Of a stretch of DNA of 64,000 nucleotides, positions 1 to 64,000 are shown piece after piece. The DNA comes from Bigelowiella natans CCMP2755 (lineage: Eukaryota; Protista; Cercozoa). The stretch lies in the NCBI GenBank assembly GCA_000320545.1, contig ADNK01003263.1, positions 1-64,000 of the forward strand, in the 5' to 3' direction. A model generated the notes under the pieces. It saw nothing but the letters and a program-made list of their open reading frames with translations. It ran no database searches and had not been told where the DNA came from. The position numbers and the translations under genes are program-made. Every line of letters begins with the position of its first letter. The stretch's first letter is position 1.

Positions 1-26
1 GGGGGGGGGGGGAAGTAGAACAGCTG

Positions 27-67
<41 letters not shown>

Positions 68-192
68 TACACTGATGTTTGCCTCAGTCTCACTACCACC
101 GCAGCTAGTGAGTGAGTAATCTCTTCCATATAAGAAGAAAGACTACCTCTCTATCAACACAACACTACTAATACTACTAGAAAAGAATAACC

Positions 193-240
<48 letters not shown>

Positions 241-340
241 TTAATACTAAGCACTAGATGTTTCTAACTATCACTTAGCAAGAACAAAGAGATGACAATG
301 ATGATGACAATGATCATGATGATGATGGTACAACGAAAGC

Positions 341-372
<32 letters not shown>

Positions 373-511
373 GCGCTATTACTACTCACTACCTACTACA
401 ACTACTACAACTACAATTACTACTAATTATAATAGTAAAATTATTTTTAGATTCAGTTACGGCAAATGAAACATTCATTTATTTACTGATACGATTGATT
501 GATGATCGTAG

Positions 512-7238
<6,727 letters not shown>

Positions 7239-7559
7239 CACTATAGCGATGATTAGAGTAGTAGTTCATAGTAGTTGCTGCGTTTTTCCAAAATAAACAA
7301 GGAATTACTTAATCAAAGGGAGGGGGAAGATCTAGAAGATATTTGCAATATAAATTTTGAGAACATTCAACGTAAAAAAAAAATTTTAGGGCGAGCATAA
7401 TTTGCAAGCTGAGATGGATGCCAAAACGAATCTTGATGATGGTAATGATGAGGAGGAGGAGGAGGATCGCAAGCGATGATGCAGAGAATGGTAAGATGGA
7501 ACTTAGAAGATAGCCAGCATATGATAATAACGACATCTGCTTTCCCTTTCTTAAAACGT

Positions 7560-8460
7560 TGCCCTTAAACCAAATACGTTATAAACAGCTGTGCATGCTG
7601 CGTAGCTGTAGTCACTTGGCTAACGATATCTAGACGTCTGGACAGCCTAGACATGCAAATATAGCGTCTAGACGTCAATTCTAGCTATAAATATATAGCG
7701 GTGCATATTACATACGTAAATAGCGCGTGTATGCAGAGCAACATGTATCGTAAGCGATGTGTATAGCCGGACAATGCACATTAGCGAGCACCGTCAATCG
7801 GCAGCATCTTACGCATACCATGCGATGCAATATACGATGTAGTGTTGTATGGCCTGCGTCGGACTTCTGTGATTTCGATCGCATGCAGACGAGCGCGCTG
7901 CAACTCTAAAAATGCAAGACGAATGCACATCGGAACTAAAAAGGCGCGCATGCTGCGCTAGCTGTAGCGCTATCTAGCTATGCTGCCACCTAGCTAGCTA
8001 GTAGTTAGGCTCTAGACAGGTACATTTTTCGTTATGAAATGATTATTTTTTTCCAATACAGTCATCCTACATGTAACTAGCTATGATGTAGCAGATGCAT
8101 GTACGTCGTAGCGTTTGCATCTGCGTACCAAGCCATCACACTACGCCACGTAGCCGCATCGCATGTGTGCGTTGCAATGCCATGTAGCAGTCTGCTAGTA
8201 ACCGATCGTCTAACGTAACGATGTAAGCCATCCATGCTGAATATATTGACTAAAAATGCTAGTAGCATAGGTGTATAATAGGCTGACTGCATGTCTGTTA
8301 GATGCGATATCACAACGCACATCCTCGTCCGGGTCATGTCAGCATGCTATTTCTCGATTCTGTCAATATGCGTGTGTAAATACTAATAATGATTTTTACT
8401 TGTTGCTGCCGTTGCCATGCGCGATCGGTCGTGCTAGCGTGTGGTCAAGTAAATAGCTTG
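7560..8460. other. CTAG-rich, purine/pyrimidine-alternating intergenic island (TpA not strongly depleted)
   Basis: Microsatellite-free stretch between convergent genes, dense in CTAG, CATG, ACGT and TGCA; CTAGCTAGCTAG at ~7990. Confidence 0.65.
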
Positions 8461-8716
8461 CAAAACAATGAAGTATGTGATGACTTTATATGGTTTATGT
8501 TACTACTCTGATCCATGCTAGCATAATGACCAAATTCATGCGAGCAAAAAAGAAAAGTTGCAAATATCATTCCAAGCAGAACATATATATAGATGAACAC
8601 ACTGTGGACGATAATTGTGGACCATCACATAATAAGGGCAATACATCGCAGTGTTGAATCAAGCGAAAGCTTCAGCATCATCATAACCATCATTTTCGGC
8701 AAAGAAATTGTGGGTT

Positions 8717-11700
8717 TTATCGCTTCCTGCGACCACGTTCCTTGACTCCAAGATCGATCATTGTGCCCGAGCTGAGATTTAGTGCAGCAAATGTCTGCTG
8801 ATCCTTCAAGAATTGACCACCGTTGCTCACACGTAAACGCATTTTTTGCGGTGGCATGTCGTTGAGAAGAGTCTTGAGGCGTCCCTTGAGTGAAGTGACC
8901 TTCTCTGCCACACCAGGAAGGATCACCTCTAGCACTTGCCCATTGAATTTCCAGTTGGCTCTCTTCTCGTCAAGAGGCACCACGACTTTAATCGTCAGAG
9001 CGCCAGGATGTTGCTTGACGAAATCAGCTTCAGGTACTACTGTTGCTGCCGGCTGCTGCGGCTGCTGCTGCTGCGACGATGCAGGCATCGTCCGTTGCTT
9101 TTTCTCTGGTGGCATTCCTGAAGGAGGAGGAGGCTGATGGTGTCCTCTTGGAGGGAGGGGCATGGGCGGCTGCTGTCGCATGCCTCCTGGGGGTGGCATG
9201 GGGGGGGGACCTCGGCCTCCTGGTCCAGGAGGAAGCGGAGGCATTCCTATTATAATTATATTTATAATTATAATGATTAATTATTCTTACTTTTGAGTGA
9301 GAGTGAAGTGTGACATGACAGCAATAACAATCAAGTAATATATGATAATAATATTGATAGCAGCCATGTTTGCTCCAGTGTACGTTACTAATGAATTGAC
9401 AATGATGATGATGATGATGGTGTACTACTGCTGCTACTGCTACTACTACTACTTACTACTACTACTACTACTACTACTACTACCTGGCATGCCCATTCCT
9501 CCTGGCATAGGTGGTCGTCCAGGCATTCGAGGCATCATCCCTGGCATGGGGGGGGGGGCCTCCTCCTCCTCTTCCAAACGGAGGAGGAGGCATTCCTGGA
9601 GGAAATCCTCGACCAAAGGGTGGTGGTGCTGGTGGCATTCCAGGAGGACCTCGAAACCCTCCCCTTCCTCCCCCTCCAGGAGGCATGGGAGGTCCTCGTT
9701 GCATCATCATTGGAGGTCTAGGCATCATTCCACGACCACCTCCTACAGGTTGAGGAGGAGGAGGACCTCCCATCCTCGGCGGCTGAGGCAGACCACCGAC
9801 AGTGCTGCTACTATGGGGGGGACGATTAACCGCTGAAGAAGAGGTGGTAGTAGTAGTTGGACCCCTAGAGATCATCGACGAAGAAGAAGAAGAAGATGAT
9901 GATGATGGTGCTGGAGCTCGAGAGGATGCTGCTCCTCCGCCTCCTTTTGGTTCTGCTTTGTCCTTCTCATTCGCTGTCTTGAGTCTTGTGCGGTGTTGGA
10001 ATAAAATGCTATCGTCAGCGTCTGTTGAATCTGGGAATAACTGTTCGTCGTCCGTAGTGAAAATATCAGGCCTTTGCCTTGTAAGTCTGGCCAGGTTACG
10101 AGAGATGTCAGCATCCTGCTCGCTGATGCCTTCAGAACGTCTCGCCTCTAGTGCCTCCTTCTTTTCACGCCATTTTGGATCAAGAAGCGCAATACGCATG
10201 TGCTCCTCCATCTCGTTCACGTGGACGAGCTGGCCTGTTATCGGCGACTTCACGTACCTTAATGATAATAATCAAATAATAATAATAAAAAATAATAATC
10301 AGATTAAGAAGAAGAAGACACAGAACATCAGAGAATATGGCTACTTACTGAGTGGATCTCGTCTCGATCGTTTGTTTCACGTTTTTATCGAGTGCTGCCT
10401 GTCTGGGTGGTGGCGCAGACATAGAAGAACCACCAGCAGCAGCAGCATCTGATTTCTTATCAATGTCCATTCCTACTGTACTGGTGGTGTCGCCACTTGG
10501 AGGTCCTGGTCCGGGAGGGGGAGGAGGACCACCACCACTCGGGGCATTCAGAGCCTGCAGCATTTCGTCGTAGTCCTTGCAGGGAGGGGGAAGGTACCTG
10601 ATGTTTTACATAGAGATTCGTAAGTCAGAGAGGAATGGAGAAAGAAGGTGTGCCCAAGTTGCTGTTACTATATCATCATGTACCAATGATATATATATAT
10701 ATATATATATATATAAACATACTCGTCATCCTCCGTAGTGAAGGTAATGGTCTCTACGACGACAAAGTCATGCCAATCGATCGTTGCGAGCATGCTCTCC
10801 TCCGCTGCATCACGATCCCCAGACTTCTCTGCTTCTTCTGCTCGCCTCTTGGCCTCGTGTTTAGATTGAACGAGTACTTCGCCGTATATTGTCGCCGGAT
10901 TTGCAGCCTACATAAAACAGATAGTAGTTCGGTTGTCCCCAAAGGTCAGAAGAAACCGGAGTAAGAATGGGAAAAATATGGTTTCAAGTGAATAAATGGT
11001 CTTCATGTAGTGTGCTTCTTGTTCGTCTGACCTTCGTTCGGAGACTGTCAAGTAGCTTAGATGGCGGAATGACGACCTTAGCATAGGCATCAACGAGTTT
11101 CTGGAAGAAAGTGAAGAGAGGATGTGCTGGATTAAGAAATTCGAAAGAAGGGTTTCTCTGTTCACGAGCCGTCAAACCCGCCAGAAATTGACGACCATTG
11201 CGCGCAACAAATTGCGCGGTAAGCTTGATTATATCCACGTCAACAGGGGTCACAATCGATGGTGTCCGTACAGAATACACATTCTTTGGTGGTGGTGCTC
11301 CTCCTCCCTGCTGACCAGCTGTTTTTGCTGCTGCTGCTGCAACAGCCTTCTCATCGGCAATTTTCAGGTTGGCAAGTTGTAGGTATAACTTCTCTTTTAG
11401 AGTGCGTGTGCGTTTGGCTTCTTCTTCCTTGAGCTTTTCTTCCTCAGCACGCTTTGCTTCGGCCTCTGCTGCCTGCACGGCTTTTTTCTTCTCCTCCTCG
11501 GCCTTCTTCTTCTGTGCTTCCCCAGATTTCATCTATTATCCATGTGGCTGTATTATTTTTCTTTCTATTGTAATTCTATACGATGGAAGATGTGAAAATT
11601 ACTCTCGGATTATTCACTATGTTTCACTATGAATTAATCTATCCCTCACCTGCTGGATCATGTCCTTGTAATACTTGTGGTAGTGATTGTCTGGGAAAAG

Positions 11701-12084
11701 GAACTGGAACTGTTTATTCTTTCCATTCCTCGAAATAATCTCTCGCTCAAATTGCTCTCCCAGTCGAGCAATGAAGCTAGCTGTTCTATCCACGATAACC
11801 TGTAGATTTAACAGCGAAAAATAAATAATGCAAACCACGATGATGTTCCCTAGAAGCAGCCTGATTCCTATTCTTCAATATTTTTTATCTATTGTACCAA
11901 TCGCAGAGGGTACAAGCTACTCTTTCAGTCGCTCATCACTACCACTACCACCACCTAATTCTACCTTGATATCAGGCGGTGGAGTAATTATGCCAACTTC
12001 GGTCCCAAAGGTCTCTGGGACAGCAGCGGGTTTCTCTGCCGCCGACCCGTTCATCCCGTTGACAGTCGCAACTTCCTCAGGCAT
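8717..12084 (-). CDS. SF3A1: Splicing factor 3A subunit 1 (SF3a120/Prp21), multi-exon
   Basis: ATG at 12084 (MPEEVATV...GIITPPPDIK|VIVDRTASFIAR). Two SURP/SWAP domains (VIVDRTASFIARLGEQFE; DIIKLTAQFVARNGRQFLAGL...FEFLNPAHPLFTFF). Also SPITGQLVHVNEMEEHMRIALLDPKW, a Pro/Gly-rich linker and a C-terminal ubiquitin-like domain ending LGVKERGRRKR* at 8717. Confidence 0.96.
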
Positions 12085-12359
12085 TTTGTCTTGCCGGTCT
12101 CAAGAGCAAGACTTTCTTCTTGAGATACCGAAACTATGACAAGGACCACTCCCTGAAAGAGGAGACTGGGTTGGGGCTCGATTCGCAGTTGCGTTTGCGT
12201 GAAATGGGTGAATGCTCTTAATTTCAGACGCAACTTTCTTGTTCACGAAAGGACGATATTTTAAACAATGCCAATTTATGAAATATATTTGTTATATCAT
12301 TGACTGTGCTGTATGAACCCCTATATTCTAATTTTCATCTCTTATCCGAGAAGAGCGAT
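12085..12359. promoter_or_regulatory. Putative short bidirectional promoter (SF3A1 / THADA, head-to-head)
   Basis: Inferred only from divergent gene orientation; THADA start uncertain; no motif identified. Confidence 0.4.
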
Positions 12360-15300
12360 AATGACTGAATTTACCGCTATTTTCTTTTGGACAAAGTTAA
12401 TAACTCGGGAGATACTACAACATAAGCAACATTCTTGTCGAGTAACATTGTGAATCTTTACCTGAAAATAACGTAGAAATCCTTCTTAGTCGTATGTAAC
12501 TAACTGGGAAGTGCTTCATCACCTAACAATGCCCTTATTCTTACTTCACAATTTGGTCTTGGGGCTTGTTTTTACCGTAAGAGTTGTTGCAGAATGTTGC
12601 TGGTCATAATAAACAGTAAGTAGTTGTAGGCACAATTAAATGGATATTATTAGCTTGAATGCGATCTTCCTTTCACCGTCATCATCGTCATCCTAATTAT
12701 TTTCATGATTAAAGCTGTTGCGCTTTGCTTTATTTATAGATATATTATGGGTAAAATATTGTCGTGATACTGCTCAAGGAAAGTTACATGTGAAAGATTA
12801 GCAACTTTGAGGCAGTACAGACGTGACCTACAATGGGGGTAAGTCTTCTATCTTTCTTCAAGATTTAGGGCCTATTAGACTTACAATCATGATATGCGTA
12901 CCCTCCACTTTGCCGTGATAATCTTCTCCATCTGTCCCTGTATCTTCTAAACGATTAGAGAAAGAAGGCTCAGAGGAAAGGAACTAGCTGCTTCGATGCC
13001 CTCACACGAGCCACAGAAACAAAGGTTATGATGGTGGTGGTGGCGGTGATAGTGGTATGTATGGTGGTCTTACTGCTCTGTAAAGTTGTTGTATAACTCG
13101 ATTTTCTTCGTGGTCATAACTGCGTTGCTGCTTCAAAAGTTGTATAACTCGATTTTCTTCGTGGTCATAACCGCGTTGCTGCTTCATATTGACGATATTG
13201 TACATCATCATCCACCCTTTATTTAGGCTCCAGGACGCAAGGGTACTTTACAGCAGCGCTTCTCATCATCGTCATCAAGTGGCAGTAAGCATGGAATTGG
13301 TCCGAGGCTGCTACCGATTAAAGGGGTCCAGGTTGATTATTAGCCGTATACTGGTTTCTCTTCTCTTCGTCATTAAACTCATTACATCGCTGTTGTCCTC
13401 GTTGTAGGAATGTCTAACTCGGCTAAAAGTAGCAGCAACAGCAGCATCACCGTCACCATCATCATTGACGTCGTTATCGCCATCCTATCCTACCGTTCTG
13501 AGGGAGATATCTCAAATCTTCCAGGCGTTTTTAGAAAGTCAAACGCTCAAGGTGTTAGGCCTTCTCAGATAAACTCATATCACATTATTCAGATTTTTTT
13601 GCCAACATAAGCAATAGCAAGCTCCCCGGGTCGCTGTTAGCTAGTACAACGTGTCTCTGGTGTAACAACCAACATCTAGCCGCTTCTAATCTGATTTTTT
13701 ATTCACGACTGTAGTGGAATATCAAGAAGTAGTGTAGTCGCACTTCTTCCGATGGGTAGAAATGACCGCATTTGTGTGATGTTGTTGTTATTCTTTATCT
13801 TTACTACCTGCAGGATCAGGCTCGTAGCTTACGGTCCTTGCAAAGGGTGTTGTCTCGGGCGACAACACAGAAAATGTTACACAACAGAGAATCTTACGAC
13901 AAAGAGAAGAAAGGAGGAAGAAAAGAGCAAGAAGCTGGAGAAGTTGTTAATCCTCTCCTGGATTCAGGAATTCAAGTCGCTATATTCGATGCTCTTCTTC
14001 CTTGCATGTAAGAACTGAAACAGAACAGGATAAATTATGAGGACGCCTATCATAACGAGAACACCTATACTCGAAACAGCAGTAGATGATTCTTTGGATT
14101 GATATTAAAACCGAAATAATATTTTCATATGCCTCCTTCCTCCAAGAGCTCTGTAACAAAATAGAGCAATCTGGATGAACGCGTGGGGCAATAAATGTTC
14201 CTATTATTGCCTATTGATCCATCATCATCATTCACATCCACATATCATAATGGTAATAGTACTGCTTCCAGTATTTATTTGGAAGAAGCAAAGCACTCGC
14301 GTGTGCGTATTATATGATTGTCAATTGTTTGATCTAAGCGGTTGTTATTTATCCATCTTCTCTTTTTCAACAATTTATTATTATTATTAGGGTGGTGGCT
14401 AAATATCCTGACACTAACTGGGGCCTAGTTCAGCCAATATGCCGCACACTTCTAGCCTGTGACTGCAGAAACCATGCTGTCAGAGCTATTCAAGATGTCT
14501 TGAGTCGAATTGCAAATAATGGAATAATTAAAGGAGGAGAAAGAAGCCACCATTTGTGGCTTTCTGAGATAGATGCACTTCTAGAAATGAAGGATCTTTC
14601 TCAGGAAGCGTTACAGCATACCGGTGGGGCGGTGTTGACGGGCTTGTGCAAGACGCTCAAGCAATTACTACGCGATGATGATGATGATGATGGTGATGAT
14701 GCGGCTTTTCTCGGTGCCGATGATGATCATCAGCCACTTGGAGAACGAGGAGGAGGAGGAGGAGAACAAGATGAACGAAAGCTCAGTTACTACTACTACT
14801 AATACTACTACTACTACTACCACTACCAAAAAAAGTACTACTATCGTCATGAAAATCGACAATAAAAGTCAATTACAGTAGTAGCTACAGCAGCGAGTGG
14901 TTGTGGTGATATTATCATCATCTGTACGCATGAGAACAGTTGATGGTGTTCAATCTTGAATATAATCAGCGTGTGAACAACAACAACAGCAACAACAACA
15001 ACAACATATCTTATACAAGCGGTATTGCCGCTTGTCCTTCTTCTTCTTCTTCTTCTTCTTCTTCTATCCGATCAGATCTTTGTCTCGATATTCTATCTCG
15101 CGTTATTCTGTTGATTTCACCGAAAAAAACAACTACTAATGTCTTTCCCTACCAAGGGAATAAGGGAAAATTTTCGCCCCAACCATCGTCATCATCATCA
15201 TCTTCATATTCTCCTTCCTCATTGATACCGCATGGAAAAAGAGTAATCGTCTACTTTATCGGCACCATCAAAACAAGTGCTAGTGTCGTTGCAAGCCTTT

Positions 15301-15483
15301 TACTTTCTCTCGTAGGAATTCTCCGTAATCACCACTATTCTTCCGACCTCTACACGCACTCCGCCCTATCGCTCGTATCTTTGGTGCTTGCGCTCCATTC
15401 AGAGGACATTCATGATCATGTTGACGACGATAATGATGGCAAGACAAATGTAGTCATGTTTCTATAATTACTCGGATCAAAAA

Positions 15484-15515
<32 letters not shown>

Positions 15516-16841
15516 CACTATAATGATAATAAGTCATGTTTCTACTACTACTATTACTACTACTACTATTACCAGTGTAATAACAATAATAATACTAATA
15601 CTACTAATAATATAGTGGGTGTAGATAATAACAAGAATAAGTTATACGCAAATAATCATTGTTGTTTGAATAAAATGGTAATGATTACAGGTCACAGCAG
15701 CAACAGCAGCTGAAGATATTACAACAATAACAACAGCAAAAAGCACTACAAAAACGGTTAAAGCTCTATACGCTCTTGCTACCGGATGTGCGGTTCCACT
15801 TCCAACTTCCATCGATGCTGTTGCTGCTGCTGCTGATGATGATGACGATGATGATAGAAAAACTGATAATGACAACGCTGAGAAGAGGCAAACCAAAAGA
15901 AGAAGTATATATCTTCGAAATCTCGATCCATTTGCCAAGCTTGCGGTCATGCGCGCCATTCTCGCACAGACTCCTCCTAATATGCTTCTCATGGCTATAC
16001 AAGATCCAGAAGAAGAGACAGAAAGAAAAAAAAAAAGAAGAAAAGACAGGAAGGAGATTCAAGAGGAAAGAAAAGATACTACTTGCAAAGAAGGAGGAGA
16101 AGGAAGAGGAGGAATGGACTCTGGTGATTATTATTCACTACTTAGCGTGCTATATGAGCCTATTGCAGCAATGTGTAGCTCTCTCCAAGGCAAACTGGCT
16201 GCTACAGCTATGCGAACAATACGGTAAGTAGTAGTAGTAGTAGTAGAAGTAGTAGTAGTAGTTGAGTTGATGGTGACAAGACATATTCTTCTATTCTTCT
16301 CTTCAAATATGTGTGAGCATCATCTTCATCGGAGAATAATAATGACTAGATCGCCATCCTACTCACACTAACTACTGTCACGACTAACTACTAGATTCAT
16401 TCACAATGTACTCCTCTTAATCATTTATCATGATAATCTGTGCGTTCTTATCATCATCATTATTATTATTATTATTATTATTATTGTCGTTGTTGTGCTG
16501 TCTGTACGTTACCCCCCCCCCTCCCCCTCCCATAGATTGTGGCTCAATTGCGCCAGAGTCGTCGTTCTGGAGAAAGCTCCTACACCCATTTCTGCTGCAA
16601 CAACAAAATCAACCATCAGCAGAATGGAAATGACCGTCGAGGAAAAGCAAAGAAGTGAGGATGAGAACGAGGAGGAAGTATTAAGAGGCGTTTTTACATA
16701 TTTGAGGAGTTTGGTACGATCATTAGTCCACAAACTCCATCACGACGTGATCAGTAAAAGCTGGGAACATCCCTCTCCTATGGTTATTCACTTCATTTGT
16801 CGCTGTCGTCGTCGTCGTCGTAAATTAGAACAATAAGAGGA

Positions 16842-16882
<41 letters not shown>

Positions 16883-17855
16883 GCGCTAGCAGAGAGCCGA
16901 AAAAAAGAACAGAATAGTGAGTGAAAGAAAGTTCGTTGGTATGATAGATAATAAGAATAGTGAGTGAAAGAAAGTTCGTTGGTATGATAGATAATAAGGT
17001 GTGGATTGTTTTTGGTTGCTGTGGTGCTGTGCTGTGGTGCTGTAGGTTGTGAAGAATGTTAAGGCTCTTTATGACGTGACTCTCGATATCATCCTACAAG
17101 ATGATATAAACAAGGAGAAGATCAAGCAGCCCATAATATGGAGGTCTATGGAAGATGATTTTCCACCACCACCACATTCCTCCCAGCAGCAGCAGCAGCA
17201 GCTTGCTCTTGCCCTTGTCATGCAAGAATGCTGTGTTAGCAGCAGCAGCAGCAGCAGCAGTAGCAGTAGTAGTGGTAGTGGCATCATCATCATCATCCCT
17301 GAATGCAAGGAGGTGCCACCTGCAACGAAGGGCGTGTGCTGGCGATTTATGACTCTGATTCAACGGTCAGATTATTATTGTCAGAGACTAAAATACTTCT
17401 TCTTCTTTTTCTTCTTCGTCTTCTTCTTTGGAGCTAATAAGTCGTTACTTGTTGCTCGAGGCGGAGGAGGAAGAAGATGTTGTGGCATATAGTAGTAGTA
17501 CTAGTACTAGTACTAGTAGTAGTAGCGGTTGGTCTTTTTAGATGAAACAACTAGTAATAGTAGTAGCAGTAGTCGTAGTTGTAGCAGTAGTACTACTACT
17601 AGTAGTAGCGGTTGGTCTTTTGATGAAACACCCCCCCCCCCTACTCCTCCTCATAAGAGCTAGTTTTTTTTTTTAATACTCATCGTCAGATGTCCTCCGG
17701 AATTAATTGCGATGCCGAAATATTGTCGGCCAATTATTCGCTGGTTGTTAATGGCTGCACGAGAAAATGAAAGACGCGTATGGGGGGTATAGAAACAAAA
17801 GCCGCCTTCTTTCATGCATGCAAACTATTTACTCAGTAGCAGTATTAGTAGTATA

Positions 17856-17894
<39 letters not shown>

Positions 17895-17974
17895 CATCTT
17901 CTCACTATTACTTTATGCTCATGAAGGAGGAGAAGGTAAGAGGAGACTATCTGACAACAAACAAACGATGATGT

Positions 17975-18007
<33 letters not shown>

Positions 18008-19209
18008 TACACTACTCCGATTGTGATAATAATTATTATGCGTTGTTGTTGTTGTTGTTGTTGTTGTTGATATCGTTGCATGTACTACTATTCCGATGAT
18101 CATAGGTGGCAGCGTTGACAATCCATGCTGTGCTTAAGCGGGTGCATCTTGGTGTACTATTGAAAGGAGGAGGAGGAGGAGGAGGAGGAGGAGGAGGAGG
18201 AGCAAAGGGTGATGATGATGATGATGATGATCACCATTTCAGTCATCTCGATATACAAGCTCGAAAGCGGCGTAAAGCCACAAACCGCCGAAAAGCAAGA
18301 AGAAGAATGGGAAGAAGCTCAACGAGAGCAGCTCTTCCATCTTTATTGTCTTCTTCTTCAGCAGCAGCAGCAGCAGCAAGTATGAACGACGTGATGGTTA
18401 TCGATGATCATAGTAACCATAGCAGCACACAGAAGAATAAGAAGAAAAAGAAGAAGAAGAATGATGATGATGATAATGATGACCACAAACGACGTTGCAT
18501 TATTACCAATTCTTCAAAACGTCGCAAAGTAGATAAGGAGGAGGAGGAGGAGGAGGGTGGAGGAGAGGGAGGTGGAACTATGATGATGCCAGCACAAAGG
18601 ATCATCACCGCTGGTAGTTCTACAGCAAAACAACAGCAACATGCATGGGAACAAGCCTGGGCTCATGAGCTTCTTGCGGGTAATTCATTATTCTATTAAT
18701 TAAAATTTGATACTAATTAAATGAATGCTGGTATAATATTTGAGAAAAAGAAAAGAACAAGTGTGTTTGTACGTTTGGTTACTCTTTTTTGCTGGGATGT
18801 ACCATTATTATTGATGCAAATGATAGTAATATTGATGATGATGATGATGATGACGACGACGACGACGACACCGATAATGAAAGGCATGGTCAATGGCGGA
18901 GCGGGGGTCAGAGAAAAGATCGCCAACGATATCGTGGTCGAATAATTAATAATAAATAATAATAACAACAATAATAATAACAATAACAATTATAACTAAT
19001 AACGAATTCTGCAATGATTGATCATCTACTCCTCGAGTAATGCTAGTAGCGATGTTCTCTCTCTCTCTCTCTCTCCCTCTCTCTTTCTTCTTCGTCGTGT
19101 GGACAAAAGCATATAATGTATGCATCCAACGCGGTCCTGATAATATATATTACTAACAGACGTGGTACTCATTAGTAGGAGTACTAATCGTATGGTATAT
19201 ATTGTTATC

Positions 19210-19240
<31 letters not shown>

Positions 19241-19426
19241 ATTCTGTCAGTAATAATATGTATCATTCATTCATTCATTCGTTCTTATTTCGTCAGGGCC
19301 ACATCATGCAAAAATGGGATGAAAGTGCTGTTGATATATTGCTGCGAGAGCTCACAAAAATGGAAAAAGATGAGAGAGAGCACATGGGAAAACGTGATGA
19401 TGATCATGATGATGATGATAATTACG

Positions 19427-19460
<34 letters not shown>

Positions 19461-19830
19461 CGATCCATTATTTCGAACACGTATGGTTCTAATGTCTATT
19501 GCAAGGGCCAAGGGTAGCAGCAGGGCATATACCCTCACTTCACAATCAGAAGGAGGAGGAGGAGGAGGAACGAGAGAATCATTCTTTGTCATCAATGAAA
19601 GAATGTATCTGAGCGCGCTTTCTAGCCTGGACTCACAGGTACTATTAGATGTTATTATTGTTAGTTGTTATAATTCTAATATGCTGCTCTATTAGTGTTA
19701 AAGTCTTAAAATGCTGCTGTTGCTGCTGCCTAATTTCAACCTGCAGCACAATGGAGGGAATGTGATACATTGGCGCACAAACTACAATTTTGATGTTTTT
19801 GTTATTCTCCTCCTCATTTATTTTTGTTGT

Positions 19831-19864
<34 letters not shown>

Positions 19865-19886
19865 GGTGGTGGTGCTTCTTCTTCTT

Positions 19887-19917
<31 letters not shown>

Positions 19918-22309
19918 GGTACGGATGGAGGCCTTGAAGTTGCTCTGCACATGCAAGAAGCTATCCACTCCAATATCCTCATTGGAAGCAATGGCTTTCC
20001 AATATGTATTACCTGTAATAATCAAATCTTCCAACCCATCAGAACGGCACAAGGTGGTGCATTTAATCGTGAGATTCATTCAAAGGATGCTGCTACTCGT
20101 CTCACGTCACCGTGGGATATTATCATCATCATCATCATCACCACCACCACCATCATCATCATCACCACTGCCGTCAGCGGAAAGATCTCGCAAGTTATTG
20201 ATATGGTTGGAGAGCTTTCTCATCGAGAACATGTATCCCGGCGCGCCGATCGAGCGACAAGGCAATTCACTATTTTATCCTGGAATTTAGACCTGAATTA
20301 ATTAAAAATTAAACAGTGATGAAAGTAAAATACTTTCTCTTCCGTTGGTTGTAGATCAACAAAACGGAAGAAGAAAGAAGCTCCCATGATGGCAAAATTT
20401 CTAAACAATTTCTTAGTTTGATTCGTAATGTAATTAGTGCTTGTGAGCCTCAACAAACACCATCGATCCTTCTTCTTCTTCTACTTCTTCTTCTTCTCCT
20501 TCGTGGTCGTTGTCGTCGTGTTGTCTATTATGCGCAATTTCTACCTCCTCCTCCTCATCCTCGTATATTTCTTTTTCGTTGTACTCTCCTCATGTGTAAA
20601 TAGTGCTGTTTTTTCTTCCTTCCAGACGTGGCAGCATTTCTTAAATAAATAAAAAATATAATAGTAGTAATAATAGCAATGAATAAAAGTAGTGTTTTGT
20701 TCTTCCAACGACGATTGGAACATATGAGGAAGAATAAAAAATAGAGTACCTAACTAGTATTAGGGTTGCTGCTCTTATAATTAAGCTGCTGATTTTCACA
20801 ATATACTACTACTTTCGTTATTCATTACAGCACACATACAGAATAATTGAGTGATTGTTGATAAATTAATAAATACTTAATTAAAATTAATGATAGGATG
20901 TGCCATCGAGATCTATGCGGCATATCTGTTTGCTATTTCTGCCTCCTCCTCCTCCTCTTCCTCTCCTGTTTCGAACAAAGCTGCTAAAAATCGTAAGAGG
21001 ACCAAGAAAAAGAACAACAAGAATAAGAATAATAATACTAGCAACAGCAGCAATATGCCCAACAGAGAGGCGGGAGGGAAGAAAGGAGGGCAAGACAAAA
21101 ATGACACTTGTGATCATGGTGGTGAGTACAACAAATCACAACTCTAACTACCATTACTACCACTACTACTACTACTACAACTACTACTACTAAAATGACA
21201 CTTGTGGTGCAAAAAACAACAACAACTACTCTAACTACCATACTACTACTTCTACTACTACTTCAGCATTGCCAGGAGGACAAACAGGAGCATCGTCTCT
21301 TCTTCCTCCGTATGAGCAACAGCGACAACAAACTCATGATCAAGAGCAGCAGCATAATAATAATAAGCGTCGCCGTCTTCTTCGTGGTCTTTTCTCTTGC
21401 CTCGTGTCCAAATGGGAAAAATCTCAGGCAATCGCGTACGTAATCATCATCATCTTCTTCTTCTTCTTCTTTGACAACACAGTATTCTGATAAGTTAGCT
21501 AGTCGTCACTCATGTTTACTTATTACACCACACGATGAAGATGATCATCATTTAAAGGTACAGTGCACTTCTTACCGTCATAGAGGTTTCCGGAGATGGT
21601 ATTTCAAACAACCAAAGTGGTAGTAGTAGTAGTAGTAGTAGTAGTAGTCCACGATTTGCAGTAGCAGCAGCAGCACTGCAGCAGCAACTTCAACAACCGT
21701 TAAAAGGAGATATGCTAATGAAGTGGGGAATGCAGCTATCAGATATGGGACTACGACCTAAGGAGGTAGTAGTAGTAGTAATAGTAGTAGTAGCTATATA
21801 TATATGATGATGATGATGATGATGATCATGATGATAATGCTGTTGAAGGAGGAAAAGAACAAGAAAACAAATATGATGATGAGTCAGGAACATGATAATG
21901 TTAAATAACTATGATTTCGCAAACTACTTACTAGCACTATCTTTGCTGCCTTCTTCTCCTCTTCCTCCTCCTCAAACAAATACTTTCTACTTACTGCTGA
22001 AGGCACATGGATCTTCTTTACTGTTTCGTCTTGTAGCCAATGCCTTTGTGCGGCGCACACCCTTCCCTCTCCTCTCTCTCTATACTTTTCGCTCGGAACT
22101 TAAACAAGAGAGGGACGGCGTGGCAACCAGAACAACAATGAAAGAAAAAGAAGAAGAGAAGGACAAAATACGGTTATTCACAGCGACAATGTACTGGCTC
22201 AACGGTATTGATTATTGATTGATTGGTTGATTGATTGATTGATTGATTGATTGATCGATCGATGCTACTCATTGATTTATTTTGTCGCACTGCAGTGTAG
22301 TCAGCACGC

Positions 22310-22341
<32 letters not shown>

Positions 22342-23736
22342 TCACGTAGTCATCATGATCTCACAGTGCTACAAATACTACTACTACTAGTAGTAGTAGT
22401 AGTAGTCGGCATTTGTCATCTGCTGCTCTAGCTGCTGCTGCTGCTGCTTCTACTACTACTTCTACTACTATTATTCCTTTTACTTTGTTCCCCTTTTCTT
22501 TATGAGATATCACTCATTCTTTTTTTCCCTTACTACAAGGCCTCCTAAAGTCCTTGCATGATAAAGTGAAATTGCTTGAAGAAACACCCTTTTCTATGAG
22601 ATATGTGGGGGGAGAAGGTGTTGTTTTTGTTGTTGTTCTTCTTTTTCCTCTTTTTCCTCTTTTGTGATCTGTATCTATGATGTTGTGTACTACTGCTACT
22701 ACTACTACTTTAGACTGATGATAGGGTAGTAGTAGAAGAATGGACTCAGTAGTTGGTTGTTGTGTAACGTTACTGATTTAATATGATACTATTTATTCAT
22801 TGTGGAGTGTACTACTAGTACTGATTTATCGAAGCGTTCTCTTTAGTGAATCCATCGATCGATCATCTTCTTTGTTTACCTAACTAGTATCACCGTGATG
22901 ATTACTACTTTTATTACTATTAGGAAGAGGTGCGGTAGCATCTGGTGTAACATCGTTACTCCTTACCACTCGTTTCGCTATCAGAGACTTCTTCGGTTTT
23001 CTTCCATCATGGATGCCCGCTGCTGTGCGGAATGGAAAATCTGTTCTTGCAAAATGGGTAGAAAGTATTGTTGAAGTACTTTTGAGATTGGGAAAAACAG
23101 CACTGGCATTACACAAAGCAAAGATTGTGTGTGCAGGAGCCGGTAATAGTAGTAGTAGTCATCCGATAGAAGTAATAATATTATGTTGGTGCAAATTATT
23201 CGTGTACTTTATAAAATGAAGAAGAGAAACATCCTGTTATATAGAAGCACACTAATCTCTCTCTCTCTCTCTCTCTCTCCCCCCCCCCCCTCTCTGCATC
23301 TAAAAATACTAAAGCAACAAAAATAAATACAAATATAGGGAGTGGTGGATTAAGAGATGACAGTGGCCAAAGGAAGGATAGGCATGGTGGCAATGACGAC
23401 AACAACGACGATGATGATGATGATGATGATAATGGATATGCTGTTGATTGCCGTGGACACATCATCATCAAGCGAGGCGGGAGAGGAGAGGACGATGATG
23501 GAAACAACAAAGATAGAATGATGACCAATGATAGCGAAATAGCACAAATGGCGGTTGTTGGAAGTTGGCACTGCTTGAAAGAGGTAGTGGTAGCACTAGT
23601 AGTAGAAGTAGTAGTAATAGTAGTAGAAGTAGTAGGAATAGTAGTAGTAGCAGTAGCAGTAGTAGCAGCAGTTGTAGCAGTTGTAAGTCACTAAATCTAA
23701 ATAATATATATATTTTATCTATATATATATATTTTA

Positions 23737-23776
<40 letters not shown>

Positions 23777-24353
23777 CATTTATATATATTACACTGTATT
23801 GTTATTATTAATTTTATTATTAAGGTCTCCCTCGCTCTTGCTGATCTTGCAGCCCACCTCTCAATTGGTGATGCTGATGCTGATGCTGATGCTGATGCTG
23901 ATGCTGATGCTGATGCTCATCGTAGTAGCAATCAACCCGCATGGCTGTTAAGCGTGAAATCTCTAGAAAAAGCTGGTAACTTCCTAGTTATGGGGCTGGT
24001 TCGCTCCGTGCATAACGGCGCTCTTGAGGCGCTCTCTGCAGGTCTCCAGGGAATCTCCACAGCTCTCCTTCATCCCACCTCACCCCCAAGAGCAAGGGCG
24101 CTACCAGCAAAATGGGTGAAATCGCTCCTCCATCGACTTAGTAGTGGAGGTGTGTAAGTAATATTATAGTAATGAGAATGATAATGATGAGGTGGGAGAA
24201 TCATACTAAAAGTAATGGCAGTAAAACAACTATCTTTACATCTTCTTCGTCTTCTTCTTCTTCTCACAACTTAAGAGCTACTACTATTCCACAGAAGAAG
24301 AAGAAGAAGAAGAAGAAGATGATGATGATGAAGAAGAATATTAAGATGATACA

Positions 24354-24393
<40 letters not shown>

Positions 24394-25189
24394 GCTTTTT
24401 TCCTCTTCGTTTCTCTGATTAATGTTTGGTTTTGGATATTTGTTCTCCAAGGGGATTCTTTACGATGGCTACGTCGTTCAACAGGAGCAGCAGCGTGCAT
24501 TGGTGCTCTGCTAAATGCGGAAGCAATCTCCAAAACCACAGCACCATCATCATCAGCATCATCAGCATCATCGGCAGCAGCAGCAAAGGGCGGTACTGTT
24601 CCTTCCATCATCACTACATCCTCTTCTTCTCCTTCTACCTCCTCCGGTGTACGAGGGGGTGGCATACTGTTGAACTATACGCTAGCTTTATTGCTGAAGC
24701 TCGCTTCTAGGGAGGAGGAGGAGGAGGAGGAGGAGGAGGAGAACCAAAAAGGGAATAGTAGTGTTAGTGTTTGGAAGATGACTGTTGGCTCTCTGAACTT
24801 GCTACGTCCGTTGTTTCGTCAGGTTGTAGTTGCAGTAGTAGTGCTTGTAATACACACTAAAAAGTACAAGTAGTACCGTCGGTTGGTAGGTGGAGAAGGA
24901 GGAGGACCTAGTTAGTTCTTTGTTTCCTTGCCCTCATATTCCTTATCTTTTCTTTCGATCAAGCAGATGATTTCTTTCTTTAATGACGATCTTCTGCTTG
25001 ATCATGTTCATCATCTTTCACGAACTTCCATCATTATCACCTGTCATATATATATATATATATATATATGATGATTCTTGAGTGCCTGATGGGGATATTA
25101 TATGTTGTATTATAAGGCATTACTTGCTGAGGGAACATCGTCGCATGTTCAGGCAGCGTTGAAGGTGGGTTCTGATCCAAATAAGATGA

Positions 25190-25220
<31 letters not shown>

Positions 25221-25236
25221 GTGGCAAGAAGTTGAA

Positions 25237-25270
<34 letters not shown>

Positions 25271-25429
25271 TGGCGCTAATCCATTAGCACTATTAGCAAG
25301 GATGACGATGTTATCATCAACAGGTTGTCTTGCAGCATTTCAGCCATGGTGTTTGGGCCGTAAGGAACTCTGCTCTCGTTGCATTTGCTGCAATCGCACC
25401 ACGCGCAGTGAGGCAGGTATAGTACTGGA

Positions 25430-25463
<34 letters not shown>

Positions 25464-25522
25464 TGTTGCTGCGTTGTTTAATTACTTTGCTTATCTATTA
25501 TTATTATTATTTGAACAATCCT

Positions 25523-25554
<32 letters not shown>

Positions 25555-28500
25555 TTCCTACTCACCAAGCCACTTCTTCGATGTCTCCTTATCCTTTTCC
25601 TCCTCCTTCTTCTTCTCCTCTTTTGACACTATCTTTCTATCTAAATCATCTTCTGTGTGTGCTTCCTTCCTAATAGGTTGCGGGGGGACGTGGAGGAGGC
25701 ACAGCAGAAAAGAAAAAGGGAGGATCAGACAATGTCAAACTACTGCTGGATACAGCTGGGGCGTTTTTCCGGAGATTTCCGGAGACTCGATCATTAATGT
25801 TTCAGTACCTGTTTGAAGCAACAAAGGGAGTAGCATTGATGTTTTATCGTCGTCGTAGCAGCAGCAGCAGCATCATGATTCGTGTAGATGATAATACTGC
25901 TACTACAAGAAGATGTTCTTCCTCCTTCTCAGATGCATTCGCAAACTACAGCGCCGTTCCCCACATCGATATCATTAAACAGCAGCAACAGCATCATTCC
26001 CAATTAAAAGAGGAGAAGAAAAAGGAGGAGGGGGAGGATGATGATGATGATGAGGGGGAGGGAGACCTGCATCCTCAACTGTTTCCGGTAGAATAACAAC
26101 CACTACTCGATATTGTAATCGTGATAACTTTCAACAACAACAACAACAACAACAACAACAGTAGCAGCAGCAACGACGACAACAATGACGACAACCCACT
26201 CTCTCATCATCTATCTTATTATATCGGAATATCAATTGAAAAAGAAGAAGAAGAAGAAAAGTATTTTTTGAATCATATTTAAATTCCATCATATGTGACT
26301 CCTCCTCTTCCTCCTTCTCCCTCCTCCCCTCCTCCTCTTCCTTACTCTCATACTACTACTACTACTACTACTACAACAACAACAACAAAGGTGCTTGTTC
26401 TCTTGTCAAGGCTCAATGGAGAGTCCCTCGAGAGTCTTCGATCAGTGGCAGATTTCCTTCCCTTGCTGAGGTTATGTGCTGGGTTGCGTTTCCACATGAT
26501 GCGGTTCATGGCTGCGAAGGCACTCGCTCATCTTCTACCGATTTCTTCACTCAATGATTTCCTTCCAAAGCTCGTTGAAGAGTTGTTGCCCCTGCCACCT
26601 GCTGTTGCTGCTGCTGCTGCTGGAAAAACAACGATGACGTCCTCTTCTTCTTCCTCTTCCTCGTTGTCATTCACACACAACTATGTGCACGGGGTGCTGC
26701 TTCAGCTTCAGGCAATTGGACTACTGTTGTTGAAGAAGAGAGGGGCGAGGAGAGCAGCTGACGACGACAATTGTAATATATTCTAGGAAGAAGAAGAAGA
26801 AGAAGAAGAGAGAATCGAAAGAATGAGAAGAATTCAATCGACGGTATTTCCTCTATGATACTCAATCTTATTTGCATGTTGCTGCAGTATAATTATTATT
26901 ATTTGTTTCTCAAAGCATTATCATTGATGTAATATACGATTCATCTTCATTTCTCATCATAAGTTTTGTTCCCCCCCTTCTGTTCCTTTTCTCTCTTATT
27001 ATTTTTCACCCCAACCACCACCATTTTGTTATTCCATTAGTACATGCAGTAGTCTTAGCCAAACTTCAACCCCGAGCAGTTTGGTTGTGTGACAAGGCTG
27101 TTATGACTTGCGCAAGTATCCGAGAGCTCACATTTAAAGTCATTCAAATATTCCTAGAGGGTGCAGCACGAAGCCAAATCGCCACAGGATTTTATGGTGG
27201 TGGTTATGACGACGATAATCAACCTAAAGATGCTAATCATGGAGCAGCCGAGAAAAGACAACGACAACAACTACTGCAACACAAAAAGAGGAAACAAATG
27301 TTTCGATGGATTTTACAATGCGCCGTTATGGCGTTAGATTGTGATGATCATTGTGATTATCTTCCGGGCTATGGCTATGATCGTCCAGCTGCAGCAAGCC
27401 TTGCAATCGATGCTGCCGTTTGCATAAAGTCTCGCAATGTCATTGAGCTTATTAAGATGTTATTCCGAGATAAGATGAAGGCCGTTAGAATCGCCGCACT
27501 CAAGAAGACACGGGCTCTGATAAAAGGAGGAGGAGGAGGAGGGGTTGGGTGGGCGAGAAAGAATAACAAGCACCACAATATAATGCTATCGATAGATGAT
27601 AATGAAGAAAACTGCGAAGAAGAAGGATATTCAAGGGAAGGGATCATTTCTAATTGCACTCTGTTTGCCCCCGACAGTGAGCAAGAAAAGAATGGTAATT
27701 GTAGTGATAGCAGCCTTAGCAATACTGGTGGTAATCCTGATCGAGAGAACATTCATACAGGACTAATAAGGGAGTCCTTCCAGCTGCTAAAGCGGTGTAG
27801 CACCAGTAAAGGTTTATTCATAATGATTGCAGAAATATATAAAGTGAGAACAAGTGAGAAGGGGAGACACACTACTAGCATCGTTTATCTTTTTATCTTG
27901 TTGCGAAGAAGAAGATGATGATAATAAGGCTCGTGTCATACTTCGTAAAACAAAATCCTTTGTGCATGGAATATGATTCCTTTGAGTTGTAGAAGTAGTA
28001 CCAGAAGAAGTAAAATAGGAGGAAGAAGAAGAACTAAATCTATATAGTTAAGGGAATATCAGAATCGTCTCATTCTTTTAAAAAGATTATATCTGAACAA
28101 CGGGTAGTCACCAGCAGCAACAGCAACAGTAGGCGATTTTGCAATCAGAAATTGTTGTGCTGGTCCCTTTCTTTCTTCCTTTCTTCCTTGATTCTTTGCT
28201 ACTTCTTACTCTATGGTTTCTTCTTCTTCTTCTTCTTCCAACAGATTGTTACTCTGAAAAGAGCACTACTGCTCCAGAGGAGGAGGAGACGGCTTGCTTA
28301 CAGCTACTGAATACTCTTTTAGAATCACAACAGCGCCAACACATAGTAAAAAGAGAAAGAGGAGGACAAGGAGAAGGAATAGGAGGGGGAGCACAACGAA
28401 AAGAACAAAGAAGAAAACGAGAAATGAAGAAGAGGGCTTCAACTCTATGCCACAAGACACAACTTCATGGAGAAAAAAGACGCTATCAACGAGATGTTAA

Positions 28501-28710
28501 AAATGGTGTTGGTGATAGTGATGACGTCAATGATGAAGATGATGATGGCAAGGTTGGAAAATGTGCGAGTAGCTACAGCAATTATGATCTTCTTGCCCCT
28601 TTTCTTCCACTTGTTGTTTGCCTATTGAAGAGAATCTCACTCGTTCCAGATGCTAATCCAAAGGCAACATACTCTACCATTACCCTCTCAGCGCGCATCC
28701 TCACATCCTT

Positions 28711-28741
<31 letters not shown>

Positions 28742-30460
28742 GTAGCAGCAGCAGCAGCAGCAGCAGCAGCTGTATGGGAAGAGATGATTCAAACTGTTGC
28801 AATATGCGGTGCCCCAGCTCATCCAGACCTTACGAGGCGGGCTGCTGCTGTAGCCTCCTTGCTAGTTGTGATGGATTTCCTTGGAACTACTGCGTCTACT
28901 CAACGTAAGTTTCGCTTCGGAAGAAGCGGAGGAGAACAAGAAGAGAAGACCGAAGAAAGGACTGATTTGCTGCTGCTGAAACTATGGAAATCATTGATTC
29001 CTTTGCTGCAGGACGAAGATCCTGATACACGAATTATTGCAGCCAAAGCAGCGAGTGTAGCAATGAGGATGATGAGGAAAAAGAAGAAGAAATATGATCA
29101 GTATATGATGGAGTACAACGACAAGGGAGATGATGATGATGATAATGATGACGATGCTGAGATAAATCAAAATGATAAAAGCAGTCGTAGCAATAACGAT
29201 TTTGACTATGAGAGAGATAAAGCCGATGCCGTTGACTTTATGGAGGAGGAGGAGGAGGAGGAGAAAGAAGAAAGGGACAGCAGCGACATCAATGAATACA
29301 CGGATCAAAAGTACCACCATGATCATTACCATCACCCTTCACTGATACTGAAGATGGCGTTTTCGTATCTTGCAACATGGTACGATGGAGATCCAGACTT
29401 CGCTCTGTGGTTAGCGGAGAAAGTATTGGCTAAGAAACTCTCAAAGACTACTCTCGATCACCTTGATAAGCAACGTGAAAGACTCTTTCCAGAGGAACGA
29501 CCAAATATGTAATAATAGCGCCAATACTATCCCAATTAAACAATCGAGGAGAAGAAATGGGCAGAAGATGATGATAATGATGATGTTGATGATATCTTTG
29601 CCGATCCACGTCATTGCTTATGCACACAGAAAACACCGTATCATGCACCTACAATTTGTGTGGAGAAGTTATTTGTGGAAACGAAATAAGCGTTCTTTAC
29701 GAAATTCGTATCATTTAAGGATTTATCTAGGATCTTTCAATTTCAATAATAGGTACCAAGAGAACGTGCTTGAAGTATCTTTGGCCTCTCAATGTCTTGC
29801 CCGAGTTGCTATGAATATGAGTGCTGCAGAAACTGACGTAAAGCAGCATCAGCAGCATTCCCGTCAATATCTTCTGGACATCCTCACAGCTGCAAGAGAT
29901 AGAGGCCGGGCTTGGCTAAGTATAAATGACTCCAATGAACTGATGCCTATTGTTATTATTTTTCATAGTAACATTATTAGTAACGCTAGTAATCGTAGCG
30001 GCTGTGCTGGTAACTATGCCAATAGCATTCATAATGGTGATTCGAATGACGATTAAAAACTACTTCCTCACCACCCATGCCATCACTTCACTTTTTATGC
30101 ATTCTCAAAGTATTCTTTTGATCTAAATACCCAGGAAAAAACGAAGCTGCTGCAAGAAGTTTCGGCAAAGAAAAAATAGAGAAATGCCACCCTACTGGCG
30201 ACGTACTCTATCATGCAGATTTCTACGAGATCGCACATATCACCCTACATGTTGCTGTGGTTTGCGAAGCGATTGAGAAGCGCACGAGTTTATTCAGAAC
30301 CCCAACAGGTACTAAAATTATAGCAGCTATAGCACCTGAACAGAAAACGAATAAGATAGAGGAAATTCGGGTAAGAGGGAATGCAGCAAAGGAATCTGCC
30401 CAAGTGCTGATACCAGTGCTCACGCTTGACTTCGACCTTCTGCGTGAAGGGTACTGCTGA
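12360..30460 (+). CDS. THADA: THADA / Trm732 homolog (armadillo/HEAT-like, DUF2428), very intron-rich, ~18 kb; start position uncertain
   Basis: Conserved blocks in the expected order: AWRLLEVALL (~23545), LEKAGNFLVMGLVRSVHNGALE (~23965), WLRRSTG (~24470), GSLNLLRPLFRQ (~24790), FSHGVWAVRNSALVAF (~25340), LHPQLFP|VLVLLSRL (26067/26391), MRFMAAKAL, HNYVHGVLLQL, LLQDEDPDTR (~29005), RLFPEERPNM|YQE (29480/29753). Last exon ends ...LLREGYC* at 30460. N-terminal exons from ~12.4-23 kb are plausible but not fully resolved. Confidence 0.85.
13088..13186 (+). repeat. Tandem duplication, 2 x 48 bp (period 51), probably intronic
   Basis: GTTGTATAACTCGATTTTCTTCGTGGTCATAAC(T/C)GCGTTGCTGCTTCA at 13088 and 13139. 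Confidence 0.9.
16911..16996 (+). repeat. Perfect intronic tandem duplication, 2 x 43 bp
   Basis: AGAATAGTGAGTGAAAGAAAGTTCGTTGGTATGATAGATAATA twice. Confidence 0.92.
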
Positions 30461-30759
30461 TGAAGCGCATCGCGAGGCTCACTCTTCAAACAAATCTAGA
30501 AATAGCAGCAAATGTAGAAATGGCCTCGATGTTGTCAGCTTTGCTCGTTGCAAATGTCATTTTGCTCAAGCATTTCCCAGTGTTGATGATCAACATGCTA
30601 GCATGAGAATCATGAGTTCTGGTCTGTTGCTGTTGCACAAATTCTAGAATTCTTGCCAGTGACGACAAAAAACAGGGTGGAGGTGTAGTGGTCCGCACGG
30701 GTCTAGAGGTGTAGCTGCACTTGCGTGCGCAGGCTAGCAGGGCTACGTGTACGCATGCG

Positions 30760-32158
30760 TGGCAACCTAGCAACGGTGACCAGATTGAGTTGCGGGGGCA
30801 CGCTGCTAGCAAAGTCTGTGTTGCTTGTCGGCTTGCAAATTGTGAGCATTGCAGCAATGCATTTCGATCAACATCAAGACATTCCGGCGAGAGCTGAAAT
30901 TTTGGACTTGTGGACACATTGATGACCTGCTAGCCTAGACGACACGCAGCTAGCTAGCTAGAGCTAGAGAGTTTGCATGTTGATCAGCTACTGAACCATG
31001 CTAGCATGCGGATCGAATGGGTCAGGTCTCGACAAGCAAAAGTGCACACGTGCATGTCCAGCTAGACATGTGCAATTGCAATGATTATGCATGCAATGCA
31101 ATGTGCCGTTGTTGTTGCTGAGTTATCACGTGTCTCACGCACCGCTAGACCGCTAGACCGGTGCTAGCGGTGTGCTGAGCTAGCCATTGCTAGCTAGCTA
31201 GCCAGCTAGCTGTCAGTGAGATGCACCCACGTGTTGCTTGCATGCGTGCATCACTCATAAATTGGGCGTGAACGCTCCAAGCTAGCAAGCTAGCAAGGTG
31301 TCAAGCGAGACCGCTGTCACACCGCTTCAGAATGACTTCCACAGCTAGACAGCATGGCTAGATGGCTAGATGGGCATCGCAGACGTGGACACACCTGATG
31401 ATCTCGCCTTGTGATCGATCAAAAGCCCTAGCCATAAGTGCGCGTCTGGACATGCCAGCATGCGTGTGCTCGATGTTTTCACGAAACCAAGCACAGGCAC
31501 AGCTAGACAGCTGGACAGGCACGCACGAGTCAAGCGGAAATTTTGCTAGGTTGGTCATGCACCTTGTGAGACAATGACAATGACAACGACAATTGCAATG
31601 ACAATGACTGGATGATGACAAACTGCACTTGTGAGACAATGACAATGATGACAAACTGCACTGCCAAAGTGTTGCAAGCTAGCAAGACACTTGGCAGTCC
31701 AGCAGTGCACGAAACGCTGTTCAGCTGTGCCTCGAACTAGCCAGCTAGCTCTGCCAGTCTGGTGAGGACTGACTGGTGAAGACCAGCAGGATTTTGAAAT
31801 TGGCACACTGGCCATTGTGGAGCAGTGTGACTAGCAGCAATGTGGTGGCGACGCAAAGCATCCACTCTGAGTGGGAACTTCCGAACAATGAGAACAATGA
31901 TGAAAAACCACACTTCCAAAGTGTGACAAGACACTTGCAATGTGCGAAATGCAGTGCCTCGAACTGGCTTCAGTGAGGACTGACTGGCAAACTAGCGGGG
32001 TTCGTGCAAATTGGCACGAACTGAACATTGAATGCATCACAACTAGAGCTAGCAGCCAAATGACGACGACGCAAAGCATCCATCCTGAGCAGGAATCTGT
32101 CGCGGGTGGCCCACGACGACAACGGAAAATGAGCTGTTCGTGGTTTGGGTCCTGTTTT
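30760..32158. other. TpA-depleted, CTAG-rich island
   Basis: 31437-32158 has 9 TA, all in CTAG. 30760-31436 has many CTAG and only a few other TA. Confidence 0.9.
31664..32095 (+). repeat. Degenerate tandem duplication (two units of ~200 bp)
   Basis: Shared anchors in the same order in both units: CCAAAGTGT..CAAGACACTTG, GTGCCTCGAACT, GTGAGGACTGACTGG, AAATTGGCAC, CTAGCAGC, CGACGCAAAGCATCCA. Confidence 0.75.
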
Positions 32159-32800
32159 TATTGTCGCAATCACAAAAAAGTCTACAATTCATGCTTCTTG
32201 CTACATTCTAGTATTCTTTCGTTCAAGACCATTTCACGAGTTTTCAGGTCTGCGCTTCAATCAGTTGCATTCTTCTGTCACTTTCGTCCAAGTGTAAATA
32301 AGTGTCATTTTATACGTGTGACAAAGCAAAAAAGTAAAATTCATTAAATATCCTATAGTGTTTTCTAAAATATGTGAAGCATTTTAGATCTGACAAGAGC
32401 TGGCGGACGACGGTGACGAAGCAGGTGAAAGAAGAGGGCTCTTTCTTTGCTCATATTTCTATGCATCATGCAACCCCTTCAGCTTTATCGTAGAAAACCC
32501 CCGGACATGTTTATTGTGCTGCACCTTTCTGAATATTCACCAAGATGAGTTTTTTTGTGTTGAGTTGGTTGACATTGAAAACGAAAAAATGAGGTCCTTA
32601 CGATCTGCAACGATAGTCGTTTACTGAGTGTAAATCGTCCAGTTATCGGGTGATTCTTTTCAAACGAAAAGCCAAAAGATTAGGAAGGTTAAAATGACAC
32701 TGCAATTATGATTTGGTATCTTTTCTCTCTTTCCTCTCTTGTCTTTTCGTAGGGATAATTACGTCAAGCACAGCATCTCCAAAACTCACATTGCTGAAAC

Positions 32801-33993
32801 ATGAAGATATTAGCCATCGCGATAATGCGGCACCAAGGTGAGGGTAAGGATCCCATCGGCCTGGCAAGAGTTGAAGATTTGTCTAACTTCAGGTTAACAA
32901 GTAGTATTTATTAGATTAGAGAGAGCGTTCCTACTTCAGTGAATGGATATCTAAACAATACGCTGTCGTATTGAGACATCGAATTTGTGTTTATGCATCT
33001 ATCCATGCTGTCGGGCGTTTGTCTGTCCGCCCATAGTTATTTCACGAGATCAACGATCCGGGAGCACTTGACATTTGCCATCAGAACGGTAAGTTTAGTA
33101 TACTTCATTTGGTGAAACTGTTACACGTTTCACCGGTTATTCCCTTATGGTGATTCTAAGTGCTCCACTCCTCAACTCTCAAGATGGAATATTTTCTACT
33201 GTTTTTAAAATCTAGCCGCATTGATCTTGATCATAAATTTAGTCCCTGCTATTATTATTATTATTACTATTATTATTATTATGATATTATTCAGGTGGCA
33301 CAACGGACCAAACCTGGTTTTAGACAAACTGTGGGGTTAAAAGACATCGAATTCGTGTGCCATGTAAGTACAATAAAAATTAAAAACTATATTCACACAC
33401 AATAAAGTGAATCCTGGAATCTCCCTTTGTTTCCTGTTATTACATGATAGCATGCATATTTCATCCTCACCGCCGCTGGTTGCACGTTCACGACACATTG
33501 GTTATCTTGTCCAAGTAGCCGTCCGCTATTACTACCACCTCTACAGCTTAACGCTACCGTATCATCATCGTCGTCATCATCACAATCATCGTCAATGCAG
33601 GTTCACGTGAGATCCAACGGTATCTGTGGATTAGTTGTTTCAGACGAGGAATATCCGGTTAGGGTGGCTTTTTCGATGATTACTGATTTGGTAAATAAGT
33701 ATATCAAAGAGGAGTCTAAGTGGCAAGAAATAACGACCGATGCCGAAGCTTCACCCGATTTCATGAAAACTGCTTTAGAGAAGTATCAGGATCCAAAGGA
33801 AGCGGACAAAGTCCTTAAGATCCAACAGACGGTAGATGAGATAAAGAACATCATGCACAAGAACATCGATGATATTTTAAAACGTGGCGAGACCCTGGAT
33901 GCTCTAATGGAGAAATCGAACGATCTTTCCTCTACGTCAGTAGCCTTTTTCAAGACGGCAAAGAAGCAAAATCAATGTTGTAAGGCTTATTGA
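32801..33993 (+). CDS. YKT6: R-SNARE YKT6 (longin + v-SNARE coiled coil, C-terminal CC prenylation motif)
   Basis: Exons 32801-32892 (MKILAIAIMR...EDLSNF), 33037-33088 (SYFTRSTIREHLTFAIRT), 33295-33363 (VAQRTKPGFRQTV...VCH) and 33601-33993 (VHVRSNG...DEEYPVRVAF...YQDPKEADK...RGETLDALMEKSNDLS...CCKAY*); no TM helix. Confidence 0.95.
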
Positions 33994-34259
33994 TCGCTAC
34001 GCGTGTATGCATACTCCCAAAAAGCAGTCAGAATGGAATTCAACAGATACTGCTAAATTCTTTTCTGGCACAGTTGAGGAGGGTGTCCAATTTTTTTGAG
34101 TCTCAGCGAAGCATTGCGATACAAGGGTCGCTTTTTGATTGAGTAAGTGCCTCGTTACCCAGTGTTGGAAATTGTACTCTCATTATGCCCTGGGCTGTCT
34201 GACGGTCATGGAATAACAAAATGTCGTTGTAAAGAATAAAATAATTCGATCAAAAAGTA

Positions 34260-34920
34260 TGATAGACATCGACAAGCAAATTGGTGCCATCTAGCCATAT
34301 GTCGCGTGACACGCTCTAGCGCTAGCTATCTGCGCTCTAATTCATGAGGTGTTCTCTCTGCTGCTGTACTTTCCACTTGCTCATCCTAAATTAGAAGATG
34401 TGGCATGCTGCATCGCTGCATGCATCATGCAGCTGCCAGCTGTGCAATGATGGAGCCTGGACTCAGAGGACAAGTGCTAGCTAGCTAGATGTGGCTAGGT
34501 AGTGGCTGGTGGCTTCATCATTTTTCCCTACTAGCTGCGCATGCACCAGTTTAGCAGTATGGCGCCAGTCTAGCTAGCACTGTCAAGCTAGCAAGATGCG
34601 CTGAGCGTGCCCTTCACGTCATTGCTGCAGTCTTGAGCATGCCAGCTAGCCAGCATGGGCCGACTTGTGATCACACTCACGTCACATTGCCCAGCTTAGC
34701 CAGCGATACAATCATGTTGCGCAAACGAACTAGCAAATGTGTCGTCATCGTCTAATTGTGGTGTACGCTTTCAAAGATGCCGCAATCCGATTCTGTCGCG
34801 CTCGCGCCAACGCAATCAGATCACGTCACTCAAGTGACGCCATCACCTGACAGATTGCGCATGTTCATGTACACGCTCTTGCTAGCTAGCTAGCTTGGTT
34901 ACTTTCATCATGCAACTCGG
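34260..34920. other. Partially TpA-depleted CTAG-rich island
   Basis: GCTAGCTAGCTAG arrays at ~34477 and ~34881 and many single CTAG. Residual TA sites are often CTA-N or N-TAG. Confidence 0.75.
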
Positions 34921-35650
34921 GCGGGCCGTAAAATATGTAGCATAATTTTTAAAGAATTTAACATCTATTGGTACTACCCGATCACGTATCGTTGTGAACA
35001 TCGGTATTATAATTTAAAGCAGCATTTGTGTGAGCATGTCGAAACACAGCCGCTGCAATATCTAACTAACTTGCATTTATTTGATTAATTCCACATGCTC
35101 TCTCTATCAAGATGCTAGCATCACGCTCTTGACCAGCTGTTTAGTTTTAATGAGCATATGATAACTGGAGATGGAATAAATTAACGAATTCTATGCTTTC
35201 CTCACTTATCAGCCCCCCCCTCTATTCCTCCTTCTCCTTCTCCTTCTCTCCCTCCCTCTCTTTTTTCCCCTTCAGAACTCTTTCGTTCGCTCAAAAATAG
35301 CGCTGCTTGTGGAGATGATGTATATTGCTACTCATTATTCTCACTATGGGTACATTGTGTCTGTCTTTTACGTGTCTTTATTGCTTTGCTTCCACAAAAT
35401 GTGAATCACTTCCCGAAATATATAATCGAGAAGGTATTTCGAAGAACCGTAAGAAATATTTAGATTTTTATTTATATACGATTGCTCTAGTAGATTTTAC
35501 ATTTCCTCAAAAAATTATCTTTTTAAAAAAAAACATTTATAGAAAAAACATTTATAGAGTGGAGAGGGGCACGCGAGTGTTGTTGAACAAATAAGTGGTG
35601 CGAACATATTCAACTTTTTGACATATTGATGTTACATACACTACAGACGT

Positions 35651-35688
<38 letters not shown>

Positions 35689-36095
35689 CAATTTATAAAC
35701 ATATATTTATTAACTGTGCTGAAATATTTATGTATTTATTTTGTGTGCATGGTCAGTATCTGTGCATTATAAATATTAGCTTGAAGAAATGAATTATTAT
35801 GGCCTCCTCCTCCTTTCTGTTTATTTTCCAGATCAACATTGATAGGGCGGTTGTTCTCTTTCACTACCACTACTACTACTACCCCCCCCCCCTCTCTCCA
35901 CCACCTCCTTTCAGGCCAATGGCGCTTCCATTTCCTGTAGTATATTTGGTAGTATTTGTAGTATCGTAGAACAGTTGTTACCCATCGATGATAACTAGAT
36001 TTTAGTTTATAAGCTACTTCTAATGGGGATAACAATAAATAATATATCAGGAAAGATGAGGTCAAAACGACGAAAAAGCAGCAGCAGAGGGAGTG

Positions 36096-36126
<31 letters not shown>

Positions 36127-36161
36127 CAGTATTTTGGTAATAAGAAACATATTAAGAACAA

Positions 36162-36450
36162 TTAGTAGTAGCTTGCTTCATTATTACTGTCTACGACATC
36201 GACTCGATCGCCGTCCTTCATACTATAAGCTTCAAGAGTCTCTTCTTGGTGCTTTGGAATGCGGACGCCTGATGGAGGAGGAAGGAGGATGATGATGATG
36301 ATGATGATGATGTTTCATATTGACCAGAATTCTCATCATTTTTGCATCATCGTCATCATCATCATCATCATCATCATCATCTCTCACTATAATACCTTTA
36401 TACAGCAGCCATACCGGTCTCTGTGAGGAACTCCCCTGATGGACGCACAC

Positions 36451-36488
<38 letters not shown>

Positions 36489-37093
36489 CTCATTATTATG
36501 TCCATCATCATAAGTTATAAAGGAAGTACAATGTTCATTCTGAACATGCTGCTGCCTATCTTGCACACATCATGTATTTAATACTCAATACTACTGTTTG
36601 AGTGTGATCATCGTTTTCATCATTATTATATCTTTCTTTCTCTCTTTCTCTCTCTCCCTTCCTCCCCCTCCTACCCTTCGACTTTGACAGTCTGTTGTTG
36701 TTTTCTTCTTCTTCTTCTTCTTGTTGTTTCTCTTCTTCTTCTTCCTCCAACCCTGCTGCCTCTGTCTATTTTCCCCTCCCTTCTCCCTTCTTTAATACTA
36801 TCATCATCATCATAAAATTTGATCATAAATAAGCACACTGGTACAACAACTACCTTTAAAGACAAAAAACCAACATGGGCCATCACGCTTTGAAGAAGTA
36901 CATGAACTCGCACCATCGGAGAGACTGTCGCTTCAATCCAGAAACTTGATGGTGAGGAGGGGAGAGGCGAAAGTAGAGGTGTATTGATTATTTTCTTGAG
37001 TTGTTCGATATTAGATTGAGGTATTGATTTGTAGATGGATAGATATAGATATAGAGATAGAGATAGATCAGTCTCAAGAGAAAGAATATAAGC

Positions 37094-37126
<33 letters not shown>

Positions 37127-38295
37127 GCCCACTGTAATTTATTAATACCCGTTCTCCTCACAATTAACATATACTCGAAAACTGTTCCGACTCCCACGAG
37201 GCACCATTTCAGCACTCTCCACCTAGTGATGGTGATAGTGATGATCCAGTAAAGAACAAGTGGAGAAAGTACTGTGTGTGCGCATCGATGGAGGAGGAAT
37301 GGAAAAGATACTGATGCTATTGTTGTTAATTTAGTTGTTGTTGTTGTTGTTATTGTTGCAGTCGGCATTCGTGTGTGCATATCTATAATTATCATATAGT
37401 ACCTGCACAACATGAAGAGTTGATTTGTCATTAAGCCCTGATGATGAAAGAAGAGACAGGTAGTAGTAGTAGACCACCATAGTTATTAAGTACAACTTAC
37501 GTCGATGATAACAATTAATACGACACAACAACAAGCACTTCCTAGGAATATAAAAATTTAGCATCATTTTTATGCAAAAAACATTCCCTTCGTATGAAGA
37601 ACCCTCTCTATCTAAGCCTAATCGCTTCTCCTCCTCCTTCTCCTCCTCCTACTCCTACAACAGCAACAACAACAACAACAACTACTACTACTACTACCAG
37701 TCTCCCTGACAGTCGATTTAAGGTCCAACAGACGAGCCCGACAACTAAGTCTTTGAATGGAAGCAGAACCTATTAATTATATATGTCAAAATAATATATG
37801 TTAGTATATGTATATATTTTTATATGTACATATACAAGGAAAGAGAAGAAAGAGGAAGAAGAAACATAAGAAGAATAAGGGTATAGAGGGCAGACGTACA
37901 AGTATAACTTATGATAATAACGAAACCAGACGACGATTGCACAACTACAATTGTGGTGGCTACGGCAATACTGTAGTAGCAGCAGCAGCAGCACCAACAG
38001 ATGCTCAGGTATTCACGCACTCGACGCTGCAGAGAGGAGATTGGAGGCTCCGTTGTTGCCTTTTCTTGCTTCATGGGAGTTGTTCATAGCTAAGAAATAT
38101 GACGAAGAAAACCGTCAATATTGCTGTAGAGCGTAATAAGTGAAAATAATGAGAGGGACGATCTTGGGATAGAAAGAAGGTAATAAAAGGGAGGAGGAGG
38201 AGGGGAAGGAAGAAGAAGAAGAAGAAGAAGAAGAAGAAGAAGAAAGGCCCTTGATAGGATTCAAAAGAAAACAAAGGCAGCAACAGGCTACGCAC

Positions 38296-38328
<33 letters not shown>

Positions 38329-41093
38329 CTCCTGGTCCTCGAGTCATTTGCCGAAATTGTTCCAGTAGTCTACAGAGAGATTGGGTAGTAGAAGAGTAGT
38401 GTCTTCTTGTTGTTGTTGTTGTTACTTTAAGTACATCCCATCATTCCAATCAATAAAAACAACAGCACTCGTAATAGTAGTAGTAGTAGTAGTAGGAGGA
38501 TCTTGTAAACAATGACACGAAATGTGTAATACTTCCAAAACTAGAAACACATCATCATCATCATTGGAAGATCTAAAATATGTCCGAGCTTGCTGCTTCT
38601 CGTGTGTTGTGCCGCTCCATCCCCCACATACACAAACACTGTTTTTTGTGTTTTTGCAATGACCCTTCCTCTAGAAAAGAAAGGGGAAAGAAGGTGGAGA
38701 TAAAGAGGGAGGAAGGAAAACAACTGACAGACAGCAGACAAAAATAGATGTACCTCCCAAGCGTGTCGTTCGGATTCACAGGCAGCCAGAGTCTTGAAAC
38801 AGTGCAGGGAAGTCCCAACTTGACCTCCTGCATGTGCACGAAGAGGTTGTTGTTGTTGTTGTTGTTCACCATCCGGGGGGCAGAGGAGGCGCCAGATTGG
38901 TAAGAGGAAGAGGACGATTTGCTGTGCAGCCCCCCCCCCCCATAATAGCCTTCGCCATAACCACCTTCATTTGCGATTGAGGTTGAGGAGGAGGAAGAAG
39001 ATCGGCTCTGACGAGAATGTGGAGAATGTTTATGTATGCCTTCTCCTTCATTATTATTACGTGAAAATTCAGGTATTGTGGTGGTGGTGGCTCTGCTGTT
39101 CGAGTGAGGATGATACTGCTGCTGCTGCAGTGTCCTCTTATTATCGTCATTTACGCGGGAAGAATAGGAAATAACATTTCGATTTGGAGAATGATTGCCC
39201 ATTCCTTCTTCGTCTTCTTCATTGCCATTTAGTAATCCTCTGCTGCTGCCTTTGTAACCACTTGCGTTTTGGGCAGAGAATTCTCTCTCTTTCAAGTCTA
39301 GTTCGTATTTCTTTCTGATCCTGCTGCTATTGCTGTTTGAAGGAATACGGTTGTACTGTTGCAATTGAGGATCAAACGTTCCCACTATGCTGCTACTGCT
39401 CCTCCTCCTCAAAATTTCATCGGTCTGCTGCTGCTGGTGGTGGTGGTGGTGCTGCTTAGTCGGAGAATGGAGCGAATTCACAAAAACCTTTAATACCGAT
39501 TTAGGAAGTGCAGGGGGGGGTTGTAGTAATCCAGGGGAAAGGCCATCGTCATCAGCGGCAGAATCAGTAATTGATGACTGGTTTGATACGGGACGCACAA
39601 GCCGGTAGGCTTCAATGAGTTCTGCTGTAGACGTAATTGTGACAGCATCATCATCGTCGTCAAAGTAGGTTACAAAGAATGACTCAGCTTCAAGCCGGTA
39701 AATCGTACTCAACATATCGTTCAATGCGTCGAACGAGAAACTAGTAGCTGGAAGTGAGAATCTGCGAATATCTCCCTCAAAATTTGCCTTAATGCAGTAT
39801 GATGGCAACAATGACTTAGTCGGGCTTGCTGCCAAGAGATGATGATGGTTGGTAGCACCAGCCCGTAAATGGTTTGATGAAGTCTTCTTCACCATTAGGC
39901 TATCTTGGGGAGAAGAACGGAAAGAGGAGTTTTCATCGATATGATTCTCGCTTAATTCTGTTGCACGTAGAATGTCTGCCGTGCCGCCTTTCCCATGTAC
40001 TGCAGAGTTTCTCCTCACTCCATTATTCCTCCCCCCTCCTTTCAGCTGTTGTCGTGTCTGTTGTCCAAGTTTTTTCTGCCCCTGCTCCTGCGTGTATTTG
40101 ACCATAGTAGAGTCTCTTTTTTCTCCCCCCATGACTGACGTTGTCACCGTCGATGATGCCAACCCTAATTGCTCTTCTGATTTGGCAGAAGGCTTATCCA
40201 GCTCTGTCATCGCTGAGAGCGCAAGTGCAACGGCTCGAGGATCCGAACTTAATGGATCTTGTGATTGAAGTTCCATTACCTTAGCATTGAGCTGTGCAAC
40301 CTTCATTTCTAAATCCTGTACATACGCTTTCTTTCTTCGCCGACTTGCTCGTGCTAGTTCAGCCTTACGGGCCAGTCTGAAACATAGCCCATTGAGAAAG
40401 AAATAAATTAACCCTCAGATTAGATGAGATCATTGATCCCAAATTATGACGATAAGTCTGTTGTTACTATTCATTACAGCTCATGGCAGGGTGAAAAAGG
40501 TTGTATTCAAATTTATTCAAGGCTACATTGGTAAGTAGTAAAAGTAGTAAAGTGCGTTTAAATAATTTTATGTTGATAAATAATGTTCTATTCTGTCACG
40601 AAAGTAATTATCTGTATGGAAAGGAATCAAGAACCACATGTTGATTTCTAGCAAAAAGTCAAACATTAGATTTCATGACATAAATTGTTCTATTTCCTAA
40701 GTTCATTTCATTTTGAAAGTTTCGGCGCCCCTAAATGAGATTTCTGCCGCTAAAACTCTTTTTCCATGCACAGCGGCGTAAAGCATTGCAATTCGACTGT
40801 TTCCACTCATTATAATCTAGAATGAATCTATCTACGATAAAAATGAGATGCCTTGCGGATAAATTCCGTGCCAAACCACTCGACATGAAATTAAGTGGCG
40901 TGGCACGTGGTCATCATCTACGGGCACTTCCGAGACCGAGATCTGTTTGTACTCTAAAAGCAGCCCGCAGTTCAATTTGTGACAAACTTCTTTTTTACCT
41001 TCTTTTTATCTTGTTGCTGCCTTCGGGAGCATTGGGCTCCTGATCCATGTTTCGCGGAGGGGGCTCGGAAGGAGGCGGGCTCAGGCGATGCAT
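36162..41093 (-). CDS. bZIP-domain protein with a PB1 domain and two C-terminal ubiquitin-like domains (putative transcription factor)
   Basis: Exon 41093-40999 (MHRLS...NKIKR) splices in phase to 40376 (RLARKAELARASRRRKKAYVQDLEMKVAQLNAKVMELQ). PB1: IKANFEGDIRRF...VTYFDDDDDAVTITSTAELIEA (~39600-39795). Phase-consistent downstream exons give UBL1 (LPVNPNDTLGRL...IQRLSCRARLLDLKSTVRETGLNDKSTLHVV) and UBL2 (FRVYV...WLLYKGVRI...ETLEAYSMKDGDRVDVV), with stop TAA at 36164-36162. Confidence 0.8.
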
Positions 41094-41622
41094 AATTGGT
41101 CTGATAGCATTGGCTTTGAGGTGTGAGCAGCTTACAAAATATGCAGCTGAGAGCTAAAATACTCCAGAAAATTCCAGAAAAGGCAAAAATGCAATCCAAT
41201 ATGTTCAAATATGTTCTACATCATCTAATGCACATGAAAATTACAATGCATAATTAGGGTCCCTATTATCGAAGATTTGAGAGAAGTTCTGTATTATAGT
41301 GGAAAAATGATTGGTCGCATGCAAGTAAATCTAGTTGAATTTTTCGAAAATGCCAACTGCCTCCCCACCAGATGATCTTCTCGTGGGTTGAGCGATTTTG
41401 CAACAATTATCATGCTCAACAAGTCCAATTTTACAATGGAAAGGCCTATACTTTTACTTGTGGGCTCCGAGCCACCGATAGTGTCGGGTGTCTCGTCGTC
41501 GCTCGAGATATTTTCAAAAGCCAGTCTTGCGGATGTTTGAAGTTTTCATGGTGATATTTTCAGAAACGTCGAGCTATTACATTGTCGTAACAAAAGATTT
41601 AAATGTGTTTTTCAGTGAGTTA

Positions 41623-42920
41623 CATTCTCTCTTTTGGGATTCATGTTTGAAATGACATCGATGCACTGTGACGTGGCTCTCCACGCACCAGCACGTCGCA
41701 TCTCCAAACCGCGTGGACCAGTTTCAGGTCACAAAAAAGTGGGACAGAGGAAGTTGGAAGTTCCAGCGGTTTTCAACGTTCATCAAAGTTGGATGTTCCA
41801 AATCCATGCAAATCCAGGAAACAAATCCTGACACAGGTGAATCAGCGTGTCCCGTGCTCGTGGTCTTCTCAACCGCTGCAATGAATCTTCCTTTCTTTGT
41901 TTCCAAAAAACAAGTGCACATGCACAGTGTCCAACTTCGGGAAATTCGTCAATGTTCCAATGCTTCAATGCTCTCATTCGTCTAGTTCGTGCATTCGTTC
42001 ACGTCAACCACGAGCACGCCTCACGTGTCCTCTCTCACTTCTCTGGTTCTCTTTCAGAAACGTCTCCAAACTCTCAACGTCACCACTCGTCCTCCTCCGT
42101 TCTGGCGTTGTCCAAGCTTGGCAGCAGCACAAGTGCAAACCTTGTCAGAAAGTCGCAACGGTCGCAGATCGATCAATCCGGTTCGAAGCGCAAAGTCTCT
42201 GCGACGAGCCTGCCTCCAGTCTCCTCACATCACTTCCAACTCTTCTGCTGGTTTTGTGCACGTTCGAGTTTGGACCTGAGTGAATGGTGGTGAAAGTGCA
42301 GAAAAATCAAAGCAGCTAGGCAGGCTAGCAGGTCTGCAGGGAGATGACAGCCAGACGAGCTAGCGAGTGATCGATTTGGCGATCTCAAGATGTGGGTCCT
42401 CGTTCACGCACTGTGGAAACTCGCCAAACAAGCTGGCTAGCAAGTGCGTCCGTGATCCAGCTGCTTGTGATCGCACTTCGCTTGCGGTGAACGTGCACAC
42501 ACACACACACACACACACGCAGTGGGCTCCAGCCAGGCCAGCTAGCCAGCGCTAGTAGCGCCCTGCTAGCCTGCCGATCGGAATGAAGTGAGACAAACTA
42601 GCAAAGCGAACGTGCACACGCGGAACAGAGCACAACGTGCGTGCTGCAAGCAAGTGTCACTCGCAGTGTAGCAGGAGGTGGAAACTAGGAAAGCACTTCC
42701 CCAGTCCAGCACGTCTGAGCATCGCAGACACGCCTTTCCTTGCTTCGCTTCATGACCCTTTCAGGCTAGCAGGCTGCACCGCACACGACGATGTCCGACG
42801 CCCCCGCCATGTGGCGACGCACGCTAGCACGCAGAGATTCAGTGGCATCATTGTGAGCATCACACATCCATGCTGCAGCATGCTAGCATGCGGGTGCGCT
42901 CAACATGCACTCATTGCTGG
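41623..42920. other. TpA-depleted, CTAG-sparing island
   Basis: In ~1.3 kb, 13 CTAG and 2 GTAG are the only TA-containing sites found. Confidence 0.93.
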
Positions 42921-43080
42921 TACACCATGTTCATCCATGTGTCAGTCATTTCCACATCACATCATTTGACCCCTATGAATATTTGCATGGTCATCAATTG
43001 AACAATGATCTTCATATACATCTTTTTACTTCTCACAATGACTAAAGTAGGCCATGAAACACACATTTCTCATTAACATG

Positions 43081-43722
43081 TCAACTAGTAGTGTTCTCTT
43101 CCATCCGCCACCCAAGGACTTCCATAGCCCACATTAACGATCTATGTTCATCCTCTTTCAAGAGCCGAATCGCATCCCTTACAGGTTTATCGAAATTCTG
43201 GAGGAAATTCTTGGTTGGAGGGTACGCAAGTTTGGCAAACGACCACAATGTAATCGATATATGATAAGAACTGAAATCATCTTGATGCCGTATTGCAGCA
43301 TTTTCGAGAATATGTATCATTCGACGTTTACTCGCTGGCATCCCTAAAATCGGAGATCTAGCAATTGACCACAACATACTAGAAATTGTTTGTGGTGTCC
43401 ATTTCGATTCCAAATCAACTGCTCTTTTATATAGCAACCGTATTATCTCCTCCTCTAGATCGGCAGACTTGCTTATGATACTACTACTACTACTACTACC
43501 ACTACCACCGACTTCGCTACTTGAAGCATGCTGTCTGCTTATGCTAAATGTGACAGCACGTGTGAGACGACCGACAGGATGTTGTGCCTAGTAAGAGGGA
43601 GAGGGGGAGGAAGGTAAGGGTGGATACATTGTGAACGCATCATAATACGTGTGTTCTCTTTTCCTCCAAGAGAACAATAAACACTATTATATGCGTATTA
43701 GGTTGTGAAAATCAAATATTAT

Positions 43723-43763
<41 letters not shown>

Positions 43764-46361
43764 TATGTAATATTTACATGTATATTATATTTTCATATAT
43801 ATTTATTTATTACATTGCAATATAGATTTAAGATTACGCATTTAAATAAATTAACAAAATAAATATCCACCAAAACATTTAGGACGCGCATGTGATATAT
43901 GATTTCTAAATCCTTCTACCATACTATGATATTCATTTGTTGCATGGAGATTAAGTTTACTACTACTACTACTACTACTACTACTACAACTTGGATACTA
44001 ATATTCCACTTACAAAGCGAGAAAGTGCCCAAAGCGCGTTGACCGTTCCTTGTAAATTTAGTAGGTTGTGTTTTCTCACAATTTGTTCTTTAAGAGCCTT
44101 CATAACACGTCCTTGGGGATGTTTTTTGAACTTTGAAAGAGCCCATAAGCAGTTTGCAACGCTCTTAAAACAAAACAATAATGGCGCAAAATAGCAAAGA
44201 ACAACAGGAAGATGACAAGAAAAATAAGATGAAAAAGAAGGAGATGATGATGATGATGATGATGATGGTATTATTATTAATAATAATAATATTATTAGTA
44301 TTATGATACTGGTATATGGACATGTAACATACTAAAAACATAATTTTTTTGCTTTATAGATTATCATCTAGATTTTGTTTAAATGTATACAAAATATCTA
44401 CAACACACACACACACACACACACACACACTCCCTTACGACACACAACACACACCTGTGCAGTAAATTCATGAGATGAATGGGCAATTCGTGCTTCCAAT
44501 GCCTTTTGCATGGCAGACGAAGGATTTATGGAGAGCTTTGCATATGACCATAAAATAATGGATATTGCTTGAGAGGAGAATCTATAACAATTTTGGTGCT
44601 CGATTGTACTCTCCAGATCCTCTAGAAAAACATCCATCGGTTTTTCGCCAAGCTGTGTCAACGACCACAAGATATTGGCAGTTCCCTGTGGCGTGCATGT
44701 ATTACTAAGAGCGATTGCTTTAAGTTGCAAAGCTTTTATCAATTTGTCACAGGGCTTATGTCTTATGCTGGCAAAGGCCCACAATGTATTGGAAACGGCC
44801 TGAGCATTAAACTTTCCAACATGCTTTAAAGTGGCCTTTTCGAGAGCATCTAAAAGTCGTGGTTCAGGAGGTGCTAACGATGATGACGACGACGATGATG
44901 ATGATAAGGATGATGATGAGATTATGTTGTGATAATTATTGTTATCATTATCATCAACAAAACCACCAGCAACAGCAACAGCCACAGCAACAGCAGAGCT
45001 GTCTTCTCCCGCTCTCTTGCGACTCTCCAACTTTGCCAATGACCACAACATACTCGCAATACTTTGCGGGGCCTTAAAAGTAGTAATCTGTCCGTTATCC
45101 ACAACAACGAACAAACGAAGAAAATGGATGAATATATTGTACAAATATACTACATTTGCATTAATAATATGCTAAAAGCAGCGAAGCAGAAAACGATAAA
45201 ACAGAGAGAGAGAGGAGGGGGGAGGGGCAAAGTTGCGAGAAAAGACAAGAGAAGAATAAAAAGAGAGAACGAGAATGAAGGCACAGTAAGAGAAAATGAA
45301 TGAAAAAAAGAGGAGAAACAACGTATTAGTAGTGAGCAAACAAGTGAATAGATAATAGAGAGAACGATGTTCAATAACAACATTGGACGTCTTCTACTGC
45401 AACTACTACTACTACTAATACTAATACTAATACTATCAATCACCACCATACCCTGCCTCCCATGGTTCAAAAACGCTTGCTTTCGTCATCAAATAAATAA
45501 ATTAATAATATGTTCTACTACGTACTACTATTATTACAGGCGGCGTACCTTATTTAATGTTACTTTCTGCATCTTTTGATGAAACTGCAGAGATGGACGA
45601 TGCTGTAACTTAACAAACGCCCACAGTGTGTTTGAGATGTCTTGAGGGTTATATTCATCTAGTATTTGTAGACCTGCCTCCTGAGAAAGAGAGCGAGAGA
45701 GAGGGAGAATTCAATATAATAATGATTAGTAGGACAGACATTTACTATTGCTGATGTTATCATTGATCGGTGTTACTTACTACTACTTACTTGCATATGA
45801 TATCATGAAACAGCAACTACTATTACTACTGCCACTACCACCACCGCCACCACCACTACTACTACCTCAATGAGCGACATGGAAGAGTGCTCAAGTCGAA
45901 ATCTCAAAGATGCAAAACTCCACAACATATTGGAAAGAGAATGCGCATTTGTGGTATTTCTTCTCAAAACGAGGTTTTTCTCAATTTCCTTCAATAAGTC
46001 AACTTCTGATCTGTTTGTTGCAAAAAAAAGAAGAATTAAGCGATTGAATAATTACAATCTTTACAGTACTACGTATCTCACCACCTGGTGATGATGATGA
46101 TGATTATCATCGTTATCATCAACAAACTAAACTACTGCAATTATTACCTTAGGCGCAGACGGACCATCGACCATAGAATGTTAGCCATACTTTGTGGATG
46201 TGCCTCACTTAGTTTGCCGTGTGCAAGATATAGATACTCAGCCAATAATTTCGGTTTTATCCGAACATATCCAGACTTGGCTTCATTTGATGAATGTGTA
46301 GACAACACATCTAGACGTCCAAATGCCCATATTGCTGATGCTAGACCTGAGAAACGAATAA

Positions 46362-46393
<32 letters not shown>

Positions 46394-46445
46394 AATGTGT
46401 AACTTGTTTGTTTGATTAATGACGAATCCATAGCATGAAACAATG

Positions 46446-46480
<35 letters not shown>

Positions 46481-48171
46481 TAATGCTACCTCTTGCATCC
46501 AAGTCTTTGCTGATATCTTCAAGATGAGAAATTAATCTCCCAAATTGCCGTTGAATACGGTACGTGTGCTACATAAATACATATAACATACACATTTGAG
46601 CTACATACATACATATATACATACGCATTTGAACATAAGAAGATAGCAGAAAGAACAAATATTTAAATGACTGCATAGTAGTAGTCGCGAAATAGACAAC
46701 GATACTTGTTGACCCTCTCATTGCGCAACAATCTACACATTATTATTAGTATCATCATCATACTAAGGACAGCTACATAATGATGATTTATCCCATCTAG
46801 TTATTAGTATAGTACCGTATCATGAAGGAACATCGGACTTGTCTTTGCTATCGTATGAATGCATGTGACGATGTTTATGGAACTGAGTCGATGATCTTTA
46901 TTCACCATCTCTAATGCTTCAAGAGCCTCTTCAGCACTCTTTGATTCCTTGTAACACGTAGTAAAAGCGAACATTGGAAAGAAAGAGTGGGGGGAGGGAG
47001 GAAGTGTAGGACAAGAATATTTATTAATTAGAACCACTGTACTGGCTACTGACACGCAATAAGCAATAACAAAAGATAAGCGAAGGTGTGTGTGTGTGTG
47101 TGTGTCTGTGTGGAAGAGGTACAATAATGAAATAAAAGAAATAAACTAAAAATAATCTTAACAAATTGAAGCAAAGAAAAATAATGTAAAATAAATATAG
47201 AGTAGAGAAACAGAAGAAAGAGGGGCAATAGAAGAGATCGCCAGTAGCAGCAATCAATACAATAACATAAATGGTACAATATAATATTTCTACGTAACTA
47301 CCTGTAATAATTGATTTGTGCCCTTCCTACTGCTACTACTACTACTCTGCTGCCGTCGTTGATGAGGCTGCCACCGTGTTTCTTTAATCATACTACTACT
47401 ACTACTACTACAACTTGTACTACTACTACTACTACTACTAACATTATAGTCATGATCTACTACTATAGGCCAATTGTCAGGTTTCGATAGTTTATTTTGA
47501 GTACAGGAGGAGGAGGAGGAATGATTGGTTTGGGATATTATTCTACTGCTGTAATTGTTGTTCGTGGAGGAATCGGTGGTCACCAGAGGAGATTTTGCTG
47601 CTGAACTCGTAGTATCATCACCCACTACCGAGGAGGAGGAGATTGCAGCACCGACTTGTGTCATCGAGAATATTCTTCTTTTTTTGTTGTTCAATAAGCT
47701 CTCTTTTCGAAATAATTGCAAGAGCATTAATCGTGAAGTAGTAGGAGTAGTTGCAGATGTAGAAGTAGTAGTAGGGCAAGTTTGAGAACCCAGCAGTAGG
47801 CTTGAATAGATCTTATTATTACTCATGCTGCCACTTCTGCGGCTAAAGAGAAGACTGCTTGATTTCGACGTTATTTGGATGTTAGTTCTCATCAGATTAG
47901 CACGTGTGTGACGGTTAGATGCTATTCGAGATGCTGAATGCGCCGATCCGCTACCAATGAATGAAATCCAACATAACCCTATCAGTACAACACGAACAAA
48001 CGAACGATGACGAGAGACAATACTGCATCTTCTTCCCCGCACTATGATGCTCATATCATCCTTATTGTGTTTGATTGATGATGACGTAGTCGAAGAAGAG
48101 GAAGAATCGCGGTGGGATGATAATGTGGTGGAAATGGAGGACGCCTTCTCTTGAATCACACCCTCTGTCAT
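43081..48171 (-). CDS. Octotricopeptide/heptatricopeptide-type helical repeat protein (organellar RNA-binding type), multi-exon
   Basis: About 12 repeats of ~37-38 aa with a (P)QxxxNxLW(S/A)xxxL core: GLASAIWAFGRL, PQSMANILWSMVRL, AHSLSNMLWSFASL, PQDISNTLWAFVKL, PQSIASMLWSLAKL, AQAVSNTLWAFASI, PQGTANILWSLTQL, SQAISIILWSYAKL, VANCLWALSKF, LQGTVNALWALSRF, PQTISSMLWSIARS, SYHISITLWSFAKL. First exon 48171-~47302 has a hydrophobic stretch followed by an S/T/R-rich region. Confidence 0.85.
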
Positions 48172-49279
48172 TGTAACGACGCCTCTGTTTCGCGATTCAG
48201 CCTTGGAGCTGCGCGATATTAGCTGCCGGATTGAATAACAATAGTGCTGTGCATAGTATTGTCGAGAAAGTCAAAGAGTTTCAGATGATTAGATGAATAA
48301 ATAATAGCTTTTTCATGTGTCGGGGCAACAACTTCCAATTGTCAAGGACCACCAATGGAGAACGACGAATTGACGATTCTTTTTTTAGCAATTCGAGTCA
48401 ATAAAACGGATTATTCTGTATACAAAGCGGCCACCCACCTATGGTATTCCCGTAAATTCCCTGTCACCGATAAAGTAGGTGGTCACGTGAACCACGCGAA
48501 GAGGGAGGTAGTACCCCATTCGGCTCAATTTCATCAACGGTCAGTGACGGTCACTACCAACATTATTTGTACAATATTGATATGACCTGTACTTTTCAGC
48601 GTTTAAACAGTGAGACATTGTCGCATACTTAAAATATCCTATGTATGGACTGCTAAAAACAGCATGTGGGTGAACAACCAGAAACTACTGAGTAATTATT
48701 GTCTGCTGCATGGACGAACAAGAAAAATGCAGAAAAACTAATAATGAGCTAAAAATAGAGGCAAACTACTAATAAGTTAGTGAGTTAGTTATTATCTGTT
48801 CGCGTCCTTGACTTACCAGCTATGTTTTTTCACCGAAGTGATTGTCACAGTGGATGTTGTCTCATAAAAGACATTGCGAAAGTCAAAAAATCATGAACAA
48901 AGATTATTGTCTGTATGTGGGTAGGTGTTGTTGGTGGATGTCCTCCCATGTAAAAATGAATTATATATTATAATATAAACAACACATACTACAACACATA
49001 ATAATAGCCTGCCGTAGAGAGACCACCACCCCGGATAGAGAACATAACCCACACGACGCAACGTAACAAGACCCTCGCTCAATCAATCGTGAGTGAATGA
49101 TAACTATATCCTGAAGATAGATTAATAGAGTAGAAGTGAATGGTGATGAGAAGAATACAATACATAATGAACGTGAGAAAAATACCAAAGTCTTAGACAT
49201 CACGGTGTTGTAGTTTTTTCCCTCTCATTTTAATCTGTATATTGCATTGATATTTGTTGAATTCGATCGTGAATAGAAA
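48172..49279. promoter_or_regulatory. Putative bidirectional promoter region (OPR gene / DDX27)
   Basis: Lies between divergent start codons; microsatellite-poor with normal TpA content. Confidence 0.4.
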
Positions 49280-49530
49280 ATGGGAGACGATTTCATTCGG
49301 ACACTTCATTCATCGGATGACGAGGATGAACAAGATGCCGATGATTCAAGCGATTTTGAAATGGCTGCTATGCAAAAGAAATCGTCGTCGGTCAAGGTAG
49401 CTGCTGTGTTCGCAAAATTGACACATAGTAGTATCGTGAGACATTAGTGGCCTATGAAACTACTATCTTTTCCGTGACCCAGCATGCATGCATATATTTG
49501 CTGATGAAATTGTTTTGTCATCATCGTCAC

Positions 49531-49561
<31 letters not shown>

Positions 49562-50870
49562 TTGCTGACAGACTGAATGAATGAATGACCACCGTGGTAA
49601 ATAAGGCTGCGGGACGTGATACGCACATACACACATAAGTGCTATATGTATACAGCATGTTTATTTGATTATCACCCAAAACAATTACTATCATCTATAA
49701 CTGTTTGAAAAATGAGTCATCTTTGCTTTTAAATCCTTCTCACTACTACTCTTTAGGAAAATAGTGGTGCTGGCAGGGAAAAGAAGAAGAAGAAGAAGAA
49801 GAAGAAGAAGAAGAAGAAGAAACAACGGCAACATGAAGATGATCAGAGTGACAGTGAAGAGGGTGGTAGCGACGAGGAAGCATTTATATTCGACGTGTTT
49901 GAATCGACGTCGTCATCTTCAAACAACAAAATTAGTAGCATCGTGCAGCAGCAGCCAGTTGTTGACAAGATTCAGCGACGATTGCTAGCAAAGGAAACAC
50001 GTAGGCGTAACCTAGCATTTAAGTCAGAGAAGAAGCAAATAAATTATCAAGAAGGTGTGGACAACAGCAAAAACGATTTGAAAGAAGATGATAGCAGTGT
50101 AGATGAAGATGAGGACGATGAAGATGAAGAAGGGGAGGAGGAAGAAGAGAGTGACGATGATGATGATGACGAAGAGGATGAGGATGCAGAAAAAGATGAA
50201 GATATGAAGTACAAGAGAAAGGATTATAGTGGAAAAGAGGGAACAGAGATCTCATCCTCCGACTCTAAGTCTTTATCATCTAAGAGGCGGGAGAAGAGAA
50301 CTCATAATAAAGAGGAGCAGACGAGAAAATACAGCAAAACGAATACAGCAGTGGAAGTGAAAGATTTTGCTCATCTAAAGCTTTCACGGTTGTGATAAAT
50401 TATACCTTGGTGAATTCAATGATTGTGCAACTAATTTCTGGCTGAAACCATGATTGTTATCTCGCCATCACCATCATTGATATCATCATCATCATCATCA
50501 TCGATACCACTATCGTGTTACTTACTACTACTACTACTACTACTACTACTTACCACGAACATATTAATCGGTTTCGTAATCATGGCTGCCACCTCTACCT
50601 TTTACTAGTAGGGCTTTGAGCTTTCAAAGCTTTTATAACAGATGCATTGTCTCTTCTACTCTCTCTCTCTCCCTTCCCCCCCAAATACCGCTTCTTCTTC
50701 TTCTTCTCTATGATTACCATCGGCGGGATGTAATAATAGGCCATTACTTAAAGCCGTGAGAGAGATGGGGTTCGTGTGTCCTACCCCCGTGCAAGCTCGG
50801 TCAATACCTCCTGCTCTTATGGGAAAAGATCTGCTGGTACACACTACATTGAAAAAGAAGAAGAAGAAGA

Positions 50871-50907
<37 letters not shown>

Positions 50908-53471
50908 GGCTCGAGATACGCATCATTTGTCCGTGGAAAAATGTTTGCCTCTCTCTAAAATAATAATGACTTCTATTACTACTAATAACCATTCGATGAT
51001 GGTGATGATGATGATGATTCTTCTTCTTCTTCACGTTGTGATGATCGTAGTAGTAGTAGTAGTAGTAGCAGCAGCAGCAGCATATAAATCTTGTCTAGAT
51101 GTGGTGCCATCATCATCATTATCATCATCGTGAAAGGGATTCATTTATTCATTCATTCATTCATTCAAACAATCCTCAGTTATATAATTTACCATATTAC
51201 TGTCAACATCATCATCTGAACCAGCTTCTCTCTCCTTTAAGGTCAATGCACAGACAGGATCCGGGAAAACGGCAGCGTTTCTACTGCCATGCTTAGAGAG
51301 GTTGCTATATCGGTCAAGGCGCATTCCAATTTCAAGGGTTCTTGTCGTCACACCAACAAGAGAATTAGCGCAACAAATCGTCCAAATGGGACAACAGCTA
51401 GCAAAACACACAGATGTACGATACTGTTTAGTGGTGGGAGGTTTATCCCTAAATGCACAAGCTGTTGCACTTAGAAGTAGTCCTGATATTGTCGTAGCTA
51501 CGCCGGGAAGGCTTATAGATCATTTAAGAAATAGCGTATCCGTGGATCTCGATGGTTTAGAAATCTTGATTCTCGATGAAGCAGATCGTCTATTGGATAT
51601 GGGTTTCAAAGACGAGTTGGAAGAAGTCCTAAGATTGTGCCCAAGAGGGCGACAGACAATGCTGTTCTCAGCAACACTGAGCGAAAATGTGACAGAACTT
51701 GTGGACTTGTCCCTTCGAGAGCCAGTGCGAATATCTGTGGACTCAGTGTCTGTCGTAGACACTCTTCAGCAAGAATTTATACGCATTCGCTCACAAAATG
51801 ATAATCAAAAATACAGGTGCTATTATTCATACACTATGATGTAGAAATGTTTTGCAGCAAGCAAGTAGATCTGTACTAACACAAGCGGAAATATGTTGTC
51901 ATAAAACTACGGCCAATTATGATATTCGTAATAACATTTTGTCTATATATCATCGTGTATATAATAATAGTAATAGTAATAGTAATAATAATAATAATGA
52001 TAATAATAATAATAATAGGGAGGCAGTCGTATTGGCATTATGCAAGCGATCTTTCTCCAAAGGCGGATGTATCGTATTTTTGCCTTCAAAGAAGCTGGCT
52101 CATAGGCTGATGATAATTTTCGGTTTTGCATCTTTGAAAGCTGCTGAACTACATGGACACCTCACACAGCAACAAAGGTTGGATGCTTTGGAGTTATTCC
52201 ATAGAAGTAAAGTAGATTTTCTCCTGGCAACCGATCTTGCTGCAAGAGGACTCGATATAAAAAAAGTGCATGCCGTGATAAACTACAGCATGCCCCGACA
52301 AGTAGCTAGGTACATTCATAGGGTTGGAAGAACAGCAAGAGCGGGCCGTAAGGGGGTAAGATAATAGAGAAACCAATCGTCAACATTTCATTGCAGTTGC
52401 CTCCATAATCTCCATCTTATTTCACCTTGACTACTTTATGCGTTATTGCCAAATGCTTAACTCTCAGCAGTTGAATGTTTATTATTTTTATTATCCTGGT
52501 GGATACACACTGATGATCCCTTTTCCATATCCTCATCAAAACAAACCAATAACGTATTATAATACAGCAGCTACTGTCTGCAGCAGTATTCATCATTTCT
52601 TCATATTCAGGTATCGGTGACATTAGTTGGAGAAAATGGCCGCAAAAATCTAAAGTCAGTTGTAAAAATGGCAAAGGGGGCTGGAACTACAAAAAGCAGG
52701 CAAGTGCCTTTCAAAGTAATCAGCAAATGGAGAGACAAAATTGGAGAAATGGAGGAAGATATTCGCGCAGTGTTGGATATGGAGTGGGAAGAGAAGCAAT
52801 TGCGTATAGCAGAAATGGAAACGAACAAAGGGATGAATATCATTCACTATCAAGATGAAATTCAGCGCCGTCCTCCACGCACTTGGTTTCAGACCGAAAA
52901 AGCTAAAAAAAAAGCAAAAGAGATCTCGAAAGCAGCAATTTCAGCCATTAGCGACGATAACGATGACGGGGCTCGTAATGATATTGACACAGCACCTCTT
53001 TCAAAGGGTAGTCAACAGAGTCAACGTACCAAAAAAAAAAACCCTCTCCAAGGCCTCTCACGTTCAAAAAAACGGAAAAAACTTGCCAGGATGCAAGAAG
53101 AAAAGGATCGTAGGGATTATGAACAGCGAATTGAGGAAATAGGAGGCACAAAGAAAAAATCGCCGCATCAGCGCATGATGGAAGCTGTACAAAAAGCAAA
53201 ATTTAAACGTCGCGAAACAGCGGTGCAAAAGGAGGGAAAGCAGCTGAATCATTCTAAGGGCGGTGCCAATGATCACATCGCTATGAATGCTGCAGTGCGC
53301 AAAGCGAAAAAGCGTTATAGATCAAAGGATAATGAAGACGATGCTGATAGCTTTGCACGCAGATATGGTAAGATAAAGGAGAAACCTCAGAGAGAAGAGA
53401 ATAAAAAAGCATTTGCAAACAAATCACGGAAAGCTTTCAAGAGCAAGAGCAGATACAAAAGGCGAAAGTAG
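49280..53471 (+). CDS. DDX27: DEAD-box RNA helicase DDX27/Drs1 (60S biogenesis), multi-exon
   Basis: ATG 49280 (MGDDFIRTL), acidic N-terminus, Q motif (GFVCPTPVQ), AQTGSGKTAAF, PTRELA, TPGR, DEAD, SAT, ARGLD and HRVGRTAR. Drs1-type C-terminal RPPRTWFQTEK and AFKSKSRYKRRK*. Confidence 0.93.
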
Positions 53472-54221
53472 AGCCAGTTAACCTTCCGATCATACAAATT
53501 TGTAGCAGTATATGACTTGAGGAGCGGTAGTGTCATCACCAAGTAAGCATGCTTCGGCATTCTTCCGCTCAAGCATCACAATTCATGTCGTAAAGAAGAG
53601 TCGTTGGCTCCGTGTAGCTAATTACATTGACGATACATGAAATTACGTGCGTGTCCATGCGGCTGTCCAGCGATGCTTGAATGGACCATGCTAACGTTAC
53701 TAGGCTTAGTCCTCTGCCAAGCACATCTAGACATGCCACATCATGAGCCAAAAGCAGCTGCTCAAGCACAGACTAGATGGACTTTCATTTGCAATTCGTC
53801 GATGTGATCTGACTGGTGAGCGGCCACAGCTAGACAGCTTAAACATGTCGAGGCCAAACCCGGTCACAAATGGGTTTCGCATGTTTGCAGAGCGCTTCAA
53901 GGGCATTTTTTGCGTGCAATCCGTCCGCAACCGTCAAAAAACACTTTCTGAGTCGGCGGAATGTCGAAAAAATGAAAAAATTCAAAATCTCAGCTCAAAA
54001 ACCTCGATTTTTTGACCCCTCACAACGTGCATTGCGGAGAAAATTCTCATGATTTTGGTCAGAGATGCAGCCGACGCGCGTGTGCAATGCGAGTAAGTGA
54101 GGCCGTGTCCGTTTGCAATGGAACTAGCTTCACAGACAGCTGGAAGCGCGATGCTCAAGTGTCAAATTTGATCGAGACAGTGACGCGTTGAAACTTTGAA
54201 ATTGGGGCATCACTGCCACAT

Positions 54222-54361
54222 GCATGCACAGCCACAGGACACACATGACGTGTCATGAGTGCAGAGGGGTTTTGACGCATTGGAGACTGGTTGGAGCATG
54301 CACAGCCACAGGACACACATGACGTGTCATGAGGGCAGAGGGGTTTTGACGCATTGGAGAC
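54222..54361 (+). repeat. Direct repeat, 2 x 66 bp (period 74, one mismatch), each with an internal palindrome CATGAC-GT-GTCATG
   Basis: GCATGCACAGCCACAGGACACACATGACGTGTCATGAG(T/G)GCAGAGGGGTTTTGACGCATTGGAGAC at 54222-54287 and 54296-54361. Confidence 0.92.
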
Positions 54362-55338
54362 ACTGCGCAGCTGGTTTTCAGTCAAAAAGATTGGTCGTGT
54401 GCAGCCGCGCGCGCAGAACTTTGGTTCAAAACGCCGAGGCGTGGCGCGCACAAGCGGCGCGTGGTGCGCGGGGCAGCGCGATCGAGCAGCTAGAAGTGGC
54501 ACCTCGCTAGCTCGGGGGGGGGGGGGGGAATGCGAATGAAAAAATTCAACTGTGCCAAAAGTTTTCAAACGACCCCTGCTAGCCTGCTTGACATCTGAAT
54601 CGAGTTTGCGCGAAAAAAACGCGTCAATTTTTTTTTTCAATTTTCGTGAAGTTGTGACCGGTTTGGCCTGGATGTGAAACTTGAAGCTCAAACATCACAA
54701 TGCACCCAGTGGACACGTGCAGTGCCAGAGTGGTGCAGTGGACACGCGTGGGAAATTGTTGTGGATTTTGAATCAATGCTCTGTTCAATGCAGTTCAATG
54801 TTCCCCACAGCTTTGACGATGCCATTTGCAAATTGCTTCTCTGCCTTGAATTTGAAATGCACGCCAGCACGTTGACAATCTGCGATGTGGGGGTTCTGCA
54901 ATTTGGTGCGGATTCTGACTTTTTTTCTGAGAAATCATGTGCAGTCTCAGGCGGTGGCGCCTGCGCCGCGCGAGCACAACGTCACAAGCAACATGGAGCC
55001 CCATGAGGCTGCACAGCGCACGCACGTGCGCGAACGCAGAGCAGTCAGGATGGACATTTCACTCAATTCTGTGTCAGTCAGATGTCAGCAAATGCATCAA
55101 TGACAGAGTTGAAAGGTGCATGCAATCAAATGATTCAGCAATTGGAGAAGGCTGTGGCGTGATTTTTTGAACAATGGTGAATTCATTGTGCATTTGGTGA
55201 TGGAATGATGAACAATTGTGGCAAGGCAAGGTGGCAAATGCAGACCATGCACACGTTCTTTGCAACGTGTGATCTGTTCATCCGCACGTTTCTGGATTCA
55301 CTTGCCCACGTCTGTTCATCCGCACACTTTGCCCACAA

Positions 55339-56742
55339 TCATTCGGAATCGGTGCTGCTGCTGTCGCTGCTAGCAAGCTCATCGCCAACCTCACGCACTG
55401 CTGCGTCAATCGCGTGGTCTCTTTCCGATGTTTTCATGAGCTTGTTCTTCATCGTCATTGCAATGGTCTTGTGAAGTCTTTTCCGCTTGCGCGCCTTTCG
55501 CTTCATCTTGCGGTGAACCTGTTTGCGCAACTGCTGCCTGGTCTGTGGATGCCCTCCGCTGCAACAGCACTTGATGCAGCGACCGCATCCGATGCAGCAC
55601 TTCTTCTTCTTGTGATGGCAGACCTGCGGCGGCGGCGAGTCATTTGTGCTGTCGTCCGATCCCGACTCAAAGCCATCGACATTGTGTGCAATCAGCTGTG
55701 GAGCGCTTTTGCCGCCTCGATCGACGGGCATCACCACCGCGAGCATTGGGCGGCCCCGCCTTGCTGACCATTGCCTTCGATGTGCCCGGCTTGGGCGCTG
55801 GGACTGTCTGCTCATTCGCGTTTTCTGTTGATTGCGTCGATTGTGCTTCCATGGCTGCCACTCGCGCCAGCAGTTGCTTCATCACGCGCGCATTCTCAGC
55901 CGCACGCTCATTCGCTTCCGCTAGCTTCCTCTCGCACTTCGCCTTGATGCGCGCGGCGGCTTCGTGCTCATCCGCCTCACTCTCAGTGATGTCGTGTGCC
56001 GATTCCGACTTTCGGCTCGCCGCAGCTGCTGCCCCGCGACGCCGTGCAGCCCTTCCTTTTTTTGACCTCCTTGTGTTGCGTCCGCCATTCCTCCTCTTCT
56101 TGTTCTTCTGCTCTGACGGCTGGTGGACCACCAAGATTGGATCATTCTCGCTGTCGCCCTCGCCAGGCGCGCTTTCCACCTTCTCTGTCGCGTCCTGTTG
56201 ACTGGCGGCTGCTGCGCCCGGCTTGCGCAGCTCGTCCACCCAATTTCTCAGGGCGTCGTCCACAATGCTCAGGCAGCTGCCAGACACAAATGCGGGGGGC
56301 ACAGCTGGGTTGCAATCACCTTGGACACCGGCGCCAGTTTCCTGAGCTTCCCATTTGGAGACAGCATGGCAACTTGCAGGTGGGAACTGGACCTGAACGT
56401 CTTTTTTCGATCCACAAGAACCAGTCCCATCACCCATTTGTTTCTGACATTGCCCTTCGCCATCAGCGCCTTGGTCGGCTTCAAGTGGACGATTTGGTGT
56501 GTTGAAATTGATGCAGCGTTCTCCACGTGTGCCACGCCGGCAAACAGAACGCACGTCCCCACTGGCCACCCGCCATTGCCATCGTGCAACCGAATCGTGC
56601 GACTTCTTCTGTCACATGACTTGCAGTGTGCCAGCACTTTGCCTTCTGCACTGTCTGTCCATGCAAGAGCGCATGTCGCAGACATTGCGGATGATGCACA
56701 TGCCTTGCGAGGCTTAGGAGCACATGAGTGCACGCTTTGCAT
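55339..56742 (-). pseudogene. Intronless, GC-rich, frameshifted ORF relic (possible mobile-element or viral gene) inside a TpA-depleted island
   Basis: Three overlapping minus-strand ORFs (56742-56269, 56569-55667, 55815-55339) join via apparent frameshifts near 56295 (G6 run) and ~55760. The joined product has a coiled-coil-like segment and basic patches, and lacks Tyr and microsatellites. Confidence 0.5.
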
Positions 56743-57340
56743 TCAACATTCACTTTGGTGCACGTGTGGAAAACGCACATGTCAAATTGGTGGGTACGTC
56801 TGCAGAAATTGCTTCCACATCGCAAAAAATTTTCAGAAAAATTTTCGGCGTCTGCACTATTCCACAGATCATGTGTAGACACTGCAACCTGCAATGTGCA
56901 TTTTGTCTAGCTAGATAGCTAGATGGGTCTAGAGGTCTGAGCTAGCTCTATCTACTAGTCTAGAGCTGAGGTGGCGTTGCAGGACGTTATCTCATCACAC
57001 ATCTGTTAGGCATCAGGGTGTTGTGTAATCGACCTGTATAAGCCCGCAGTGCCATCTAGCCATGACTGGCACACGTGTTTGCACATGTGACATTGCTTAG
57101 ATTGGGTTAACTAGTTAACCCCAGCAACGAGCTACAGCGTTACATGCCAGGTGCTGTTCATGTGCGTCTGATCCGCTGCTGCTGTGCAAGATTAGCCAGG
57201 ATGGTGCATGCATAGCGGTACGTTTATGCATGATGACAATAGACACATAATTCCCTACATAATTATTAATAAATATATTTCATGAACTTTTGCCCCATTT
57301 ATCATTTATAATTATCATTTTTAGTAAATTCTGAGAAACA

Positions 57341-58653
57341 CTAGAAGACGTATGCAAGGCAATCAAAAAACCTATAGAGTAGGTAGATGAAAGCAATTGC
57401 GACACATACCACAACGGCAGCCCCGTACCTGGGATACGAATGGATATTTTAGTACACACTAGTAAATGCGGTGGTTTAATATTAGGTTTTACCATGCTGC
57501 GCCCTCCACCTGGAAATCTTGTAAGTCATAGTACAGAAATACCACCAGCACCATTGTGAAAAAAGCCACCCAAAATATCCAAGAGGTTGTTAAGGCCATC
57601 TTTCGGTAGAATTCAGCAGCAGCAACTGCTTTATCTATTATAAATTTCACAAGTTCATTTTGTGTAGTTGTAAATTCAAGGATGTCATGTCAATTTAGTA
57701 GTGAAATACCGTAATCTTCGAATTTCGAATACTGGATTTTACCACCTTTCAACCCAATATCCTCCCTATCTTGCATAGACCTTGATGGGAAAGTTAATTT
57801 TAATAAAGTACATGAGTCAAATTCAGGATCAACAATTCATATGTGCACGTAAACATACATGCACACACCACTCTTCGTTAAAACATTGAATTTTTATGCA
57901 ATGAACAAAAAATGACATTAAATCGGCCTCCCAATTGATAATTACCCGATGTCTGGCACAGAATTCCAACGTTCGCTTTCGACACCATCGGAGTTCTTTG
58001 TACATTCTGTGCAATGCAAGAGAACAAAGGCATTCTCTTAAGATACATTAAGCAGAATTCACAACAAAATGTTATTCGGTTTTGCAAGCATCTAGTCGTG
58101 CTAGTTTATCTCAAGGATAAACAAAAAGATCAGCCAACCACTTTCGTCCACCATCATCGTGGATCAGGCAATCGTTTGTTGTCAGAAGTGTTGTGTGCAG
58201 ATATTGTGTTGTTTGTTGTCGCGATAAAGGATTCTCATTCATTCTCATTCCTTCTTATTGATACAGGCATTGTTTCTGTCGGAACCACACCTGCCAATCA
58301 TCCAAAATTAATTCCCACTGATTTACACCATAGCGACAACGTGTGTGCTCCAAACCCACTACAAAGAAAAGGCGGGAAAATGAATCGTTTATGATGAATC
58401 AAAATTGGCATGAAGAATACTTTCTATGTTGTCGTAGTCCACAATAGATATGGATTTCACATGAAATGTGTGAAAATGCTCCGAATGTAGAACTCATAAC
58501 TTTCAACCTGCCCCAAATAATCCAAATAAGCTCTCGAGTATAGCAGGCCGCGTCGCTCCGACGGGTATGGCTTCAACCTTTCGTTGTTACAGTAGTTGAG
58601 ATGATGTGAAAAAGTAAGAATGAATCTATGAGAAGAAACACGATGTGTTCCAT
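57341..58653 (-). CDS. Possible small multi-exon hypothetical protein with C-terminal hydrophobic segments
   Basis: Splice-bounded coding-like pieces (VEAIPVGATRPAILESLFGLFGA; MYKELRWCRKRTLEFCARHR; LLDILGGFFTMVLVVFLYYD; YGAAVVVCVAIAFIYLLYRFF). No recognised homology and no full model assembled. Confidence 0.3.
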
Positions 58654-58759
58654 GCTTTTCTCGATAACACCAATAAAATACACGCTTACAGAAAGCTATT
58701 TTGAAATACTGACATCATTTAATGCTTATGGATAGGAAGAAGCACTTTCTCTGAAAAGA

Positions 58760-59392
58760 ATGGAATTGCCATCGTCGATTTCGACTTCGACCCGGTCTTC
58801 GTCGTCGTCCTCCTCCTTTCGGCATGTCAGAATTGGCCAGTTGATACGGCTACTGGTGTCCTCTGTGACTAATGTTAAAGAACAAAGGGTTAGACACAAA
58901 GAAAAAAAACAAGTTGAAGAAAGCTGCAATAGTGACAGTCTAGAGAATATTCCGAGAGGGACAAGAGAGAGAAAAAACAAGATGAAAAAAAAATTCTCAT
59001 AATTAGATCTTACCTTCTGTTTGGAGTCGGGATCGAGCGATAGCTTGAGACACCACTGAGACTCCTTGTACCGTATATTATTTGTGTGTATTCTACGCAC
59101 ATGAGAAATAGAGAGAGGGGGAAATAGAGATAATGGCGTGTACATGTTGATATTCGCACGTTATGAAAACAATATCTGGAATGTTATGTGATTTTTTGTC
59201 ACATTTTTTGTTGGTTAGGATGGGGGAAGATATCACTCCATGGTGAGTTACGTCAATCGACTCATCACCAGCTTTGCACACCTTCCAAGAATCAGGGACG
59301 AGTTCCAAATCAAACGAAACATCGTGACCAAACGTACTTACTAGCGAATATGTACTCATAATTATATACATATATAACAGTAAAACAAAAAA

Positions 59393-59435
<43 letters not shown>

Positions 59436-59990
59436 ATTGTATTTCTGAACAATAAATGTGTTGGACGCGTCTATTCACTCATATGTGATTGTTATGTATG
59501 ATTTCAAGTTGCCAAGCGAAGCGATAAAGTGAAATTTGAGGACTTATTCGAAAGATTTATGGATAAGCCTGGGATACGACACAAGTGGGCACTATTGCAC
59601 CTGTTGCAAAAGCTAAAGGGCTGCAAATCGAGAGATTATGAGACAATCGCTGCAACCGCCTACACGGTGAGGATGTAATCAAATGCCAGAGCAGCGAAGG
59701 CATTGATGACTGCTGTTTTTCACGTATCAACCCACCTATAATCGCCTTTTTCTTTGAATGCTATTAAATCAGTTTTCATTATCTGCTTCTTCCACTTCGC
59801 ACATGATGAAGATGCTGACAGTGGATGACGATCAAAATGAACAAAAGGAGAAGGAGATGGTATTTGATAAAGCAAGCATGATACTAGTCATAGTCGTGAT
59901 AAGCGTAAAATGAAGTGGATTGACGATATAGTAATAACAGACTTCGTGTCTCAAGATATGGTGTATCCGATACGTATCGCTAAAAGAAAA

Positions 59991-60086
<96 letters not shown>

Positions 60087-60293
60087 ATGTGTAATTAATA
60101 CATATGTGAACATATGGTGCATCGTCTAAATAGGGGGGGCAGACAAGAAGAGGTTCCCGGATGCAGTACAATCAGAGTGAGTAGTAGCTAAAAGCATATC
60201 TAGAAAAAGAATCGTAGAGTGGAAAACCATGATAATCTGTTTTCGATAATTTTTATGTCGTAAGAAAACGTGGAAATCATGATGCAGCTATTA

Positions 60294-60325
<32 letters not shown>

Positions 60326-60798
60326 GTTTCACGTCTGAACTTACTATGACTTCTACTATCTCCTTTCGCAGCAGCAGCAGGAGGAGGAGGAGGAAATGGG
60401 CAACAAAAGCTACCACCGCGACGACCAATAGAACATCTTTCGTCGCCGTCGTCGTCTTCTTCTCCTCCTCACATTACAGAGCAGCAGCTGTTGCGAGACG
60501 TTGTATTTGTACTCCAGGGAATTGATGGGCAATTCATTAAATTTGATCCCTCAATCGATGCCTACACTGTAGTCGTACAAACTCCTGCTGCTGATGCTAG
60601 TCGAGACAACAGCAACGACGTAAAATAATCAATCACTGAGATTTATGATGATGATGATGCTCATCATGAAAATCGTGTCGTCTTGTCATCACGATATTCC
60701 GTCGATTCTTCCTTTTCGTAGCTATCTTTATTGTTCTCTATTTCTTTGACACCCCTTTTCTTTCAGATAATACTTTCTTCTTTCCGCATGCCGGCACC

Positions 60799-60836
<38 letters not shown>

Positions 60837-61518
60837 ATCTTTATTCAGATTATGTCGTTCCTGTCCGCACCAGAGCGTCGTTTAGTGCGACTCGTGTGCG
60901 AAGGCGGGTGGTTGTACTTACGTGTGCAAAATTATCTCAAGAAGAACGCAACGGCTGTTGCCTTCTCCTCCTTCTCCTCCTCCCCCTCCTCCTCCTCAAA
61001 ATTTGCAATTGCTCCTCGCACAGACAAGTATGGCGACGTTGTCCATCATCATAATAATCATGATCATGATCATCATCCATCATCATCATCATCATCACCG
61101 CAACCCTTGAAAAATAATGGGAACAATGGTGGTGATGATAATAATAGGAGGGTCAGCAGCAGGACGACGATATCAACGATGGGAACAACAGCAGCAGCAG
61201 CATTGTCGTCGTCATCTATGTCGTTGTCATCGGGATCATCATCTTCATTAGCACCTTCCTTGTCCGGACTCGTTGAGCAAAGCTTTTGCGGTGCTCTTCA
61301 GCGGGAGCTCACACAGTCAGTCAGTCAGTCAGTCAGTAATGATGTCGTAGTATTAGTTAGTTGTAGTAACGTTGTTGTTCAACGTGGTGGTTTTCAACAA
61401 CAACAAAACAACAGCAACGATGATGATAGCAGCATTAAAGGCAGTGGTAAACTGTTTCTTTTCAGCATCATCGTCATCTATGATATCAAAATATTCTCCA
61501 GACTTCATCTCACTCGCT

Positions 61519-61558
<40 letters not shown>

Positions 61559-62116
61559 AAATCCCTCCTCCCCCCCTTCCTCTCCATCATCATCTCTCCA
61601 TTGAAATATCATTATTTATTCTTCTTCTTTCTCCTCTTCTCCAGATACTTTCACCAAATCGCAACTCTTGAATCTGAGATAACTGCCAAGTCCAAAGGAA
61701 GTACAGCCGCTCCAGGAGGAGGTTGTAATGTTAGTAGTCGCAGTAGTAGTCGTGTAACGTGTCATATAAACACATATTGCGACAAGCATGCATCCATCAC
61801 GGTGATGATGATGATGATGATGATGATGACGACAACGATGAAGATATATGATGATTAGAAGGATGATGAAGATTATGCGTGTAGGAAAGTCGCGACTAAC
61901 GTTGCGTGGTGTGTACCTTTGGAGTATTCAATTGGTGGATAACCTTCGCCTCATGGCTACGATATGCGACACCGTAGAGGTGAAGAAAAAGAAAAAAGAA
62001 GAAGAACGAACGAACGAAAAACGAGGAAATGAAAACAACAACAACAACAACAACAACAACGAATAGATATCATTTAAAGAATCAGTCGAAGAAAAAGAAC
62101 AAAATAAAGAGGAGGG

Positions 62117-62147
<31 letters not shown>

Positions 62148-62336
62148 CTGTCTATCAGTGACAGTAAATATAGGATTAGAGTCTTGTGCCAAATTTCTTA
62201 AATAGGAGTAGTAGTAGTAGTAGTAGTAGTAGTGAAAAACAATAATGATAATGATAATGACATTAACGACGATATAATTTATGTAACCAAGTGATGATTA
62301 AGATATAAATAATACGGGGAGGTTGATTCTAAGCTG

Positions 62337-62393
<57 letters not shown>

Positions 62394-62631
62394 TCACTGA
62401 CCCCACTGACTCACTGTAGGGTGCTCGAGGAGGAGCATTAATATCAGGCATCGGCAAGTTCTTGCACCATGGAGATCCAAACGTGGAAGCTTTTGTGCGA
62501 AATGTTCTTCAGCGCTCTTGTGTACCGCTCTTCAGGTAGTGGTTGGTGGTAGGAGTAGGAGTAAGAAGAGTACAAAGTATACCAGTAGTAGGTAGTCACT
62601 GATGGTAGAAGTAGGACTGGGACTACGAAGT

Positions 62632-62662
<31 letters not shown>

Positions 62663-63584
62663 TAGTCAGTCAGCCGTCAGTTACTCAGTTGGGACTAATA
62701 AATAAATTAATGAATATAAATAAATCGGTAGATAGAGGCAGAATGTTAACTAAGTTGTGCGTGTGCGTGTGCGTGTGCGTGTGCGTGTGCGTGTGCGTGT
62801 GCGTGTGCGTGTGTGTGCGTGTGTATTGCGATTAACTGAAATGTGTGTCGTCGTCGTCGTTGCCAGGATGATTGCTCAATGGATGTCAGCTGCGGAGCTA
62901 AAGGATCCTTTCCACGAGTAATAATTAGCACTGACTCCCTGCTACTCTTCTTATTATTATTCTTCTAGCAGTCGATGCACTCTGATTGAGATTTTATTGT
63001 TTTCTCCCGCTCTCTCTCTCCCAGATTCTTCGTTACAGCTCGCAAGTCCGTAGGTGTTGATCGGTTGTGGCAAGATCGCTACCGTCTCAACACCAACATG
63101 ATTCCTTTCTTCATCGACAAGAAACTTGCGCATTCTATCCTTAGCGTGGGAAAATCTATAAATTTTATCCAAAACTGTTGTCGCAGCAGCGGCAGCAGCA
63201 ACGGTAGTAGTAGTAGTGATTCCTACTACTACAACAACTATGGCTTTAAAAAGAAGGAAGAAGATGAGGGAGACAACAAAAGTACTAGTATACGTGGTCA
63301 TAAATTAACGCCAGCAGCTACAAATACAGGTAATAATGTAGGGGGACGATGTCACAGTTGTATTAGTATTTTAGTGGTAGTATGGTAATCATGTTGATAA
63401 AGTGTTAATAACAACAATAGGAGGAGGAGGAGGAGGAGGAGGACTTTTTGAGCGGATGATGACTAGGCGTAGAGAGCAGCTTGAAGTGACTGTTTCAGAT
63501 CTGCGTGTGGAAGGCCTTCATAAGCTAACTTTTGCCAACGCTGATAAAACCGGGTGGGTGGATGTTTTGTTGCTGCTCTGGATT

Positions 63585-63617
<33 letters not shown>

Positions 63618-64000
63618 GTAGTTGAATGATATTACAACACACCAGACATCGTATCCTGTAATTTTATCTTGCAGCATCATCAAATAATGCTCTTCCTCTT
63701 CCTCTTCCTCCTTCTCCTCCTCCTCCCTATTATCTATCCATACTGCTGCTGCCTACTGCTGCTGCTGCTGCTGCTACATACGACGACAAACTAAGCAGAT
63801 ATAGCGGACTACGTTCTGTCGTGGATCGAGCGGCTGCTGCAGTGAATTCCAGGCTTATGAGCATAATGCGTACGCGGTTTGGTATACGGAAACACTGTTT
63901 AGCATTGAAGAAGTATCTTTTGTTGGGTCAAGGCGACTTCGTGACAAGATTGCTGGTTGTGTGTTGAGCATGTTGTTGTAGCAGTTGCTATCATGATCCA
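58760..64000 (+). CDS. TUBGCP3: Gamma-tubulin complex component 3 (GCP3/Spc98), 3' end beyond the window
   Basis: Blocks: RIRDEFQIKRNIV (~59290), FEDLFERF...KWALLHLL (~59535), EQQLLRDVVFVLQGIDGQFIKFD (~60480), LVCEGGWLYLRV, GLVEQSFCGALQRELT, LTLRGVYLW, GARGGALIS...HGDP, DPFHE|FFV, LWQDRYRLNTNMIPFFI...ILSVGKSINF, LKKYLLLGQGDF (~63905). Start ATG at 58760 is tentative. Confidence 0.92.

Follow-up and report, generated by a model that had tools for sequence, protein, structure and literature searches.

A silent, frameshifted orphan gene of Bigelowiella natans whose tyrosine codons were most likely erased by TpA hypermutation

The minus strand of a 64,000-nt stretch of the Bigelowiella natans CCMP2755 genome (GenBank assembly GCA_000320545.1, contig ADNK01003263.1, positions 1 to 64,000; hereafter the window) carries, at 55339-56742, a frameshifted reading frame that has no Tyr codon at all. 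It is very probable that this is a silent orphan gene, present in two copies in B. natans, whose DNA was driven to near-saturation by the TpA to TpG/CpA hypermutation of this species, such that Tyr codons became codons for Cys and His. In the course of events that we propose, the published TpA mutator of the species would have acted on this block, and it would have been aimed at repeated or foreign DNA, as suggested by the coincidence of the block's edges with the edges of multi-copy DNA. Most of the changes, together with one of two frameshifts, would have come first; the segment would then have been copied, and both copies would have drifted since. The chemistry could be either deamination of A, which is the proposal of a preprint on the species, or damage to thymine in the opposite strand, and these two would look the same in the sequence.

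Loss of TpA from a multi-copy block

The TpA-erased block extends over 53848-56860. Within 53841-56790, TpA occurs 8 times versus 156 expected (2000 mononucleotide shuffles; mean 156, s.d. 9.9, minimum 118), while CA/TG is found at 1.55 and CpG at 0.95 of expectation. The observed and expected TpA counts in the four sub-parts of the block are 5/48.5, 0/43.3, 3/57.1 and 2/10.0, with 3 versus 57 expected for the reading frame at 55339-56742, and they are near normal in the flanks (21/26.8 on the left and 28/25.4 on the right). The non-coding stretch 54677-55338 has no TpA and is erased as fully as the ORF. Because the loss occurred at the DNA level, Tyr is absent from every frame on both strands. 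The stop codons TAA and TAG have been erased as well, so that ORF length is inflated and several long ORFs overlap on both strands. The TpA edges match the ends of the single-copy contigs, which stop at 53877 and resume at 56824; the erased DNA is therefore the multi-copy DNA.

Three other parts of the window, all intergenic, are TpA-poor and TG/CA-rich with the same signature as the block. These are 41622-42920, in which 13 of 15 TpA lie in the tetramer CTAG and which is unrelated in sequence to the block, 30516-32158 (37 of 46 TpA in CTAG) and the weaker 34270-34900 (16 of 31). No homology was found among the four islands, the block included, beyond low-complexity CTAG runs.

The original prediction had favoured a mutational process over simple composition as the cause of the Tyr loss. 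This is supported by an unmutated homologue whose Tyr residues face Cys and His of the relic (see below) and by the fact that such a process has been measured directly in the same species (Mettrop et al., bioRxiv 10.64898/2026.01.13.699255). In the mutation-accumulation lines of that preprint, two integrated viral regions mutate about 1000 times faster than the rest of the genome, and 230 of the 231 mutations in them are A to G or T to C, all on TpA; these actively mutating regions are single-copy viral inserts, and an A-deaminase is proposed as the agent. The preprint also reports 124 genomic clusters of TpA-poor, CpA/TpG-rich windows, using cut-offs per window of rho TpA of at most 0.43 and CpA+TpG of at least 1.52. 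Two 1-kb tiles of the present block pass both cut-offs (54001-55000 with 0.09 and 1.56; 55001-56000 with 0.04 and 1.63), and the tile 56001-57000 (0.29 and 1.51) misses the CpA+TpG cut-off by 0.01. The block may thus be one of the 124 clusters.

With the viral hypermutated regions of the preprint, our block shares the species, the TpA to TpG/CpA change, the TpA-poor, CpA/TpG-rich composition and an unannotated gene model. However, erasure is near-complete here (rho TpA 0.05, versus 0.45 in the giant-virus insert of the preprint), and the target is a 3-kb multi-copy segment without a viral marker, whereas the active regions of the preprint are single-copy viral inserts, which counts against repeat-targeting. 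The block is also polarised at the protein level by an outside homologue, and it shows a survival of CTAG, a tetramer with no occurrence in the main text of the preprint (bioRxiv 10.64898/2026.01.13.699255).

The reading frame and its relatives

The relic is read on the minus strand in three pieces. Piece 1 (56296-56742) is N-terminal, with a predicted beta-rich domain, and its homology-supported part covers approximately 56365-56646. Piece 2 (55721-56299) is low-complexity, basic and Glu/Ala-rich, and piece 3 (55339-55719) contains a Cys/His cluster (55549-55620, minus strand; 8 Cys and 3 His in 24 codons) and the TGA stop. The peptides quoted in the original prediction are present in the minus-strand translations where it had placed them, and its description of a relic without Tyr but with Cys and His holds, the cause being at the DNA level. 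Summed over the three pieces, each read separately (56296-56742, 55721-56293 and 55342-55719), the 466 codons include 0 Tyr, 17 Cys and 17 His. At the rates of the host exons of the window (Tyr 1.8%, Cys 1.0%, His 2.5%; 1855 residues, with roughly hand-set limits), a relic of this length should contain about 8 Tyr, 5 Cys and 12 His, and the probability of finding no Tyr in the relic at 2% Tyr is about 8e-5.

Only three relatives emerged when 5.8 billion and 1.84 billion proteins were searched. Two of these are JGI Bigna1 models, both ab initio and both spanning the frameshifts by predicted introns. Model 91563 (P0002) is the relic locus itself, with all exons matching the window at 100%, and model 74499 (P0001) is a second genomic copy, with 1 Tyr in 595 residues. 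The third, P0003, has 99 residues and comes from an ENA contig of 890 nt; it is the sole unmutated homologue, with 83 aligned residues, and none was found for piece 2 or for the Cys cluster of piece 3. Piece 1 matches model 74499 at 76% identity (E 3.7e-26) and P0003 at 44% identity (E 3.3e-07), while 166 of 191 aligned residues in piece 2 and 106 of 121 in piece 3 are identical to model 74499.

The original prediction implied that Tyr positions of homologues would be Cys or His in the relic, and this was borne out at both positions where it is testable. In the protein alignment, Tyr22 of P0003 faces a Cys codon, TGT (56614-56616), and Tyr32 faces a His codon, CAC (56584-56586). With 9 Cys/His among the 83 aligned window residues, the chance of both Tyr facing Cys or His is about 0.011. 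The remaining seven of these nine residues face I, A, L, H, F, E and Q of P0003, and none of the nine faces Arg. That these seven face residues other than Tyr, and that the comparison has a single unmutated homologue to draw on, count against our main reading.

Between the two genomic copies there are 26 aligned Cys/His pairs: 12 Cys/Cys, 12 His/His and two in which the relic has His and the second copy Cys, at 56497-56499 (where P0003 has Phe) and 55994-55996. One Cys/Arg pair is found at 55599. As 24 of the 26 pairs agree, most of the Cys/His changes are likely to have preceded the copying of the segment to this place, judging from the sequence. This pattern is unlike independent editing at each locus and to that extent counts against our main reading. 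The gene had been thought to be edited after insertion; that it was mutated stands, but most of the changes probably predate its arrival here. Both sites with Tyr in P0003 are also concordant between the two copies, so concordance is no proof that a residue is genuine.

A second set of contigs over the ORF region differs from the window at 29 of 348 and 38 of 325 letters (8-12% of bases). The changes listed for it (a loss of 12 at 55690, a gain of 3 behind 56024, and differences at 55882-55893 and 56266) agree with model 74499, and the contig set can therefore be taken as this copy. P0003 keeps the first frame down to approximately 56370, and the second-copy contig over 56271-56595 has 14 gap letters with a net length change of 0, which places frameshift 1 in both copies. 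It lies in the interval 56295-56370 (minus strand), near a run of six C; a frameshift near 56295 had been predicted, which is compatible with this interval and is refined by it. The predicted frameshift near 55760, however, is instead an insertion of 4 bases at 55717-55720, located by alignment to model 74499 and present in this copy only. The second-copy contig there has 348 versus 337 letters with 43 gap letters, which fits 24+12+4+3. As contigs of the sequencing runs X1 and X11 with identical letters span 55717-55720, this second frameshift is not an assembly error.

A frame test by codon positions in 56309-56389 (first-position changes 5 of 8) was uninformative, because the copies diverge approximately neutrally and piece 2 has the same bias (13 of 25). 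The Met at 56742 is not supported as a start, as homology only begins near 56646. A 41-nt GT..AG intron at 56400-56440, taken from model 74499, was rejected, as the P0003 alignment runs straight through it.

Transcription and divergence of the copies

Four runs, including X1, X11, X17 and X21, were compared with 50600-58000. Depth over the ORF is about twice that of single-copy DNA. RNA is nearly absent from the ORF: its depth there is 0-0.15 in X21, whose coverage is thin (100 reads on 7.4 kb, with about 6% of the data used), against up to 5.2 on the neighbouring genes, and 0-0.63 in X17, against up to 119. Short contigs were seen inside the erased block at 55156-55307 (RNA-like run X17, depth 10) and over 54094-54287; these may stem from a repeat copy that is transcribed at a low level, or from carried-over DNA.

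Of the 29 base differences between the copies in 55541-55877, amino-acid changes require no fewer than 23, compared with a neutral 75% (P 0.67, by a rough count). With RNA near zero and copies that diverge approximately neutrally, the relic is a pseudogene.

Variants between copies were examined at 39 of 238 rows, omitting one row in a host gene. At 56266-56267, among the variants listed, the copies show a TG-versus-CA double difference (X11), and at 54094 the window has TA where most other copies have CA (2071 of 2213 depth in X1). These sites and the two Tyr of P0003, few as they are, give the direction of change as TpA to TpG/CpA. There are at least 2 sites in these 39 rows where another copy would have TA. 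At least 8 differences are of the type CG versus TG/CA (54141, 54225, 54246, 54255, 54380, 54105, 54184 and 55885), which indicates that CpG transitions also separate the copies; these could yield single His/Cys swaps, but not the loss of TpA. That such differences exist without an overall CpG depletion could mean either that CpG decay is balanced by gain or that there are steps from TG/CA to CG.

Neighbouring DNA and the origin of the segment

The left part of the block, 53848-54676, is a MITE-like, non-coding repeat of about 830 bp, delimited by its terminal inverted repeats and by depth. Its arms (53844-53869 and 54652-54676) match in 22 of 26 columns, loose contig ends occur at both of its limits, 53848 and 54676, and depth suggests about 10-17 copies (1195-2306 versus approximately 137-150 for single-copy DNA in X1). 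It also contains a tandem duplication on the plus strand (54222-54361; two 66-nt copies, 74 nt apart). It resembles a MITE in size, in its terminal inverted repeats, in having no recognisable ORF (the longest one has no Pfam match) and in its many copies with diverging flanks. TG is found on both sides of its inner arms, which would fit an erased TA target duplication, although the exact ends are uncertain by about 4 bases. The four bases beyond the inner arms are CATG on the left and TGTG on the right; both could be derived from a TATA target by TpA erasure. No inverted ends were detected around the ORF segment, in the right part of the block.

Both neighbours of the block are expressed host genes. 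On the left, the last exon of a DEAD-box helicase gene (52563-53471, plus strand) retains its TpA; the gene is identified by Pfam DEAD on the upstream exon (E 1.7e-42), by RNA depth and by a splice at 52354-52610. On the right, the gene at 57244-59322 (minus strand) is fused to the relic in model 91563. An X17 RNA contig has the introns of this gene spliced, stops at 57244 and does not run on into the relic, and the fusion is likely a prediction artefact. Between this gene and the block lies a single-copy flank (56861-57243) in which TpA is not depleted, 9 of 28 TpA are in CTAG and CpG is at 0.50 of expectation, which suggests a second process, or a feature of the element, that generates CTAG. 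Elsewhere in the window, 43081-47145 (minus strand) encodes a repetitive helical protein with repeats like ANxLWALAKL, which we take to resemble organellar RNA-binding proteins of the RAP/octotricopeptide type, and 33451-33993 has Longin and synaptobrevin Pfam domains, as in a YKT6-like SNARE with a CCxxx-type tail.

The relic could not be assigned to a family by any of the searches. There was no match at the curated Pfam cut-off (16 and 3 proteins searched), PHROGs gave only matches of E 0.012 to piece 3, and there were no matches in PDB sequences at E<=5 or in Rfam. In the ESM Atlas, residues 170-300 of P0001 gave no usable feature match, and P0003 had a best score of 0.80 with all TM values below 0.5. 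AlphaFold on the three-row alignment returned an unusable model (pLDDT 36.6). No related DNA context was found in viral contigs, metagenome contigs or phages, and hallmark genes such as a transposase or a capsid gene did not turn up.

The original prediction took the gene to have come probably from a transposon or a virus. The two-copy state and the adjoining inverted-repeat element agree with a mobile origin, which we infer for the ORF from these two features, while Pfam, PHROGs, PDB, the ESM Atlas and viral and metagenome contigs offer no match. It is somewhat more likely than not that the segment moved together with a mobile element.

Alternative explanations

The pattern can practically be dismissed as a sequencing or assembly artefact. 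Frameshift 1 does lie near a run of six C, but the second copy bears the same signature, and 14 DNA runs contain 0.89-0.92 of the sampled words from 52500-58000; these runs may share the strain of the assembly, which has no bearing on the artefact question. Moreover, the X1 and X11 contigs listed have 0 letters differing from the window over 54647-55396 and 55541-55877, so that neither the TpA loss nor frameshift 2 can be an assembly error. Also very improbable is CpG decay of Arg codons (CGY to TGY/CAY) as the main source of the Cys/His excess, the TpA poverty being compositional. The CG versus TG/CA differences and the Cys/Arg pair at 55599 are what this process would leave, and it is a point against our main reading that a His/Cys swap is also obtainable from Arg CGY via CpG transitions. 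However, TpA stands at 5% of expectation, a loss beyond the reach of CpG decay; CpG in the block is at 0.95-0.97 of expectation and Arg is abundant; and at the sites discussed above, P0003 has Tyr at both testable ones and Arg at none of the nine.

Alternatively, the ORF could have belonged to a mobile element and stayed functional while purging TpA, its Tyr-free protein adapted to the mutator, with death only recently. With 8-12% of bases differing between the copies, the agreement of 24 of the 26 pairs of Cys/His would mean that the segment was already TpA-poor when copied, and long stretches are still open, but this openness is expected anyway after the erasure of TAA and TAG. With frameshift 1 common to both copies, a seemingly neutral divergence between them (amino-acid differences require 23 of the 29 changes) and non-coding DNA erased equally (0 TpA in 54677-55338), we consider this improbable. 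A narrower question is whether the Cys residues clustered near 55600 form a true motif for binding metal instead of being former Tyr, which would be compatible with the hypermutation of the block. The Cys at 55596, 55587, 55578 and 55566 are spaced CxxCxxCxxxC, as in iron-sulfur motifs of the ferredoxin type, and six Cys of the cluster are the same in both copies. In 4Fe-4S ferredoxins the motif is CxxCxxCxxxCP and usually occurs twice. Here the spacing is present once, there is no Pro after the last Cys and no second motif, and no Pfam Fer4 or zinc-finger match was obtained for the cluster at E<=1 or E<=5. Furthermore, the P0003-Tyr sites are equally concordant between copies, and the relic has no Tyr but 3.6 times as much Cys as the host. 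A metal-binding motif is thus possible but doubtful.

Survival of CTAG

The near-complete loss of TpA leaves one conspicuous remainder in the block. Six of its eight surviving TpA are in CTAG (6 versus 11.4 expected), while all other TpA amount to 2 in 2950 bp versus approximately 145 expected. When 500-bp tiles of the window were picked by TG/CA excess and GC only, which avoids circularity, 56 of 81 TpA were in CTAG in the 9 TG/CA-rich tiles, versus 143 of 4447 in the 119 tiles that remained; the figure was 26 of 247 for 12 GC-rich controls, a set that includes tiles touching islands. This tile test replaced a Fisher test (72/100 vs 130/4448) that was partly circular, since non-CTAG TpA had been used in setting the island limits. 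Among ten TpA context classes, CTAG is the only one whose sparing much extends the longest TpA-free run (2621 versus 793-873). In a comparison meant to tell which strand rule would spare CTAG, tetramer ratios of observed to expected are 1.05, 2.08 and 1.45 for CTGA, CTGC and CTGT versus 1.05, 1.40 and 1.10 for ATGG, GTGG and TTGG, but general GG depletion confounds these values. CTAG is also commoner than expected in the other three islands (up to 37 versus 6.4) and accounts for 9 of 28 TpA in the undepleted right flank, which means that CTAG is also generated or is intrinsic to the element, and counts against pure sparing.

Repeat-induced point mutation (RIP) of ascomycete fungi, which the preprint names as well, changes C to T, mostly CpA to TpA, and so creates TpA. 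The block resembles RIP targets in its dense transitions in one dinucleotide context, in gene inactivation and possibly in a restriction to repeated DNA with sharp edges. It differs in losing TpA (observed/expected 0.05) where the C to T changes of RIP create it, with CpA at 1.55 and GC raised. RIP is confined to repeats, and the edges of the block here match multi-copy edges, but the active region of the preprint is single-copy.

We predict that CTAG survives, most simply, because the mutator obeys a flank rule that is strand-specific: if there were no editing when A is followed by G, only the palindrome CTAG would be left untouched on both strands. We lean slightly towards the view that the B. 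natans mutator strictly exempts CTAG, such that saturated blocks keep CTAG TpA at about half of expectation or more and other TpA at 1-2%. The cause would lie in the enzyme, as a flank rule (A then G, or T after C, being no substrate), or in a protective mark on CTAG, and the mutator would be a repeat-guided mirror image of RIP. In the literature we found no paper that joins CTAG, TpA, hypermutation and an alga. None of the viral methylation motifs in the available portion of PMC13196603 is CTAG, the available portion of PMC9998398 has one passage on DNMT6, and a term search of PMC5890265 returned no mention of Bigelowiella natans.

Implications

The process itself has already been published for this species; what is new is the locus, and the survival of CTAG as one new clue to specificity. 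The locus probably shows the end state of the process, with near-complete erasure, sharp edges at multi-copy DNA and a target without a viral marker, and the outside homologue supplies polarity at the protein level. For annotation, Tyr-free, Cys/His-rich gene models of B. natans, for example 74499 and 91563, should be viewed with caution, including any with apparent zinc-finger or iron-sulfur motifs, since the erasure of stop and Tyr codons can produce such models artefactually. As a constraint on the responsible enzyme, the survival of CTAG is cheap and can be tested. If the exemption of CTAG is true, it would provide a fingerprint for singling out the DNA-editing enzyme and for mapping its targets.
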